DNA of 64,000 bases from Neomegalonema sp. (GCA_022760355.1 JALEGB010000087.1:950-64949), one strand, 5' to 3'. Counted from the first letter of the stretch, positions 1-64,000 are shown. Numbers and translations: made by a program. The notes: generated by a model not told the origin, from the letters alone.

Positions 1-850
1 CGACAGCGGCCAGGACATGCGTTCGGAAATGCTGTCGACCATGAAGAAAATGGGCGTGCCTGTTGAGAAGCACCACCACGAGGTTGCTTCGGCTCAGCAC
101 GAACTTGGCTTCAAGTTCGGCCCGATGGTCACGACCGCAGACAGCCTGCAGCTGTACAAATACTGCATCCACAACGTCGCGCACAGCTATGGTTTGAGCG
201 CAACCTTCATGCCGAAGCCAGTCAAAGACGACAACGGCACCGGCATGCACGTCCACCAGTCGATCTGGAAAGGCGGCGCGCCTCTGTTCGCCGGCAACCA
301 GTATGCAGACCTGTCGGAAGAGTGCCTGTACTATATCGGCGGCATCCTGAAGCACGCGAAAGCGCTGAACGCCTTCACCAACCCGTCGACCAACTCGTAC
401 AAGCGCCTGATCCCAGGCTTCGAGGCTCCGGTTCTGCTCGCTTACTCGGCGCGCAACCGTTCGGCTTCGTGCCGGATCCCATTCTCGCCATCGCCTAAGG
501 GCAAGCGTATCGAGACCCGTTTCCCGGATCCGACCGCAAACCCATACCTGGCCTTCGCCGCCCTGATGATGGCGGGCCTCGATGGCATCGAGAACAAGAT
601 CCATCCGGGCGAGCCGATGGACAAAGACTTGTACGCGCTGCCGCCAGAAGAGCTGAAAGACATCCCGACCGTCTGCGCATCGCTGCGTGAAGCTCTCGAA
701 AGCCTGCAAGCCGACAAAGCGTTCCTGCTCAAGGGCGGCGTGTTCACCGAAGACCAGCTCAACGCTTACATCGAACTGAAGATGGAAGAAGTTGAGTACT
801 TCGAGCACACGCCGCACCCAGCTGAGTTCGATATGTACTACTCGGTCTAA
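1..850 (+). CDS. glnA: glutamine synthetase type I, C-terminal part (5' end lies outside the window)
   Basis: The ORF is open to the window edge in the frame of the 17..850 track ORF. The translation carries GS-I catalytic-domain strings ([46 protein letters not shown]) and an adenylylation-loop-like [10 protein letters not shown]. Codon style suggests high expression, and a canonical terminator follows. Confidence 0.95.
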
Positions 851-991
851 TCCGAGCTGCTGCGCCGTCTTTGCGCTCGGCTACGGCCGGGCGCCCGCAG
901 GACTTTCGGGTCATTCGGGTAATGCGGCTTCTAAGGAGTCGCCCCTCCCCCACGAGGGCAGGCGTGTGAAGGCGAAACGGCGATTGAATGA

Positions 992-1019
992 GGCGCAGCT
1001 TTCGGGCTGCGCCTTTTTT
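992..1019 (+). terminator. Rho-independent terminator after glnA
   Basis: GGCGCAGC (992-999) pairs perfectly with GCTGCGCC (1006-1013) across a 6-nt loop and is followed by TTTTTT (1014-1019). Confidence 0.8.
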
Positions 1020-1071
1020 GCTATGAACGCGCCCTTTGCGGGCAGCGCTTGGCGCATTTTTTCATAGGTCG

Positions 1072-1098
1072 CGTCACAAAAGGCGGCGCTCGTTCGTC
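1072..1098 (+). promoter_or_regulatory. candidate ECF41-type sigma-dependent promoter
   Basis: CGTCACA (1072-1078), a 16-nt spacer, then CGTC (1095-1098), about 35 nt upstream of the AhpD-like ATG. The remembered ECF41 target motif is TGTCACA-N16-CGTC, so this is one mismatch in the -35 element. Confidence 0.55.
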
Positions 1099-1131
1099 AC
1101 AGCTGCATCCCCTCTCGAAAGGAGCAGTTCG

Positions 1132-1566
1132 ATGACCGACCCCGCAGCGCCACTCGCCTATGATCAGCATATCCCAGAAGTCTTTCAGGCCTTTATCGGC
1201 GCGCAAACAGCAGTAAGCGCCTCCGCCATACCGGCGCAGCTGGCGCATCTTGTTCGCCTACGCGCGTCGCAGCTGAATGGATGCGCCTACTGCGTCGACA
1301 TGCATTTGCGCGAAGCCCGCGCAGATGGGGAGCGCAATGAACGGCTGGACCGGCTGGTCGTCTGGCGGCATGTCCCCGACTTCACCGATCGTGAGAAGGC
1401 GGCCTTAGCTTGGGTCGAGGCGCTTACGCAGCTAAAAAGTGAGGCGAGTTACGGCCCGCTGCGCGCGCAACTGCGTCAGCATTTCTCCGACAAGGAGATC
1501 AGCAGCCTGACCGTGAACATCGCGATGATTAATCTGTGGAACCGCATCATGGCCTCCGGACATTAA
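1132..1566 (+). CDS. carboxymuconolactone decarboxylase / AhpD-like family protein
   Basis: An internal ATG at 1132 is preceded by AAGGAG (1119-1124). The translation has the AhpD-core CxxC string (LNGCAYCVDMH). The upstream part of track ORF 1036.. is Arg-rich and has no RBS. Confidence 0.85.
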   Translation: MTDPAAPLAYDQHIPEVFQAFIGAQTAVSASAIPAQLAHLVRLRASQLNGCAYCVDMHLREARADGERNERLDRLVVWRHVPDFTDREKAALAWVEALTQLKSEASYGPLRAQLRQHFSDKEISSLTVNIAMINLWNRIMASGH

Positions 1567-1568
1567 CC

Positions 1569-2486
1569 ATGGCTGACTTCCCCGCCCCCGACGATGAGGA
1601 GGGTCTGACCGAGATCTTTGCGCAGACTCGTCCAACGCTGCTGAGCATCGGCTACCGGCTTCTCGGCTCGCGCGCGGATGCCGAAGATGCGGCGCAGGAC
1701 GCCTTCCTCCGGTGGCGGGCGGCCGACCGTGCGGCCATTGCGAACCCGGCCGCATGGCTCACAACCGTCTATACCCGGCGCTGCATTGATATGCGCCGGG
1801 ACGCGCACCGCGCGCGGGTTGACTATGTCGGTGAATGGCTGCCGGAACCGATTGACGCCCCGCTGCATGAGCAAGAGGACGCGGCGCTGGCGTCCTCGCT
1901 GAACATGGCGTTTCTCCTCCTTCTTGAGCGGCTGACGCCAAAGGAGAGAGCCGCCTACCTTTTGCGTGAGATCTTTGACGCGGACTACACGACAATCGCT
2001 GCGACGTTGGGCCTAGCCGAGCCCGCATGCCGGCAGCTCGTGGCCCGCGCGAAGGCGCATATCGGCGTCCCCAAACGCCGCGCAGCGCCGTCGCTGGCGA
2101 CGCAAAAGCAGCTTCTGTCCGCCTTTCGCGCCAGCATTGAAAAGGGTGAGATCGGGCCGCTCGCCGGGCTTCTGACCGATGACATTCGCATTACATCCGA
2201 CGGAGGCGGCAAAGCGCGGGCGCTGCTGCGGCCGTTGACCGGGCTCTCGGAGGCGGAACGCTTTATCACACAGGGGCTGCGCCGCCGCTGGCCGCAGCTG
2301 AGCTGGCGCGAGACGATGCTGAACGGCGCGCTCGGCGTTCAGCTGTTCGCTGACGACGGCCTCATCGCCGCCGTGACCTTCGCCTACGCGCCGGACGGCC
2401 GCGCGACCGATATCTTTATTATGCGCAATCCGGATAAATTGGCGCGCCTGCGGGCCGCCGACCAGCAGGCGCCGCCGATCAAATAA
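1569..2486 (+). CDS. ECF sigma factor, group ECF41 (SigJ-like) with fused SnoaL-like C-terminal regulatory domain
   Basis: Sigma2/sigma4 regions are present (DAAQDAFLRW..., LTPKERAAYLLREIF). All three remembered ECF41 signature strings are present: WLPEP, DGGGK and NPDKL. The ATG at 1569 lies 2 nt after the stop of the upstream gene. Confidence 0.85.
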   Translation: MADFPAPDDEEGLTEIFAQTRPTLLSIGYRLLGSRADAEDAAQDAFLRWRAADRAAIANPAAWLTTVYTRRCIDMRRDAHRARVDYVGEWLPEPIDAPLHEQEDAALASSLNMAFLLLLERLTPKERAAYLLREIFDADYTTIAATLGLAEPACRQLVARAKAHIGVPKRRAAPSLATQKQLLSAFRASIEKGEIGPLAGLLTDDIRITSDGGGKARALLRPLTGLSEAERFITQGLRRRWPQLSWRETMLNGALGVQLFADDGLIAAVTFAYAPDGRATDIFIMRNPDKLARLRAADQQAPPIK

Positions 2487-3498
2487 TTTCCTCCATTGCC
2501 GCGACGAACGCCGGCGTAAATTGTCCATTTTCTTGGAGATAGCGCTCAGCGTCATCCAAGATGGCGTGCCCCTGCTCCAGGATTTTTTCGTCAAGCTGCG
2601 ACAGCGTCAGCGGGGCGGGGTGCGCATGCGGCGCGTCGTCGGTTGAGACCTCAGCGAACCTCGCCTCCGACCGCATCGCCTCCGGCGATCGGAACAGCCC
2701 CATTTGCTGGACCAAAAAGCCAAAATCGCCACGCGCCGCGAACTTATTGCCGCTGATGTATTTGTAGCCACGAATACCGACGACATGAACCTCAAACAGG
2801 TTTGACGCGGCGAAAATCAGAATGACGAACTGCAACGGCACGATGATGTAGGGCGACGTATTCAGCGAGAGGTCGACGCGGCCAACCAAATCAAACAGCG
2901 TCAATGTCAAAGAGTCGGCGAATACAATTAAGCCCCACATGATAAACCGAAAAAACGTCGAGAAGTCGATATCTTGAAATAGGATCAGCCAAAGGCTGAT
3001 TACGATAAAGGCGAGCCCCATCTGAAACGCTTTTAACGACGAGCGCCCCTCGCTGATCCACCGGAAAACTGCAATATTTGTGAAACTCGTTACCGAAATC
3101 GCCGCTTTGCCTTTCGCCCGGCGCGCTTTGATCAGCAACAGAAGATTGCCGCAAAACATTTGTGTTCGACCGCCTGCGCCCCAAAACATATAGACCAGCG
3201 CCCAGCATCCGACCACGAGCCCGTAGATGATGAGGGATATTAACCACTCCAAATGTATCGCCCGGAACAACAGTTTAATCGTGCAGACAAGAAATGCGAC
3301 AAAACCCAAAAACGCGATCGCCAACAAAGTAACGACGACTATTCTAATCAAGATATCGCGAACGGCATCAAACGCATCTCTGTTTTCATACTGACGGCTA
3401 ATCTCGCGATCAAAGTACAAGTACGAAGTATCGTCATCCAGAAGTTGTTGAAAAGCGGTCAAATTGAGCTTCTGCAGCCCGCTTGGCGTCTTGCTCAT
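2479..3498 (-). CDS. hypothetical polytopic membrane protein, family not recognised
   Basis: 339-aa ORF with GGGGGA just upstream of the ATG. It has about six hydrophobic helices and an acidic soluble C-terminal tail. The gene body from about 2760 to 3480 is visibly more AT-rich than its neighbours. Confidence 0.6.
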   Translation of the reverse strand: MSKTPSGLQKLNLTAFQQLLDDDTSYLYFDREISRQYENRDAFDAVRDILIRIVVVTLLAIAFLGFVAFLVCTIKLLFRAIHLEWLISLIIYGLVVGCWALVYMFWGAGGRTQMFCGNLLLLIKARRAKGKAAISVTSFTNIAVFRWISEGRSSLKAFQMGLAFIVISLWLILFQDIDFSTFFRFIMWGLIVFADSLTLTLFDLVGRVDLSLNTSPYIIVPLQFVILIFAASNLFEVHVVGIRGYKYISGNKFAARGDFGFLVQQMGLFRSPEAMRSEARFAEVSTDDAPHAHPAPLTLSQLDEKILEQGHAILDDAERYLQENGQFTPAFVAAMEEII

Positions 3499-3657
3499 CT
3501 TTCCCCCGAATCCTCTGTGCGGCCGTCCCGCCGACGCCGCCTCCGTAATTTATCTTGTCGGGATGCGGCGGTTAACCGCCCCGCCTCGCCACGCCGTAGA
3601 TTGACGTGCGCGCCAACATCTCTCAGACCGGCTGAAACCAACGCCGGAGAATGTTTG

Positions 3658-4980
3658 ATGCCATCGAATGTCGCGCTGACGGGCCTTGCCCGTGACCTTG
3701 AGGCTCGCGCCGACGCCGGGAAGCCAGTGACAGTCGGGGTGATCGGCGCGGGGCAGATGGGGGCGGATCTCGTCAGCCAGATTGCGCATATGCGCGGCAT
3801 CCGCGTCGGCGCGCTGGTCGCACGCACGCCGAGCCGCGGGCATGACGCGGTCAGGATCGCCTATGGCGACGCGAAGGAGGGCCGAGACGTCGCAACGCCG
3901 GAAGCCGCGCATCAGGCGTTGGAGCAGGGCGCGCTGCCGATTGTCGAGGATGCGCAGGTTGCGCTGAACAGTCCGCAGATCGATGTGATCGTCGACGCGA
4001 CCGGTATTCCCAGCGTTGGGGCTGAGATCGGCATGGCGACGATCGAGCATGGCAAGCATCTGGTGATGATGAATGTCGAAGCGGACGTCACGATTGGCGC
4101 CTATCTGCGGGCGGAGGCGGAGCGCAAAGGCGTCGTCTACACCGTCGGGGCCGGGGACGAGCCCTCCTCCTGCATGGAGCTGATCGAGTTCGTGTCGGCT
4201 CTCGGCCTTCCTGTCATCAGCGCCGGCAAAGGCAAGAACAACCCGCTCAATGTCGACGCGACCCCCGATCTTTACGAAGCGGAAGCGGAACGTCGCAATA
4301 TGAACCCGCGGATGCTGGTGGAGTTCGTGGATGGCTCAAAAACGATGGTTGAGATGGCGGCGATCGCGAACGCCACGGGCCTTACGCCGGACATACCGGG
4401 CATGCATGGCCCTGCGGCCGGCCCCGATGAGCTGGCCTCCACCTTGATCCCACGCGACGATGGCGGCGTTCTTTCCGCGCCGGGGCGGGTGGATTACAGC
4501 ATTGGCAAGGGCGTGGCGCCGGGCGTTTTCGTCGTAACCAAGACCGACCATCCGCGCCTGCATGAACGGTTCTCTGACCTCAAAATGGGGCCGGGCCCGT
4601 ATTTTGCGCTGATGCGCCCCTTCCATTTGACCTCGTTGGAGGTGCCGCTCTCCTGCGCCCGAGCAGTGCTGTATGGCAAAGCGGACATGCAGCCGCTGAA
4701 GCGGCCCGTGGCCGAAGTCTGCGCCGTTGCGAAGCGGGATCTGCAGCCCGGCGAGAGCTTCGATTTGATCGGCCAATATATGTACCGCTCTTGGGTTATG
4801 ACCGCCGATGCGGCGGCGGCGGCGGGGGCGACGCCTTGCGGCATGCTTGCGGGCGGCAAGGTGCTCGCGCCAGTCAAGAAAGGCGAGCTGCTGACCCGCG
4901 CCAATGCGGCGCCAGCGGCCGGGTCGAAACTGGTGGAGCTGCGCGCGCGCCAAGATGCGATGCTGCGCGCCGCGCCTTAG
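3658..4980 (+). CDS. NAD(P)-binding oxidoreductase with C-terminal SAF domain (homoserine-dehydrogenase-like, COG4091-type)
   Basis: There is a Rossmann motif VGVIGAGQMG near the proposed N-terminus, and the middle region is GAGDEPSSCMELIEF. The start is set at ATG 3658 because the upstream part of track ORF 3253.. overlaps the opposite-strand gene and looks non-protein-like. Confidence 0.75.
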   Translation: MPSNVALTGLARDLEARADAGKPVTVGVIGAGQMGADLVSQIAHMRGIRVGALVARTPSRGHDAVRIAYGDAKEGRDVATPEAAHQALEQGALPIVEDAQVALNSPQIDVIVDATGIPSVGAEIGMATIEHGKHLVMMNVEADVTIGAYLRAEAERKGVVYTVGAGDEPSSCMELIEFVSALGLPVISAGKGKNNPLNVDATPDLYEAEAERRNMNPRMLVEFVDGSKTMVEMAAIANATGLTPDIPGMHGPAAGPDELASTLIPRDDGGVLSAPGRVDYSIGKGVAPGVFVVTKTDHPRLHERFSDLKMGPGPYFALMRPFHLTSLEVPLSCARAVLYGKADMQPLKRPVAEVCAVAKRDLQPGESFDLIGQYMYRSWVMTADAAAAAGATPCGMLAGGKVLAPVKKGELLTRANAAPAAGSKLVELRARQDAMLRAAP

Positions 4981-5041
4981 AGCGTGCGCCGACCAAGTGG
5001 TTACCGGTTGGCGGGAACAGCACGCGACAAACCCAAGAGTT

Positions 5042-5080
5042 AGAGCCTTGAGCCGATCCAACCTGATCGGCGAAAGCTCT
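5042..5080. terminator. hairpin between convergent genes (possible bidirectional terminator)
   Basis: AGAGC (5042-5046) pairs with GCTCT (5076-5080), enclosing GCCGATC (5052-5058) paired with GATCGGC (5065-5071). No clear U-tract. Confidence 0.4.
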
Positions 5081-5138
5081 AGGGCGGGAATTGATAAATC
5101 TGGCCGAGCCAGCCCGTCAAACGCGCTTTTGGGGTGCG

Positions 5139-6596
5139 TCAGAACGCCATCGGCAGGGTGAGGCGCGCCTCCATGCCGCCGCCCGGCCGATTATGCAAGC
5201 TGGCTGCGCCGCGATGCGCGCGAGCGACGGCGGCGACAATCGCCAGACCAAGCCCGGACCCCGGCGCGTTCAGGTTTCGCGCGGCGTCGCCCCGCACAAA
5301 CGCGTCAAACAAATGCGCGGTCGCGCCCTCCTCCAGCCCTGGCCCCCGATCCAGCACCGAAACGACGGCGACCGGATCGCGACCACCCATCGGATCGTCG
5401 TCAATCGCCACGCACAGCTCGACCTCCGCCGGCGCCTCCGCCGACGCCCGCCCATAGCGCATCGCGTTGGAGATGAGATTGTCCAACGCCAGATGGATCG
5501 CGTGCCGATCCCCCCATATGACGGCGTCCGCCAGCGCCGGCGTCTCGATCACGCGCAAGCTTGGATGCAGCGCGGCCAACCGCTCAAAGATTGGCGCTAG
5601 TCCGGTTTCCTGCGCCTCAAGCGGCCCGCCCTCCAGGCGCGCAAGCGCAGTGCTCGCGGAAATCACCGAATCCATCGCGTCCAAATCGCGGACAATACGC
5701 TCCTGCTGGTCGGGATGATCGATCAACTCCGCCCGCAGGCGCAGTCGGGTCAGGTACGTACGCAGATCGTGCCCCAGCGCCCCGAGCATCACGGAGCGCG
5801 CCTTCAGAAGGTCCGCAAGTCGGGTCTGCATGCGGTTGAAGGCGCCGATGACCGCGCGGATCTCCTCCGGCCCATCCTCCTTCATCAGCTGCGGACGGGC
5901 CGCGCGCGCAAAACGATCCACCCGCGCCGCCAGCTCCGTCAGGGGGCGGATCTCGCGCCACATCGCCCGCACGGAAAGGAGCGCGATCAGCACCGCAATC
6001 CCCCCCGCGAGCAGGCCCAGCGGCCATCCCCACAGCCGCCGCGTCAGGTCTCCGCGGGTCTCGATGCGGACCACAGGGCCGTCCGCAAGAGTAATGTCCA
6101 GCCGCAGCGGGAGGTTGGAGAAGTTGAACCGGTCCTGACGCCCGATCGCCCAGGCCGACGCAGCGTCATCCCCCGCCCGCACCAGATAAGCGACCACGCT
6201 GCGCGGCTTGAGGTGACGCACATAATGCAGCACCGCGCGCTCAACCGGCGCGAGCCGCCGTACGCCGTCAGGCGTCCGCGCCGCCGGCGCATCAGGCCGA
6301 ATGAGCTGCACCCGCACATCGGGCGAATTGACCGCGCTCAGAACCAATTTCAGCTCCGCGGGCGCCGTTTTGCCGACCAGCTCGGCAATCGCCGCGGCTT
6401 GACCGGGCAATGGGAAACGCACGCCGGCGCCCGTGTCTCTCGCGCGCTCCCAAAACGCGCTGGCGACGCCGACCAAATGCAGCGCGATCAATGTCGAGAG
6501 GGCAAAAAGGATCAATCGAGTACGCCGCCAACGATCCATCCTTGGCGGACGCAACCAGAAGCGGCGCCGGCGCCGTGTTTGACGAGGGGGGCGCAT
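5139..6596 (-). CDS. sensor histidine kinase (TM-HAMP-HisKA-HATPase)
   Basis: H-box LGALGHDLRTYLTRL, N-box LDNLISNAMRYG, G-boxes DRGPGL and GSGLGLAIV, and two TM segments. The start is chosen at the ATG 4 nt after the response-regulator stop. Confidence 0.85.
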   Translation of the reverse strand: MRPPRQTRRRRRFWLRPPRMDRWRRTRLILFALSTLIALHLVGVASAFWERARDTGAGVRFPLPGQAAAIAELVGKTAPAELKLVLSAVNSPDVRVQLIRPDAPAARTPDGVRRLAPVERAVLHYVRHLKPRSVVAYLVRAGDDAASAWAIGRQDRFNFSNLPLRLDITLADGPVVRIETRGDLTRRLWGWPLGLLAGGIAVLIALLSVRAMWREIRPLTELAARVDRFARAARPQLMKEDGPEEIRAVIGAFNRMQTRLADLLKARSVMLGALGHDLRTYLTRLRLRAELIDHPDQQERIVRDLDAMDSVISASTALARLEGGPLEAQETGLAPIFERLAALHPSLRVIETPALADAVIWGDRHAIHLALDNLISNAMRYGRASAEAPAEVELCVAIDDDPMGGRDPVAVVSVLDRGPGLEEGATAHLFDAFVRGDAARNLNAPGSGLGLAIVAAVARAHRGAASLHNRPGGGMEARLTLPMAF

Positions 6597-6600
6597 GGGC

Positions 6601-7365
6601 TCAGACCGAAAGGGGCGAAGGACGCTGCGTGAGAATGTAGCCCGCATTGCGCACGGTTTTGATCAGGCTGGGATTTTCGGGGTCCGCCTCGATTTTGCGC
6701 CGCAATCGGCTGACCAGCATATCGACCGCCCGATCAAACGGAGTCGCGGTGCGGCCGTAAACCCGGTCCAGCAGGTGATCGCGGGAAAGCGCGCGCCCCG
6801 GCGCATCAATCAGCGCCGCGAACAGATCAAACTCGCCGCTGGTCAGCGGAATCGGTTTCCCGCCCGCGTCGATAACGCTCCTCGCCGCAAGATCGACGGT
6901 TAAACCGCCGACCTGCAGGCGCGCGACCGTCTCGTCATACGCAGAACGTTCCGCCGCGGCGAGGATAGCGGCCTTTGACGCCTCCGCCCGCCGGACCAGA
7001 GCCTTGAGGCGCGCCGTAAGTTCGCGGGGGTTGAACGGCTTCGGCAAATAGTCGTCAGCGCCCATTTCCAGCCCGATGATCCGATCGACATCCTCACTCT
7101 TGGCCGTCAGCATCAAGATTGGCAGCTGAAAACGGTCTCCCTCGTCGGCCCGCAATCGCCGACAGATCGACAGACCATCTTCTCCCGGCAGCATGATATC
7201 CAGAATCACAGCTGCGGGCATTTCTTGCGCGCGGATCGCATCCGCCTCCGCCGCATTCGCCGCCGCCGCGACCCGCCACCCTTCGCGGCTCAGCAACGCC
7301 GCCACCAACTCTCGGATCTCGGCGTCGTCCTCGACCAATAGGACCAGCCCGCTTGTCTCGCTCAT
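6601..7365 (-). CDS. OmpR-family response regulator
   Basis: Receiver domain (LLVEDD..., ILDIMLPGEDG, LMLTAK, DDYLPKPF) plus a winged-helix output domain (LTSGEFDLFAALI..., VDMLVSRLRRKIE, TVRNAGY). Confidence 0.9.
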   Translation of the reverse strand: MSETSGLVLLVEDDAEIRELVAALLSREGWRVAAAANAAEADAIRAQEMPAAVILDIMLPGEDGLSICRRLRADEGDRFQLPILMLTAKSEDVDRIIGLEMGADDYLPKPFNPRELTARLKALVRRAEASKAAILAAAERSAYDETVARLQVGGLTVDLAARSVIDAGGKPIPLTSGEFDLFAALIDAPGRALSRDHLLDRVYGRTATPFDRAVDMLVSRLRRKIEADPENPSLIKTVRNAGYILTQRPSPLSV

Positions 7366-7520
7366 CTACATCTCCCTGACGCGCGAATGAAGGCGCGCCA
7401 CTGATCGATGAGTTGACGGCTTCGATGCTAAAAAAGCCTGGATGCGCGTGCGCGACAAGCGTCGTTACCAGCCGTTACGCCGCGCCCGCCACTCCATAAT
7501 TTGGCCGCCGCTGCGCCAAG

Positions 7521-9464
7521 CTATTCATCGGCGGGGGGCGGAGGCGGGCCCGCCAGCGCCATTTGGGCGCTCAGGGCGCGGATGGCGAAACGCGCGCCGA
7601 CCCGGCTCAGATGGTGACTATCCGCAAAGTATGAGGCGAGATCCGGGGCCGCCACTTGGCATAGCGCCGCCGCGCAAAATGGAGACGCAAGCGCGATGCG
7701 CCGGGCGCCCGCCTTCTCCGCCTGCCGATACAAGCGCTCTCGCGCCGCCGCTTTGGCCAGATATCGATCCGGCAGCTTGTCGGCGCGGGCCCAGCCGCCC
7801 ACCGTCGCGCGGAAGATATAGGTCGGCGTCGTCACCCCCAGCTCCGGTCCCTGCGCAAAGACCGCCGTGCGCACGCCACGCGCCTTGAGCGCCTGGAGAG
7901 CGGCGACAAGACCGCCCTCAACACTGGGCACAGGATAGTGCCGCCAGCGCGCGAGCAGAAAAGCCTCCTTGACCTGCAACCGTTCGATCAGCTTCAGCGC
8001 CGCCGCGTTATGCGCGCCGCAATCGACGAATTTGGTTGGGTATGGGCGCTCATAGCCGAGCGCCGGCGGGCAGATGCCGGACCAGATTACATAAATGACG
8101 GCTTCACGCGCCTTCGCCCACTCGACAAAGCCCGGCGCGATCGCCCAGGCGTGGCTGTCTCCCCAAACTGCGATGACGGGCTTGCCCGGCGCAGCTTCGC
8201 CAATTCGACAACTTCTGGGATCAAGGCTTTGGCCGATATCGTCCGGCAGATCCGCGTGGAAGCTGACGCAAGCGCCCGGCGCGGCGCCATAGCGGTAGGA
8301 GTCTTTGGCCAGCAACGGCGCCAGCCCTGGATAACGCCCCGGCCAGCCGTCGCTTTCCTGCACCGCCCAGCCAAACAGAAGGATCGCGGCGATAGAAGCG
8401 GCCAGCCCGCCAAAGAAGCGCCGGCGCCGCCCCGCTCGTCGCAATGGCCGCTCAATCAGATGCAGCGACGCCGCGGAAATGGCGAAGGCGGCCGCCAACG
8501 CCAAACCGCTCTGCACCGGCGTCAGCGGGGCGCTCGACATGTAAGCCGCGGCGGCCAGAACCGGCCAGTGCCACAGATAGAAGGAGTAGGAAGCGCGCCC
8601 AATATAGACCACCACCGGGTTCGCCAGCAGCCTGTGCGCCGCGGTCTCGTCGGCCTCAAGATCTCGGCTGCGCTGGCCCGACCAGATGAACAACATCGCG
8701 CCCAATACAGGCGGCAACGCGGTCAGCCCGGGAAAGACTGTCGACGCGTCATAGAGGAAAGCGGGCGCGAGAATCAGGATCAAACCGAGCACCGCCAATG
8801 CGCAGCGCCCATGGCGCGACGCCACCCGAGGGCCGCGCAATGTCAGCAGCCCGCCGGCGACAAATTCCCACAGCCGAAAGGGGGTTAGAAAAAACGCGGC
8901 GCGGGGATCGGAATGAACGACGATCGCGGCGGCGACAAAAGACAGCGCGGCGACCCCGATCAGCCAAGCGCCGACGGGCGCTTTGCTCCATCGCAAAACG
9001 GCGACCAACAGGAGAGCGAAGAAAATATAAAACTGAAACTCAACCGCCAGCGACCAGCAATGCAGCAACCAGTAGGTATCTGGCGATGGTCCAAAATAGT
9101 CGAGATTATTGTAGAAAAAGAAGTTGGAACCGAAAACTGGAAGTAGTGAGACGCTTTCGCCAAAAAGCGCCAAATCTCGCGGGCTGCGCAATAGCGTTGA
9201 CGCAATAATCACCACGAGGGTGACGCAGATGAGCGCCGGCGCGACCCGGCGCAACCGCCGTTCCACAAAGCCAGCCAAATCAAACGCGCCGCGGCGGGAT
9301 TCGCTCAGAATGATCCCGGTGATCAGATAGCCTGAGATCACAAAGAAAATATCGACACCGAGATAGCCGCCCGTCAGCCCAAACAATTTCGCATGGTATA
9401 GCGCGACCAAAAGCACCGAGACGGCGCGCAGAGCGTCAATGTCGCGGCGATAAGGCAAACTCAT
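7521..9464 (-). CDS. acyltransferase family 3 membrane protein with C-terminal SGNH-like domain (OafA/YrhL-like)
   Basis: The N-terminus reads RRDIDALRAVSVLLVALYHA...GYLGVDIFFVISGYLIT, followed by about 10 TM helices and a soluble C-terminal domain (VWGDSHA). The start is set at ATG 9464 (MSLPYRRDIDALR). Confidence 0.85.
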   Translation of the reverse strand: MSLPYRRDIDALRAVSVLLVALYHAKLFGLTGGYLGVDIFFVISGYLITGIILSESRRGAFDLAGFVERRLRRVAPALICVTLVVIIASTLLRSPRDLALFGESVSLLPVFGSNFFFYNNLDYFGPSPDTYWLLHCWSLAVEFQFYIFFALLLVAVLRWSKAPVGAWLIGVAALSFVAAAIVVHSDPRAAFFLTPFRLWEFVAGGLLTLRGPRVASRHGRCALAVLGLILILAPAFLYDASTVFPGLTALPPVLGAMLFIWSGQRSRDLEADETAAHRLLANPVVVYIGRASYSFYLWHWPVLAAAAYMSSAPLTPVQSGLALAAAFAISAASLHLIERPLRRAGRRRRFFGGLAASIAAILLFGWAVQESDGWPGRYPGLAPLLAKDSYRYGAAPGACVSFHADLPDDIGQSLDPRSCRIGEAAPGKPVIAVWGDSHAWAIAPGFVEWAKAREAVIYVIWSGICPPALGYERPYPTKFVDCGAHNAAALKLIERLQVKEAFLLARWRHYPVPSVEGGLVAALQALKARGVRTAVFAQGPELGVTTPTYIFRATVGGWARADKLPDRYLAKAAARERLYRQAEKAGARRIALASPFCAAALCQVAAPDLASYFADSHHLSRVGARFAIRALSAQMALAGPPPPPADE

Positions 9465-9658
9465 AATCAGTCTCGCAAAAGGAGGGGAGCACGGACGCAA
9501 GACGCCACCCGATAGGAACCGATCGGCTCGTCAAAGCCGCCATGCCCGCCGAGATCAAGGCGGCTCGGCGCTCTGAACGGTGGGCCGACGGTTAAGTTGC
9601 GGCCGCGCTACGGGCGCGCGCTCCCACGGCGCGCCGCCGCCGCAACGCAGGCGCCCCC

Positions 9659-9687
9659 TTCACAAGCCGCAATGCAGGCCTTATCTT
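9659..9687 (+). promoter_or_regulatory. candidate sigma70-type promoter of ssrA
   Basis: TTCACA (9659-9664), a 17-nt spacer, then TATCTT (9682-9687). This places the transcription start near 9695, consistent with an acceptor piece of about 80 nt ending at the encoded CCA (9770). Confidence 0.4.
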
Positions 9688-9694
9688 AGCTACG

Positions 9695-10030
9695 TCTTTC
9701 GGGACTATGGCGATAAACGCGCGCGGAATAAACGGATCGGACCCGGGGGCGGTACCCGGCGGCTCCACCAACTCCCTCCTTCCCGGTCATTGGCGGGCGG
9801 GGCGACAGGCGAGAGAGGGGCCGAAATAGGATCGACGGACGTGTAAAGGCGTTAGCTTTCGCTCGGCAGGGCGCCACCGTTATCGGCCCGCTATGTACAG
9901 TTGCCAATGACAACCGTGCTCCGGTGGCGATGGCTGCTTAATGCAGTCGGACACACCGAAACTTAAGTCCTAATCCTTAGCCGGCTTAGGCGGGGCTCGA
10001 AGGCGCCTGGCAACAGAAGCCTTCACTTTC
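9695..10030 (+). ncRNA. ssrA: tmRNA (ssrA), circularly permuted two-piece alphaproteobacterial form; outer ends approximate
   Basis: The acceptor-piece 3' end ...ACCCGGGGGCGGTACCCGGCGGCTCCACCA ends at 9770. It lies upstream of the coding-piece 5' end GGGGCCGAAATAGGATCGACGGAC (from 9817), which resembles the canonical tmRNA 5' end and can pair with CGGCUCC. A tag reading frame follows. Confidence 0.85.
9903..9941 (+). other. tmRNA proteolysis-tag reading frame (ANDNRAPVAMAA, then stop)
   Basis: GCC AAT GAC AAC CGT GCT CCG GTG GCG ATG GCT GCT TAA. The ANDN...AA pattern is typical of alphaproteobacterial SsrA tags. Confidence 0.85.
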
Positions 10031-10157
10031 CATTGCAGCGCTCCGATAATCGTTCCCATCGCGGATGTGCTTTACTGCCATTTTATTTCAGAAAAATATC
10101 TTACTAACTGGTAAAGCCTTCTCATCCCGACATGGATCTATAGTGTCCACGCCGCTG

Positions 10158-12650
10158 ATGATTGAGGGCGAATCGGTGTTAGTTCGAAAGTTAAAACGGT
10201 CGCTGGGACGGCTGAATGATAATCTGCTGCCTGTCACGAAGCCGATCCGACGCGTCCTGCCGCGGTGGCGGAAGACGAATGGCGAGCGGCTGCCGCTCGG
10301 CGCGAGGGTATGGCGGATCACAAAGTTCGTTACTGTGGCCCTGCTGTTGCTCGCAACCCCAGCGCTCGCCATCGTCGTATTCATCGCCATCCCGTCGCAT
10401 ATTCTGCCGCAGATCGCGCGGCTGCAGGGAACAGATGCGGATATTCGCGAATTTGACCGCACGCATCACCGCTCCCACAGCGCGCTGCTCTATGACGGGC
10501 GCGGCCGCTATGTCGGCCTCCTAACCGCCGACGCCGCCCGTGACCGGGACTATGTCACCCGGTTGCGCGGTCGCGTTTTGTGGGGCGAGCAGGTTTTCTT
10601 CAACGACCATAAGAGCGTGCCGGTTGAAGACGCGCCGCGCTATTTCCACGCCTGTCTCGCTTATTTGGAGGATCGCCATCGCGGCGGGTGGGACAACCCG
10701 TACGGCGTATCCTGGACCGGCGTCTCCAAAGTGCCTCTCAGCCTGCTCGGCCTGGGAAAAGGCGGCGGATCGACGCTGGAAATGCAGCTGGCCCGATCCA
10801 TGTGGCAAACCTATCCGGGGCAAGACAAGCGCAACAACACCACGCGCCAGGAGCGTAAATTCGCGGAGTGGGAAGCGGCGCCGCGTCTGCGACGCGCTCT
10901 GACGGCGGACTTCAAAGATGAAAGCCAACTGAGACGCTGGCTGAGCCAGCATATCGCGCTCGCCCAGGGGGCGGACAAGCAAGGGTCCGTCTATGGGGTC
11001 GAAGCCGTCGGGATGTTCGCGTTCGGCAAACGGGCCGCCGAGCTCACGCCGGCGCAGCAGCTTGTGCTCGCCGCCGCGGTGAAGCAGCCGCTGAGCTTTC
11101 GTCCTTCCGTGGCGAAGCGCAGAGACTTTCTCCGCTCGCTGATCGGCGCGCCGAACAAGCCGAAGCGCGCATTTCTTTGTACGCAGCCGGGCGCATCCTA
11201 CGATTCGCCGGCGGGACCGCAAAAGATCTTCCTGGATGAGCCGACCCGCCTCGCCGCGGCCAAGGAGCTCTCGACCCTGGCCCGAGACTATAAAGGGCCC
11301 TACCTGCATCCGGAACTGCGCGCCCTCGCCAAGCCGTTGGAAAAGCATCCTGCCGGCCCGCGCTTTGGGCCGCTGGCGCTCAGCGACTATTTCCTCGGAC
11401 GCGCGGCGACCGAAGCCGCGGCCCAGCTGACCGACTATTTCGCGGCCCATCCGGACACGGACCCGGCGCGCCATCTGTTCCGCGGCCGCCTGACCGCCGC
11501 GCGGCTGACCCTTGACGCCACGCGGAACCGCCCCTTCACCGAAGAGGCGCGCACACTGCTCAAAAGCTGGGGCGCGAAAATGATCGACGCCCGTGGCGAG
11601 GGATTCGACAAGGAAGTCCTCAAACACCTGCTGATCGCCGCAATCGATGAGCGAGGCCGGATCGTCCGCTACTACACCAGCAGCAGCGACACCCCTCTCT
11701 TTGGCCGCGCCGCCACCCGGCCGGAGAACACCTATAGCGAAGGGCCGTATGACCCTTCCCGGCAGCGGCGCATCGTTGGTTCGGTCTATAAGGTCGCCGC
11801 CGCAATGCTGCTCGCCGAGCAAGGTGCGACAAACCCCAACGAGATTTGGTCGAACGCCTGCTTTTACGGCATCACCAGCCGCTGCATGCGGCTGGCGAGC
11901 GGCGTCGGCTATCGCGCGAAAGTAAAAGCCCGGGTCGCGTTCGCGGAAAGCTTGAACGCCGCTGTCGCGCGCAAATTGGATGGCCCGGTTTCAGGCGGCC
12001 GGATGCGCGAATTCGCCAAAAGCCTCGGCGTCGAGGTCGACGATCCTTATGTGCGCGCGTCAACGAGCATGGCGTTGGGCCGGTATCGGACGCGTCCGCT
12101 GGAAATTCTGATGTTGATGAGCATGGCGCGCGCCTATGCCGAGGCGGATTGGACGGCGCCCATCGCCAAGCCTCATCTCATTACTGAAATAGAAGCGTTC
12201 GATGAGGCGAAGAGCAAAAAGCTGGGCTGGCGCAAAATTACCGGCGCGTCGAAGCCGCTGACCGACTATGTGCGCCCCAGCGCCAACGCGAAGAAAAGCG
12301 CCGCCTTTGTGCGCACGGTGCTCAGCGCGCCATTGTGCCAGCGCACGACAAAGCTCGTCCGCCCCACCTTACGCGGGCTCCGATCTTGGTGCGCGCGCCG
12401 AAACAAAGATGTCGCCGTCCATCTCGCCAAAACCGGCACCGTCCCCGGGCCGCCCAGCGAATATGGCCGGAATGAAAGAGATTGGTGGATCGGCGGCGCC
12501 ATCCGATTTCGCGACGGCCGCGCCTACAGCTATGTCGTCGCCCTCGGCCCCGCCCCGTCCGGCGGCTCCTTCGCCCGAGACCTGTCATCGCGCCAACTCG
12601 CGCCCTTTGTCGAGCTCCTCCTGGAGTCGCTCAAAGCTGACCATTACTGA
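10158..12650 (+). CDS. divergent bifunctional class-A penicillin-binding-protein-like protein (GT51 transglycosylase plus transpeptidase motifs), N-terminal TM anchor
   Basis: GT51-like motifs: LAYLEDRHRGG, GGSTLEMQLARS, RKFAEWEAA and GVEAVGMFAFGKRAAELTPAQQLVLAA. Transpeptidase triad: SVYK, SLN and KTGT. One TM segment (FVTVALLLLATPALAIVVFIAI). The start is uncertain: ATG 10065, ATG 10158, or GTG 10176 preceded by GAGGG. Confidence 0.75.
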   Translation: MIEGESVLVRKLKRSLGRLNDNLLPVTKPIRRVLPRWRKTNGERLPLGARVWRITKFVTVALLLLATPALAIVVFIAIPSHILPQIARLQGTDADIREFDRTHHRSHSALLYDGRGRYVGLLTADAARDRDYVTRLRGRVLWGEQVFFNDHKSVPVEDAPRYFHACLAYLEDRHRGGWDNPYGVSWTGVSKVPLSLLGLGKGGGSTLEMQLARSMWQTYPGQDKRNNTTRQERKFAEWEAAPRLRRALTADFKDESQLRRWLSQHIALAQGADKQGSVYGVEAVGMFAFGKRAAELTPAQQLVLAAAVKQPLSFRPSVAKRRDFLRSLIGAPNKPKRAFLCTQPGASYDSPAGPQKIFLDEPTRLAAAKELSTLARDYKGPYLHPELRALAKPLEKHPAGPRFGPLALSDYFLGRAATEAAAQLTDYFAAHPDTDPARHLFRGRLTAARLTLDATRNRPFTEEARTLLKSWGAKMIDARGEGFDKEVLKHLLIAAIDERGRIVRYYTSSSDTPLFGRAATRPENTYSEGPYDPSRQRRIVGSVYKVAAAMLLAEQGATNPNEIWSNACFYGITSRCMRLASGVGYRAKVKARVAFAESLNAAVARKLDGPVSGGRMREFAKSLGVEVDDPYVRASTSMALGRYRTRPLEILMLMSMARAYAEADWTAPIAKPHLITEIEAFDEAKSKKLGWRKITGASKPLTDYVRPSANAKKSAAFVRTVLSAPLCQRTTKLVRPTLRGLRSWCARRNKDVAVHLAKTGTVPGPPSEYGRNERDWWIGGAIRFRDGRAYSYVVALGPAPSGGSFARDLSSRQLAPFVELLLESLKADHY

Positions 12651-12662
12651 TTGGAGAGCAGC

Positions 12663-14435
12663 GTGAACACGTTAAAACAGCGCATTTTACAGCTTTGGGC
12701 GCAAGTTCTGAACGTATTTGTCACCGGATTCACTCTGCTATCCTTTTATGGCACATGGATCGGTCTGGCCGGCATTATCAATCTGGGCGACGATGAGAAA
12801 GGAACCGGCGACATCGTCGTGTTCATCCTTGTCGGTCTTTTGACCCTGGTCATGGTCTATGCTCTGCAGCAGTTCCTGCGTTATTTCGGCTCCTACAAAT
12901 CGATCATTCCGTTCGTGATGTATGTGCCGCTGTTGATCTTCAGTATCTCATTCGGTTTCGCCTTCTACTGGCAACGCCTCAACGCGAATGACGAAGCGGT
13001 TACCGCATCGACAAGCGGCCTCTCCACCATCGAGCAGAGCATAGATGGCGCAAAAGATCGGCTGGCCACGGTCCGTAGCGATATGACGGCGCTGGCCGCC
13101 AGTTTCTCCGACCTCGCCAAGGTGGAGCGGGAAAAAGGCGGCACGTGCGGCGACGGATCGCCCCCAGGCGCCGGCCCTCGCATGCGGCACCGGGATCGCC
13201 GTTCGGGCGAGATCAGCCGCAAAGTCTCCGAGCTCGCGAGCCGCTTTGACCGGCTGGACGGCCCGTTGAAAGAACTGGCCGACAGCCGCGCCGCGATCGA
13301 AGCCTATTCCCGTTTGCCGCAAAAGGAACGCACAGCTGTCAAGCGGGGCGAGCTGATCAAAAAGGCCGAGGCGACGGCGGCCAGCGCGGCGTCCAAGATC
13401 TCGCTGCTCGCGGGCGATCCTCTGATTGCGTCCACGGCGGCTACATTTGAAACATGGGCCAAGGAGTATACGGACCCGTCCCTGGTTCGCCGTGATGATC
13501 CGGCGGGGAGCCGCTATAAATGCGTCAGCCCGGCAGCGGCGACCAGCCTGCGCGCCGCAGCAACCTCGCTGCGTTCTCTGCCGAAGGTGGATGCGCCGCG
13601 TTTTGAGGCTTTTGTCGGCTCCGACGCCACGAAGGAGGCGCTTTTCCGCGTTGCACTGACGCTTTGGCCGTTTGGGCAAAACCCAGCCCCAGCAACGCCC
13701 GGAACCTCTGGCGCCCCCGCGCCGACAGTCGTGAACATCCCGGCGGGGATTGGCGACAAAGCGGAGGCGGAGTTCCGCAAGGCGGCCGAAAAGATTGCGA
13801 AGCTTGAGGAGGAGCTCAAGAGAAAGGAGGCGACGCCAACCGCGAAAGCCGCCGCCCCCGCGGCGACGAAAGGCGGCCTGAAACAGGCCGACTATTTCCC
13901 GCTGTTCGTCGCCAGCTTCGTCGACTTCATGCTGCTCATGTGCGCAGCGATGTCCGAAGATGCGAGGCGACGCCTCGGCGCCGCCGAGCGGCTCTATGAA
14001 GACTCGCAGAAAGATTCCGGCGTCGTTCTGGAGGTGCTGATCAAATCCGACCAGCTGCTGGAGCGTGAGGAATGGCGGCGCCTATCGAGATATCTGCTCC
14101 ATGATGATGGCGACTATTACTTCGTGGTCCCGCCACGCACGATAGGCGGCCAAACCCACGACGGCGCGCAGAACCTCACGCTCGCGTTGCTCGGCCAAGA
14201 CGTGATTGCTGAAACGACGAAAATTGACGCGGACCGGATCCGCGAAAAATTTAAGGCCGGCCATACGCCCGAAGGTCTGACGTCAATTGCCGACAGCGAC
14301 ATCGAAAATCTTGAGGCCTATCGCTTCCGGAAGAAGAAGCTGCTGCGGTTGGTCTATCAGATCATCGGCGACAAGCAGACGTCAGTGTCGAGAGCGCGGG
14401 ACGCACAAGAGGACGAGGAGAAGATGGACGCTTAA
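12663..14435 (+). CDS. hypothetical membrane protein: three N-terminal TM helices, long coiled-coil/Ala-rich region, fourth TM, C-terminal soluble domain
   Basis: The GTG at 12663 is preceded by GGAGAG and lies 12 nt after the PBP-like stop. The track's TTG at 12651 is an alternative start. TM strings: VFVTGFTLLSFYGTWIGLAGII, IVVFILVGLLTLVMVYAL, IIPFVMYVPLLIFSISFGFAFYW and YFPLFVASFVDFMLLMCAAM. No family was recognised. Confidence 0.6.
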   Translation: MNTLKQRILQLWAQVLNVFVTGFTLLSFYGTWIGLAGIINLGDDEKGTGDIVVFILVGLLTLVMVYALQQFLRYFGSYKSIIPFVMYVPLLIFSISFGFAFYWQRLNANDEAVTASTSGLSTIEQSIDGAKDRLATVRSDMTALAASFSDLAKVEREKGGTCGDGSPPGAGPRMRHRDRRSGEISRKVSELASRFDRLDGPLKELADSRAAIEAYSRLPQKERTAVKRGELIKKAEATAASAASKISLLAGDPLIASTAATFETWAKEYTDPSLVRRDDPAGSRYKCVSPAAATSLRAAATSLRSLPKVDAPRFEAFVGSDATKEALFRVALTLWPFGQNPAPATPGTSGAPAPTVVNIPAGIGDKAEAEFRKAAEKIAKLEEELKRKEATPTAKAAAPAATKGGLKQADYFPLFVASFVDFMLLMCAAMSEDARRRLGAAERLYEDSQKDSGVVLEVLIKSDQLLEREEWRRLSRYLLHDDGDYYFVVPPRTIGGQTHDGAQNLTLALLGQDVIAETTKIDADRIREKFKAGHTPEGLTSIADSDIENLEAYRFRKKKLLRLVYQIIGDKQTSVSRARDAQEDEEKMDA

Positions 14436-14480
14436 CCTCGCGTTTAGATTTACAACTACGCAACATTGAGGGGAAATCGA

Positions 14481-15041
14481 ATGTTGAAACATCACCTACC
14501 TGGCAAGACGATCTTAATGGAAGCGCCCTATTCTGGATATCGAGGGGGAATAGCTTCCGGAGATCTGAAAATGGAAGGCGACCTTCGGCATTTTGATTTC
14601 GGCGCCTATGCCGCTGGACATTCTGTCGACAGTATGTTGGCGCAGCTTTTCGCGGCGCCAGATCGTAGCCGCCGCACCCGCGGCGTTATGGTGCTGGCGG
14701 CGTCAAAACAGTCGCCCATCGTGCAAGAGCTGCTGGAGCACAGCACCCAGTTTCACCGCAACCGCATTCGGTGCCGCACCACCGTGATGCGTCAGGGGTT
14801 CTGGAACGGTTTGTTCGGTGGCGGCTCCAGCGGGGCGATCCAGTTTAAACAGCGCCGTTTCCCACGCATGGAGCAATTGCGCGAGATGGCGGCCTTCGGC
14901 AGCGAAGCAATCTGGCGCGGCGCTCCGCTCGGAGCCGCGCCGCTGCAACCAAACCAAGGCGAATGGATCTCGCGGTACAACGATCCCGAAGCGTTCGACT
15001 TTGCCATGATGTGCCTGGATACCTGTTGGTTCCCCAAGTAA
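14481..15041 (+). CDS. hypothetical soluble protein (186 aa), no recognised family
   Basis: The ATG at 14481 is preceded by GAGGGG (14468-14473) and lies 45 nt after the upstream stop. No signal peptide or TM segment. Its stop codon sits inside the first copy of a 17-bp tandem repeat. Confidence 0.5.
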   Translation: MLKHHLPGKTILMEAPYSGYRGGIASGDLKMEGDLRHFDFGAYAAGHSVDSMLAQLFAAPDRSRRTRGVMVLAASKQSPIVQELLEHSTQFHRNRIRCRTTVMRQGFWNGLFGGGSSGAIQFKQRRFPRMEQLREMAAFGSEAIWRGAPLGAAPLQPNQGEWISRYNDPEAFDFAMMCLDTCWFPK

Positions 15042-15075
15042 TCAGGTTCCACAAGTAACCTGGTTCCACAAGCAA
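15028..15075 (+). repeat. three tandem copies of a 14-nt core at 17-bp period
   Basis: GGTTCCCCAAGTAA (15028-15041), GGTTCCACAAGTAA (15045-15058) and GGTTCCACAAGCAA (15062-15075). The first copy encodes the last residues (WFPK) and the stop of the upstream ORF. Confidence 0.9.
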
Positions 15076-15444
15076 CGATGCGACGCCTCACGCCCCATCC
15101 TCCTCGCCCTTGGGCGAGCCTGCGATGGGGCGCGCAGGGCGTTGCGCCGTTTGCCCCTCGCTTCGACGGGTCTCTTCGAGCCAGTTCGATCAAAGGCCAA
15201 CCCAGACCACATGGCGATCGCCGACGCCCGGCGCGCAGTGCATATCACTTGGCGGAAGAGGCTTCAGCTGCTCGAATTCCGCTTCCCCCCAAGAAGAACA
15301 CGGCGATCAGACAGCTCAAACTTCCCGTTTCCGGGAGCTGGAGGAGCCTTTATCGACCTGCCGGAACCGTGTGAATGGTCCACCCCCAACAGCACCGCAG
15401 TCGCGCCGCCCAGTTTCACCCGAACGACGCGCGCGGCGGGCTGG

Positions 15445-17856
15445 TTACGCCATCCCGAGCAATCGGCGGAAAAATATGCCGAGATAGCCGCTGCCGAACG
15501 AAAACAGCTCGCCCAGCAGCCATAGCATCAGCAGCACGCCAGTCGGCCAGGCGACCAGTTTCATATATTGGAAATAGCTGGCGATCAGCTTCAGCTGCCG
15601 GGTGTTTTCCCGCGTCGCCTCGGCCTCGATCATCAACGCGGTGGTCTGGATCGTGCTCATGATCGTCTGCAGCCGCTCCCGCAGCGCCACAAGCCGTTGA
15701 CCGGCGAAATGGATCAAGTCGAAAGTCGGCCGCAAGCCGCGCTTCACGAATTGCTCATAGCTGACCCAGCCTTTGATGTCGCCGATTTCAAGCGTCGGGT
15801 AGAGGCGATCAAACTCACGCACAAAGCTTTGCGCCCGCTCAATCACGTACAACATCCGCCCAGAGCCGCCTTCGCCGACATTGTCCAGCTGCCCCGCCAA
15901 TGCGATCAGCTTGCGCTCGGATCGCGTGACCGCGTCATTCAGCTCATATATCCGCAGATCCTCAAGGTCCTGCTGGGTTTGATTGATGTCCGGCCGACTG
16001 TATTTCGGCCGCCCCAACCAATCCCGCGCCGGTTCGCGGATTTGCGGCGGCGCAATCCGCAGGCGATTTTCCGCCATCCGCTCCAGATGCCGTTGCTCAA
16101 TCAAGCGGCGCGTTTTGCTCCATTGCTTCAGCTCGTGATCCAACTCGCGGCCGAGCAGCTCAAGCAGTACGCCAGCGTTGCGCATCCGCGAATAGTTGCG
16201 CAGCGCGAACAGCCGCATGGTGGCGACGGCGTTGATCCGTTCGACGAATCGGCCGATCTGCTCCCGATGCGGCTCGCCCTTTGTCACGATCAGGAACCGC
16301 TGCGGCCGCGACGCTTCCCGCTTGAGCAGCAGCTTTTTGTGATGCGGCTCTTTCGCCACCGCATCCAGATCCCAAACCGCCTCACGCTCAGGCAACGAGG
16401 GGTCGACATCGGCCGGGAACCGACCTGGACCTTCATCATAGTCGTGAAATTTGCCGGTGGAGCCGAGGGCGCTGACATACAGCGCCCGCCAGCTGATGAT
16501 CCCGCATCCGACGAAGCTGCGATAGTCCGCCCAGGGCGACATCCGCCGCAAGAACGGCCAGAGGGACTTGAGAACCGTGTTGCCCTCATTGCTTTGCGGA
16601 TCGAACTCATCCAAATCGCCCACGCCCGTCGTCCCGACATTCGGATCTGGGCGCCAGGGCGTGGAGTCGTCGTGCGACGGCGCGGCGCCCATCTTGTTGA
16701 GATCTCGCAGCCCCTTCGTCGCCGCCTCGCGATTGACATCCGAGACGGTGCGCAAGCCGCGCATGGACATCACCAGCCCGCGAAAATCGGCGAAGCGATT
16801 GATCGCCCAGCCATTCTCATCCTCATCGTCGCGCCACTGCACATAATCGTCAATGTCGGCGGCTTCACGCGCATACTCATCGGCGTTTTTGGCGGTCATA
16901 TGCCCTTTGTTCAGCGCGAACTTCAGGCCAAAATCGCGCATAAACTCACGCCACACGCCTTCATACAGATAGTCCGCGGCGTCTCTCAGCTTCGCTGCGC
17001 GCGTTGGATCGACGTCCTTCTCCGGCAACCGCCATTTATCAACCGCGCCGCTAACCATCTGATTATGCGACGTTTCGCGGATAAGATCGACATAATCGAT
17101 GATGTGCTTGCGTCGGCGCGACGCGCCGTCGGCCACGCGGCCGGCATGATCGATCTGCTCGCCGCCATAGGGTTTGAGCGCGTCGATATAGAATGCGATC
17201 GTCGCGTGATCACGGTGCATCTGGCATTCGACGCGCACGCGAATATCGCTTTCATCCGGCAGTGGGCGCTCGCGTTGAGCCGGCTCGGCGGACGCCTCGG
17301 CGCCAATTGCGCTATCTCGCCACCAGATCGTAAAGCCCACATGTCGCGGCTCCGGCCGCCGGAAGTTCCACGGCCCGCTTTCGATGCCGTCCCCCTCGCC
17401 GCCATCGCCCGCTGCGCGCGCATCGGAGCTGTGATCGACGAATTTTTTGAACTCGAACTGCTCGATCGCGGCGCCCGCAACCCGCCCGCGCTTCTGCAAG
17501 GAAACCAGTAGCGCGTTCAGCTCGCTGCAGAACAGCTCTTGGGCCTTCTCATAGCCACGGAACCGCCGCTCCAGCTGCGCGAGCGGATTTTCGGCGTTCT
17601 CTTCGCCATCAGCGATGCGCCCGCCCGCTTCGCCAAAAGCGCGAGAGGGCCAGACGCCCATATGCCAAACGAGAGTCGGCGATCCGATCGCCGGGGCTTT
17701 ATTTTGATGCCCGACCTGCTGGATTTCATTATAGCGGCCGGCATAGGGCCAAATCGCCCCATTCGTCGCCGCAAATTCCTTGAACGCGTTCGCCGCACCT
17801 GCGACCGCATGTTCGGACGCGCGCGAGCGCCCCCATAGAGACCGAAAACGAAGCAT
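15445..17856 (-). CDS. expanded DUF3422-like membrane-anchored protein (803 aa)
   Basis: The ATG at 17856 is preceded by GAGGGAGGG. The track start at 17871 is a TTG. Three strings recall DUF3422 proteins: RVECQMHRDHATIAFYID, IGRFVERINAVATMRLFALRN, and the CorA-like C-terminus (...GLRPTFDLIHFAGQRLVALRERLQ...TRENTRQLKLIAS followed by hydrophobic VAWPTGVLLMLWLLGELF). It is roughly twice my remembered typical family length. Confidence 0.6.
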   Translation of the reverse strand: MLRFRSLWGRSRASEHAVAGAANAFKEFAATNGAIWPYAGRYNEIQQVGHQNKAPAIGSPTLVWHMGVWPSRAFGEAGGRIADGEENAENPLAQLERRFRGYEKAQELFCSELNALLVSLQKRGRVAGAAIEQFEFKKFVDHSSDARAAGDGGEGDGIESGPWNFRRPEPRHVGFTIWWRDSAIGAEASAEPAQRERPLPDESDIRVRVECQMHRDHATIAFYIDALKPYGGEQIDHAGRVADGASRRRKHIIDYVDLIRETSHNQMVSGAVDKWRLPEKDVDPTRAAKLRDAADYLYEGVWREFMRDFGLKFALNKGHMTAKNADEYAREAADIDDYVQWRDDEDENGWAINRFADFRGLVMSMRGLRTVSDVNREAATKGLRDLNKMGAAPSHDDSTPWRPDPNVGTTGVGDLDEFDPQSNEGNTVLKSLWPFLRRMSPWADYRSFVGCGIISWRALYVSALGSTGKFHDYDEGPGRFPADVDPSLPEREAVWDLDAVAKEPHHKKLLLKREASRPQRFLIVTKGEPHREQIGRFVERINAVATMRLFALRNYSRMRNAGVLLELLGRELDHELKQWSKTRRLIEQRHLERMAENRLRIAPPQIREPARDWLGRPKYSRPDINQTQQDLEDLRIYELNDAVTRSERKLIALAGQLDNVGEGGSGRMLYVIERAQSFVREFDRLYPTLEIGDIKGWVSYEQFVKRGLRPTFDLIHFAGQRLVALRERLQTIMSTIQTTALMIEAEATRENTRQLKLIASYFQYMKLVAWPTGVLLMLWLLGELFSFGSGYLGIFFRRLLGMA

Positions 17857-17860
17857 GAAT

Positions 17861-17892
17861 CCCTCCCTCAAGTTTCACCTTCGAGGGGAGGG
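17861..17892 (-). promoter_or_regulatory. hairpin sequestering the Shine-Dalgarno of the DUF3422-like gene (or attenuator after the AIPR gene)
   Basis: The minus-strand RNA reads CCCUCCCCUC-GAAGGUGAAACUU-GAGGGAGGG-AUUC-AUG. Seven contiguous G:C/A:U pairs (17861-17867 with 17886-17892) are extended by two more pairs across a 1-nt bulge. The 3' arm is the SD itself. Confidence 0.5.
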
Positions 17893-17954
17893 ATACACGC
17901 ATACTCCAATCGGTTTCAATGATTCGAAACGCGCCAGAGGGCGCAAAACCGGAC

Positions 17955-19841
17955 CTAGTCCGGATCCGGCAACGCCTCCTCCATCGCGCGCTTCACCACA
18001 GCGTCCCGCGTCTTCTTCAGTTGCGGCACGCCCTGCACCCGGCTGCGCATCCGATCCCGCGGGCTTTGCGTAATGTCCATGACCTTTTGGGCCAGAAGCT
18101 CCCGCCGGCCTTCGGCGTTCATCTGCATCTCAATCCGCCGGCACATCGCCCGCATTGCGGCGGAGTCGCCCAAAGGCGGCTTCGCCGGCGCGCACAACAG
18201 ACGCAGACCAAGCGCGGCGTGCAGCTCAATCTGAGCCAATCGCGCCTCATCCCGCTCTCGGGCGACCTCGCGCACGAACTGCAGCAATCGCGCCGCAACA
18301 TAGTACGGCTCAGCAGTCAGCGACGGCGCAAGAAGATGGTCGTCGACCTCGCCGGCGAGAGCAGCGAAACCGCGCTCGGCAACATGGCTTTTTTCCAGAA
18401 AGACCGCGTAGAAACTGCGCAGCAACTCCTCGAGCGAAATCCGCTCCGCCGGCATCGACTTCGCATATTGCCCAGGTCGACGCTCCAGCACCAAGGCCGG
18501 CCCGCCGGCGCGGGCGCGACTGATGAAATGCTCTTCGATCGCCAGCGCTTTTTCACACGCGGCGAACAGGGCCGCGCCCGTGATCGGGGTTTGGCGGTTG
18601 GTAGCGTCAATGATCGCCCGGCGCACCGGCGTATTGATTGCGCCGACCAATTTCACCGGCACATGCACATCCCGCGCATTCCGCAGCTCATCGCGGTTGC
18701 GATAAATAACGGTGCTGGTCTGCAAGCCGTTCACGATCTGGAAGTTGCGAAGGTGGACCGCGCCGCCATTTTCTTCAACCGCATCGGCGACGACAGTTAC
18801 ACCGTTATTCCGCAGCAAGAATTGCGCGCGATCTTTGCTGAGCAGCGTGTCGCGAATACGCGCATTGACGCCGCCATCGCCCTGATAGCCACGCACATTT
18901 TGGTTGAAGATCGCCTCACGCATGCCCTGACCATCTTCACGCTCCAACAGCTGCAGGAACTGACCGATCGGAACATGGCCGAAGAACCCGCCCTCGACGC
19001 CTTTGATGTTCGGGATCGCGATCAGGCCATTGCTGGGCAGGGCGACTTCGTAATCTTCGACCTCAAGGCGCGTTTTGCCGGGCTCGGGCACAGTGTGCAG
19101 CGGCATGCCGGTGGCCATGAAATCCAGCAAGCGGCCGCGATCGACGGCCTCAAACTCAACATCCGCCCCGCCATCGCCGGATTGCGCCAGCCACTTTACC
19201 GATCCCACCCGGCGACGCCCTTCGCGCAGCGCTTCCGCGGCGCCGCTTTCGTCATTCCAATGACCAAGCGCGGCGAAATAACCATAAACGGAGACACGCA
19301 GCGCAATCTTTGATTCAAACGCCCGGGCGCGCAGCTGCGCAAGCAATGCGCGTTTCGGCGCAAGAGCCGCATCGACTGCGTCGCCCTCAAAGAAGGCGGC
19401 GACCTCATCGACAAATCGAACCATTTTCTCCGGTTCGAACCGGTTGGCGCGGGTCGCCTGAACGGCTGCGAAGGATACCGCCATCTGCTCAGCCGCCACC
19501 TCCAGCACCGCATCGAGCGCGGCGGAATCCTCAACGATCCGGCCGTTGACCATCATCACCATGCAATGAAGGGCGCCTTCCCCTTCGCGAGAGGTGACGA
19601 GCGAGCCCACCTTTAGCGGCTCAAGCTCCTGATCGTGAAAGCGTCTCAGAACGTGGAAGGCGGCGAAACGTTCGAATACTTCGCCGCGCTGCTCGTCGGA
19701 TAGGGCCCCGAAGTCAAGCCCAAGCTCCGCCGCAAATTCGCGAACAGCAACAGCAACCGCGTTGGGCGGCCTTTTCTTTTTTCCGCGCCGCGCTGCTTTT
19801 CGAGTCGTCTCCTGCTTACGACCAACTGCTAGTTGTAGCAT
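17955..19841 (-). CDS. AIPR family protein (abortive infection phage resistance)
   Basis: 628-aa ORF with AGGAG upstream. The central string NFQIVNGLQTSTVIY...VPVKLV...IIDATNRQTPI matches the AIPR hallmark (xxNGxQT...N.Q). The N-terminus is Lys/Arg-rich. Confidence 0.8.
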   Translation of the reverse strand: MLQLAVGRKQETTRKAARRGKKKRPPNAVAVAVREFAAELGLDFGALSDEQRGEVFERFAAFHVLRRFHDQELEPLKVGSLVTSREGEGALHCMVMMVNGRIVEDSAALDAVLEVAAEQMAVSFAAVQATRANRFEPEKMVRFVDEVAAFFEGDAVDAALAPKRALLAQLRARAFESKIALRVSVYGYFAALGHWNDESGAAEALREGRRRVGSVKWLAQSGDGGADVEFEAVDRGRLLDFMATGMPLHTVPEPGKTRLEVEDYEVALPSNGLIAIPNIKGVEGGFFGHVPIGQFLQLLEREDGQGMREAIFNQNVRGYQGDGGVNARIRDTLLSKDRAQFLLRNNGVTVVADAVEENGGAVHLRNFQIVNGLQTSTVIYRNRDELRNARDVHVPVKLVGAINTPVRRAIIDATNRQTPITGAALFAACEKALAIEEHFISRARAGGPALVLERRPGQYAKSMPAERISLEELLRSFYAVFLEKSHVAERGFAALAGEVDDHLLAPSLTAEPYYVAARLLQFVREVARERDEARLAQIELHAALGLRLLCAPAKPPLGDSAAMRAMCRRIEMQMNAEGRRELLAQKVMDITQSPRDRMRSRVQGVPQLKKTRDAVVKRAMEEALPDPD

Positions 19842-20179
19842 GCCTTGCGGCTCCTATGCACAATCCCGCCGGACCTCACCCGATATCCTTACTTATACTA
19901 AAAATTGAGGAAAGATCAAACGCCGCCAATAAATCTGGGAGCAGAATTGTGGATTGTTGGAGGGGGGACACAATATATATACTATCCACAGTTTATTAAT
20001 CGCACCTACCAGTTGAAGGCGAGATATCCACAGCTCCTGCAGCGCGAATTTCGCCAATAGCCTCGCGATATGTCGCTCGCCTATGACGAGAGCGTAACAG
20101 GATTGACAAACGGCGTGTTTTTTGTCAGACGCTTTCGCGCAAAGTTGTTTTGCATCCGCGAACGCGTGCGCCTTCTCGC

Positions 20180-20217
20180 CAATGACTAGTTTCGAGCGGC
20201 AATGACGAGTTTCGAGC
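20180..20217 (+). repeat. two tandem 18-nt repeats at 20-bp period in the helicase leader
   Basis: CAATGACTAGTTTCGAGC (20180-20197) and CAATGACGAGTTTCGAGC (20200-20217) are identical at 17 of 18 positions. Confidence 0.85.
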
Positions 20218-20448
20218 ATTGAGCCGGCAGGAGCGGCCCCCCCGAGCTACGAGGCTTGAAAGGGGGCGGCAGGCGAGCACCCGCACAGGTCGCACCATTA
20301 GGTAGCCGGGCGCCAGGAGAGCGCTCGTTCGCGCGCCCCGGGCGCGCATGATATGAGCGGCCTCCTTTAGCGCGTGATGGTCACGACGCGTAGAGGTTGG
20401 AGGGCCCCTAGGGCCGTCAAAGCTGCTCCTCGAAAGCGACGGAGCTCC

Positions 20449-22026
20449 ATGAAGTTCGATGAACTTGGACTTGATCCAAAAGTCCTAAGCGCGGTCCTTG
20501 AGGCCGGCTATGAAACGCCCACGCCCATTCAGGCTGAAGCGATCCCACACGCCCTCCAGGGCCGCGACGTGCTCGGTATCGCACAAACCGGCACCGGAAA
20601 AACCGCCTCCTTCACATTGCCGATGATTACGCTGCTGGCTAAGGGCCGGGCGCGCGCGCGGATGCCGCGGTCATTGATCCTCGCCCCGACGCGCGAGCTG
20701 GCCGCGCAGGTGGCGGAGAATTTTGAGACCTACGGCAAAAACCTGCGCCTCTCGATGGCGCTGCTGATCGGCGGGGTTTCATTCGCAGATCAAGAGCGCA
20801 TCATTGATCGCGGGGTCGACGTTCTGATCGCAACGCCGGGGCGGCTTATCGATCATTTCGAGCGCGGCAAGCTGATGCTGACCGGCATCGAGATCATGGT
20901 CGTCGACGAAGCCGACCGGATGCTCGATATGGGCTTTATCGAAGATCTTGAACGCATCTTCAAACTCACGCCCTTTACGCGCCAGACGCTGTTTTTCTCC
21001 GCGACGATGCCGCCGGAAATCACCCGCCTCACCGAAGAATTCCTCTCCAATCCAGTGCGTGTTGAAGTCGCTCGCGCCTCGTCGACCGCGGACATCGTTA
21101 CGCAAAAGGCCTGCGTCCTGCCAGGCGCCGTGCGCGATCGGGCGGATCGAGAAAAACGAGCCGCCCTGCGCCATATCATTGATGAGCAAGGCGAGACGCT
21201 CACCAACGGCATTATCTTCTGCAATCGCAAGCGAGACGTGTCGACCCTATTCAAGAGCCTGACCAGCCACGGATATAATTGTGGCGCGCTGCATGGCGAT
21301 CTTGAGCAACGGGTGCGGATGCAGGTGCTGGACGGCTTCCGTAAAGGCCAAGTCAAGCTGCTGGTGGCTTCGGATGTCGCCGCCCGTGGACTAGATATCC
21401 CAAGCGTAAGCCACGTCTTCAACTATGATGTTCCAATCAACGCCGAAGACTACGTCCACCGCATCGGGCGCACCGGTCGGGCCGGCCGCGAAGGCGCCGC
21501 CTTCACCATCGTCAAACCGTCCGACCTGAAAGCGTTGGCCAAGGTGGAAGAGCTGATCAAGAAGGAAATTCCGCGCGTTGAACTCGAAGGGCTGACCAAC
21601 GCCGAACCGCCAGCAGCGCCGGAGCCGCGCAGCTCCAGCCGCCGCGCCGAAGGCGGAAAACGGAGTGAGCGCGAAGAAAAAACGCGCGACGCGGACCCAC
21701 AGGAAGAACGCGGCCGCCGCCGTCGTTCCCGCCGGCGCGACGCCCCAGAGCGGGAGCGCGACGAGCCAGTAATCGGCATGGGCGATCACATCCCGGCGTT
21801 CCTGCTCCGCGAAGTGCCGCTGCCTGGGCGAAAGAAGCGCGACCCTGCGGACGGCGATAAAGTGATCGATGAGGAAAAGATCGCCGACGAAGCTGAAGCG
21901 CCGGAAATTACGACCGACGACCTCACGCCAGACGCAAAAGAACGTCGGGAAGGCGCCACTGTCGATATTTCCGCTGAAGCTGAGGCCGGCGCGCCGGATC
22001 CAACGGAATCGGCCGACGCGGCATAG
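20449..22026 (+). CDS. rhlE: DEAD-box ATP-dependent RNA helicase (RhlE-like) with Arg/Glu-rich C-terminal tail
   Basis: Q-motif ...YETPTPIQAEAIP, motif I AQTGTGKT, PTRELA, DEAD as VVDEADRM, SAT, and HRIGRTGRAG. The ATG at 20449 is preceded by GGAG. Confidence 0.9.
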   Translation: MKFDELGLDPKVLSAVLEAGYETPTPIQAEAIPHALQGRDVLGIAQTGTGKTASFTLPMITLLAKGRARARMPRSLILAPTRELAAQVAENFETYGKNLRLSMALLIGGVSFADQERIIDRGVDVLIATPGRLIDHFERGKLMLTGIEIMVVDEADRMLDMGFIEDLERIFKLTPFTRQTLFFSATMPPEITRLTEEFLSNPVRVEVARASSTADIVTQKACVLPGAVRDRADREKRAALRHIIDEQGETLTNGIIFCNRKRDVSTLFKSLTSHGYNCGALHGDLEQRVRMQVLDGFRKGQVKLLVASDVAARGLDIPSVSHVFNYDVPINAEDYVHRIGRTGRAGREGAAFTIVKPSDLKALAKVEELIKKEIPRVELEGLTNAEPPAAPEPRSSSRRAEGGKRSEREEKTRDADPQEERGRRRRSRRRDAPERERDEPVIGMGDHIPAFLLREVPLPGRKKRDPADGDKVIDEEKIADEAEAPEITTDDLTPDAKERREGATVDISAEAEAGAPDPTESADAA

Positions 22027-22035
22027 TACGCGCGA

Positions 22036-22070
22036 CAAAAACGCTCGGCGGGTCGTCCGCCGAGCTGCCT
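22036..22070. terminator. bidirectional terminator between convergent rhlE-like gene and rnj
   Basis: CTCGGCGG (22044-22051) pairs with CCGCCGAG (22057-22064) across a 5-nt loop. It is flanked by AAAAA on the left, which is a U-tract for the minus strand. Confidence 0.6.
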
Positions 22071-22089
22071 CTTGGCGCGATCTGCTCAG

Positions 22090-23799
22090 TTATTCTTCGT
22101 CATCATCTTCTTCTAGACGAATGACGATAACTGAGACTTCCGGCTTCTTTCCCCAGAAACGATCACAAGTGCGCCGACAAGCGCCAAGAGCGACTTCCTC
22201 AATCGCCCCGTCGCTCCGCTTCTCGCTGGGTTTAAGGCGCTCAACCGCCTCATCAACCTCATCCATGATCATTTCATCGAGGGCGGCCGGCCAATTGTCG
22301 CCATCCGCGGGCGCCCCGACGCAGCGCACCTCCGGATCCGCGATCAGCTCGCCTTCCTCATCGACAACCAAGGCGATTGACACATGGCCCTGACGCGCGA
22401 GCCGCAGCCGGGCCCGCATCACACCATCAAGCGCGCCAACAAAGGTCGATCCATCCAGATAGACGCGCCCGGTTTCGACCTCTTCAATCTGACCAATTTC
22501 GCCCGGCCCCGCCAAACGAACCATCGCGCCATTCGGCGCCAGAAGCGATTTTTTGGCGCCCCATTCTGCGCTCATCTCCCGATGTTCGACCAGGTGACGA
22601 TGCTCGCCATGCAAAGGCAGCGAGATTTGTGGGCGCAATAGCCGGTAGAACTCTTTCAGCTCATCGCGGCAGGCATGGCCGGAAACGTGGATCTTTTCAC
22701 GGTCCGCATCCACAACCTTGATACCCCGCTCGGACAGCCGGTTATAGAGCTTGTAAACATCACGCTCATTGCCCGGGATCGTACGCGAGGAGAAGATGAC
22801 AGTGTCGCCTTCCCCCAGCGCGATTGTCGGATGAGATCCCGAAGCAATCCGCGCCAGAGCGGCGCGGCCTTCGCCTTGACTGCCGGTCACGAGATAGAAC
22901 AGGTGCTCTGCAGGCAGGTCCTTCGCCGCCTCTTCGCCAATCGTCTCAGGGAAATCGCGTAGAACGCCAAGCGTCATCGCGGCGTCCAGCATCCGACGCA
23001 TTGCACGCCCAGCCACGACGACGGAACGTTCACACTCCACGGCGGCCAGCGCCATCGTTCGCAGACGCGCAACATTCGATGCAAATGTCGAGGCTGCGAC
23101 GGCGCCGCTCGCTTTCGAGATCACCTTCTTCAGCCCATCGACCAGCTCAGCCTCCGAGCCCGCGACGCCTGGCTCAAATACGTTGGTGCTGTCACACGCA
23201 AGGCAAAGTACGCCTTCATCGCCGAGCGCCTGGAACGGCTCTGGATCGAACCCGGCGCCCAGACCTGGCTCAGCGTCAATCTTGAAGTCGCCACTATGCA
23301 GCACCGTGCCGAGAGGACTGCGAATTGAAACCGAGGTCGCTTCAGGCACCGAGTGGGTGATCGGCAAGAACTCAACAGTGAACGGCCCAACATCAAACGG
23401 CGCGCGCACCGAAATCTCGGTAATCTTGTCCGCCGAGAGCCCCTCTTCCTCAAATTTTCGACGCGCAATCGCCGCGGTGAAGGCGGTGCAATAGACGGGC
23501 TTTTTTAGCCGCCGCCACAGCCGCGCGATCGCGCCGACATGATCTTCATGCGCATGAGTAATCACGATGCCGCCAAGATTGGCGCGGCGCTCGACGATAA
23601 AGTCGATGTCCGGCATCACGATATCGACCCCCGGCGCGGAGCTCATATCGCCAAAGGACACGCCGCAATCGACCATCAGCCACTCATGCTTCCGCGGCGC
23701 GCCAAAGCCGTACAGATAGCAGTTCATGCCGATCTCGCCCGCGCCGCCCAGTGCGACGTAGACAAGTTCATCTTTCCCAGCCATTTCGTTTCCATCCAT
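22090..23799 (-). CDS. rnj: ribonuclease J (metallo-beta-lactamase / beta-CASP)
   Basis: N-terminus VYVALGGAGEIGMNCYLY, and motif ITHAHEDHVGAI. Length and architecture are typical, with an acidic C-terminal tail. An alternative start is the ATG at 23784. Confidence 0.9.
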   Translation of the reverse strand: MDGNEMAGKDELVYVALGGAGEIGMNCYLYGFGAPRKHEWLMVDCGVSFGDMSSAPGVDIVMPDIDFIVERRANLGGIVITHAHEDHVGAIARLWRRLKKPVYCTAFTAAIARRKFEEEGLSADKITEISVRAPFDVGPFTVEFLPITHSVPEATSVSIRSPLGTVLHSGDFKIDAEPGLGAGFDPEPFQALGDEGVLCLACDSTNVFEPGVAGSEAELVDGLKKVISKASGAVAASTFASNVARLRTMALAAVECERSVVVAGRAMRRMLDAAMTLGVLRDFPETIGEEAAKDLPAEHLFYLVTGSQGEGRAALARIASGSHPTIALGEGDTVIFSSRTIPGNERDVYKLYNRLSERGIKVVDADREKIHVSGHACRDELKEFYRLLRPQISLPLHGEHRHLVEHREMSAEWGAKKSLLAPNGAMVRLAGPGEIGQIEEVETGRVYLDGSTFVGALDGVMRARLRLARQGHVSIALVVDEEGELIADPEVRCVGAPADGDNWPAALDEMIMDEVDEAVERLKPSEKRSDGAIEEVALGACRRTCDRFWGKKPEVSVIVIRLEEDDDEE

Positions 23800-24021
23800 T
23801 CGTCAATTCGGCGGCGCCAGTTTGTGCGGGCCGGCGCTCAAGCCCAAGATTCCATAGTTCCGCCATCGCCGGATCTCGGCGGCGTTACGCTGTCGGCGGT
23901 TCGGTTCGGCGCGTTTTCGCCGCCGGGAACCGAGAGGATCGATCTATCGCGCATCATCCGACGCGGCTAGCGCCAAAGCTAACGTTTGACGAATTTCTTG
24001 GTCCTCAATCATTGGCTTTAG

Positions 24022-24801
24022 TCACTCAGCGGCGCGCCAAAACACATCGGCGGCGTGGATCCGACGCACATTGTGCTGTGTTTCAAGAAGAAGCGCCCCA
24101 TCACGATCGAGATCAACAAACCGACCCTCGACAGTTTCGGCAGGTAATCGGGCAATTACGACTTCACCAAGGCGTTCCGCCTGCGCGAGCCAATGTTCAC
24201 GCAAGGCTGGAAATCCGTCGCGGCGCCATGCGTCAAAGCGATGGCGAAAACTGATCGCGAGCTGTTCCAAGAAATGCTCTGGCGCAGAGGATAAAGCTTG
24301 GGTCGCGGCGTCAGCCAAACCAAGTGGCGTGAACGGCGCGCTCTTGTCCCGCGCCGTCGCAGAGCCCCCCGCCGAGCCGCGGCGCGGCGCAAGATTGACG
24401 CCGATCCCAATAGCCAGCACGTCTTGGCTTGATTCCAACAGCACGCCCGCCAGTTTGCCGCCCTTCAGCAAGACGTCATTTGGCCATTTCAGACCGGGCG
24501 ACAATGTCGGCTCCAATGCGCGCACAGCGTCGGAAATGCTCAATGAGGCCGCGAAAGAAAGCGTCGCCACCTCAATCGGCGTCGCGGATCGGCGCCAAGC
24601 GAGCGGTCTCAGAAGCAGCGTTACAGTCAGATCGCCGGATGATGAGGCCCAATCGCGTCCGCGGCGCCCACGCCCCGAAAGCTGCCTTCGCGCCGCGATC
24701 CACAGCGGCCCCGCCTCGCCGCTGGCCGAGCGCCGCAGCGCTTCGGCGTTGGTGCTATCGACGGCGTCAAGCCAGATCGTCGTCGGGTTAAATTCGATCA
24801 C
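24022..24801 (-). CDS. birA: biotin--[acetyl-CoA-carboxylase] ligase
   Basis: Contains VDSTNAEALRR and the GRGRRGRDWAS motif. Its start overlaps the nuoN stop by 4 nt. Confidence 0.85.
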   Translation of the reverse strand: MIEFNPTTIWLDAVDSTNAEALRRSASGEAGPLWIAARRQLSGRGRRGRDWASSSGDLTVTLLLRPLAWRRSATPIEVATLSFAASLSISDAVRALEPTLSPGLKWPNDVLLKGGKLAGVLLESSQDVLAIGIGVNLAPRRGSAGGSATARDKSAPFTPLGLADAATQALSSAPEHFLEQLAISFRHRFDAWRRDGFPALREHWLAQAERLGEVVIARLPAETVEGRFVDLDRDGALLLETQHNVRRIHAADVFWRAAE

Positions 24802-26411
24802 AGACCGAGGGGAGCAGCTGGCGCGCCCAACGCCGCTTCCTTTGTCGGCGCCGGCTTCGCAGGCGCCGCCGTAGCCCGATGCTCGGTAAGCGACTTCGCC
24901 GCTCTCGACGCCGCTTCTTCGGCGCCAAAGCCGTTAAAAGGCTGGAACGGCGCAACCGCAAGAATCATCGCCAAGGCGACAACGCCAAACGTCGCGCGAT
25001 GAAGAACGCCGCCGCCAAGCTGCAGCGGGTTCGCCGCCGGCTCAGCAAAGTACATGCGGCGGATAATATTCAGATAGTAATAGGCGCTGATAACGCTGGA
25101 AACGACGGCCGCGACGGCGAGCCAGGCCAGCCCCGCATCAACGGCCGCGCTGAAGGCGGCGAACTTCGCCATAAAGCCCCAGAGCGGCGGGATGCCCGCC
25201 AGCGAGAACAGCAGCAGCGCGAGCCCCGCCGCAGCCCCCGGGCTGGTCCGCGCCAGCCCGTCCAGATCAGCAAGCCGCGCCGACTGCGCTCCATCGCGGG
25301 TCATCATCAGAATGAACGCGAACACGCCGACATTCGTCGCCAGATAAATCACCAGATACACCAGCATCGCGCTGACGCCAGCCTCGGTCCCAGCCGCCAG
25401 CGGCACCAGCGCGAACCCCATATGGCCAATCGAAGAGTACGCCATCAGTCGTTTGATGTTCGTCTGCCCAATGCCCGCGAACGCGCCAAGGAACATCGAG
25501 GCGACCGCCAGAGCGGCGATCACTTGCGACCATTGCGCCGCCATATCCTGGAACGGCCCCATCATCGTGCGGCCAAACAGCGCCAAAGCGGCGACCTTTG
25601 GCGCGGTCGCGAAGAATGCGGTAACCGGCGCTGGCGCGCCCTCATACACATCCGGGGTCCACATATGGAACGGGGCGGCGGAGATTTTGAAGGCGAGGCC
25701 GGACGCCAGGAAAACAAGCCCGAACAACAGGCCAATCGGCGCCGCAGTTTCTTCCTTCGCCTCCAGCAATTTCACAACCGCCGTGGCGATCTCATCAAAG
25801 CGGGTCGAGCCGGTGAAACCGTAGATCAGCGACGCGCCATAGAGCAACAGACCGGAACTCAGCGCGCCCAGCACGAAATATTTGAGGCCCGCTTCGGTGG
25901 AGCGCAGAGAGTCGCGCCGGAACGCCGCGATGACATATAGCGACAGCGACTGCAACTCGAGCCCCATATAGAGAGACATCAGGTCGTTCGCCGACACCAT
26001 CATGCACATTCCGAGCGCCGCGAACACGATCAGCACCGGATACTCAAACTGCATCATCTGATGGCGGCGCATATAGTCGACGCCAAGGATCAGCATGATA
26101 GCCGAGGCGAATAGGATCAGCACCTTGGCGAACCGGCTGAACGTGTCGTCGACAAACAGGCAGGCGCGGCCGCCATCCTTGCCGGCGGCGCAGTCGAACG
26201 CGCCCGCGGAAGCGCCATCGAGGGCCACCAGCACGCCTACCGCCAACAGGAGCGCCGTTGCGAGATAGAGGATCAGCTGCGCGGCGGCGGTCTGCGATGG
26301 TTCGTCGTCCCGCTTGGCGCGGAACACGCCGAGCATCAGCAAAGCCATGCCGCCAATCGCCAAGGCGATTTCAGGAAGGGCGACGCCAAGATCGGCGCTG
26401 ATCGAATCCAT
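24798..26411 (-). CDS. nuoN: NADH-quinone oxidoreductase subunit N (with Ala/Pro-rich C-terminal extension)
   Basis: Polytopic antiporter-like subunit, last gene of the nuo block. The start is set at ATG 26411 (MDSISADLGVALPEIALAIGG). Confidence 0.9.
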   Translation of the reverse strand: MDSISADLGVALPEIALAIGGMALLMLGVFRAKRDDEPSQTAAAQLILYLATALLLAVGVLVALDGASAGAFDCAAGKDGGRACLFVDDTFSRFAKVLILFASAIMLILGVDYMRRHQMMQFEYPVLIVFAALGMCMMVSANDLMSLYMGLELQSLSLYVIAAFRRDSLRSTEAGLKYFVLGALSSGLLLYGASLIYGFTGSTRFDEIATAVVKLLEAKEETAAPIGLLFGLVFLASGLAFKISAAPFHMWTPDVYEGAPAPVTAFFATAPKVAALALFGRTMMGPFQDMAAQWSQVIAALAVASMFLGAFAGIGQTNIKRLMAYSSIGHMGFALVPLAAGTEAGVSAMLVYLVIYLATNVGVFAFILMMTRDGAQSARLADLDGLARTSPGAAAGLALLLFSLAGIPPLWGFMAKFAAFSAAVDAGLAWLAVAAVVSSVISAYYYLNIIRRMYFAEPAANPLQLGGGVLHRATFGVVALAMILAVAPFQPFNGFGAEEAASRAAKSLTEHRATAAPAKPAPTKEAALGAPAAPLGL

Positions 26412-26531
26412 TCTCTCAATCCTATCCCGCCGCCGGACGCCCCCAAGCGGCACACGGCGCCGCCCTGGTAAGCCGCGCCCTAAATCGACCAGCTGATCGA
26501 CCGGCCCGGCCGATCAGCCTCTCCGAATTCA

Positions 26532-28226
26532 CTACTTCGTCGACACCAACTCGACCGAGCGTTTCTCAAGCGCAGCGTCGGCCTTCTTTGCTTCCGCCTC
26601 CGCCCGCTCCACGCCAGCAACAAGCCGCGCTGTCGTCGGGCCAAACATGTCAGTCGCTAGCGACGGATAAACGCCCAGAATGATTGCGCCGGCCGCCAAC
26701 GGCGCCGTGATCAGTTTTTCCCGCGCCGTCATATCGTTAATCGTCTCAAGCGCCTTGTTGGTCATCTCGCCAAGCGCGACTCGGCGGTACAGCGTCAACA
26801 TATAAGCGGCGGAGAGGATCACCCCTGACGTCGCGGCGAACGCCACCCAATGCGACGCCTGGAACGCGCCCATCAGCGCAAGGATTTCGCCGACGAAACC
26901 CGAGGTGCCCGGCAACCCGACATTGGCCATCGCGAACAGCATCAGCAGCGCAGCGTAAATCGGCATTCGCTCGGCCAGCCCGCCGAAGGCGGAAATCTCT
27001 CGCGTATGCGCCCGCTCATAGATCACGCCAACCAACATAAACAGGCCGGCCGAAATAAAGCCGTGGCTAATCATCTGGAAAACGGCGCCGTCAATGCCCT
27101 GTTGATTGCCCGCAAAAATGCCCAGCGTCACATATCCCATATGCGCGACGGAGGAGTAGGCGATCAGTTTCTTCATGTCCTCCTGCGCGAGCGCGACTAA
27201 GGACGTGTAGATGATCGCCACCACGCTGAGCACAAACACAAAGTTCGCGAAGTCTGCGCTGGCTTGCGGGAACATTGGCAAGCTGAAACGCAGCAGCCCA
27301 TAGCCGCCCATTTTCAGCAAGATCGCCGCCAGAACCATCGACCCCGCCGTCGGCGCCTGCACGTGCGCGTCTGGCAGCCAAGTATGAACCGGCCACATCG
27401 GCATCTTCACCGCAAAGGATGCGAAGAAGGCGAGCCAGAGCAGCGACTGAACCCCGGCCGGCAGATAAATACCAAGGAACGAGAAGCTGCGCGGGTCAAA
27501 GCCGATAAAGGACTGCCCGGTCGCAGGGTCCTTGTGAGCGGCCGACGCGTACTCGGTCAGAACGGTGATGTCTGACGCCACTGGCAGCAACGTCGCATCA
27601 GGATTGGCCGCCTTGTAGGCGTCGACGAACGTCTTGAACCACGCGCTGTCGCCAACGGTTGAAATCATCCACAGCATCGCCACCAGCATCAGCACCGAGC
27701 CGAGCAGCGTGTAGAGGAAGAATTTGAACGATGCGTAGACGCGATCTTTGCCGCCCCAAACCCCGATGATCAGGAACATCGGAATCAGCCCGCCCTCGAA
27801 GAAGAGGTAGAATAGGACGATGTCCAGCGACACGAATACGCCGATCATCAGCGTCTCAAGCGCCAGGAACGCAATCATATATTCTTTGACGCGGCTGGTG
27901 ACGCTCCAACTTGCGAGGATCACCAGCGGGGTCAGGAAGGTGGTCAACAGCACAAACGGGAAGGAAAGCCCGTCCACGCCCAGCTTATAGGTCAGGCCCG
28001 CGACCCATTTGCTTTCCTCGACAAACTGATAGCCCTCTTTCGACGGATCAAAATAGGCCAGCAGGATCAGTGAGGTGAGGAAGGTGATCACCGTCACGCC
28101 AAGCGCGAACCGCTTGATCTGCAGCTGATCGCTCTCATTGCGCTCTGAGAAGAGCAGCGTCAAACCCGCGCCGACCAGCGGCAAAAAGGTCAGAAAAGTC
28201 AGCCAGCGATAATCGAGACCGTCCAT
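26532..28226 (-). CDS. nuoM: NADH-quinone oxidoreductase subunit M
   Basis: Contains [44 protein letters not shown] start/stop overlap with nuoL. Confidence 0.92.
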
Positions 28227-30190
28227 CAGCCCAGCCCTCCGAGAACGATCCAGGTGACGAGCGCAACGATCCCGAAGATCATCACGCTGGCGTAGCGGAA
28301 GATAAAGCCGGATTGCGCTTTGCGCACCGCGGCCGACACGGCGGGAGCGGCGCCCATGGCGACGCCATTAATTGCGCCATCAATCATGGCCCCATCGCCG
28401 CGCCGCCATAGGGTGCGCCCAATCCAGCGCGCAGGCCGAACAAAGATGAAATTGTACAGCTCGTCGAAGTACCATTTGTTCTCAAGGAACGCGAGCAAGC
28501 CCGGATGGCGCCGCGCCAGCGCGTTCGGGATGCCCGGCGCCAGGATGTAGAACAGCACCGCGCCGGCCAAGCCGAGCAGCATGGCCGCAAATGGCGCCAA
28601 TTTCACCCACTTGGGAACGCCATGCGCGTCATGCAGCACATGGTTTTTGTCGCCGTGAACAATCGCCTCGCCCCAGAACGCCTTCGCGCCCTCATGGACA
28701 AACTGATCGTAAAACACGACACCCGCCAGAACCGCGCCGATCGAAAGCACATAGAGCGGGATCATCATCACCAACGGGCTTTCATGCGCGTGGCTGTGCG
28801 TCGCCATATCCCCACGCGGCTTGCCCAAGAAGGTCTTAAACCAGAGCCGCCAGCTATAGAAGGACGTCAGCACCGCCGCGATGACGCCGATCCAGAAGGC
28901 GTACATATGCGCGCCATTATGGCTGGCGAAGGCCGCCTCGATGATCATGTCTTTCGAATAATAGCCAGCCAAGCCGAACACGCCTGGAATAGCCGCCCCG
29001 GTAATCGCCAATGTTCCGATGAACATCGTCCACCCGGTCAACGGGATTTTCTTCAGCAAGCCGCCATAATTCCGCATATCCTGCTCATGGTGCATCGCGT
29101 GAATGACGGAGCCGGCGCCGAGGAACAGCAGCGCTTTGAAGAAGGCGTGGGTAAGCAGGTGGAACATCGCCGCTTCGTACGCGCCGACGCCCGCCGCGAA
29201 GAACATATAGCCAAGCTGCGAGCAGGTCGAATAAGCAATCACTCGCTTAATGTCATGCTGCACCAAACCGATTGTCGCCGCGAACAATGCGGTCGTCGCG
29301 CCAATTATGGTCACGAAATGCAGCGCTGACGGCGCCAGCTCAAACAAAGGCGAGCAGCGGCAAACCAAAAACACGCCAGCGGTAACCATGGTCGCCGCAT
29401 GGATGAGCGCCGAAACCGGCGTCGGGCCTTCCATCGCGTCCGGCAGCCAAGTGTGCAGAAACAGCTGCGCCGACTTGCCCATTGCGCCGATGAACAGCAG
29501 GAAGCAAATCACCGTAATTGGATCGACGCCGAGACCGAAGAGACCGCCCGCCTCCATCGTCGCCGCCTGTTTCGCCTTGGCCTGCTCAAAAACCTCGGCG
29601 AAGTCGAGCGTGTCGAACATCAAAAAGATGGCGACAATGCCAAGCGCGTAGCCGAAATCGCCGACACGGTTGACGACAAACGCCTTAATCGCCGCCGCGT
29701 TCGCGGTTGGCTTTTTCCACCAGAACCCGATCAACAGATAGGAGGCGAGCCCCACCCCTTCCCAGCCGAAGAACATCTGCAGGAAGTTGTCAGCCGTCAC
29801 CAACATCAGCATGGCGAAGGTGAACAACGAGAGATAGGCGAAGAAACGGCCCTTATGCGGGTCCTCATCCATATAGCCGAAGCTGTAGAGGTGGACCAGA
29901 GCCGACACCGACGTCACCACGATCAGCATGGTGCGGGTGAGCGCGTCGATCTTGAAAGACCAGTTGACCAAGAGCGAGCCCTCAGTCTGATCTGGACCAG
30001 ACTGGATCCAACGGGCGATCTCGACCGTTTCAGTTGGCGCTTGCAGGAATACCCACCAGGACAGCAAAGCCGCCATCGCGACCAGAGAGGTGGTGAGGAC
30101 CTGCGCGGCGCGATCGCCGATTGAGCGGGTAAAGAGCCCAGCAACCAGCGCGCCGACCAGCGGTCCAAAGACGATCAGCTGATAGATCAT
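28226..30190 (-). CDS. nuoL: NADH-quinone oxidoreductase subunit L
   Basis: Contains [37 protein letters not shown]. 654 aa. Confidence 0.92.
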
Positions 30191-30193
30191 CCC

Positions 30194-30502
30194 TCAGCCC
30201 TTCATCATGTTGACATCCTCAACCGCGATCGAGCCGCGATTTCGGAAGAAGCAAACGAGGATCGCCAGACCGATCGCGGCCTCAGCGGCGGCGACAGTCA
30301 AAACGAACAGCGTGAAGACTTGCCCGGCCATATCATTCAATGCGGCCGAAAAGGCGACGAGGTTGATATTGATTGCGAGCAGCATCAGTTCGATCGACAT
30401 CAAAATGATGATGACGTTCTTACGGTTCAGAAAGATGCCAAAGACCCCGATGACGAACAGGACCGCCGCAACGGTTAAGTAATGCCCCAGGCCGACGCCC
30501 AT
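30194..30502 (-). CDS. nuoK: NADH-quinone oxidoreductase subunit K
   Basis: [47 protein letters not shown]. The start is chosen to give the usual length of about 102 aa. ATG 30511 is also possible. Confidence 0.88.
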
Positions 30503-30659
30503 TTCGCTCATCGTCCGCTCTCTCTCCTCATCCCCGCTCCGCACAAACGAAAGAGGGCCGCGCCCCCTTGCGCCGCGACAGACGGCGAAGTTCCTTCATT
30601 TCTCGCTCAGGCGGCGAGCGACGCACTCGTCGCACGTCGCCAGCCTGAAACCGGCCGCA

Positions 30660-31307
30660 TCACTCGGCCGGGGTCGTTCCGGTTTGTCCACCAACGCCCT
30701 CGCCCGGCTTAACTGTCACCAGCGCCACCGATTCTTCACGGGTCCGGTGCATCTGAGCGACGACGCTCTGTTTCTTCACGCCATCGCGAGTGCGCAGCGT
30801 CAGCACGATCGCGCCGATCATCGCAACCAGCAGGATCAGGCCCGCGAGTTGGAACAGCAGCGCATAATCATCATACAGCAGCAGCCCCAGCGCGCGGGTG
30901 TTCTCGACGCCGCCCGGAGCAGGATCCACGGCAATCGCCTTCGCCCCCTCTGACGCGAACCCCACGCCGACCGCGAACGCAATCTCGATCAGCAAGATGA
31001 TCCCGATCAGCGCCCCTAGCGGCAAATACTCCGCCATTCCCGCACGGAGTTCGGCGAAATCGACGTCCAGCATCATAACGACGAACAGGAACAGCACCGC
31101 GACGGCGCCGACATAAACAATCAGCAGCAGCATCGCGACGAACTCCGCCCCGATCAGCACAAACAGGCCGGCGGCTGAAAAGAAGGCCAGGATCAGCCAC
31201 AAGACCGATCGCACGGGGTTGCGCGCTACGGTCACCATGAAGCCAGCGGCGATTGCAACGCCGGCGAATAGATAAAAGGCGATGACGGGCAGCACTTGGG
31301 CGGCCAT
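30660..31307 (-). CDS. nuoJ: NADH-quinone oxidoreductase subunit J
   Basis: The ATG at 31307 is preceded by GGAG. Contains [52 protein letters not shown]. Confidence 0.88.
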
Positions 31308-31706
31308 TCGGGTCTCCTCGCTCGTCCTAAGGCCGTGCGCGCCGTTCAGTAAACGGCGGATGTCTGGCGGCTTATCCGCCCTCGACAAGGGCGGGTCAAG
31401 CCCGCCGAGCACGACCGCGACGCAGCGCCTCACATTTTGACGCAGATCGTCGATACTTGGCCAAAGCCGCGGCCAAGACGGAAAGACCGACGGCGGTAAA
31501 ATTTCGCCTCAAAACAATTGCATGAGACGCCCGCAAATGTCGCGACACTGCTCCTGACCAGCTTCAGTTTTCGTTGGAGCTATACTTAACGCCGCCACGT
31601 AACAAAGTGGATAACGCTGACGGCTGGCGGCGTGAATACGTCGCTCCAAGTCCAGTCAGCGCCACGGGCGCAGCGGCGCGCCCGTTCGGGCGAGGGCGCG
31701 CAGCGT

Positions 31707-32204
31707 TTAGCGAAAGGGCGCGTCCAGCTCGATATTGCGCGCAATCTCGCGCTCCCACTTATCGCCGTTCGCGAGCAGCTTCTCCTTGTCGTAGAACAGC
31801 TCCTCACGGGTCTCGGTCGCGAACTCGAAGTTCGGCCCCTCGACAACCGCATCGACCGGGCATGCTTCCTGGCAGAAGCCGCAATAGATGCATTTGGTCA
31901 TATCAATGTCATAGCGGGTTGTGCGGCGGCTGCCATCGTCGCGCGGCTCAGCTTCGATCGTAATCGCCTGCGCCGGGCAAATAGCTTCGCACAGCTTGCA
32001 GGCGATGCAGCGCTCCTCGCCATTCGGATAGCGGCGCAGCGCATGCTCGCCACGGAAGCGAGGGCTCAACGGCCCTTTCTCGAACGGGTAGTTCAGGGTG
32101 GCCTTCGGCTTGAAGAAGTACTTCAGACCGACCTTGAACCCCTTGATGAAGTCCCAGAGCAGAAAGTAGCTCGCCGCTTTGCCCAGCTTAAACGTCGACG
32201 CCAT
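31707..32204 (-). CDS. nuoI: NADH-quinone oxidoreductase subunit I (2x[4Fe-4S])
   Basis: [12 protein letters not shown] and [12 protein letters not shown] cluster motifs. The ATG at 32204 is preceded by AAGGAGG. Confidence 0.92.
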
Positions 32205-32285
32205 CGCCGCCTCCTTACGTTTCATCTGACTGCGGCGCGCCACGGCGCCGGCACGCAGCCGAAATCTAACTCTTCCCCGCCCGGG

Positions 32286-33347
32286 TTAGCCCGCAAGGGC
32301 CTTGGCGTAGGTGTAGGGCGCCACGTCGAACAGCTTCATCACCAGCGCCGTTGCGACGACCCAGCCGAGCGACAGCGGCAGGATGACTTTCCAGCCCAAC
32401 CGCATCAGCTGATCGTACCGATAGCGCGGCACGATCGCCTTTACGAACGCAAAGATGAAGAACAAGAACACGATCTTGAACACCATCCACAACACGCCGT
32501 CCGGCAGACCAGGCACCGGCGACAGCCAGCCGCCGAAAAACAAGATCGTCGTCATCGCGCACATGAGCACGATGTTGGCGTATTCGCCGATCATGAACAA
32601 AAGGTAAGGCGTTGACGAGTACTCAACTTGATAGCCCGCGACCAGCTCCGACTCCGCCTCCGGCAAGTCAAAAGGCGGGCGGTTCGTCTCCGCAAGCGCT
32701 GAGATGAAGAACAGGATAAGCATTGGAAAATGCGGCAGCCAGTACCACGAGAACACACCGTAATACGCGCCGCTCTTCGGATCCGGCCCCTGCGCCAATA
32801 CAATGTCGCTCAAGTTCAGTGACCCCACGGTCATCAAAACGGCGACCAGAATAAAGCCGATCGAGACTTCGTAGGACACCATCTGCGCCGCTGAGCGCAG
32901 CCCGCCAAGGAACGGATATTTCGAGTTCGACGCCCAGCCGCCCATGATGACGCCGTAGACGCCCAACGAGCTGATCGCGAACAAGTACAAAATGCCGACA
33001 TTGATATCCGAGATCACCCAGCGATCCGCGACGGGGATCACCGCCCATGCGGCGAAAGCGAGGATAAAGGTCATCAGCGGCGCAAGCAGGAATACGACCC
33101 TGTCCGCGCCAGAAGGGATCACCACCTCTTTCAGCACGAACTTAAAGAAGTCGGCGAAACTCTGCAGCAGCCCGAAGGGGCCAACCACGTTCGGCCCCTT
33201 GCGCAACTGCACCGCCGCCCAGATCTTGCGGTCGGCATACAATAGAAACGCCAAGGAAACCAGGATCCCAACCGTCAAGATTAGGCACTGAAGCAGAATC
33301 CAGCCGCCCGGGATCAGATATTCGGAGACGAAAGAGAAATCTTCCAA
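32286..33347 (-). CDS. nuoH: NADH-quinone oxidoreductase subunit H
   Basis: Contains [25 protein letters not shown] and [20 protein letters not shown]. Confidence 0.92.
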
Positions 33348-33385
33348 GACGAGGATCCTTATTCAGCGAGCCTGACGCGCCGGCC

Positions 33386-35521
33386 TTACTCGGCTGCGAG
33401 CGCAGGGCGGCGAGACATCGCGAGCTTCGACAGCTCCGCCATCGTCTCCGACGCCCGCGCAATTGGGTTGGTCAGATAGAAATCCTTCACAGCCGGCGTA
33501 AAGGGGGCGTCGGACAGCGGCTCAACGCCAAATCCGTCCGGCAACGCCCGCCACTGCGCCGACATCGGCTTGCCAATCGACGCCGCCAGCTCCGGATGCG
33601 CCGCAAACAGATGCGCGCGCAAACCTTCAAGATCATCAAACGGCAGCGTTTGACCCAGCTCGGCGGAGAGCGCGCGCAGAACGGCCCAACCATCACGCGC
33701 TTCGCCAGGCGCATGCACAGCGCGATTCGCAAGCTGCGGCCGACCCTCCATATTGAGGAACAGACCTGCCTCCTCGGTGAACGCCGCGCTTGGCAGCACG
33801 ATGTCCGCCGCCTGCGCGCCCGCATCGCCATGGCTGCCTTGATAAACGACGAACGCTTTTTGGAGACGATCCATCGGCAACTCATCTGCGCCAAGCAGAT
33901 AGACAAAGTCGATCTCGCCGCTCTCGGCGCCGCTGAGAACGCCGCCAACGTCCCGGCCAGTCGGCGCAGCGCTGAGGCTTTCGCCATCATCCGTCATATG
34001 CGGCGCAAAACCGATCGCCATGCCGCCGACCCGCGCCGCCGCGGTGTGAATAACGCCAAAGCCAACCCCCGCATCGCCGGCCTCGCCGACGGCGCCCACA
34101 CGCTCCGCCAACGACATCGCCGCACGCAGCACCGAAGCCCCGTCCGCGCGGGCGAGCGCGCCAGCGCCCACCAAGATGAGCGGCCGCGCCGCATTCGCCA
34201 GCCACTCGACGACCTCTTCTTCTGGATCGTCAAGCGCCTTTGGCCCGGCGCCCAGATGCCGATACTCGTAAGTCAGATCCGCCGGCTGCCCAATCAGGGC
34301 GAATTCCGTACCGTTCAGCCATGCTTGCCGAAGCCGCGCATTCAGCACCGGGCTTTCATGACGAGGGTTCGAGCCAATCAGCAGAATTGCATCGGCCTTA
34401 TCCACACCGGCGATGGTTGGGTTGAACAGCCAACCAGCCGGCGTCGTTGGCGGCAGCGCCGCGCCGTCTTGACGGCAATCGATGTTCTTCACGCCCAATG
34501 AACGCATCAGCGCCTTGAGCGCCCACATCGTTTCAACGGATGGCAAATCTCCAGCGATCGCCGCCATTTTATCCGGGGTTGTTTCGCTGACTTTTCGCCG
34601 GATCGCATCGAAGGCCGCCGCCCAGCTGGTCGGGACCAAACGGCCGTCCGAGCCTCTGATATAAGGCCGATCAATGCGCTGACGCCGCAGACCATCCCAG
34701 ATGTACCGCTGCTTATCGTCGATCCATTCTTCGTTCACATCCGCATTTTCGCGCGGCAGAATCCGCATCACCTCACGGCCGCGGCTGTCGATGCGGATAT
34801 TCGCGCCGAGCGCGTCCATCACGTCGATCGACTCAGTCTTGCTCAGCTCCCACGGACGCGCGGTAAAGGCGTAAGGGCGGCTGGTCAACGCGCCAACGGG
34901 GCACAGATCAATCACGTTGCCCTGCAGTTCCGAACTTAGCGCCGCATCGAGATACGAAATAATCTCAGCATCTTCGCCACGCCCGGTGCAGCCCATCTCC
35001 GGCGCGCCGGCCACTTCGGTGACAAACCGAACACAGCGCGTGCACTGAATACAGCGGGTCATCGTCGTCTTGATAAGCGGGCCCAGATGAATTTCATCCA
35101 TGGCGCGCTTATTTTCGTTGAAACGGCTGCTGTCGACGCCATAGGCCATCGCCTGATCCTGCAGATCACACTCGCCGCCCTGATCACAGATCGGACAATC
35201 CAGCGGGTGATTGATCAGCAGGAACTCCATCACCCCTTCGCGCGCCTTTTTCACCATCGGCGAATTGGTGAGCACTTGCGGCGGCTCGCCATTCGGCCCG
35301 CCGCGCAAATCTTTCACCTGGAGATGGCACGAGGCCGCGGGCTTTGGCGCGCCAACCGGCTCGACCAAGCACATCCGGCAGTTGCCGGCGATAGACAGCC
35401 GTTCGTGATAGCAGAAGCGCGGAACTTCAATACCAGCCAATTCGCAGGCCTGAATCAACGCCAGGTTGGGGTCGCACTCGATCTCAAGCCCGTCGATGAT
35501 AATCTTACGGAGCTCCGACAT
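33386..35521 (-). CDS. nuoG: NADH-quinone oxidoreductase subunit G
   Basis: N-terminal 2Fe-2S/4Fe-4S region ([42 protein letters not shown]). 711 aa. Confidence 0.92.
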
Positions 35522-35680
35522 CCGCTGTATTCTCCTGTTCGGCGGCGCGCTCTACGCAAGATCGCGGCGCGCAGCCCGCCATCGCACAAGTCGCGGCGTT
35601 AAACACGCTAAGTTTGGAGCTACTTCGACTAGGACAGCCTTTCGGTCAACCGACGCGTTGCCGCGGCGGCGCGTTTTTTA

Positions 35681-35713
35681 ACAGAAAAGGCTGCGCGGAG
35701 CCCCGACGCAGCG
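35681..35713 (-). terminator. Rho-independent-like terminator after the 1017-aa gene, upstream of nuoG
   Basis: The minus strand reads GCTGCG-UCGGGGCUC-CGCAGC followed by CUUUUCUGUU. The stem is 35690-35695 paired with 35707-35712. Confidence 0.55.
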
Positions 35714-35790
35714 CCACCCTAACCACAACCAGTTCACAATCCGGCAACTGCGCCACAAGAAATCCGGAGCCAAAGGCGAAACCTATCGGC

Positions 35791-38700
35791 TCAACTGAGG
35801 GCGATCCGCACCCTTGCGCGCAGCAGCACCCCAGGCGGATCTTCGCCCGGCGCCTGGATCAGCCGCTCCATCGCATCAACATTTTCCACCGCCACAAGCT
35901 CAATTTCCTGACGGCCGGCCGAGAAAACGCAGCCATAGAAATGACAGGTCGCGACGGAGCCAATGCGTGAAGGACGATCTTCGGGGCGCGCGCACCGCGC
36001 TGACGCAGGCACAAACAAGCGCGCCCGCTCCGCCGAAACCGCGCGACCACCGATTATGGCTTTTACGTTCAGCACCCGGCCCGCGGCCTCAATCGGCGCG
36101 TCAAACCCGCCGGGACCAAAGGAGGCGACGACGCGATCATTGTCCGGATCGATCAAATCGACCCGCACCAAACGCGCATCGCTCTCCATTGCGCGAACCG
36201 CCAACTCCTCGCGCGACGGGCCCCGCGGCGCCCGCGCCTCATCATCGTCAAGCGTCGGGACTTCAAACGGCGTCCGCCATAGACGCAAAGGCGTCTCGGC
36301 GTCCCGATCCGCGAGCGCGGCGATTTCCAAATAGGGAGGTGGATCGGTCGGCGCGAGATCAGCCAGCGCCCTTTCGACCGCGTCGCCAAACCCCTCCAAC
36401 TCCGCAAACAACGCGAACGGGTCAAGCCGCTCAACGAAGGCGTCGCCTTCCTCAGGGCCGATCCGAACGCTGAGACGCGCAAACCGCGCCCGTCCCGCCC
36501 CGGCCCCGGCGAACCGCGTGATCAGCGCGGCCCCGTCGCGCCGGAGCGCGGCCAGCGGCAGCGGCGCGGAGAGGGAGAGCGCATCTGCGTCGCCGGAGGG
36601 GGCGTCGCCGCCCATAAGATAGAGCGACAATGCAATCGGCGCCTCCCCTTCCTGCGCCGCTAACGCCGGCCGTTTTGGCGGCTTCCCATAGCGCGGCGAC
36701 GCCACGCCGCTGGCGGCCGCGCCAGGCGCGCGCAATTTACGAGGGCGCGAGGAAGGCGCGCCTTCGGCGCCGCTGGCGCGGGCGATTGACTGCGCTTCCA
36801 CCACGGAATCCGCATCGCCGATGCCGGCCACGACCGTACTGCGAGGATCCCCATCCGCGTCCGCAGCGGCCTCAAGCGTCGCGTCAGCGGAGACAGAAGC
36901 GGGCGACTTCGCCGGCTTAGCGTCCGCGGCGGAGGCTTGCCGCTTCGCCGTCAATTCCTGCGCAGCTCGAGCCGGCTCCGATGCTTTTCCCTGCGGCTCA
37001 GACAATGCAGCCTTCAAATCAGCGGGTTTAGGCGGTGTCGGCTTCGAGCCTCGCCGGGCCGCCCGTACGCCGCCCGATCGGGGCGACGCCGGCCGCGGCG
37101 GCGCGGCCGCGTCGTTCTGAGATCGACGCAGCTCGGCGATCGCTTCGTCAATCTCGTCCAAATCGCCGCCTTCGCCGACATAGTCGCGCGGCTCCGCGGC
37201 GGCCTCGCTCGGCGCCGCCTCCGGCCTCTGTTCGTGCGGCGCGACATCCTCGGTCTGGGGCGCGGCGCCCTTGGCCGGGGGCTCAACGCCCTCGATGTCA
37301 GCTGACGGCGCGCCCTCCTCCGCCGGCGCGCCCGCCTGGCCGGCTTCTTTAGGCGCGTCCGGTTTAGGCGCATCCGGGGCCGGCGCGTCAATTGCGTTCA
37401 GGAGCGAATCGACCGTCTGCTCCGACAGAGCGGCGATGCGGACCGCGTTGGCGTGGGCCAGATACGCGTCGATGGCCGCAATACTGTCAAACTTCCGGCT
37501 GAAGCGCTCGACGATCCGCGCGTCCGCACGAGCAGACGCATCCTCAACGACTGGCTTAGCCTCCGCGGCGCGCGCAGACGAGGGTTCCCGCGGCCCCATG
37601 CTCGGCGCCGCGGCGGGCGGGCTGCTTGGCGCGGACGGCGCAAACGGGTCGACGGCGAGATCGACGACCGCCAGATCCTCCTCCGAGACCTCCGAGACCT
37701 CCAAGGGCGATGGCGCCGCCGCCGCGGCGTCCGCCGCCTCCAACGCCGCCGCCTGATCCGGCCACATGCCCGCGTCGTTCACAGAAAGCGCCGCCAGAAC
37801 GCCGGGCGTCGCCCGCGAACGCTGCGGATCAAGTTCGGTCAGAAAACGCGCCTCTTCCCCCAACAGCGCCTGATCGCCCTCCCATATCAGACCGTTCAGA
37901 TGCCCAAACCGCGCGGTCAGTTCGCGCAGAAGAACGCGACGTTCGAACCGATCCAACCCCAGAGCCGCGAGAGTTGCTTGCGCCCCCCGTCGATCACGCC
38001 CGCCAATCGCGAGCGCGGTTGCGACGCCGAGACGCTCGGCGGCATGCATGAGAGCGGCCCATTGCTCCAGACGCGACACATCGAAAACGGAACGTTCTTC
38101 ATCCTTATGGTCGACCGTCTGCCAAGGCCCGCCGATCACAGCGCCGCCCCGGCTTAGGATCGGCGTTACGCGCAAGATGGTGGCCCCCCGCTCCGCGGCC
38201 TTGCGAACGGCGCCGACCGCCCCGCGCCCCCGCTGCGCGGCTCCGCCCCATTCCGGATCGCCTTCGAGCCAAGCCGCCGGCGCGAGCGCGTCGTCCCCGC
38301 CGGCATCCAAAGACGCGCCGTCAAACTCAGGGCCATGAAGCAGATCAAACGCCGGCTCGGCGCGCGCAGCCGTCTCCGCCCCCGACTGGGCGAAGACCAA
38401 CTTGCCGTCGGCGACCATTGCAGATCCACGCGCCCGTAAATCAGGCGGGACCATCTTTGACGGGGCGATCTTAAACGCGCCCGAGGCGCCGTCGAACTCT
38501 CCGGCCGGCGCGCCGACAAAGTCAACCGAGGCCAAATCCTGCAGCGCAACGTTCGGCCCGACGCGAAAACGCGCGCGCCAACGCCACACGCCTTCGAGCG
38601 GCGGCCGGAATCGCACGCGCCAAACGCCGCCGACAGACGCCCCCGTTCGCGCCGCGACGCCATCCGCAGCGAAGAAGCCCGGCGCCACGATCGCCAACCC

Positions 38701-38844
38701 GGTCTCGTCATGCTCAAATCGCAAATCGAGGCGGTAATTTCGAAATGTCGCCGGCGCCTCAGACAAAGACGCGCCCTCGAAATCAAGAACCACTGATCTC
38801 CAGGCGCGGAGCGCTCCACTGATCATCGCCGTCCGACTTTGCAT
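35791..38844 (-). CDS. large multidomain protein: N-terminal DUF5060-like plus partial GH5-like (DUF4038-type) region, Ala/Pro-rich low-complexity centre, unrecognised C-terminal domain(s)
   Basis: The ATG at 38844 is preceded by AAGGA. Three strings recall DUF5060/DUF4038 proteins: NYRLDLRFEH...APGFFAADGVAARTGASVGGVWRVRFRPPLEGVWRW, RSVFDVSRLEQWAALMHAAERLG, and RVLLRELTARFGHLNGLIWEG. The C-terminal roughly 300 aa has ordinary protein-like composition. No signal peptide was seen. Confidence 0.65.
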   Translation of the reverse strand: MQSRTAMISGALRAWRSVVLDFEGASLSEAPATFRNYRLDLRFEHDETGLAIVAPGFFAADGVAARTGASVGGVWRVRFRPPLEGVWRWRARFRVGPNVALQDLASVDFVGAPAGEFDGASGAFKIAPSKMVPPDLRARGSAMVADGKLVFAQSGAETAARAEPAFDLLHGPEFDGASLDAGGDDALAPAAWLEGDPEWGGAAQRGRGAVGAVRKAAERGATILRVTPILSRGGAVIGGPWQTVDHKDEERSVFDVSRLEQWAALMHAAERLGVATALAIGGRDRRGAQATLAALGLDRFERRVLLRELTARFGHLNGLIWEGDQALLGEEARFLTELDPQRSRATPGVLAALSVNDAGMWPDQAAALEAADAAAAAPSPLEVSEVSEEDLAVVDLAVDPFAPSAPSSPPAAAPSMGPREPSSARAAEAKPVVEDASARADARIVERFSRKFDSIAAIDAYLAHANAVRIAALSEQTVDSLLNAIDAPAPDAPKPDAPKEAGQAGAPAEEGAPSADIEGVEPPAKGAAPQTEDVAPHEQRPEAAPSEAAAEPRDYVGEGGDLDEIDEAIAELRRSQNDAAAPPRPASPRSGGVRAARRGSKPTPPKPADLKAALSEPQGKASEPARAAQELTAKRQASAADAKPAKSPASVSADATLEAAADADGDPRSTVVAGIGDADSVVEAQSIARASGAEGAPSSRPRKLRAPGAAASGVASPRYGKPPKRPALAAQEGEAPIALSLYLMGGDAPSGDADALSLSAPLPLAALRRDGAALITRFAGAGAGRARFARLSVRIGPEEGDAFVERLDPFALFAELEGFGDAVERALADLAPTDPPPYLEIAALADRDAETPLRLWRTPFEVPTLDDDEARAPRGPSREELAVRAMESDARLVRVDLIDPDNDRVVASFGPGGFDAPIEAAGRVLNVKAIIGGRAVSAERARLFVPASARCARPEDRPSRIGSVATCHFYGCVFSAGRQEIELVAVENVDAMERLIQAPGEDPPGVLLRARVRIALS

Positions 38845-39322
38845 GCCGTCCTTTCGGCCGCAATAACTGGGCGTTCGCCCAACGGCCTCTCCCTACGTCG
38901 CTCGCCAACCCGCCCCGCAAAGCGCACGGGGCGCTTGACGAGTGCTTTAGCATCCCCTCATTCACCTGCACAATGAACGCTGTCGCGCTCAGCCAAACCA
39001 AGAGGACGCAACGCGCTGCAATTCGGCACAGCTCGGCACAGCGCGCTGAGCCGGCGCGCAGCAAATTTCGCGCCATTGGCGAAGTCGCGCGCCAGACACA
39101 TTCGAGCTAAAACTCCCCTGCAAAAGGTCGCACATGCGCCACAACCGAGGACAATGTTTTCAGTACACGCTAAAGTGATCTGAGCAGTGGAAATATCTCT
39201 TGCACAAAAGCTTAAAGTGTGATGGGATTGATCCGCCGAGGTGTGAAGGGGTGTGGATATCTACTGATATACCAGCCCTGGCGATGTTGCAAAGCCCGCA
39301 TGTTTCAAGAAAGAATAAAAAA

Positions 39323-40015
39323 ATGGACATTGTAGACACGCTTACAGACCGCCTGCGCGCGCTCATGAAAGAGCACCGCGTAAAAGCGGCCCCCTTGGCT
39401 CGCGCCGCCAAGCTTAATGAGAGCGCCGTTCGCGACATTTTGCGAGGGCGCTCAAAAAATCCAGGCATCGTCACGTTGAAGAAGATCGCATCGGTCTTGA
39501 ACCTTCGCCCGAGCGCGCTCTTCGAAGCTGGGCAAGCTTGGAAAGTAATCGGCCTCGTCGTCGCGAACGGAGAGATTTCAGACGCAGACGCTGCGGAAGA
39601 ACATGATTACGCAATCGAAAATCCTTTTTTCGCCTATCGCGATGAGGAGTTCGAAGCGATCGCAATTCAAGGCGAGTCGATTGCTCCCCTCGCGTTCGAA
39701 GGCGATTTTCTGATTGTCTCGCGCCGCGACTTCGGCGTCGATGAGAATGATGTCGGCCGGCCATGCCTGTGCCATCTGGAAGATGGTCGCCGCCTTGTGC
39801 GCATTTTGCGTCTTGGCACGGAGCCGAACTCCTACCATTTGACGCCGGTAAGCATGTTCGGCGCGCCAGAGGCCAATGTAAAGCTGCGCTCCGCCGCTCG
39901 CATCGCACTCGTGCTGCCACAGCAGATGATCCCAAACCTGCCGGAGCAAACGCATGAAGGTGGTGAAACCCTTCATGAAGAGGGCGCCAAATACTCTCCG
40001 CGCAGCACGAGCTAA
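39323..40015 (+). CDS. XRE-family HTH / peptidase S24-like (phage CI/LexA-type) transcriptional repressor
   Basis: N-terminal HTH (RLRALMKEHRVKAAPLARAAKLNESAVRDILRG...LKKIASVLNLRPSALF). The C-terminal S24-like fold includes QGESIAPLAFEGDFLIV...GRRLVRILRLG. The start is placed at the first Met of the HTH, but no good SD precedes it. Confidence 0.75.
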   Translation: MDIVDTLTDRLRALMKEHRVKAAPLARAAKLNESAVRDILRGRSKNPGIVTLKKIASVLNLRPSALFEAGQAWKVIGLVVANGEISDADAAEEHDYAIENPFFAYRDEEFEAIAIQGESIAPLAFEGDFLIVSRRDFGVDENDVGRPCLCHLEDGRRLVRILRLGTEPNSYHLTPVSMFGAPEANVKLRSAARIALVLPQQMIPNLPEQTHEGGETLHEEGAKYSPRSTS

Positions 40016-40605
40016 CATTTGCGCAACTTGAATGCTGCAGCGTTCGCGCCGTAAAGCAAAAAAGTTGCGCACCCCCACGAACGATCCCGCCCTATTTCCC
40101 GTTTACACCGTAAGCATATTACAGGTGTTGCGGGATTTATTTCAGATTAGATCCAAGCTTGATGAGACCGAAGCGTCAATGATGAGTGCGGAGAACGACG
40201 CGCTTCAATTGTTGACGATTGGGCGATATTAGCACAGATATAGACAACATTCCAGTTTGATGACTTGAGGCTGAACTGCGTTAAGGCCTTCGCACTCAAT
40301 GAGATCAGAACAGCTGCCGCCTAACAGTACCGCCTTCCGCAGCTACCGCTGCGAACCCAAGCCCAACGCGGACATGTTTGCAGCCATAGATCCCCCTCCC
40401 AGCAACGGCGTCATCCCCTTTCAGCGCCGCAAAAATGCTGGGGCGCGCGACTGGCCCAGCCGAACCCGAACCGGAAGCCTGCACAGGGCGCCGTCGGGGC
40501 GCACTTGCATCTCGGCGCGGAAAACGCGTTTTTGGACCTGAATGAGTCTCCAAGCTAAGCCGCCGCCTCATGTGGTGGCGACCTAAAGATCGCGCCGACC
40601 GGAGG

Positions 40606-41367
40606 ATGAACGTGAACGAAGCAGAACCGATGAGCAATGACGGGCTTTCGATCAAGCAGCAAGAAGGCGTGCTCTATATCCAATTCAATCGCCCAAACAA
40701 GAAAAACGCGCTGACCGCTGCAATGTTCCGCAGCCTGGCGCAGGAAATTAATCAAGCCTCCGCAACGCAAGAGATCGGGGCCATCGTTCTCCATGGCGCA
40801 GGCGACTGCTTCACTGCCGGCGCTGACATCACGCTCTTTGCGGAAAACCGCGACGCTGCGGCCGCCATCGAATTTCTGCATGCGATTAGCGCCTGCGAAA
40901 CGCCGATCATCGCCGCGGTTCAGGGGGTTGCGGTGGGGATCGGCCTAACGCTCCTCCTCCATTGCGACTTTGTGTTCGCTGACGATACGGCCCGCTTCAG
41001 CGCCCCCTTTGTCGATCTCGGCCTGTGCGTCGAAGGCGGCGCGAGTCTTCTCGCCCCGCTGCGCCTCGGTTCCAAAGCCGCAAACGCCCTTTTACTGCTT
41101 GGCGAGGAAATGAATGCGACGGAGGCGGCCCAAGTCGGCCTGGCGGACCTCATCGTCGCGGCGCCGTTCGATGAAGCAAAGGCGGCGGCCGAGCGCTTGG
41201 CGCAAAAACCGCGACGCGCGCTTCGCGAAACCAAAAAGCTTCTCAAAGCGGCGAACGCGCCGGCCATCAAAGACACGATCGATCGGGAGGCGGCGATGTT
41301 TCGGCGTCTGCTCGGATCCCCAGAGGCGCAAGCGGCTTTCCAAGCGTTCTTAGGCGGTAAGCGCTAA
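40606..41367 (+). CDS. enoyl-CoA hydratase/isomerase (crotonase) family protein
   Basis: Contains VLYIQFNRPNKKNALT, HGAGDCFTAGADI, and PIIAAVQGVAVGIGLTLLLHCDF. The start is ambiguous: ATG 40606, GTG 40612 with GGAGG upstream, or ATG 40630. Confidence 0.85.
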   Translation: MNVNEAEPMSNDGLSIKQQEGVLYIQFNRPNKKNALTAAMFRSLAQEINQASATQEIGAIVLHGAGDCFTAGADITLFAENRDAAAAIEFLHAISACETPIIAAVQGVAVGIGLTLLLHCDFVFADDTARFSAPFVDLGLCVEGGASLLAPLRLGSKAANALLLLGEEMNATEAAQVGLADLIVAAPFDEAKAAAERLAQKPRRALRETKKLLKAANAPAIKDTIDREAAMFRRLLGSPEAQAAFQAFLGGKR

Positions 41368-41528
41368 CGCGAGGGGGCTTTTGCACGCTGCTTGAAGCTG
41401 GCCAACCGACCCGCTCGTCACTACGACTCTAAATATCTCAGCGGATGCGTGTGCGCGGCGCTCCTTCGGACCTCGCGCGCACTGCCGCTTCCGGCCCCCG
41501 ATGTCTGGGCCTCAGCGTAGGAGACCGC

Positions 41529-42005
41529 ATGACCCAGGATCAGGATGACGCCCTTCCACCGCCGCCAAGCGGCTATGATCCGATTTCAGAGGAGATCGTC
41601 GCCGGTCCGGTTTCCTACGCTGGCGCCCGCCTTGTCGAATGGCTCGACGATTACGCCCGCTTGGAGGCGGACGTAACCGCTGCGATTATCAACCGTCAGG
41701 GTTATGTGCATGGCGGCATTCATATGATCTTGCTCGATACCGTCGCGGGCTACGCAGGCACGCGCTGCGCCTATCCTGGGCGCTGGCGGCGAGTCGTGAC
41801 GGTTTCCTTGACGACTAATTTTATCGGCGCAGCCTCATCAGGGCGGTTGATTGCGGAAGGGCGCGTCACGGGCGGCGGACGGAAAACATACTTCGCCGAC
41901 GCCACTGTGCGCGATGCAAACGGTGCGCTGCTGGCTTCAGGTTCAGGCGTGTTCCGCTATGTCGGCCAAGGCGCGTCCAGCATTGGCGAGCCGCGCCCGA
42001 GTTAG
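41529..42005 (+). CDS. PaaI-family (hotdog fold) thioesterase
   Basis: The ATG at 41529 is preceded by GGAG. Contains NRQGYVHGGIHMILLDTVAGYA and ...GRVTGGGRKTYFADATVRD. Confidence 0.75.
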   Translation: MTQDQDDALPPPPSGYDPISEEIVAGPVSYAGARLVEWLDDYARLEADVTAAIINRQGYVHGGIHMILLDTVAGYAGTRCAYPGRWRRVVTVSLTTNFIGAASSGRLIAEGRVTGGGRKTYFADATVRDANGALLASGSGVFRYVGQGASSIGEPRPS

Positions 42006-42209
42006 CCGCCGCGCCGCCCCAACGTGATCTAGACAGAAATTGCGGACCAGAGCCGCAGGCAACACGCCGCAGATCGGCGCAAAATCGTCCGATTTCGCCC
42101 TCGCTTCCGCCTTGACGCGCGATTCGTGTGTGAAGTGAGATAATTGTGTCATCAAACCGTTGCGTAAGACCAGTACCGAGCGCCGAACTTTGCAGGAGGC
42201 CGCGTTCGG

Positions 42210-43028
42210 ATGCTCATCGAGGTCAAGAACCTTTCGAAAAACTTTGGCGACACGCCAGCAGTGCGCAACGCCAGCTTCAGTATCGAGCGGCCAATGATGG
42301 TCGGCGTGATCGGACGCTCCGGCGCCGGCAAGTCGACGCTGCTTCGCATGATCAACCGTCTCGCGCCGGCAACCTCGGGCGAGGTTCTGGTCGATGGGGT
42401 TGACGTTCTGAAACTGCGCGGCGCGGCGATGCGGCGTTGGCAACGCGACTGCGCAATGATCTTCCAGCAATTTAACTTGGTGCCCCGGCTGGATGTGCTG
42501 ACCAACGTCATGCTGGGCCGGCTGAACCGCCACTCCACGATGGCCAGCCTGTTCGGCCTGTTCAGACGCGAGGACATCGCGGACGGCTTGGCCGCGCTGG
42601 AGCGCCTCGGCATCGAAGAGCAAGCGCTGAAACGCGCCGAAGCTCTCTCCGGCGGTCAGCAGCAGCGCGTCGCCATCGCCCGCGCCTTGATGCAAGGGCC
42701 CAAAATGATGCTGGCCGATGAGCCGATCGCCTCGCTCGATCCGCTCAGCGCTGAGATCGTCATGAAATCGCTGCGTGAAATCCACGAGCGCGACGGCCTG
42801 ACGGTGATTTGCAACCTGCATACTCTGGATACTGCGCGGACATACTGTGACCGCGTAATCGGCATGCGCCTTGGTGAGATCGTCTATAACGGCCCGTCCG
42901 ATGGGCTGACGAGCGACGTAGTTCGAGAGATCTATGGCGCCGACGAGATCAACGAGGCCGCGACTTCGACGTCGCTCGGATCTGCTCCGACGGAGCAGGC
43001 GACGGCGCCGATGAGCGCGGCGACCTAA
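42210..43028 (+). CDS. phnC: phosphonate/phosphite-type ABC transporter ATP-binding protein
   Basis: Walker [10 protein letters not shown], signature LSGGQQQRV, Walker B MLADEP, and the PhnC-typical [27 protein letters not shown]. Confidence 0.85.
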
Positions 43029-43096
43029 CGGTCCCGCCCTATGTCGCCGCGGGCTTCCCCGTCGGCGATCTTGAAGGACTGCGTTCCTCGAGGGAG

Positions 43097-44023
43097 ATGA
43101 AGATGAAAGCTGTCAAGTTCCTCGCCGCTTCGGTTCTCGCCGTTGCTGCTTTCGCCGGCCCAGCAGCCGCCGAAGACACCATCAAAGAATTCCGCATCGG
43201 CATCCTTGGCGGTGAAAACGCCAATGACCGTCTGCGTTCGAACGAGTGCGTACGCAAGTACACCGAAGAACTGCTTGGCGTTCCAACCAAACTGTTCGCT
43301 CCAGCTGACTACAACGGCGTTATCGAAGGCCTGCTGGGCGGCAACCTGGACATGGCTTGGCTCGGCGCTTCGGGCTACGCGAAAGTCTGGCTGACCAACC
43401 CAGAAGCTGTTGAGCCAGTTCTGGTTAAAGTCAACACCGATGGCTCGAAAGGCTACTACTCGGTTGGCTTCGCTCGCAAAGACAGCGGCATCAAGTCGCT
43501 GAAAGACATGAAGGGCAAAGTCTTCGGCTTTGGCGATCCTAACTCGACTTCGGGTTACCTGATCCCTTCGATCGAGATCCCAAAACTGGGCTTCTCGATG
43601 AAGCCAGGCGAGTTCTTCGGCGACGTTAAGTTCACCGGCGGCCACGAGCAAACCATCGTTGCAGTTTTCAAAGGCGACATCGACGGCGGCGTCACCTGGG
43701 CTGACGGCATCGGCGAGTGGGAAGAAGGCTACAACTCGGGCGCTCTGCGTAAAGCAGCTGACGCTGGCCTGGTCGACATGACCCAGCTGGTTCAGATCTG
43801 GAAATCGCCACTGATCCCAGAAGGCCCGATCGTTCTGCGCAAGTCGCTGCCGACCGACGTCAAAATCAAAATGGTCGGCATGCTGGCTTCGCTCGCTTCG
43901 ATGGACAAGAAGTGCGCATACGGCTTCATGGCTGGCGAAGTTAAAGGCATTGCGCCAATCGACCACAAAGCTTACGAGACCATCATTGCAGCTCGTAAAG
44001 CTAAGTCGAAGAAGAAAAACTAA
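43097..44023 (+). CDS. phnD: phosphonate/phosphite-type ABC transporter substrate-binding protein
   Basis: Signal peptide (KFLAASVLAVAAFAGPAAA) and PhnD hallmarks (DYNGVIEGLLGGNLDMAWLG, FGDPNSTSGYLIP). The codon style matches glnA. ATG 43103 is an alternative start. Confidence 0.85.
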   Translation: MKMKAVKFLAASVLAVAAFAGPAAAEDTIKEFRIGILGGENANDRLRSNECVRKYTEELLGVPTKLFAPADYNGVIEGLLGGNLDMAWLGASGYAKVWLTNPEAVEPVLVKVNTDGSKGYYSVGFARKDSGIKSLKDMKGKVFGFGDPNSTSGYLIPSIEIPKLGFSMKPGEFFGDVKFTGGHEQTIVAVFKGDIDGGVTWADGIGEWEEGYNSGALRKAADAGLVDMTQLVQIWKSPLIPEGPIVLRKSLPTDVKIKMVGMLASLASMDKKCAYGFMAGEVKGIAPIDHKAYETIIAARKAKSKKKN

Positions 44024-44032
44024 TTTCTTCTT

Positions 44033-44061
44033 GCGGGTGGCCCTTCTGGGCCGCCCGTTTT
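44033..44061 (+). terminator. intra-operon Rho-independent terminator/attenuator after phnD
   Basis: CGGGTGGCCC (44034-44043) pairs with GGGCCGCCCG (44048-44057), with one G:U pair and a 4-nt loop, followed by TTTT (44058-44061). Confidence 0.7.
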
Positions 44062-44187
44062 CATGCCTGTTGTCGGCGGTTTATGCTTGGGATCTTCCGG
44101 CATCTGCGCCGTGCTTCCTTGAGCGTCTCCGGGCAGCGCCACTAACGGCGGATCCTCGCCGGCTTTACTGGAATACAAGGGGCGGTC

Positions 44188-45036
44188 ATGTCGATTTCAG
44201 AGATGGAGAAGGAAATCGTTGCGCTTGAAAAGCAGCGCCGCGCCTACTCGCTCCTCCTCATTGGTTTTACCATTTTTCTTTTGGTGCTAAGCCTGTTGCG
44301 GGCGGAAGCCGGCAACTCAGGCGACCTCTATAAAGGCCTGATCAAGTTCTTCGAAGTCCCCGGAGAGGTGGTCGCGGGCGCATATGCTGAAGGGTGGGCG
44401 TTCTGGTCGCTCGCCAAAAAGTATATTCCGAGCCTGCTTGAGACGATCAATATTGCGATCGTCTCCACGTTGATCGGCAGCGTTATGGCCGTGATCTTGT
44501 CACTCGGCTCGACGCGCAATCTCGGCGTTTGGCCGCCGCTGGTGCCGGTCACGCGCCGACTGATGGACATCTTCCGCGCCTTCCCGGAAATCGTGCTGGC
44601 GCTGCTGCTGATCGTCATATTCGGCGCGAACGCGCTGCCGGCGGTTATTGCGGTCACGATCCACACCTCAGGCGCGCTCGGTAAGCTGTTTTCCGAAGTG
44701 AACGAGAATATCGATCAGAAGCCGATCGATGGTTTGCGCGCTGCGGGCGGCGGCTGGCTTCAGCGCATTCGCTATGCGGTGCTGCCGCAGGTCGGGCCGA
44801 ACTATCTCAGCTACATTCTGCTGCGTCTTGAGATCAATGTCCGCGCTTCGGCTGTTCTGGGCTATGTCGGCGCCGGTGGTCTGGGCGCGGATCTGCTCGA
44901 GAATTGGAGCTTCGGCACCGGCCGACAGGACGATATCGCCATGATCCTCCTGCTGTTGATCACCTCAATTGTGATCATCGATCAGCTTTCCTCTTATCTG
45001 CGCGGCCGCCTCGTCGGCGCGCATTCGCACGGATAA
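44188..45036 (+). CDS. phnE: phosphonate ABC transporter permease
   Basis: Contains LLETINIAIVSTLIGSVMAVILSLG and FRAFPEIVLALLLIVIFG...GKLFSEVNENIDQKPIDGLRAAG. Confidence 0.85.
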   Translation: MSISEMEKEIVALEKQRRAYSLLLIGFTIFLLVLSLLRAEAGNSGDLYKGLIKFFEVPGEVVAGAYAEGWAFWSLAKKYIPSLLETINIAIVSTLIGSVMAVILSLGSTRNLGVWPPLVPVTRRLMDIFRAFPEIVLALLLIVIFGANALPAVIAVTIHTSGALGKLFSEVNENIDQKPIDGLRAAGGGWLQRIRYAVLPQVGPNYLSYILLRLEINVRASAVLGYVGAGGLGADLLENWSFGTGRQDDIAMILLLLITSIVIIDQLSSYLRGRLVGAHSHG

Positions 45037-45102
45037 TCGCGCAGGCGCCTCGCCGCCTGTCCGCAGCCTAATGGCCGCGATCGCCACGCGCTGGAGACCG
45101 AG

Positions 45103-47193
45103 ATGACTGCAGTTGATGACATCAAAGAAAGCGAAGGCGAGCGCGCGGCGCGCCTTGAAGCGGCTACGCGCCAAATTCGCGGCCGCTCGCGGCTGACATT
45201 CCGACTGTTATTTCTCGGGCTCGCCTACATCCTGTTCGCTTGGTTTGCGCTCGATATCAGCACGATCCTCGCCAAGTCTGAGCCCGAGCAAGCCGGCGTC
45301 CTCATGCGCGACGCCGTCGCTCATAAGCATCATGTCGTCTATGACTATCGACGCGAAGAGTTCTCCGTATCCGTCGAAGGCGACTCACGCTCCGTCTACA
45401 AGGAGCTGCCCCATTGGGTGACCCGCAAAGACGGCGTCGCCCGCATCGATTTAGGCGATGATGTCCGCGTTGAAATGTCGGAGACCAAAGTCGCGTTCAA
45501 CTGGCCCGGCTATGGCGACGTCGTCGCGCATATCGACGGCCGCAAGCTGACCGTCGATCTGCCAGCGAAAGTGCTCGCAGAAGAGCAAGCGCATGAGGAG
45601 CTGCTGGTCAAAAAGCAGATCCGCCGGGCGCAGGAAACCAAACGCCGCAGCGCTGACTGGGACTTTGAAAAAAGCCTGGAAGGGTCGGATTGGTTTTCAG
45701 CGACGGCGGCGCGGGCCGCGCGCTGGGCTGGCAGAATGGTCAGCGGTCCAGCGCCGCTTTCCGCCGATGAGATTGCCGAGATCCGCTCGCGGTTTGCCAA
45801 AAGCATTAATACGCCGAAACTCAGCTTTAGCGGCCGTTCGATGGACGTGCGATTGGACAGCGGCAAACGTATTCGCATTATCGCCGGCACCAAAGTTGAA
45901 GTTCACCGGTTCGAATATGGCTGGGAGAACTTTTTCTTCGAATTCTCATCGCCTCTGCGCGCGCTCTCCTGGGGCGAACTTGCTTCCGCCGCCCTTAGTG
46001 GCGATCGACGGTTTGACGAGGCGCAATCCAACGCCGGTTACATTTTTTGGGCGTTCTGGAACAACGCGGAATGGCGCCACGGCTATATCGCCAACGCAGT
46101 GCTTGAGACGTTGCTCATGGCGTTTGTCGGCACGTTCTTCGCCTCTTTCTTCGGCTTGCCGCTCGCCTTCCTCGCCGCCCGCAATTTTGCGCCGCGCGGT
46201 TGGACGGGCTTGCTCGATGTGGTCGCAGTAATCGGCGCAATTTTCGTGTTTTTCTATGAAATGATCTTCGCAGGACTGGCTGGGCCGCTGCTGAACGCCA
46301 TCGCGCCGGGGCTCGGCGGCGTCAGTATATCGTCGATAGGCGGCTTCCTGTTGCGACTTGTTCAATCGCTCTTTGTTGCGATCATCTTCTTCGGCGCCGT
46401 CACTGCAGTCCGTGTCGGGTTCAGGTTCATCTTCAACCTAATTGGCGCTGACGAAACTTCCGAGAATTCAAGCCGGTTGCTCCGAAACTTTGCGCCGATC
46501 CGATTTGTCACCCGCCGCTTCTTCGACTTTTTGCGCGGTATCGATATGCTGATCTGGTCGCTGATCTTCATCCGCGCCTTTGGTCTCGGGCCGCTGACCG
46601 GCGCGATGGCGATCGCCTTCACCGACACCGGCACACTTGGCAAGCTTTTCTCAGAAGCGCTTGAGAATGTGGATAAAAAGCAGATCGAAGGCGTCGAGGC
46701 GACGGGCGCGCGACAGCTGCAGCGCTATCGCTTTGGCGTCATCCCGCAGATCATGCCGGTCTTCATCAGCCAGAGCCTCTACTATTTTGAATCCAACATT
46801 CGCTCAGCGACCGTGATCGGCGCCCTCGGCGCCGGCGGCATCGGCTTGGTGCTGCGGGAAACGATTAATACCCAGAAAGACTGGGAGAAAGTGCTGCTGC
46901 TGATCATCTTGACGGTTCTGGTTGTGGTGATCGTCGACATGATCTCCGGTTGGCTGCGGCGGCGCCTGATTGAAGGGGGCGTGCGCCGCGCTTCGATGAC
47001 GGCCGCAATCATGGTCGGCCTCGCCGGCGGCGCAACCGCTTGGCTGTTTGGGCTAAGCTTCCTGGGCGTCTATTGGTGGATCTTCACCCTGATCTTCGCC
47101 GTCGCCTTTATGGCCCTCGCCCTCGTCACGGTGTGGCTTATCGCCAAGTCGCCGCGCGAAAGTGCGGCTCTGCGCGCAGCCGCCACAGTTTAA
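45103..47193 (+). CDS. PhnE-like permease with about 300-aa N-terminal extension, internal insertion and extra C-terminal TM helices (696 aa)
   Basis: PhnE core strings are split: VLETLLMAFVGTFFASFFGLPLAFLAARN is separated by an extra hydrophobic block from IDMLIWSLIFIRAFGLGPLTGAMAIAFTDTGTLGKLFSEALENVDKKQIEGVEATG...SNIRSATVIGALGAGGIG. Confidence 0.75.
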   Translation: MTAVDDIKESEGERAARLEAATRQIRGRSRLTFRLLFLGLAYILFAWFALDISTILAKSEPEQAGVLMRDAVAHKHHVVYDYRREEFSVSVEGDSRSVYKELPHWVTRKDGVARIDLGDDVRVEMSETKVAFNWPGYGDVVAHIDGRKLTVDLPAKVLAEEQAHEELLVKKQIRRAQETKRRSADWDFEKSLEGSDWFSATAARAARWAGRMVSGPAPLSADEIAEIRSRFAKSINTPKLSFSGRSMDVRLDSGKRIRIIAGTKVEVHRFEYGWENFFFEFSSPLRALSWGELASAALSGDRRFDEAQSNAGYIFWAFWNNAEWRHGYIANAVLETLLMAFVGTFFASFFGLPLAFLAARNFAPRGWTGLLDVVAVIGAIFVFFYEMIFAGLAGPLLNAIAPGLGGVSISSIGGFLLRLVQSLFVAIIFFGAVTAVRVGFRFIFNLIGADETSENSSRLLRNFAPIRFVTRRFFDFLRGIDMLIWSLIFIRAFGLGPLTGAMAIAFTDTGTLGKLFSEALENVDKKQIEGVEATGARQLQRYRFGVIPQIMPVFISQSLYYFESNIRSATVIGALGAGGIGLVLRETINTQKDWEKVLLLIILTVLVVVIVDMISGWLRRRLIEGGVRRASMTAAIMVGLAGGATAWLFGLSFLGVYWWIFTLIFAVAFMALALVTVWLIAKSPRESAALRAAATV

Positions 47194-47284
47194 GCGCCGC
47201 TTTTTCGCCGCGATTGCGCGTCATCCGGCTGACCATCATTCAGCGCCGCCGCTTGCCGGCGGCGCGCTTCGTTGGGAGGGGATC

Positions 47285-47944
47285 GTGGACGCGATCGTAA
47301 ATCTGATCGAAAAATTGAGCGCCAGCGACTGGTTCGCGCTTTTTTCAGCGCTGGTCGCCATCGTCTCGCTGTTCATCAACTTCTATGTCATACGGCGGCA
47401 GCTTGGCATCCAGGCGGAACAAGTCAGCGCCGCGATTGACGCGGAAAAGGGGCGGTGGCTCGCGGATGTGCTGCACGCATTTGGCGATGCTGCTGCGCTG
47501 GTGCAATCTCGCCTTGGCGTCTACACCGATCATGAATTTAAGCAGCGGCGGCTGGATGTTGCGAACCGGCTTTCCGTTCTAGCCGATCAGGGCCGCTTGT
47601 ACTTCCCGAATTTCTCGCCCGAAGCACGCGGCGCAGAAAAGCCTTCGGCCTACCGCGGCGCGCGCCAACCTGTACTCGACGGCGTTATTCTGGCCTTCGA
47701 CGTCGTCCGCTGCCTGGATCGGCTGCACGAGATTGATGAAGGCGAGTTGCTCGACATTCTGTTCGATTTGCGCCGCGTCGTTGTTTCGGAAGTCCAGTTC
47801 TCCACCGACCCGCGCCGTCGTGAGACGGTTCTAACCCTGACCCGCATGGTGCCGGCGGAGCAAACCAGCGACTCGAAGCAAGAAATCCAAAAGCTGCTGG
47901 CGCGTGTTGGTCAGCTGCCGCTGCGCAAAGTCAGCTTCGAATAA
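47285..47944 (+). CDS. hypothetical protein with one N-terminal TM helix
   Basis: The GTG at 47285 is preceded by GGGAGGGG. TM segment WFALFSALVAIVSLFINFYVI. No family was recognised. Confidence 0.45.
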   Translation: MDAIVNLIEKLSASDWFALFSALVAIVSLFINFYVIRRQLGIQAEQVSAAIDAEKGRWLADVLHAFGDAAALVQSRLGVYTDHEFKQRRLDVANRLSVLADQGRLYFPNFSPEARGAEKPSAYRGARQPVLDGVILAFDVVRCLDRLHEIDEGELLDILFDLRRVVVSEVQFSTDPRRRETVLTLTRMVPAEQTSDSKQEIQKLLARVGQLPLRKVSFE

Positions 47945-47950
47945 CGGGAT

Positions 47951-47976
47951 GGGGGAGGGCGTTTTCTCCCTCCCCT
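47951..47976. terminator. hairpin between convergent genes
   Basis: GGGGAGGG (47952-47959) pairs with CCCTCCCC (47968-47975) across the loop CGTTTTCT. Confidence 0.5.
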
Positions 47977-47999
47977 CCCCCAATAGCTGCTTCAAGGTC

Positions 48000-48449
48000 T
48001 TAAGCCGGGCACCAGCGCGGCTTTGGCTCCTTGCCATAATTCCACCGAGCGCCATGGCCCCGGACAATCATTGCGTCGACAAAGTCGACCGAGTAGGGCG
48101 CGCTTTCGACCACCACATCTGCGACCCAGCGCTCGTAGCGATCCCGGTAGGCCAGCGTCAGGCGCACCTTTCGATCGGCTAAGATGTCCGCCGCAGCTTT
48201 GCGCGCAGCGATCGCGCGCTTTTTCTCTTCCGCACAGCCATATCGGCGGAGCTCTGGCGTATCGAAGTTGCGCACCCGGATGCGATCACCGCCTGCGACC
48301 ACGAACGTGTCACCGTCGATGATACGTGCGACACGGGTAACGCGCTGCTCGGTCGGCGCGGCCGACGGGCCTGAGGTTGAAAGCCCAACACCAAGCATAA
48401 CAAGAAGAAGGCATAGGGCGGCGGCCCTACGCATATTCCGATAGCTCAT
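48000..48449 (-). CDS. secreted thermonuclease (SNase-like) family protein
   Basis: Signal peptide (AAALCLLLVMLGVGLSTSGPSAA) and SNase-like core VARIIDGDTFVV...RIRVRNFDTPE. Confidence 0.8.
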   Translation of the reverse strand: MSYRNMRRAAALCLLLVMLGVGLSTSGPSAAPTEQRVTRVARIIDGDTFVVAGGDRIRVRNFDTPELRRYGCAEEKKRAIAARKAAADILADRKVRLTLAYRDRYERWVADVVVESAPYSVDFVDAMIVRGHGARWNYGKEPKPRWCPA

Positions 48450-48583
48450 GATTGCCTCAATATCTGCGGGATCTATCGTCCCATTGCCCCAGATATCGGC
48501 GAAATCTCAGAATATTGCAAGAACTAAGCGGAGATCATGCACATATAGCGTATCGGCCGCGCTCATCGATCTTTGATCCGCCC

Positions 48584-50473
48584 TCAAATCTTGAGCTCAA
48601 CGCTTTGACGCAAAATACGTTTCTGCGCCGCAATCCTGAATGGCGCATTCGGCGCGCCATATCCCGCGTAGCCGCCACGACGCTGGACGATCTCAAAAAA
48701 CTGCCCGCCCCCAAATGGCCTGGAGTAGATCTGAAAGAAATCGCCACGCGCATCCTGATCATAGAGCACGTGCGCCGCCTTCATCGCCGACACCATCTCG
48801 TCGCTTAACTCAAAGCGGCTGGCCAGATCGTCATAATAATTCTGCGGAATCGGCAAAGGCTCAAAACCGCTTTGTTTCAGCCGCGCCGCCGAGGCGAAGA
48901 TATCATCCGTCGCAAAGGCGATATGCTGCACCGGCGCGCCGAAGCTCTCCATCAAGAAGGCGCCCGCCAAGGTACGATGCGTTTCGGCGCCATTGAGCGT
49001 GATCCTAAAATCACGCCCTGGCGCCTGCAGCGCTTGGCTCCGCACCAACCCGTTCGGATCGGTCACGTCAACCATCGGCGACTTCGTCAGATCAAATAGA
49101 GTTGTGTAAAATAGCGACCAGCTCAGCATCTCATCATAGCGCATCGTCTGCGCGATGTGGTCTACACGGGCCAATCCAGCCTCGGCGACCGTCGCATCCT
49201 CCACGGGCGTAAACTCGACTGACCAAACATCCGACAGCCCGCTCGCCTCATCCACAAAGTGCAGAACGCTGCCGGCCAACCCGCGTACAGCCGGAATATC
49301 AAGCTGCCCCGGGCTTAACGGCTGTGAAAATGCTGCGGCCCCAAGCGCCTGAGCCCGCGCCGCCGTATCGGCCGCGGAAGAGACCTGCAGGCCGATATCG
49401 CAAACCGAGGTGCCGCGCATGGTATAGACGGAGCCGGCGAAATCACCTTCCTCTTCATTCAACACCAGCCGGATATCGCCCTGGCGCCAGAGGGTCAGGT
49501 TCTTTGTGATATGCCGCCCCGCCTTCCGAAAACCGAGGCTGCGCAACAGCGCGGCCAAGGCCGCCGCCTCGGCGCCGCGGGTCGCAAATTCAATGAACTC
49601 GACCCGCTCCACCTTTGTGCGCGCGGGCGTGGCGATCGGTCCAATCTGCGCGCCGGGCGTGCTTCGGCGCACATCATCGATCACACATTGGAGCGCGCGA
49701 TATCCATCCTTGGCGATGGTCTTGGGGCTGCCGCCGCGGAATTGATCATTAAAGATTTCCAGACTGACCGGACCATCATAACCGGTCGACACTACGGCCT
49801 GCATAAAGCGCAATATCGCGAGGTCCCCCTCCCCCGGCATGCTCCGGAAATGGCGCGAGCGGTACTGCAGATCCATCTCAATCTCCGGCGCGTCCGCCAA
49901 CTGCACGAAGAAGATCTTGTCCGACGGAATTCGGCGCACGCTTTCAGGCTCAATCTTGGGGCCGAGCGTATGAAAACTGTCGAGGATAAGCCCGACATTT
50001 GGGTGATCTGCGCGCCGTACAATTTCCCACGCGTCACGATGGTCGGCGATATACCGCCCCCACGCCACCGCCTCATATCCGACGCGCAAACCGCGCGCCG
50101 CCGCGCGTTCCCCGAGCTCTCGGAAATCCGCCGCCGCCCGATCCGCGCCGCCTAGGGCGCCCGGATGCTGCGAGGCGCAGACAAGCATCAGCTCCGCCCC
50201 CAGCTCCTGCATCAAATCGAACTTCCGCTCAGCCCGATCGAAGGCTTTGCCGCGCAACGGTTCCGGCAGCCCTTCAAAATCGCGAAAAGGCTGGAACAAC
50301 ATGATCTCCAGCCCATGATCGCGCACCATTCGGCCAACCTCGGCCGGCGCGCCGTCATGAGTGACGACATCTTGCTCGAAGATCTCAATCCCGCCGAAGC
50401 CCGCCTCGGCGATCGCCTCAAGCTTCTCCGTCAAATCACCCGAAATCGAAACGGTCGCGATGGAGGTCTTCAT
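48584..50473 (-). CDS. quiC: 3-dehydroshikimate dehydratase, fusion type (xylose-isomerase-like TIM barrel plus HPPD-like VOC domains)
   Basis: 629 aa. The N-terminal sugar-phosphate isomerase/epimerase-like barrel is fused to a C-terminal 4-hydroxyphenylpyruvate-dioxygenase-like domain (...FFEIVQRRGGYAGYGAPNAPFR). It lies adjacent to a shikimate dehydrogenase gene. Confidence 0.78.
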   Translation of the reverse strand: MKTSIATVSISGDLTEKLEAIAEAGFGGIEIFEQDVVTHDGAPAEVGRMVRDHGLEIMLFQPFRDFEGLPEPLRGKAFDRAERKFDLMQELGAELMLVCASQHPGALGGADRAAADFRELGERAAARGLRVGYEAVAWGRYIADHRDAWEIVRRADHPNVGLILDSFHTLGPKIEPESVRRIPSDKIFFVQLADAPEIEMDLQYRSRHFRSMPGEGDLAILRFMQAVVSTGYDGPVSLEIFNDQFRGGSPKTIAKDGYRALQCVIDDVRRSTPGAQIGPIATPARTKVERVEFIEFATRGAEAAALAALLRSLGFRKAGRHITKNLTLWRQGDIRLVLNEEEGDFAGSVYTMRGTSVCDIGLQVSSAADTAARAQALGAAAFSQPLSPGQLDIPAVRGLAGSVLHFVDEASGLSDVWSVEFTPVEDATVAEAGLARVDHIAQTMRYDEMLSWSLFYTTLFDLTKSPMVDVTDPNGLVRSQALQAPGRDFRITLNGAETHRTLAGAFLMESFGAPVQHIAFATDDIFASAARLKQSGFEPLPIPQNYYDDLASRFELSDEMVSAMKAAHVLYDQDARGDFFQIYSRPFGGGQFFEIVQRRGGYAGYGAPNAPFRIAAQKRILRQSVELKI

Positions 50474-50484
50474 AGCCCCTCTCC

Positions 50485-51348
50485 TTACAGCTTCAGCGCC
50501 TCCTTCAGCGCTGCGCCATCAACATCCAGTCCGGAAAATAACCGCCAGGCTTGGACGCCTTGGAAAAAGAACAACGCCTCGCCGGAGATGGTTTGCAGCC
50601 CCTCCGCCTCAGCATCTTGAAGAAACTGCGTATCAGGGGGCGTGTAAACAGCGTCAAAAGCCCACTGCGCGCCAATAATCGCCGCGCGGGGCGCAGGGGT
50701 CCCCTCATACCCAGCCATCCCGACCGGCGTGCAGTTGATGACGCCAGCGGCGCCGTCCGCCGCGGCTTCCACGGAGCTCCAGACACTGACTTCCTTCAGC
50801 GGGGCGTGCGCATGCAAATCATCCGCCAGCCCCTGCGCTTTAGCCTGGTTCCGATCGGCGATGCGGATGCTTTCGGCCCCCAGCGCAGCCAAGCCGAAGG
50901 CGACAGCACGGCCGACGCCGCCCGCGCCGATCAGCAGAACGACGCCAGGCGGCGCGTCGCCGCGGGCGGAGCGATAGGCGGCGACAAAACCGCTCAGATC
51001 GGTGTTGAACCCAACCGCAGCGCCCGCCTGAAACAACACCGTATTCACCGCGCCGACGCCGCGAACCAGCGGATCGTCGATCGAAACAAGTTCCGCCGCA
51101 CGTTCCTTGTAAGGGTAGGTGACGTTCACCCCCCGCAAGCCTTTGGCCGCACAGTCGCGCAGGGTGTCGTCAAAGGACGCGCCCAGCTCATTGGGAACGT
51201 ACAGCCCATATTCGACCGCCAGCTCACATTGCCGCCCCGCCGCCCGATGCAGCTCCGGCGAACGCGACTGGGCGATATTTGCGCCGATCAATCCCAATCG
51301 CAAATCGGGTTTGACGACGACGCCGGTCGGCTGAGCGGATACGGGCAT
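50485..51348 (-). CDS. shikimate/quinate 5-dehydrogenase (AroE/YdiB family)
   Basis: Contains GLIGANIAQSRSPELH, NVTYPYKE, GAVNTV, FNTDLSGF, and LLIGAGGVGRAVAFGL. Confidence 0.85.
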   Translation of the reverse strand: MPVSAQPTGVVVKPDLRLGLIGANIAQSRSPELHRAAGRQCELAVEYGLYVPNELGASFDDTLRDCAAKGLRGVNVTYPYKERAAELVSIDDPLVRGVGAVNTVLFQAGAAVGFNTDLSGFVAAYRSARGDAPPGVVLLIGAGGVGRAVAFGLAALGAESIRIADRNQAKAQGLADDLHAHAPLKEVSVWSSVEAAADGAAGVINCTPVGMAGYEGTPAPRAAIIGAQWAFDAVYTPPDTQFLQDAEAEGLQTISGEALFFFQGVQAWRLFSGLDVDGAALKEALKL

Positions 51349-51349
51349 A

Positions 51350-52870
51350 TCACCCCTCCTTCACATTAGAGCGTCGCCTCGTAAGCCGCCTGAAAGTCGC
51401 TCGGAAGGGGATTTGCGACAGGAAAATCAAGACAACCGCGACAAACAAGGTGAGCGACAGCGGGCTAGAGACCACCCCCTCAAAGAAGCGGCCCAGATCC
51501 TCCCGCTCCGAGATGATGGCGCGTCGCCAATTGTCGTCCAGTAGGCGCGAGAGGATCACCCCCAGAATGACCGGCCCCAGCGGATAGCCGTACAGCCGCA
51601 TGAAATAGCCAAAGACGCCGAAACCGAGCATCCAATAAACGTCGGTGATCGCGTTCTTCACGGCGTAAGCGCCAACAACAGACAAGAGCATGATCAGCGG
51701 AAACAGCACGGACTTCGGCATTTCTACGATCTTGGTGAACAGCCGCAGACCGGTCAGCCCGAACAGCAGCATGAAGCAGTTCGCCGCCACAAGAGAACCG
51801 ACGATAAACCAGAACATATCCGGCTTCTCGATCATCAGCATCGGACCTGGGTTGAGACCATGGATGAACAGCGCGCCGATCATGATCGCCGTCACCGCAT
51901 CGCCGGGGATGCCAAGGGTTGTCATCGGAATAAAAGCGCCGCCGACCGCGGCGTTATTCGCCGTCTCGGGCGCGACCAGCCCCTCCATCGCGCCGTCCCC
52001 GAACTCGCGCTCTGGGTTCTTCGTGACGCGCTTCGCGTGGTCATAGGCCAGCAACGCCGCGATATCGCCGCCGGTGCCCGGCAACGCGCCAATAATGACC
52101 CCGATCGACGATGTTTGCAGCGACAAAGGCAGGTACTTTTTGATCACGCTGAAGGAAGGCACGATGCGGGAGATCTTCTGGCGGATCACCGGCGCGCTGA
52201 CGGTATGCAGCTGTAGCAAGGCCTCCGACACGCCAAACATGCCGATCATCACCGCAATGAACGAGATGCCGCCGGTCAGCGCCTCGAAGCCAAAAGTGAA
52301 GCGCTCCGTAAAAGTGAGCGGATCCAGCCCAACCGCACCGATCACCAGTCCAAATGCGCCGGCGAACACGCCTTTAGCCAGGCTGCCGCTGGAGAGCGAC
52401 CCAACCAGAAGAATACCCAGCACCGCCAGTAACATGTAATCCCGCGGCTGAAACTTCAGCGCGAAATCTGAAATGAATGGAGCCGCCAGCGCGAGGACCG
52501 CAATGCCGACCAAGCCGCCGAAGAAAGACATCACGGTGGTGACGCCGATCGCTTCGCCGGCCTCGCCGCGCTTGGCCATAGGATAGCCGTCCAGCGCCGT
52601 CGCAATTGCAGAGGGCGCGCCCGGGATATTCAGTAGAATCGCCGTACGCGAACCGCCGTAAACGCCGCCCATATAGATGCCGATCATAAGCGCGATCGCT
52701 GGATAGACATCCCAGGAAAAAGTGAAGCTGATCAGGATCGACACCGCCATCGTCACCGAGAGGCCCGGAATAGCGCCAACATAGACGCCGGCGAAGGTGC
52801 CGAGCGCCGACAGCAGCAGCAGCTTCGGCGTGATAAAGACCGTCAGAAACGCCATCAAAGCGTCCATCAC
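51350..52870 (-). CDS. tctA: tripartite tricarboxylate transporter large permease
   Basis: 506-aa polytopic protein with GAIPGLSVTMAVSIL and ALPGTGGDIAALLAY. Confidence 0.9.
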   Translation of the reverse strand: MMDALMAFLTVFITPKLLLLSALGTFAGVYVGAIPGLSVTMAVSILISFTFSWDVYPAIALMIGIYMGGVYGGSRTAILLNIPGAPSAIATALDGYPMAKRGEAGEAIGVTTVMSFFGGLVGIAVLALAAPFISDFALKFQPRDYMLLAVLGILLVGSLSSGSLAKGVFAGAFGLVIGAVGLDPLTFTERFTFGFEALTGGISFIAVMIGMFGVSEALLQLHTVSAPVIRQKISRIVPSFSVIKKYLPLSLQTSSIGVIIGALPGTGGDIAALLAYDHAKRVTKNPEREFGDGAMEGLVAPETANNAAVGGAFIPMTTLGIPGDAVTAIMIGALFIHGLNPGPMLMIEKPDMFWFIVGSLVAANCFMLLFGLTGLRLFTKIVEMPKSVLFPLIMLLSVVGAYAVKNAITDVYWMLGFGVFGYFMRLYGYPLGPVILGVILSRLLDDNWRRAIISEREDLGRFFEGVVSSPLSLTLFVAVVLIFLSQIPFRATFRRLTRRRSNVKEG

Positions 52871-53430
52871 TTCCCTCCGGATTTCGTAAGATCACGGAAG
52901 AACTGAACAATTTCCGCTTCGGGAAAGACGCCTTCCGGCATCAGAACGGTGAAGACAACGCGGAAAATCAGCCAGATCAGCAACAGCGATCCGAGCGATA
53001 CCGCGAAAGTGAACCCCCAGCCCCGACGAGCGAGAATTTTAACGCCAGCGATCAAAAACAGCGCCGCAGTCGGCACAAATCCAAGCGGTTCCAGTAGAGA
53101 TGCGATGCCCCCAAGCATCAGCACAAATATGACGACGACCCAGGGCAGAATATGTTTGCCCAATCTCTCCGACATCACGCGCTTCAACTGCACGGTGCGG
53201 GCGAGGATGATGAGCACCGACAGCACCATGACGCCGGTAGCGGCCATCGGCACTGTGCCCGGCGCCGACAGCTTCTCAAAGCCCGAGATTCCGTAGGCGT
53301 TCCAGAGCAACCCAATGCTCGCCGCCAGCAACACCAGCGTGAATACAATCTCGCCGGGGCGTCTTTTGTTCTCATAGCCGCCTGGCGTGGCGTCAGAGGA
53401 GCCGCTATGCTGTTCGTTTTCTATCGACAT
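52867..53430 (-). CDS. tctB: tripartite tricarboxylate transporter small subunit
   Basis: Four-TM small protein between tctC and tctA, with a 4-nt overlap with tctA. The ATG at 53430 is preceded by GGGAGG. Confidence 0.7.
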   Translation of the reverse strand: MSIENEQHSGSSDATPGGYENKRRPGEIVFTLVLLAASIGLLWNAYGISGFEKLSAPGTVPMAATGVMVLSVLIILARTVQLKRVMSERLGKHILPWVVVIFVLMLGGIASLLEPLGFVPTAALFLIAGVKILARRGWGFTFAVSLGSLLLIWLIFRVVFTVLMPEGVFPEAEIVQFFRDLTKSGGK

Positions 53431-53544
53431 GTTGTTCGTTCCTCCCGCCATGCTTCGTTTTCGTATGAAAAAGGCGCCGCCTCTGCTGAGATGCGACGCC
53501 CAAATCATTAGCACGCGCCTGATTTCATCAGGTCATACATTTGT

Positions 53545-54549
53545 TTACTTAGCCGGGCGTGCGATGCCGAATTCTTCCGGCGACTTTTTCGCCAAGCCCG
53601 CATCGTGCAGCAGCCATGCCGTATTCTGCTGCCACTTGGTCAGAAACTCCTGCGCTTCTTTTCCGCTTGTGCCCATAATCGTGAAGCCGCGGCCTTCCAT
53701 CAGCTTGACGAAATCCGGATGCTTGATGCCTTCCGCATAGGCTGCGCTGAGCTTCGCGACAACGTCAGCCGGCGTGCCTTTCGGCGCGAACACGCCAAAG
53801 AACGGGCCCCATGGCAAGAAGCTCTCGTACTTTTTGTTGAACGAGGTGATGACCGGCGTTTTCGGCAGGTAAGGCTGCGGCTTAACGTCAAATACCGCCA
53901 AAGCTTTCATCTTGCCGGCGCGGATGCCTTCGATGGCTGCGCCCAAGACAGCCGGCATAACGTCAATCGCGCCGCCTTGCAGCGCGGTCAGAGCCGGGCC
54001 GTCGCCGTCAAACGGCACCGCAATTACGTCCAACTTGCCTTCGACGGTGGTCATCATCGCCGTCACAACCGAAGGCAGGCCGCCAGGACCGGTTGCGCCC
54101 ATGCGCAGTGCGCCAGGGTTCTTTTTTATATACGCCATCATGCCAGCGTAATCATCGTACGGCGCATCGGCCCGCGCGACCAGAACCGGGGTGCCGCGTG
54201 CGAGCAGAACGATGGGCACGAAGTCAGTATAGTCTTTTTTGCCGAGGCCCATGATCTTGTAGAGCAGCGGGTTTTCCGCACCCATCAGCAGGGTGTAGCC
54301 GTCCGCTTTGCCGCGCGCGACAAAGTTGAGCGCGATGGCGCCGACGCCGCCGGTCATGTTCTGCATGACGATGGTTCCGCCGAGCGCCTTTTCGGCATGC
54401 GGAGTGACCGAACGCATCACCGTGTCCGTGGAGCCGCCTGCGCCCCATTGGATGACGCCTTTGATTTCTTTAGTTGGATACTCTTCCGCAACTGCGCCGG
54501 TCGACACCAGAGCAAGCGCTGCGGCAGCGCTGAGCATAAAACGTTTCAA
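53545..54549 (-). CDS. tctC: tripartite tricarboxylate transporter substrate-binding protein (Bug/TctC family)
   Basis: Signal peptide, then YPTKEIKGVIQWGAGGSTD...NMTGGVGAIA. Confidence 0.85.
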   Translation of the reverse strand: MKRFMLSAAAALALVSTGAVAEEYPTKEIKGVIQWGAGGSTDTVMRSVTPHAEKALGGTIVMQNMTGGVGAIALNFVARGKADGYTLLMGAENPLLYKIMGLGKKDYTDFVPIVLLARGTPVLVARADAPYDDYAGMMAYIKKNPGALRMGATGPGGLPSVVTAMMTTVEGKLDVIAVPFDGDGPALTALQGGAIDVMPAVLGAAIEGIRAGKMKALAVFDVKPQPYLPKTPVITSFNKKYESFLPWGPFFGVFAPKGTPADVVAKLSAAYAEGIKHPDFVKLMEGRGFTIMGTSGKEAQEFLTKWQQNTAWLLHDAGLAKKSPEEFGIARPAK

Positions 54550-54690
54550 TGCTTCCTCCCGAAGTTGGTTTTGCGCCGGTAAACGGCGAGCGGCGCGTTT
54601 GCGCGCTTTCGCGTGAACCGCCGCCTGGGAGTATTTCCGAGCAAAACAGCTAACATCAATTACAAAATTTGCGTCAAACTGAACATTATG

Positions 54691-55620
54691 TTAATTTGAC
54701 GTTGCAAGATCCTGAATTGGAGCGTCAATCGCCGCGGCAAGCTCCTGGCGAAATTGGCGGATCGCAAAATCTGCAAAGGTTGACAGCACCCGCCCCCTTT
54801 TCCGCGCCACATAAACCTCGATCGGGTTGCTCTCGACAAGCGGTCGACGCAGCAGGCCCGGCATATACACTTCCGCGACCGAGAACCGATCAATCAACGC
54901 GACGCCGAGCCCATGACGCACGAGACTCACGACCGTCTGAGCAAAGCGCCCCCGCATGCTCTGTTTAAATTCAAGCCCTGCGTCGCGAAACGGCTTCGAG
55001 ATCAGCGCGCCATAAGGGTCCGCCGGATCGACCCCGACAATCGGCTCGTGAACAAGATCATGGACCGAGATGCTGGCCTTTGCGCCAAGAGGATGGCCCT
55101 CCGGCAGAATGACCACCGTTTGCCCAACGGCGAGACGCTCGCTTTCAACCCCCTCGCTTTGCACCTTTGAGCTCATGACGACAAACTCGCCCCGCTCCAG
55201 CAGCAAGTAGTCGGCCGTTTCTTCAATTTTGAGAATATTCAGATCGATAAAAAGATCGGGAAAATGCTTGCGCAAATTTCGGATCGCGCGCGCAGCAATG
55301 AACTGCGCGACGGAAGGGGCCGATGCAAACGCCAGCCGCACATCCTCGCCCTTCTGCAGGGCGCTAAGCGCGATCTGTAGGTTCTCGACGCCCTTATAGA
55401 CCTCACGGATCTGATCGAACACCAAGTCCGCCTCAACAGACGGCACAAACAGTCCGGCGCGGCGCTCAAACAAGCGCAGCCCCAGCGTTTCCTCCGTATG
55501 CTTGATCAGTCGGCTGACGCCAGGGGCGGACACGCCAAGATGCTCCGCCGCCCCGGTAATCGTACCGCGAAGCATGACGGCGCGAATAACTTCGATCTGA
55601 CGCAGCGTAATTTCCCGCAT
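54691..55620 (-). CDS. LysR-family transcriptional regulator
   Basis: The ATG at 55620 is preceded by GGAGGAGG. HTH region LRQIEVIRAVMLRGTITGAAEHLGVSAPGVSRLIKHTEETLGLRLFER. Confidence 0.85.
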   Translation of the reverse strand: MREITLRQIEVIRAVMLRGTITGAAEHLGVSAPGVSRLIKHTEETLGLRLFERRAGLFVPSVEADLVFDQIREVYKGVENLQIALSALQKGEDVRLAFASAPSVAQFIAARAIRNLRKHFPDLFIDLNILKIEETADYLLLERGEFVVMSSKVQSEGVESERLAVGQTVVILPEGHPLGAKASISVHDLVHEPIVGVDPADPYGALISKPFRDAGLEFKQSMRGRFAQTVVSLVRHGLGVALIDRFSVAEVYMPGLLRRPLVESNPIEVYVARKRGRVLSTFADFAIRQFRQELAAAIDAPIQDLATSN

Positions 55621-55758
55621 ATCCGGTCCTCCTCCCCGCAACCTTAACATCATGTTAAATCTGCCTCCAAATAGACATTTGACGTTACAGGGAAGCTTGG
55701 AAAGAGTTTCCAAAAGCGCCTTTCCATCCGGAAAACGCCGCGATCAAGCTGGCCGCCC

Positions 55759-57447
55759 ATGACCAACGCCCCTCGCTACGATCTTATTGTCCTCGGTTCC
55801 GGCGCAGCTGGGCTCTCAGCCGCGGTTACAGCCGCCGCGCGAGGGCTCCGGGTCGCCGTGATCGAAAAAGAGCCTGTGTTGGGCGGCACAACCGCCTGGT
55901 CAGGCGGATGGATCTGGTGCCCGCGCAATCCTGTCGCCATACGCGCGGGGATCCGCGAAGATGTGAGCGCGCCGCGCGCCTATCTAAAGTCGGTCCTTGG
56001 CAATCATTTCGACCCGGAGCGCGTAGACGCCTTTCTTGAAGCGGCGCCCCAGATGGTCGCCTTCTTCGAAAGTGAAACAGCGCTGCGCTTTGAGGGCGGG
56101 CTCAAGATCCCAGACACGTATTGCGAGCGTCCCGGCGCGGGAACGGGCGGCCGCTCGGTGATCGCAGCGCCATTTGACGCCCGCCAGCTGGGCCGCGCCG
56201 TCGCGCTGCTGCGCAAGCCGATGTCAGAAACGACGCTTTGGGGCATGACGATCCAAGCCGGCGCCGATTTGCGCGCATTTCTAACGGCGATGCGCTCAAG
56301 CCGCTCCTTCGCCTATGTCGCCATGCGCGTGACCCGCCACCTGCGCGATCTCGCCTTTCACAGCCGCGGCATGGAGCTGCGCAATGGCGCGGCGCTCGTT
56401 GGGCGACTGGTTCAATCGGCGCTTGATTTTGGCGTCGCGTTTCTCACCGAACGCAAAGTCGCCACGCTCATCGAAGAATCCGGCCGCGTCGTCGGCGTTC
56501 GGTTTGCAGACGACGCCTGGCCGCCGCTTACCGCAGCGCGCGGCGTCGTGCTGGCGTGCGGCGGCTATCCACATGACAGCGCTCGCCGCGCCGCCACCTA
56601 TCCGCGCAATGATGAGCACGCCGCGCTCGCCGTCCCCGCGGCGACCGGCGATGGCCTCGCCCTTGGCGAATCTGTCGGTGGCGCGTTCAACGCTGCAATC
56701 GCGCGTCCCGCCGCATTTTGCCCGGTTTCAATCGTCCCCTGGGGCAATGGTGAAACGGGGCGCTTTCCGCATATTATTGAACGCGGCAAACCCGGCGTCA
56801 TCGGCGTTCTCGCAAATGGACGCCGCTTCTGTAACGAAGGGCTCGGTTATTACGACTATGTCGAAGCCCTGCTGAACAATGCGCCGGATGATCAGCCCGC
56901 GCGATCATGGTTGATCTGCGATCACCGCTTTATCAGACGCTATGGGCTGGGAATCGTACGCCCCGCGCCAATGCCGCTCGGCGCTTGGATCAAACGGGGA
57001 TATCTCAAGCGCGGCAAAACCCCCGCAGAGCTCGCCGCGGCCTGTGGTGTCGATCCGGCGGGCCTCTCCGAAACGCTGGCCCGCTGGAACAGCGCGGCTC
57101 GAGCGGGAGAGGATCCTGAGTTCAACCGTGGCGAGACCGCCTATATGCGACTGCAAGGCGACCCGGACCAAACGCCCAACCCGTGCGTAGCGCCCATCGA
57201 TCAGCCGCCCTATTACGCGGTTGAGGTTATTCCCGGCAGCTTTGGCAGCTTCGCCGGCCTGTCGACCGACGGTTCCGCCCGCGTCCTGCGCGCGGACGGC
57301 TCGCCGATCGCCGGGCTTTACGCCGTTGGAACCGACGCGGCGAGCGTGTTTGGCGGATTTTATCCGGCCGGCGGCGTCAATCTTGGCCCAGCAATGACAT
57401 TTGGCTTCATCGCCGGGCGCTGCGCAGCATCGGAGCACACCGCATGA
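55759..57447 (+). CDS. FAD-dependent oxidoreductase (fumarate reductase/KstD-like flavoprotein family)
   Basis: Contains YDLIVLGSGAAGLSAAVTAAARGLRVAVIEKEPVLGGTTAWSGG and the C-terminal FAD motif GLYAVGTD. Confidence 0.8.
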   Translation: MTNAPRYDLIVLGSGAAGLSAAVTAAARGLRVAVIEKEPVLGGTTAWSGGWIWCPRNPVAIRAGIREDVSAPRAYLKSVLGNHFDPERVDAFLEAAPQMVAFFESETALRFEGGLKIPDTYCERPGAGTGGRSVIAAPFDARQLGRAVALLRKPMSETTLWGMTIQAGADLRAFLTAMRSSRSFAYVAMRVTRHLRDLAFHSRGMELRNGAALVGRLVQSALDFGVAFLTERKVATLIEESGRVVGVRFADDAWPPLTAARGVVLACGGYPHDSARRAATYPRNDEHAALAVPAATGDGLALGESVGGAFNAAIARPAAFCPVSIVPWGNGETGRFPHIIERGKPGVIGVLANGRRFCNEGLGYYDYVEALLNNAPDDQPARSWLICDHRFIRRYGLGIVRPAPMPLGAWIKRGYLKRGKTPAELAAACGVDPAGLSETLARWNSAARAGEDPEFNRGETAYMRLQGDPDQTPNPCVAPIDQPPYYAVEVIPGSFGSFAGLSTDGSARVLRADGSPIAGLYAVGTDAASVFGGFYPAGGVNLGPAMTFGFIAGRCAASEHTA

Positions 57448-58256
57448 GCCGTCCGCTCTTCGTCGCCCACTTGACTGCGATTGACTTGCCCCCGCCCGCC
57501 TTTATCGAAGCCGCGGCCCGCGCCGGCTTCGAAGGCGTCGGCCTGCGGCTTCTGCGCGTCACCGAAAGCTCGCCCGGCTATCCGCTGATGGATGACGCGG
57601 CAATGCTTGCGGACACGAAGGCGGCGATGGCTGCGACTGGTCTTCGGGTCGCCGATATCGAATTTGTAAAGATCGAACCCGACACCGCCCCTGAAACGCT
57701 CGCCCCGCTGCTTGACGTCGGCGCCGAGTTGGGCGCGCGACATCTCATCACCGCGCCCTATGATCCGGATCTTAGCCGGATGGCCGACCGGCTGAGCGCG
57801 CTCAGCGAGTTAGCAGCGGCGCGCAATATCAGGCTGGCGCTCGAATTCTTTCCTTGGACCGTACTGCCGGATCTCAGCGCCGCCCGCGCGATGGCGGCGC
57901 GGTGCGATGATGCGATCGGCATACTCGTCGACAGTCTGCATTTCGATCGGTCAGGATCGAGCCTCGCGGAATTGAAAGCGACGCCGCCTGAGCTGCTGCC
58001 CTTCGCCCACATCTGCGATGCGCCGGTCGCCCCGCCTTACACCGAGGCGCAATTGCTGCACGCCGCGCGCGCCGAAAGGCTGCCGCCGGGCGACGGGGAG
58101 ATTGACCTGCCCGCGATCATAGAAGCCTTGCCGCCCGACATTCCGCTGGCCGCGGAAGCGCCAATGAGCGCGCTAAGCGCCACAGCAGGTCATGATGAAA
58201 CGCTGCGGCGCGTGTTCGAGGCGACGCGCAAGATCGTCGACGGCGCAGGGCGCTGA
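57444..58256 (+). CDS. sugar phosphate isomerase/epimerase (xylose-isomerase-like TIM barrel) family protein
   Basis: 270 aa with a 4-nt overlap with the upstream flavoprotein gene. The pattern is typical of the family (GFEGVGLR..., RLALEFFPW, DSLHF). Confidence 0.7.
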   Translation: MSRPLFVAHLTAIDLPPPAFIEAAARAGFEGVGLRLLRVTESSPGYPLMDDAAMLADTKAAMAATGLRVADIEFVKIEPDTAPETLAPLLDVGAELGARHLITAPYDPDLSRMADRLSALSELAAARNIRLALEFFPWTVLPDLSAARAMAARCDDAIGILVDSLHFDRSGSSLAELKATPPELLPFAHICDAPVAPPYTEAQLLHAARAERLPPGDGEIDLPAIIEALPPDIPLAAEAPMSALSATAGHDETLRRVFEATRKIVDGAGR

Positions 58257-58353
58257 CGCACAAGCTCTCAGTCTCTGTTTGCTCGCGATTTGCGAGCCGT
58301 TAGATGGGGCGATCTCACTTCAAATCGCTCTCGGCCGCCGATCAAATTGGCGC

Positions 58354-59112
58354 CTAAAACGCGGCCCGCAGCGCCTTCAGGCCGCCGCTCAACACGCCGA
58401 CATCCGAACCGACCGCCAGGAACTCGACGCCCATTTCGGCGTAGCCCTGCGCCAAGGTGCGATCCGACGTCAGGATGCCGGCCGCTTTGCCCGCCGCATG
58501 GATGCGAGACAGCACATCTGACACCACATCCTGCACCTCCGGCGCGCCAGGAGCGCCGAGGAAGCCCATATCGGCGGCAAGGTCCGCCGGCCCGACAAAG
58601 ATCCCATCGACTCCGTCTACCGCCAGAATCTCGTCCAGCGCCGCCACCGCCGTCATCGACTCAACTTGCAGCAGCACGCAAATCTGCTCATCCGCCGTCG
58701 CCAGATAGTCTGGGATTGCATTGTAGGCGGATGCGCGCGCCAGCGCGGCGCCAACGCCGCGAACGCCAACGGGCGGATAGTGGGCCGAGCGCACCGCTTC
58801 CCGCGCCTGTTCAGCACTTTCGATCATCGGGACGAGGATCGTCTGTGCGCCGATATCCAGCATCTGCTTGATCAGCGCACGGTTGTCATCCCGCACCCGC
58901 ACAACGGGCTGCGCCCCGCCGCCAATCGCGCGCAGCTGCGCGAGCACATCCCGCAGTTCGTTCGGCCCATGCTCCGCATCGATCACCAGCCAATCAAACC
59001 CCGCCTGGGCGCAAAGCTCCGCACAGGAAGGATCGCCAAGGCCAAGCCAAAGCCCGATCTGCGTTTCGCCTGCTCGCAGACGCGCCCTAAACCAGTTTAC
59101 CGGAGCCGGCAT
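58354..59112 (-). CDS. hpaI: 4-hydroxy-2-oxoheptanedioate (HpcH/HpaI) aldolase
   Basis: Contains GFDWLVIDAEHGPN, VVRV, ILVPMIESAEQA, and PPVGVRGVG. Confidence 0.85.
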   Translation of the reverse strand: MPAPVNWFRARLRAGETQIGLWLGLGDPSCAELCAQAGFDWLVIDAEHGPNELRDVLAQLRAIGGGAQPVVRVRDDNRALIKQMLDIGAQTILVPMIESAEQAREAVRSAHYPPVGVRGVGAALARASAYNAIPDYLATADEQICVLLQVESMTAVAALDEILAVDGVDGIFVGPADLAADMGFLGAPGAPEVQDVVSDVLSRIHAAGKAAGILTSDRTLAQGYAEMGVEFLAVGSDVGVLSGGLKALRAAF

Positions 59113-59121
59113 CGCGCCCTC

Positions 59122-59922
59122 CTACTCAAATGAGATCGATACGGCGCCGAACGGGCCGTAGTCAGCGTTAATCCGGGTCCCGGACGGGCATTCAATCGGC
59201 GCGATGAAGGAGCCGGAGAGCACGATCTGACCGGCCTCAATCCGCTGACCATACGCGCCCATGCGCTGCGCCAACCACACCAGCCCAGTCGTCGGATCAT
59301 TCAGGACGCCGGCGCCCAGTCCGGTGGCGACAACTTCATCGCCGCTTTGGACGATTGCGCCGACCCACCGCAGATCGACATCATCCGGCGCAAAACGCGC
59401 CTCGCCCAACACGATGCCGGCGTTCGCCGCATTGTCCGAGACCGTGTCATAGATCTTGCGGACCCGCCCTGTCGCCGCGTCCTTGCGCACGATCCGAGTG
59501 TCCAGGATCTCGAGCGCTGGGGCGACCGCCTCGGTCGCCGCCAACACATCCTCGCGGGTTGCGTCCGGCGCCAACGGGGCTTTCATGATGAAAGCGATCT
59601 CCGCCTCGATGCGCGGCTGAATGAACCGGCCCTTCGGCACAATCCCGCCAGAGGCGAACAGCATATCGTCATAGAGGACGCCGCTGTCCGGCGTATCGAT
59701 CCCAAGCGCATCCTGCATTGCTTTTGACGTTAGGCCGATTTTCCAACCGACAATCTCGCGCCCCGCAGCCAGTTTTTGCGCCATCTGGGCTTTCTGGATT
59801 GCATAGGCGTCGTCTAGCGTGATTGCCGGATGCGCCTCTGACAGCAAGCCGATCTGCTCACGCCGCGCTTCAGCCTCAAGCAACGCAATCGCCGCCGCAT
59901 CGACCTCCGCAGCGCTCAGCAT
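59122..59922 (-). CDS. hpaH: 2-oxo-hept-4-ene-1,7-dioate hydratase
   Basis: Contains AYAIQKAQMAQKLAAGREIVGWKIGLTSKAMQ. The call also rests on the hpa context. Confidence 0.8.
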   Translation of the reverse strand: MLSAAEVDAAAIALLEAEARREQIGLLSEAHPAITLDDAYAIQKAQMAQKLAAGREIVGWKIGLTSKAMQDALGIDTPDSGVLYDDMLFASGGIVPKGRFIQPRIEAEIAFIMKAPLAPDATREDVLAATEAVAPALEILDTRIVRKDAATGRVRKIYDTVSDNAANAGIVLGEARFAPDDVDLRWVGAIVQSGDEVVATGLGAGVLNDPTTGLVWLAQRMGAYGQRIEAGQIVLSGSFIAPIECPSGTRINADYGPFGAVSISFE

Positions 59923-60806
59923 TGTTCATCCTCCACGGTGTTTCGGAGCACGCCGAGCCCGTCCGCCGCCACCTCGATGACATCGCCAGGCTCCAGCCAG
60001 ATCGGCGGATCGAACCGGGCCCCGGCGCCGGTAGGCGTGCCGCAAACGATCACGTCCCCAGGAACCAGCGTCGTGAAGGTCGAGACGTAGCTGACAATAA
60101 AACGGAAGCTGAACATCATCCGCGATGTCCGATCCTGCTGCCGGATCTCGCCATTGACCCGCGTGGTCAGCTCAACATCATCCAGCTGCTCCGCAGATCG
60201 GAATGGCGTCACCCAAGGGCCGATCGCGCCCGATCGATCCCAGTTTTTGCCTTGGGTGACGTTAAACTTCGCATGGCGCACCCAATCGCGGATCGTGCCT
60301 TCATTGCAGAGAGTCAAAGCGGCGATGTGATCGTAAGCATCTTCCTGCGCGATCCGACGCCCGCCCTTGCCGATAATGATGGCGATTTCGCCCTCATAAT
60401 CGAGCTGCGGGCTCTCCGGCGGCCGGATCAGCGGCGCGTTATGGCCGGTAAAACTGCGCGGAAAGCGAATAAAGATCGACGGCTTGCTCGGCGCCGCCTG
60501 CCCGTCTTTGTACTCCGCATTGCGATCGGGGAAATTAACTCCGATGCACAACAGCTTCTCAGGATTTGCGATCGGAATGAGAAACTCGACCGCATCCTGG
60601 GCGAAAGTCGGCGAACGCCCATCCGCCGCCCGCACAAGCTCCTCCAACGCGCCCGCCTCTATGACCTCTTTAAGGCCGGCGAAACGCGCGCCAAATTCTG
60701 GCGTGAGATCAATCACGCCATCGTCGACCACCACGCCATAGCGATCGGCGCCGTTGGCGCGGAAAGCGGCGATCCGAGCTGGACTAGGCTTCATCGGCTT
60801 CTCCAT
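59916..60806 (-). CDS. fumarylacetoacetate hydrolase family protein (HpaG-like decarboxylase/isomerase)
   Basis: Contains PSIFIRFPRSFTGHNAPLIRP...LDYEGEIAIIIGKGG and GDVIVCGTPTGAG. Confidence 0.82.
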   Translation of the reverse strand: MEKPMKPSPARIAAFRANGADRYGVVVDDGVIDLTPEFGARFAGLKEVIEAGALEELVRAADGRSPTFAQDAVEFLIPIANPEKLLCIGVNFPDRNAEYKDGQAAPSKPSIFIRFPRSFTGHNAPLIRPPESPQLDYEGEIAIIIGKGGRRIAQEDAYDHIAALTLCNEGTIRDWVRHAKFNVTQGKNWDRSGAIGPWVTPFRSAEQLDDVELTTRVNGEIRQQDRTSRMMFSFRFIVSYVSTFTTLVPGDVIVCGTPTGAGARFDPPIWLEPGDVIEVAADGLGVLRNTVEDEQC

Positions 60807-60809
60807 CCG

Positions 60810-61790
60810 CTAAGGCGCGATAATCGGGGTTGCGTCAAGATCGGACGCGATCGGCTCCACCCCCTGGAAAACTGAGCCATGCTCAAACCAGCTCCGCGGC
60901 GCGGGCGCGCCCCAAAGCGTTTGGCGCTGCGGATCTTTCAGGTCCCACTTAATCGGCTCCAGATCAGGATCGACGGTCTGATAGTCCGAGCAGTAGATCT
61001 CGATCCGATGGCCGTCCGGATCCAGGATGTAGAGGAAGAAGGCGTTAGAGATCCCGTGCCGGCCGGGACCGCGCTCAATGTTGGCGACATAGCCAGTCGT
61101 CGACATCAAGTCGCACAGATCGATGATGTTCAGCGGCGTCGGGACCCAAAAAGCGGTGTGGTGCAAGCGCGGGCCGAGCCCGTTGGTGAAGGCGACGTCA
61201 TGCACGCCGCCCTTGCGATGCATCCAGGCCGCCCACAGGCGGGTGGTGTCCTCATCTTCGGTGTACTCTGTGACCCGAAACCCCATCTCATTGTAGAACG
61301 CCACCGCCTGGTCGACATTGGGCGCGAAGCAGTTGAAATGGTCGATGCGCAGCGGCTTCACACCCTTATAGAGTTCATATTTCTGATGGATCGGCGCTAA
61401 CCGGTCCATTTTAAAGTAGAACTCCAGTGGCGCGCCAAAACAGTCATGGGTCCGCAATGTGCGCCCCTGATAGGCCCGCTCGACCCATTCTGTTTTGTGA
61501 CCGCGCGCAGTGAACCAATCGTGCGCTTTGTTCAGCTCAGCTTCGTCGAACACCTTAAAGCCCAGGCTTCGCACTTCGGCGCGATCATCCTTGCGCAGAA
61601 CAAGACAATGATGCCCCCGCTCTTCCATCGCGCGCAGGAAGATGTGCTCACTGTCTTCGTCTGTGACCTGCAGGCCAAGCGTATCGACATAGAAGGCGCG
61701 CGAGGCGGCCAGGTCTTTGACGCCAAACACCGCATGGCTCAGGCGAACGATGTTGAAAGGAGGATAGAGATTAGGGGCCGGGATCGGCAT
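60810..61790 (-). CDS. type-I (VOC fold) extradiol dioxygenase resembling Gram-positive homoprotocatechuate 2,3-dioxygenase
   Basis: The start is set at MPIPAPNLYPPFNIVRLSHAVF. The string GPGRHGISNAFFLYILDPDGHRIEIYCSDY recalls the HPCD/MndD enzymes. Confidence 0.72.
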   Translation of the reverse strand: MPIPAPNLYPPFNIVRLSHAVFGVKDLAASRAFYVDTLGLQVTDEDSEHIFLRAMEERGHHCLVLRKDDRAEVRSLGFKVFDEAELNKAHDWFTARGHKTEWVERAYQGRTLRTHDCFGAPLEFYFKMDRLAPIHQKYELYKGVKPLRIDHFNCFAPNVDQAVAFYNEMGFRVTEYTEDEDTTRLWAAWMHRKGGVHDVAFTNGLGPRLHHTAFWVPTPLNIIDLCDLMSTTGYVANIERGPGRHGISNAFFLYILDPDGHRIEIYCSDYQTVDPDLEPIKWDLKDPQRQTLWGAPAPRSWFEHGSVFQGVEPIASDLDATPIIAP

Positions 61791-61810
61791 CGCAGGATCT
61801 CCGTGATCGG

Positions 61811-62662
61811 TTAAACAGGGAAGAGAACGTTGGTCTGACCGGTGCCCGAGCTTGGGAAATACTCTGTCAGCACCTCGCATTCGCCGGCATACTGGTCCCA
61901 GCCAAGCGCGCCGTAGAGCATCGCCGTGTCATGCATGGAGCCTTCGCCGCAGCAGTAGCGCGAATATTCTTCAAGCATTTTCAAGAAGGTCGCGTGGTCT
62001 CCACGCTTCCACATCTCCAACACATGCAGATCCATCTGCCGATTGAATTCAGAGGAGATCGTGAATGCGCCGTTATTCGCGGCGTAGTCTTTATTCGCCC
62101 AGATCTTATGGGAAAGCGACCCGGACGCGACCAGCAACACCCGCTGATCGCTCGCCTCGACAGCAGCTCGGATCGCCTCGCCAATGACGCGGCTTTCATC
62201 ATGGCTGTGGACAGTGCACCAGGCGGCGATCGAGACGACCTTCATCTCATGCTCGCGGCTCATAAACCGCATCGGCACCAGCGCGCCATACTCAAGCTCA
62301 AGACTATCCAGCTGATGGCTCAGCGTAAAAACGCCCCGATCGCTCGCTTCTTTCGCGATGGCGTCGCCCAGCTCAGGCGCCCCTTGATAATCATAGGGCA
62401 GATTCTGGATGAACTGCGGGAACTCGTTGGACGTAAACAGCCCCTGAAACCGCCGGTTCGCGTTAATGTGGTAGCCGGCATTGATCACCCAGTGCGTATC
62501 GCACACGATCGCCGTGTCGACGCCCAACGCCTTTGCGCGCCGGCCGATTTCCAGATGGCCATTGATCGCGCTTTGCCGCGCGCCCTTCAGCGGCCCCTCC
62601 TGTTCGGACATCAGCATCGTCGGCACATGCGTGCATTTCGCGGCGAGAACGATTTCGCCCAT
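61811..62662 (-). CDS. hpaD: 3,4-dihydroxyphenylacetate 2,3-dioxygenase, LigB (class III) type
   Basis: The ATG at 62662 is preceded by GGGAGG. It aligns along its length with the remembered E. coli HpaD sequence (MGEIVLAAKCTHVP..., GVDTAIVCDTHWVINAGYHIN..., GEGSMHDTAML..., SSGTGQTNVLFP). Confidence 0.85.
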   Translation of the reverse strand: MGEIVLAAKCTHVPTMLMSEQEGPLKGARQSAINGHLEIGRRAKALGVDTAIVCDTHWVINAGYHINANRRFQGLFTSNEFPQFIQNLPYDYQGAPELGDAIAKEASDRGVFTLSHQLDSLELEYGALVPMRFMSREHEMKVVSIAAWCTVHSHDESRVIGEAIRAAVEASDQRVLLVASGSLSHKIWANKDYAANNGAFTISSEFNRQMDLHVLEMWKRGDHATFLKMLEEYSRYCCGEGSMHDTAMLYGALGWDQYAGECEVLTEYFPSSGTGQTNVLFPV

Positions 62663-62783
62663 GTTTCCTCCCACGCGCATTCGCGCTTGTTGTCATTAAA
62701 TGGGAGCGGCGGATGGGGCGCCCGAAGCGCTCAAGGCCGCTCACTCGCGCGCCGCAATCCGGCGGCGCGCCAAGACGGCGCCG

Positions 62784-64000
62784 TCAGCCGCCAAGCTTCG
62801 GAATGCGGTGGCTTGCGCGCGGGAAGCAGACATTGATCGTTTCCATGTAGAAATCGAACGACCAGTCCCCGCCATCGCGGCCAATGCCGGAGGCCTTCAC
62901 GCCGCCAAACGGCGCCGGCAAGTGGCGAACATTTTCCGAGTTCACCCACATCATGCCGGCCTCAAGCTGATCCGTGACGCGCAGCGCCCGCTCAAGATCT
63001 TGGGTCCAGAGATAAGCTGTCAGGCCATAATCGACGTCATTGGCGATGTTGATCGCCTCCTGCTCATCCTCAAACGGGATCGCGGTCAGGACCGGGCCGA
63101 AGATCTCTTCTTGCGCAACCGCCATGCTGTTGGTCGCGTTGGTGAACAGGGTCGGCCGCACGAAGCACCCGGCCTCCCCCACCTTCGCGCCTCCGGCGGC
63201 GATCGTCGCCCCTTCCTCGACCGCTTTGTCGAAATAGGAGAGCACCTTCTTTTCATGCACCGGGTGGATCAGCGGGCCGACGACCGTGTCCGGGTCCAAA
63301 GGATGCCCCACCTTGATCCGATCCGCGACTTCCGCAACGCGCGCGCAGAAGGGCTCATAGATCGAGCGCTGAACCAGCAGGCGAGACGAGGAGGTGCAAC
63401 GCTCGCCATTCAGCGAGTAGATCATGAAGGTGGCCGCGTCGACGGCGCGATCCAGATCGGCGTCGTCGAACACAATCACCGGGTTCTTGCCGCCAAGCTC
63501 AAAATGCACCCGCTTCAAGCTTGGCGCGCCCTGCGCCATGATCATGGACCCCGTCCGGCTTTCGCCCACAAAGGCGATTGCTTTGATGTCGGGATGCTCG
63601 GTCAACGCCTTGCCCGCATCTTCGCCGAAGCCGTTCACCAGATTGAGCACGCCCTTCGGCAGTCCGGCTTCCTCAGCGATTTCCACCAACAGCTTCGCGG
63701 TCAGCGGCGAGAACTCGGCTGGTTTATGGACCACGGCGCACCCCGCGGCCAACGCCGGCGCGATCTTCCAGGTCGAGAGCATAAACGGCGTGTTCCACGG
63801 GGTGATGACGCCGACCGGGCCGATTGGGCGGCGGGCGGTGACATTCATCTGGTTCGCATTGCGCAGCGCCTGGCCATCCTCGGCCGTGGGCGCCTGATCG
63901 GCGAAAAAGCGGAAATTCTCCGCCCCGCGCAGAGCCGCTTTCGCCATGAAGCGCAGGGCCTGACCGGTATCCATACATTCGGTGAAAGCGATTTCCTCCG
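62784..64000 (-). CDS. hpaE: aldehyde dehydrogenase, probably 5-carboxymethyl-2-hydroxymuconate semialdehyde dehydrogenase (N-terminus outside the window)
   Basis: ALDH motifs FELGGKNP, GERCTSSSR and EEIFGPV. The reading frame stays open to the window end. The specific function is assigned from the hpa cluster context. Confidence 0.78.
   Translation of the reverse strand, partial: EEIAFTECMDTGQALRFMAKAALRGAENFRFFADQAPTAEDGQALRNANQMNVTARRPIGPVGVITPWNTPFMLSTWKIAPALAAGCAVVHKPAEFSPLTAKLLVEIAEEAGLPKGVLNLVNGFGEDAGKALTEHPDIKAIAFVGESRTGSMIMAQGAPSLKRVHFELGGKNPVIVFDDADLDRAVDAATFMIYSLNGERCTSSSRLLVQRSIYEPFCARVAEVADRIKVGHPLDPDTVVGPLIHPVHEKKVLSYFDKAVEEGATIAAGGAKVGEAGCFVRPTLFTNATNSMAVAQEEIFGPVLTAIPFEDEQEAINIANDVDYGLTAYLWTQDLERALRVTDQLEAGMMWVNSENVRHLPAPFGGVKASGIGRDGGDWSFDFYMETINVCFPRASHRIPKLGG

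Follow-up and report, generated by a model that had tools for sequence, protein, structure and literature searches.

Three consecutive genes, designated A, B and C, form a real, conserved operon in a 64,000-nucleotide stretch of Neomegalonema sp. DNA, hereafter called the window. The explanation preferred here, to which a probability of about one half is given, is that A-B-C is an accessory peptidoglycan-synthase module equipped with a dedicated membrane-spanning partner and possibly devoted to envelope repair. This function is proposed from gene linkage, domain content and conservation. A module of this kind was not found in the alphaproteobacterial literature or in the family libraries. The features of the region are listed below, with the residue numbers of A counted on the ORF.

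9655..10027, plus strand: ssrA, a two-piece alphaproteobacterial tmRNA (Rfam RF01849, 286.7 bits, E 1.6e-82)
10033..10142, plus strand: AT-rich leader/promoter region, covering 26 codons at the start of the longest ORF A
10143..12650, plus strand: gene A (longest ORF from 10065), a divergent bifunctional class-A PBP-like synthase
10605..11114, plus strand: GT51 glycosyltransferase domain of A, residues 181-350, with catalytic E202 and E268
11685..12647, plus strand: transpeptidase-like (TP) domain of A, with S573-x-x-K576, S629-L-N631 and K789-T-G791
12651..14435, plus strand: gene B, a four-TM membrane protein (alternative start GTG 12663)
12699..12971, plus strand: three N-terminal TM helices of B, residues ~17-107, the first loop containing an invariant G-D
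12972..13895, plus strand: helical-bundle region of B, residues 108-415, probably periplasmic, with invariant C166 and C291
13137..13202, plus strand: signature loop of B, GGTCGDGSPPGAGPRMRHRDRR, residues 163-184
13896..13961, plus strand: fourth TM helix of B, residues 416-437, with invariant D425 inside and invariant D414 just before
13962..14432, plus strand: C-terminal alpha/beta domain of B, residues 438-594, probably cytoplasmic
14481..15041, plus strand: gene C, a small soluble protein (possible starts 14466, 14481 and 14571)

The tight packing of three ORFs, described in an earlier reading made from the sequence alone (the sequence-only reading), was recovered on the plus strand at the same coordinates, with gaps of 0-12 nt between A and B (A stops at 12650 and B starts at TTG 12651 or GTG 12663) and of 45 nt between the stop of B at 14435 and the ATG at 14481 taken as the start of C. 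The database call of B, P0001, uses GTG 12663 and yields 590 aa; C may also start at TTG 14466 or at 14571, the latter being the database call (156 aa). The GC3 values of A, B and C (0.75, 0.73 and 0.67) are of the coding type. The database gene call for A starts at 10143 and gives 835 aa. A sigma-70-like site is located at 10022-10050, and since the GC content over 10065-10142 is only 34.6% in a genome which, like the window, averages 62%, this segment is probably an untranslated leader. The GTG at 10143 is therefore a more likely start of A than 10065.

Protein A is composed of a basic cytoplasmic head extending to residue 84, a single TM helix (~85-110), the GT51 domain (181-350), a linker/insert (~351-540) and the TP domain (~541-861). 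The head, noted previously for its basic character, carries 17 K+R versus 4 D+E ahead of the TM helix. The GT51 domain is matched by Pfam Transgly PF00912 over residues 181-350 with E 4.4e-13 and 49.5 bits (cut-off 27). All the GT51 motifs (LED 201-203, GGSTLEMQ 234-241 and RKFAE 264-268) and the SxxK/SxN/KTG triad (SVYK 573-576, SLN 629-631 and KTG 789-791, in canonical order and spacing) were said to be kept in A; they were located by position and are conserved in relatives. In 46 distinct relatives, E202, D203, E268, GGST, S573, K576, S629, K789 and G791 are invariant, R264-K-x-x-E268 is invariant or nearly so, N631 is found in 45 and position 790 is occupied by T or S. Judging by these retained catalytic residues, A is apparently an active, if unusual, class-A PBP. 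Its TP domain reads as very divergent: Pfam Transpeptidase PF00905 gave no match at E <= 0.1 with A from the window or from Hyphomicrobium, and TIGR02074 matches residues 610-714 weakly. A profile of the A family compared with the PDB retrieves PBP1a (4OON, E 1.4e-14) and, for the TP region, a weak match to Listeria PBP4 (3ZG7, E 3e-5). The large inter-domain insert announced by the sequence-only reading does exist, and its size can now be set at ~110 extra residues relative to the PbpC of related loci, the distance from the GT51 glutamate to the TP serine being 371 residues in A versus 260 in PbpC.

Being recognisable as a class-A PBP, A might be an ordinary housekeeping PBP1a/1b/1c, with two unrelated hypothetical genes located downstream by chance. 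The family scores contradict this, A falling 7 to 40 times under the NCBIfam cut-offs for PBP1A, PBP1B and PBP1C: 49.9 versus 508.75 for TIGR02074, 18.6 versus 717.75 for TIGR02071, 23.7 versus 494.2 for TIGR02073 and 34.7 versus 900 for the PbpC model NF051885. A thus lies outside the ordinary PBP1a/1b/1c families, as had been suspected. Unlike PbpC, it has no BiPBP_C domain (no Pfam match) and reaches 24-35 bits on the PBP1c/PbpC models, whose cut-offs are 494 and 900. Synteny contradicts the housekeeping explanation as well, since the three genes are found together again in unrelated contexts and no dcw or mrc-type neighbourhood is present; this explanation is extremely improbable.

The arrangement A-B-C or A-B is syntenic in other genomes, namely in five loci (L001, L003, L004, L006 and L013) with wholly different flanks, in Hyphomonas and in many Hyphomicrobiaceae loci. 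B adjoins A in each of the four cases in which the context of an A-homologue was looked up, as well as in L001, and an ORF of the C family directly follows B in 69 of 79 loci. The intergenic gap in the relatives has a median of 122 nt between A and B and of 117 nt between B and C. Hyphomicrobiaceae carry the B-C pair immediately upstream of an operon encoding a type-I alpha-2-macroglobulin (A2M) and PbpC, the assignment to type I following from the CxEQ thioester present in all 32 full-length A2M neighbours. Among 43 well-flanked loci, defined by no less than 4 kb of sequence on the upstream side and 9 kb on the downstream side, 20 contain both A and A2M-PbpC, 10 contain A only, 10 contain A2M-PbpC only and three contain neither; A, the A2M-PbpC pair or both accordingly occur in 40/43. 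B-C stands directly upstream of A2M-PbpC on the same strand in 30 of these 43 loci, with a BiPBP_C domain in PbpC. No A2M or PbpC was found by tblastn in the 64-kb window. As a PBP-like gene is lacking within 10 kb of B-C in some loci, and as L003 displays A-B without C, the partners need not be encoded in cis. The invariant core of the module is B-C.

The chromosomal flanks of the module are conserved in Hyphomonas and Hyphomicrobiaceae, in a constant order of genes which, from a reading of their sequences, we take to encode MoeA, LeuS, HolA and a formate-dehydrogenase subunit; the module is thus more than a mobile accessory cassette. These surroundings could also suit a morphogenetic role, in which the module would direct zonal peptidoglycan synthesis as stalks, hyphae or buds grow and the window copy would have been acquired laterally. 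The best 80 of 372 genome matches are dominated by Hyphomicrobium, Filomicrobium, Rhodomicrobium, Methyloceanibacter and Hyphomonas, most of which are stalked or budding, and the core neighbourhood is conserved in Hyphomonas. A preprint reports that deletion of the class-A PBP PBP1X of Hyphomonas neptunium leads to longer and more variable stalks (bioRxiv 10.1101/360230, citing Cserti 2017), which would bear on the module if PBP1X belonged to the A family. The taxonomic bias may, however, stem from the similarity ranking that selects the best 80 of 372 genomes; the divergent clade to which the window belongs is found in unclassified Pseudomonadota MAGs, near transposases and an integrase (L003) or ssrA; and a tight link to the A2M protease trap is unexpected for a shape determinant. 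A morphogenetic role is accordingly regarded as unlikely.

The accessory synthase module preferred here would depend on B as the dedicated partner of A. B founds an unannotated family, represented by 672 clusters at 50% identity and by relatives in 372 species genomes. As anticipated, it matches no characterised family: nothing significant was returned by Pfam, NCBIfam or PADLOC for the window and Hyphomicrobium types. All the elements of its predicted architecture were found, from the three TM helices through the helical region and its string to the fourth TM helix and the C-terminal domain. Three hydrophobic segments precede the signature motif in 72/94 relatives, every one of the 71 relatives scored has an even number of Cys between TM3 and TM4, and basic residues are enriched in the family at the N-terminus and past TM4 (mean of 4.4 K+R in the 20 residues after TM4). 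From the TM counts, the distribution of basic residues and the even Cys counts, we infer a topology in which the helical region is probably periplasmic, the C-terminal domain probably cytoplasmic and the bundle probably closed by a disulfide.

The string GGTCGDGSPPGAGPRMRHRDRR, previously singled out as unusual, is present; rather than an anomaly, it is the best-conserved motif of the B family. G163, C166, G175 and R177 are invariant in this loop and P176 nearly so, R181 is invariant in a 7-sequence alignment, and the core C-x(4-14)-GPR is found in 93/114 full-length representatives. The loop joins two long helices in the AF2 model, which was built from a three-sequence alignment and has a low overall confidence (mean pLDDT 60). 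Helices are predicted with pLDDT 75-93 over residues 130-320, and strands and helices with pLDDT of about 70-76 at residues 482-572. Foldseek gave no PDB match with E < 0.3 for this low-confidence model, and the family-B profile retrieved from PDB sequences only designed coiled coils, Rad50 and syntaxin, which are compositional matches. A search for fused domains in nine long relatives (650-1352 aa) returned only coiled-coil noise. DUF4407 may be a distant relative of B, although its matches are sub-threshold: it scores 14.2 bits with window B (E 0.027; cut-off 31.3 bits) and reaches E <= 0.1 in 7/35 family members, over the first long helices, with a best E of 1.5e-4. Like B, DUF4407 is an uncharacterised family combining membrane segments and coiled coil, presumably in a similar order, with a long helical stretch between the first TM helices and one further TM helix; it has no known function and is mentioned in the literature only in passing.

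Protein C had been reported to match no known family, and indeed neither the window type nor the Hyphomicrobium type is matched by Pfam (including the PLD models), NCBIfam or PADLOC, nor did the family-C profile retrieve any PDB sequence. The two types are related to each other (hhalign probability 97.8%, E 1.2e-12), and the family comprises at least 63 clusters at 90% identity. The AF2 model of C (pLDDT 75, pTM 0.70) is folded over residues 43-186 (186-aa form), which correspond to 14607-15038. When it was compared to the PDB using Foldseek, the top 19 matches all belonged to the PLD superfamily (PLD2, PLD3, Zucchini, NucT and F13), with weak scores (E 6e-3 to 4e-2, TM 0.27-0.47, probability up to 0.98). 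Nuc/NucT and Zucchini/PLD6 are closest to the predicted fold (TM 0.40-0.47 over ~155 aligned columns), and the residue spacing in HEQ...W.GD resembles that of HxK...GSxN in single-domain PLD-superfamily proteins. Unlike Nuc/NucT and Zucchini/PLD6, C has no HKD motif: HxK(x)4D(x)6G(S/T)xN is absent, with no Lys or Asn at the motif positions. The HxK position reads R-E-M in window C and H-E-Q in the Hyphomicrobium type, Glu alone being invariant, and E135, W145, G147 and a few other residues are the only invariant ones in the family. The predicted fold, with its weak Foldseek E-values, suggests a degenerate PLD-fold protein which, having lost the HKD catalytic motif, is likelier to be a binding or adaptor subunit than an enzyme.

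The window operon occupies an island position. The ssrA gene, a permuted tmRNA with tag ANDNRAPVAMAA (ARAGORN) whose RF01849 type identifies the host as an alphaproteobacterium, is the left edge of an accessory block. The operon begins right after it and adjoins an AIPR gene (Pfam E 8e-34; PADLOC AbiU E 5e-70), in agreement with the setting described by the sequence-only reading. No direct repeat of the ssrA 3' end was found between 9.6 and 24.8 kb and no integrase was seen in the accessory block of the window. In 14 related loci, the only tRNA or tmRNA beside the module is an unrelated tRNA-Tyr (L014). The neighbouring 808-aa and AIPR genes were rejected as parts of the module, no homologue of either being present in 92 related loci.

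This position beside an Abi gene fits equally well with an anti-phage or conflict system, in which B would act as a membrane effector or sensor, C as a degenerate PLD-type module and A on the envelope, so that infection is blocked at that level. PLD-fold proteins are common in defence systems, and the module has transposases and an integrase nearby in L003, and a PD-(D/E)XK/REase gene together with an AAA ATPase in L005. The gene just upstream of A in 27 Hyphomicrobiaceae loci encodes a 1120-aa double P-loop ATPase whose matches are HerA-like and mad8-like (PADLOC E 3e-20). Several observations nevertheless make such a system distinctly improbable. No PADLOC model covers A, B or C of the window or Hyphomicrobium type (PADLOC v2.0.0 gave a marginal Cas5b entry for window A, E 0.03, and none meaningful for B and C), A keeps every biosynthetic catalytic residue, C lacks the HKD motif, and the flanks in Hyphomonas and Hyphomicrobiaceae are housekeeping genes in conserved order. 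In addition, B-C was detected in one of 2.9 million viral contigs, as a marginal match at the contig edge; the module is not phage-borne. A defence system containing a PBP was not found in the published literature.

In the accessory synthase module, A would be a bifunctional class-A PBP, highly divergent yet catalytically competent, with an inner-membrane anchor and a basic cytoplasmic head. The three TM helices of B would set its helical bundle, with the probable disulfide and the conserved G-T-C...G-P-R loop, in the periplasm beside the synthase; the fourth TM helix would then bring the chain back to the cytoplasm, where the small alpha/beta domain probably docks C. In relatives, B-C is wired to A, to the A2M and PbpC 'protease-trap and wall-repair' pair, or to both, and the likeliest role would be to position or activate a wall synthase of non-housekeeping type so that the envelope is maintained or repaired. 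We infer the A-B and B-C contacts, as well as the repair role. The idea of envelope remodelling or surveillance receives indirect support, through guilt by association only, from B-C adjoining A2M-PbpC in Hyphomicrobiaceae. B and C are considered candidate partners of wall synthases because they stand beside this protease-trap and wall-repair pair in related bacteria. As the window has neither A2M nor PbpC, the repair link has to be taken from distant relatives, in which B shares only ~25% identity with that of the window. In a bolder and rather doubtful proposal, B-C would be a trans-envelope device that serves class-A PBP-type synthases specifically. The bundle in the periplasm would sense wall or periplasmic damage, or activated A2M, and then recruit or activate A or PbpC, while the cytoplasmic domain and C would provide coupling to a cytoplasmic or lipid signal.

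Type-I A2M is co-encoded with PBP1c, and the two were proposed to act jointly in periplasmic defence and repair, as a protease trap coupled to wall repair, a partnership that is still a hypothesis since first proposed (PMC5764988). The yfhM-pbpC pair of E. coli and the A2M system of Salmonella resemble the present module in associating a non-housekeeping class-A PBP-type synthase with dedicated envelope partners outside the cell-division cluster. They differ in that the described yfhM-pbpC pair has no B and C, whereas the window has no A2M and PbpC within 64 kb. In Gammaproteobacteria, class-A PBPs have dedicated regulators (PBP1A-LpoA and PBP1B-LpoB/CpoB), and these couples are similar to A-B in concept: a GT51/TP synthase with an extra inter-domain region and a cognate accessory protein. 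The Lpo proteins are outer-membrane lipoproteins, whereas B crosses the inner membrane with four TM helices and resembles them neither in sequence nor in fold, and the regulatory likeness is drawn from gene linkage only. To our knowledge, the control of class-A PBPs outside Gammaproteobacteria is largely unknown.

The present analysis defines two unannotated families, B and C, which are genetically tied to a new class-A PBP subfamily with intact catalytic residues and to A2M-PbpC. Should the trans-envelope proposal be true, B-C would be, as far as we know, the first regulator dedicated to class-A PBPs to be described in Alphaproteobacteria and would provide the mechanism that is missing from the long-proposed A2M-PBP1c system of 'periplasmic immunity and repair'. 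As a synthase regulator, B-C would represent a new class of wall-synthesis control proteins; as a defence system, A-B-C would be one built around a peptidoglycan synthase, and either outcome would be new. The carriers include isolate genomes (Filomicrobium insigne CGMCC 1.6497 and Hyphomicrobium sp. LHD-15) as well as genera that comprise model species (Hyphomonas and Rhodomicrobium), so that direct genetic and biochemical testing is possible.

Three plus-strand open reading frames were recovered directly downstream of ssrA, at the positions assigned to them by the sequence-only reading. They encode a divergent class-A PBP-like protein (A), a four-TM membrane protein (B) and a small soluble protein (C). 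The operon and its neighbours in the window are:

7521-9500, minus strand: AT3 + SGNH acyltransferase, divergent from ssrA and the operon
9655-10027, plus strand: ssrA, two-piece alphaproteobacterial tmRNA gene (Rfam 286.7 bits; ARAGORN; tag ANDNRAPVAMAA)
10065-12650, plus strand: gene A, longest ORF (861 aa)
12651-14435, plus strand: gene B (594 aa)
14466-15041, plus strand: gene C (191 aa)
15445-17871, minus strand: 808-aa membrane-anchored protein with a C-terminal TM segment (weak DUF3422 match, E 1.6e-4)
17955-19841, minus strand: AIPR/AbiU gene (PADLOC E 5e-70)

The GC content at third positions (0.75, 0.73 and 0.67 in A, B and C, respectively) is usual for genes of this genome (62% GC). 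The stop codons are firmer than the start codons, which are less certain: 12651 and 12663 are possible for B, and 14466, 14481 and 14571 for C. Given plausible start codons, the tight packing described earlier, with gaps of 0-12 nt and 45 nt, is right. The database call for A starts at GTG 10143 (835 aa). As the stretch 10065-10142 displays a GC content of 34.6% versus 62% for the genome, and as the database start follows it, codons 1-26 of the longest ORF are probably promoter or leader and not coding. A sigma-70-like site is found beside this AT-rich stretch, at 10022-10050. At the other end of the operon, a tandem imperfect 17-mer (GGTTCCCCAAGTAATCA / GGTTCCACAAGTAACCT, 15028-15061) lies across the stop codon of C.

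By its predicted domain content, protein A is a class-A PBP standing outside every named orthologous group. GT51 is clearly recognised in it (PF00912, E 4.4e-13), a single-sequence search with A matches PBP1a (3NB6/2OQO) and the A-family profile matches PBP1a 4OON (E 1.4e-14). The transpeptidase half is strongly divergent and is therefore missed by PF00905 (Transpeptidase); its motifs occur in canonical order (SxxK 573-576, SxN 629-631, KTG 789-791, numbered on the longest ORF). The retention of the GT51 motifs and of this triad in an otherwise divergent protein, claimed from the sequence, extends to the family: in an alignment of 46 distinct members, E202, D203, GGST, R264, K265, E268, S573, K576, S629, K789 and G791 are invariant, N631 is kept in 45 and T or S occupies position 790. 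Such a pattern indicates that both predicted catalytic activities are under purifying selection. The NCBIfam scores of A (PBP1A 50, PbpC 35, PBP1C 24 and PBP1B 19 bits) are far below the cut-offs of 494-900, so that A is not grouped with housekeeping PBP1a/1b/1c, in keeping with the sequence-only reading. One TM helix (~85-110) is preceded by a basic head. The inter-domain insert, previously called large, is present and could be sized at about 110 extra residues relative to PbpC, the class-A PBP paired with type-I alpha-2-macroglobulin (A2M) in related loci, since the glutamate-to-serine distance is 371 residues in A versus 260 in PbpC. A-family entries carry the source name 'transglycosylase domain-containing protein'.

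Neither B nor C had been assigned to a family on first reading, and scans of Pfam, NCBIfam and PADLOC agree: C gave no family match and the sole trace for B was DUF4407 (14 bits versus a cut-off of 31). The source names seen for both families are 'hypothetical protein'. An exhaustive profile search with B returned 672 clusters at 50% identity at E <= 1e-3 (196 at E <= 1e-30), and 372 genomes had matches when one genome per species was scanned. The string GGTCGDGSPPGAGPRMRHRDRR, singled out earlier as unusual, is indeed present in B; it is not odd, being the signature of the family. In a 35-sequence alignment G163, C166, G175 and R177 are invariant and P176 nearly so, and the motif core C-x(4-14)-GPR occurs in 93 of 114 full-length representatives. 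Three hydrophobic segments precede the motif in 72/94 sequences and one follows it in 91/94; basic residues cluster in two places, the N-terminus (3.5 per 20) and the stretch directly past TM4 (4.4 per 20 residues); each of the 71 sequences scored has an even number of cysteines between TM3 and TM4 (two in 65, four in 6). From these features we infer an N-in, C-in topology with a periplasmic, disulfide-bonded helical domain and a cytoplasmic C-terminal domain. The AF2 model of B, built on a three-sequence alignment (mean pLDDT 60), is confident solely in a helical bundle (residues 130-320, pLDDT 75-93), with moderate confidence in the C-terminal alpha/beta domain (~70-76), and places the signature motif in a loop joining two long helices. 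No match to this model was found among solved folds, and profile searches of the PDB with the B family returned coiled-coil look-alikes only.

Two length classes of B were observed. Hyphomicrobium-type proteins (e.g. L002 1757-4366, P0075-P0100) reach 870-1150 aa through a C-terminal tail beyond the conserved domain, plainly Pro/Ala-rich and of low complexity in L002; the window type (~600 aa) is devoid of this tail. Two MAGs, one of Rhodomicrobium (L045, ~14528-16048, minus strand) and one of Hyphomicrobiales (L081, ~14354-15493, minus strand), have a second weak B-like match 4-5 kb downstream of B, on the strand opposite to it; this may be a diverged paralogue.

For C, a profile of five sequences retrieved 63 clusters at 90% identity, chiefly 190-195-aa Hyphomicrobium proteins, and the window and Hyphomicrobium types are homologous (hhalign probability 97.8%, E 1.2e-12). 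Invariance is limited to E135, W145, G147 and a few further positions: the Hyphomicrobium type reads H-E-Q...W-x-G-D-C-M-R-R-D-P and the window protein R-E-M...W-R-G-A-P-L. The HKD motif is missing from both types. The AF2 model (34-sequence alignment, pLDDT 75, pTM 0.70) has PLD-superfamily proteins as its 19 best PDB structure matches (PLD2, PLD3, Zucchini, NucT and vaccinia F13), with weak E-values of 6e-3 to 4e-2, probabilities up to 0.98 and TM-scores of 0.27-0.47. Disorder is predicted for residues 1-42 (186-aa form), and neither a signal peptide nor a TM segment was found by inspection. C is probably a cytoplasmic, non-catalytic PLD-fold subunit.

Synteny was counted by calling and clustering ORFs in 92 related loci, supplemented by tblastn. 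The three genes are syntenic in other genomes, as the operon reading implied: a C-family ORF directly follows B in 69 of the 79 loci with enough downstream sequence, and of the 63 loci that extend 4 kb or more upstream, 43 have A ahead of B. This recurrent synteny, together with the family scores, contradicts the chance adjacency of a housekeeping PBP, which is very improbable. Of the 43 loci amply flanked on each side, 20 hold A and A2M-PbpC, 10 A only, 10 A2M-PbpC only and 3 neither. What stays constant is the B-C pair, which nearly always comes with a gene for a class-A PBP-type synthase, either A, PbpC or both. The usual order in Hyphomicrobiaceae is:

CAP-domain lipoprotein (reverse), 390-aa protein (forward), 1120-aa double P-loop HerA-like ATPase (forward), A, B, C, type-I A2M and PbpC (all forward)

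All 32 full-length A2Ms of related loci carry the CxEQ thioester. The 390-aa protein is without Pfam match (L079 1833-3005). The ATPase, found ahead of A in 27 Hyphomicrobiaceae loci (e.g. L007 178-3546), combines an N-terminal AAA_22/AAA_16 and a C-terminal DUF87/HerA_C P-loop domain and matches PADLOC mad8 (E 3e-20); a fragment of it stands beside B-C in L021 in the other orientation. It may be a further module component or a separate system. In Hyphomonas, A-B-C occupies a conserved core neighbourhood without A2M. A morphogenetic role in stalked or budding Alphaproteobacteria is in line with the taxa among the best 80 of the 372 B-family genome matches and with the stalk-length phenotype reported for a mutant of the H. 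neptunium class-A PBP PBP1X (Cserti et al. 2017, as cited in bioRxiv 10.1101/360230), a possible A orthologue; such a role appears unlikely.

Close relatives of A, at 27-40% identity, are few and form seven clusters. B adjoins A in every one with readable context (L003, L004, L005 and L006), as well as in L001, found via B; the order is B-A in L005. The flanks of these loci differ from one another. In L003 (3.5-Mb genome), A-B without C spans 10001-14379, preceded by transposase genes and a phage-type integrase and followed by ftsK and bacA. The GC content is 51.6% on the ftsK/bacA side versus 58.1% for A-B, and lateral transfer of this core is suggested.

Genes for tmRNA are classic sites of genomic-island insertion, and ssrA, ending ~35 nt ahead of ORF A, is likely such a site. 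No repeat of its 3' end was found between 9.6 and 24.8 kb of the window and no integrase gene was seen in the block of the operon. The 808-aa gene lies 83 nt downstream of the AIPR/AbiU gene on the same strand, both being convergent with the operon. Homologues of these two genes were found in none of the 92 related loci, and both were therefore rejected as module members; together they may constitute a two-gene abortive-infection system of their own. The acyltransferase, taken to be an OafA/OatA-like enzyme of the envelope glycan O-acetyltransferase type, is not kept beside the module elsewhere. The remainder of the window is chromosomal (two-component system, DEAD-box helicase, nuo operon). 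The island and Abi context and the HerA/mad8-like neighbour could speak for a conflict or defence system; however, PADLOC models match none of A, B and C, the contexts are conserved core ones elsewhere and the biosynthetic enzyme appears intact, making this role improbable. The module is essentially missing from viral contigs.

Type-I A2M and PBP1c have been proposed as joint responders to envelope breach, with A2M as the protease trap and PBP1c as the enzyme that repairs peptidoglycan (PMC5764988). In our preferred reading, held at a probability of about 0.5, B together with C would be a dedicated membrane-spanning partner of non-housekeeping class-A PBP-type synthases, and the A-B-C of the window would be the minimal form, acquired at ssrA. 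What was observed directly is gene linkage, residue conservation and family signatures; beyond these, we infer physical contacts and a repair role, as for the topology and disulfide of B. No description of the A-B-C triad, nor of the B and C families, was found in the literature searched. A-B-C can be described as a class-A PBP operon whose partner families are new and which is tied by context to A2M-PbpC. This association would not be expected by a cell-wall specialist, and the old A2M-PBP1c hypothesis becomes testable in culturable carriers.
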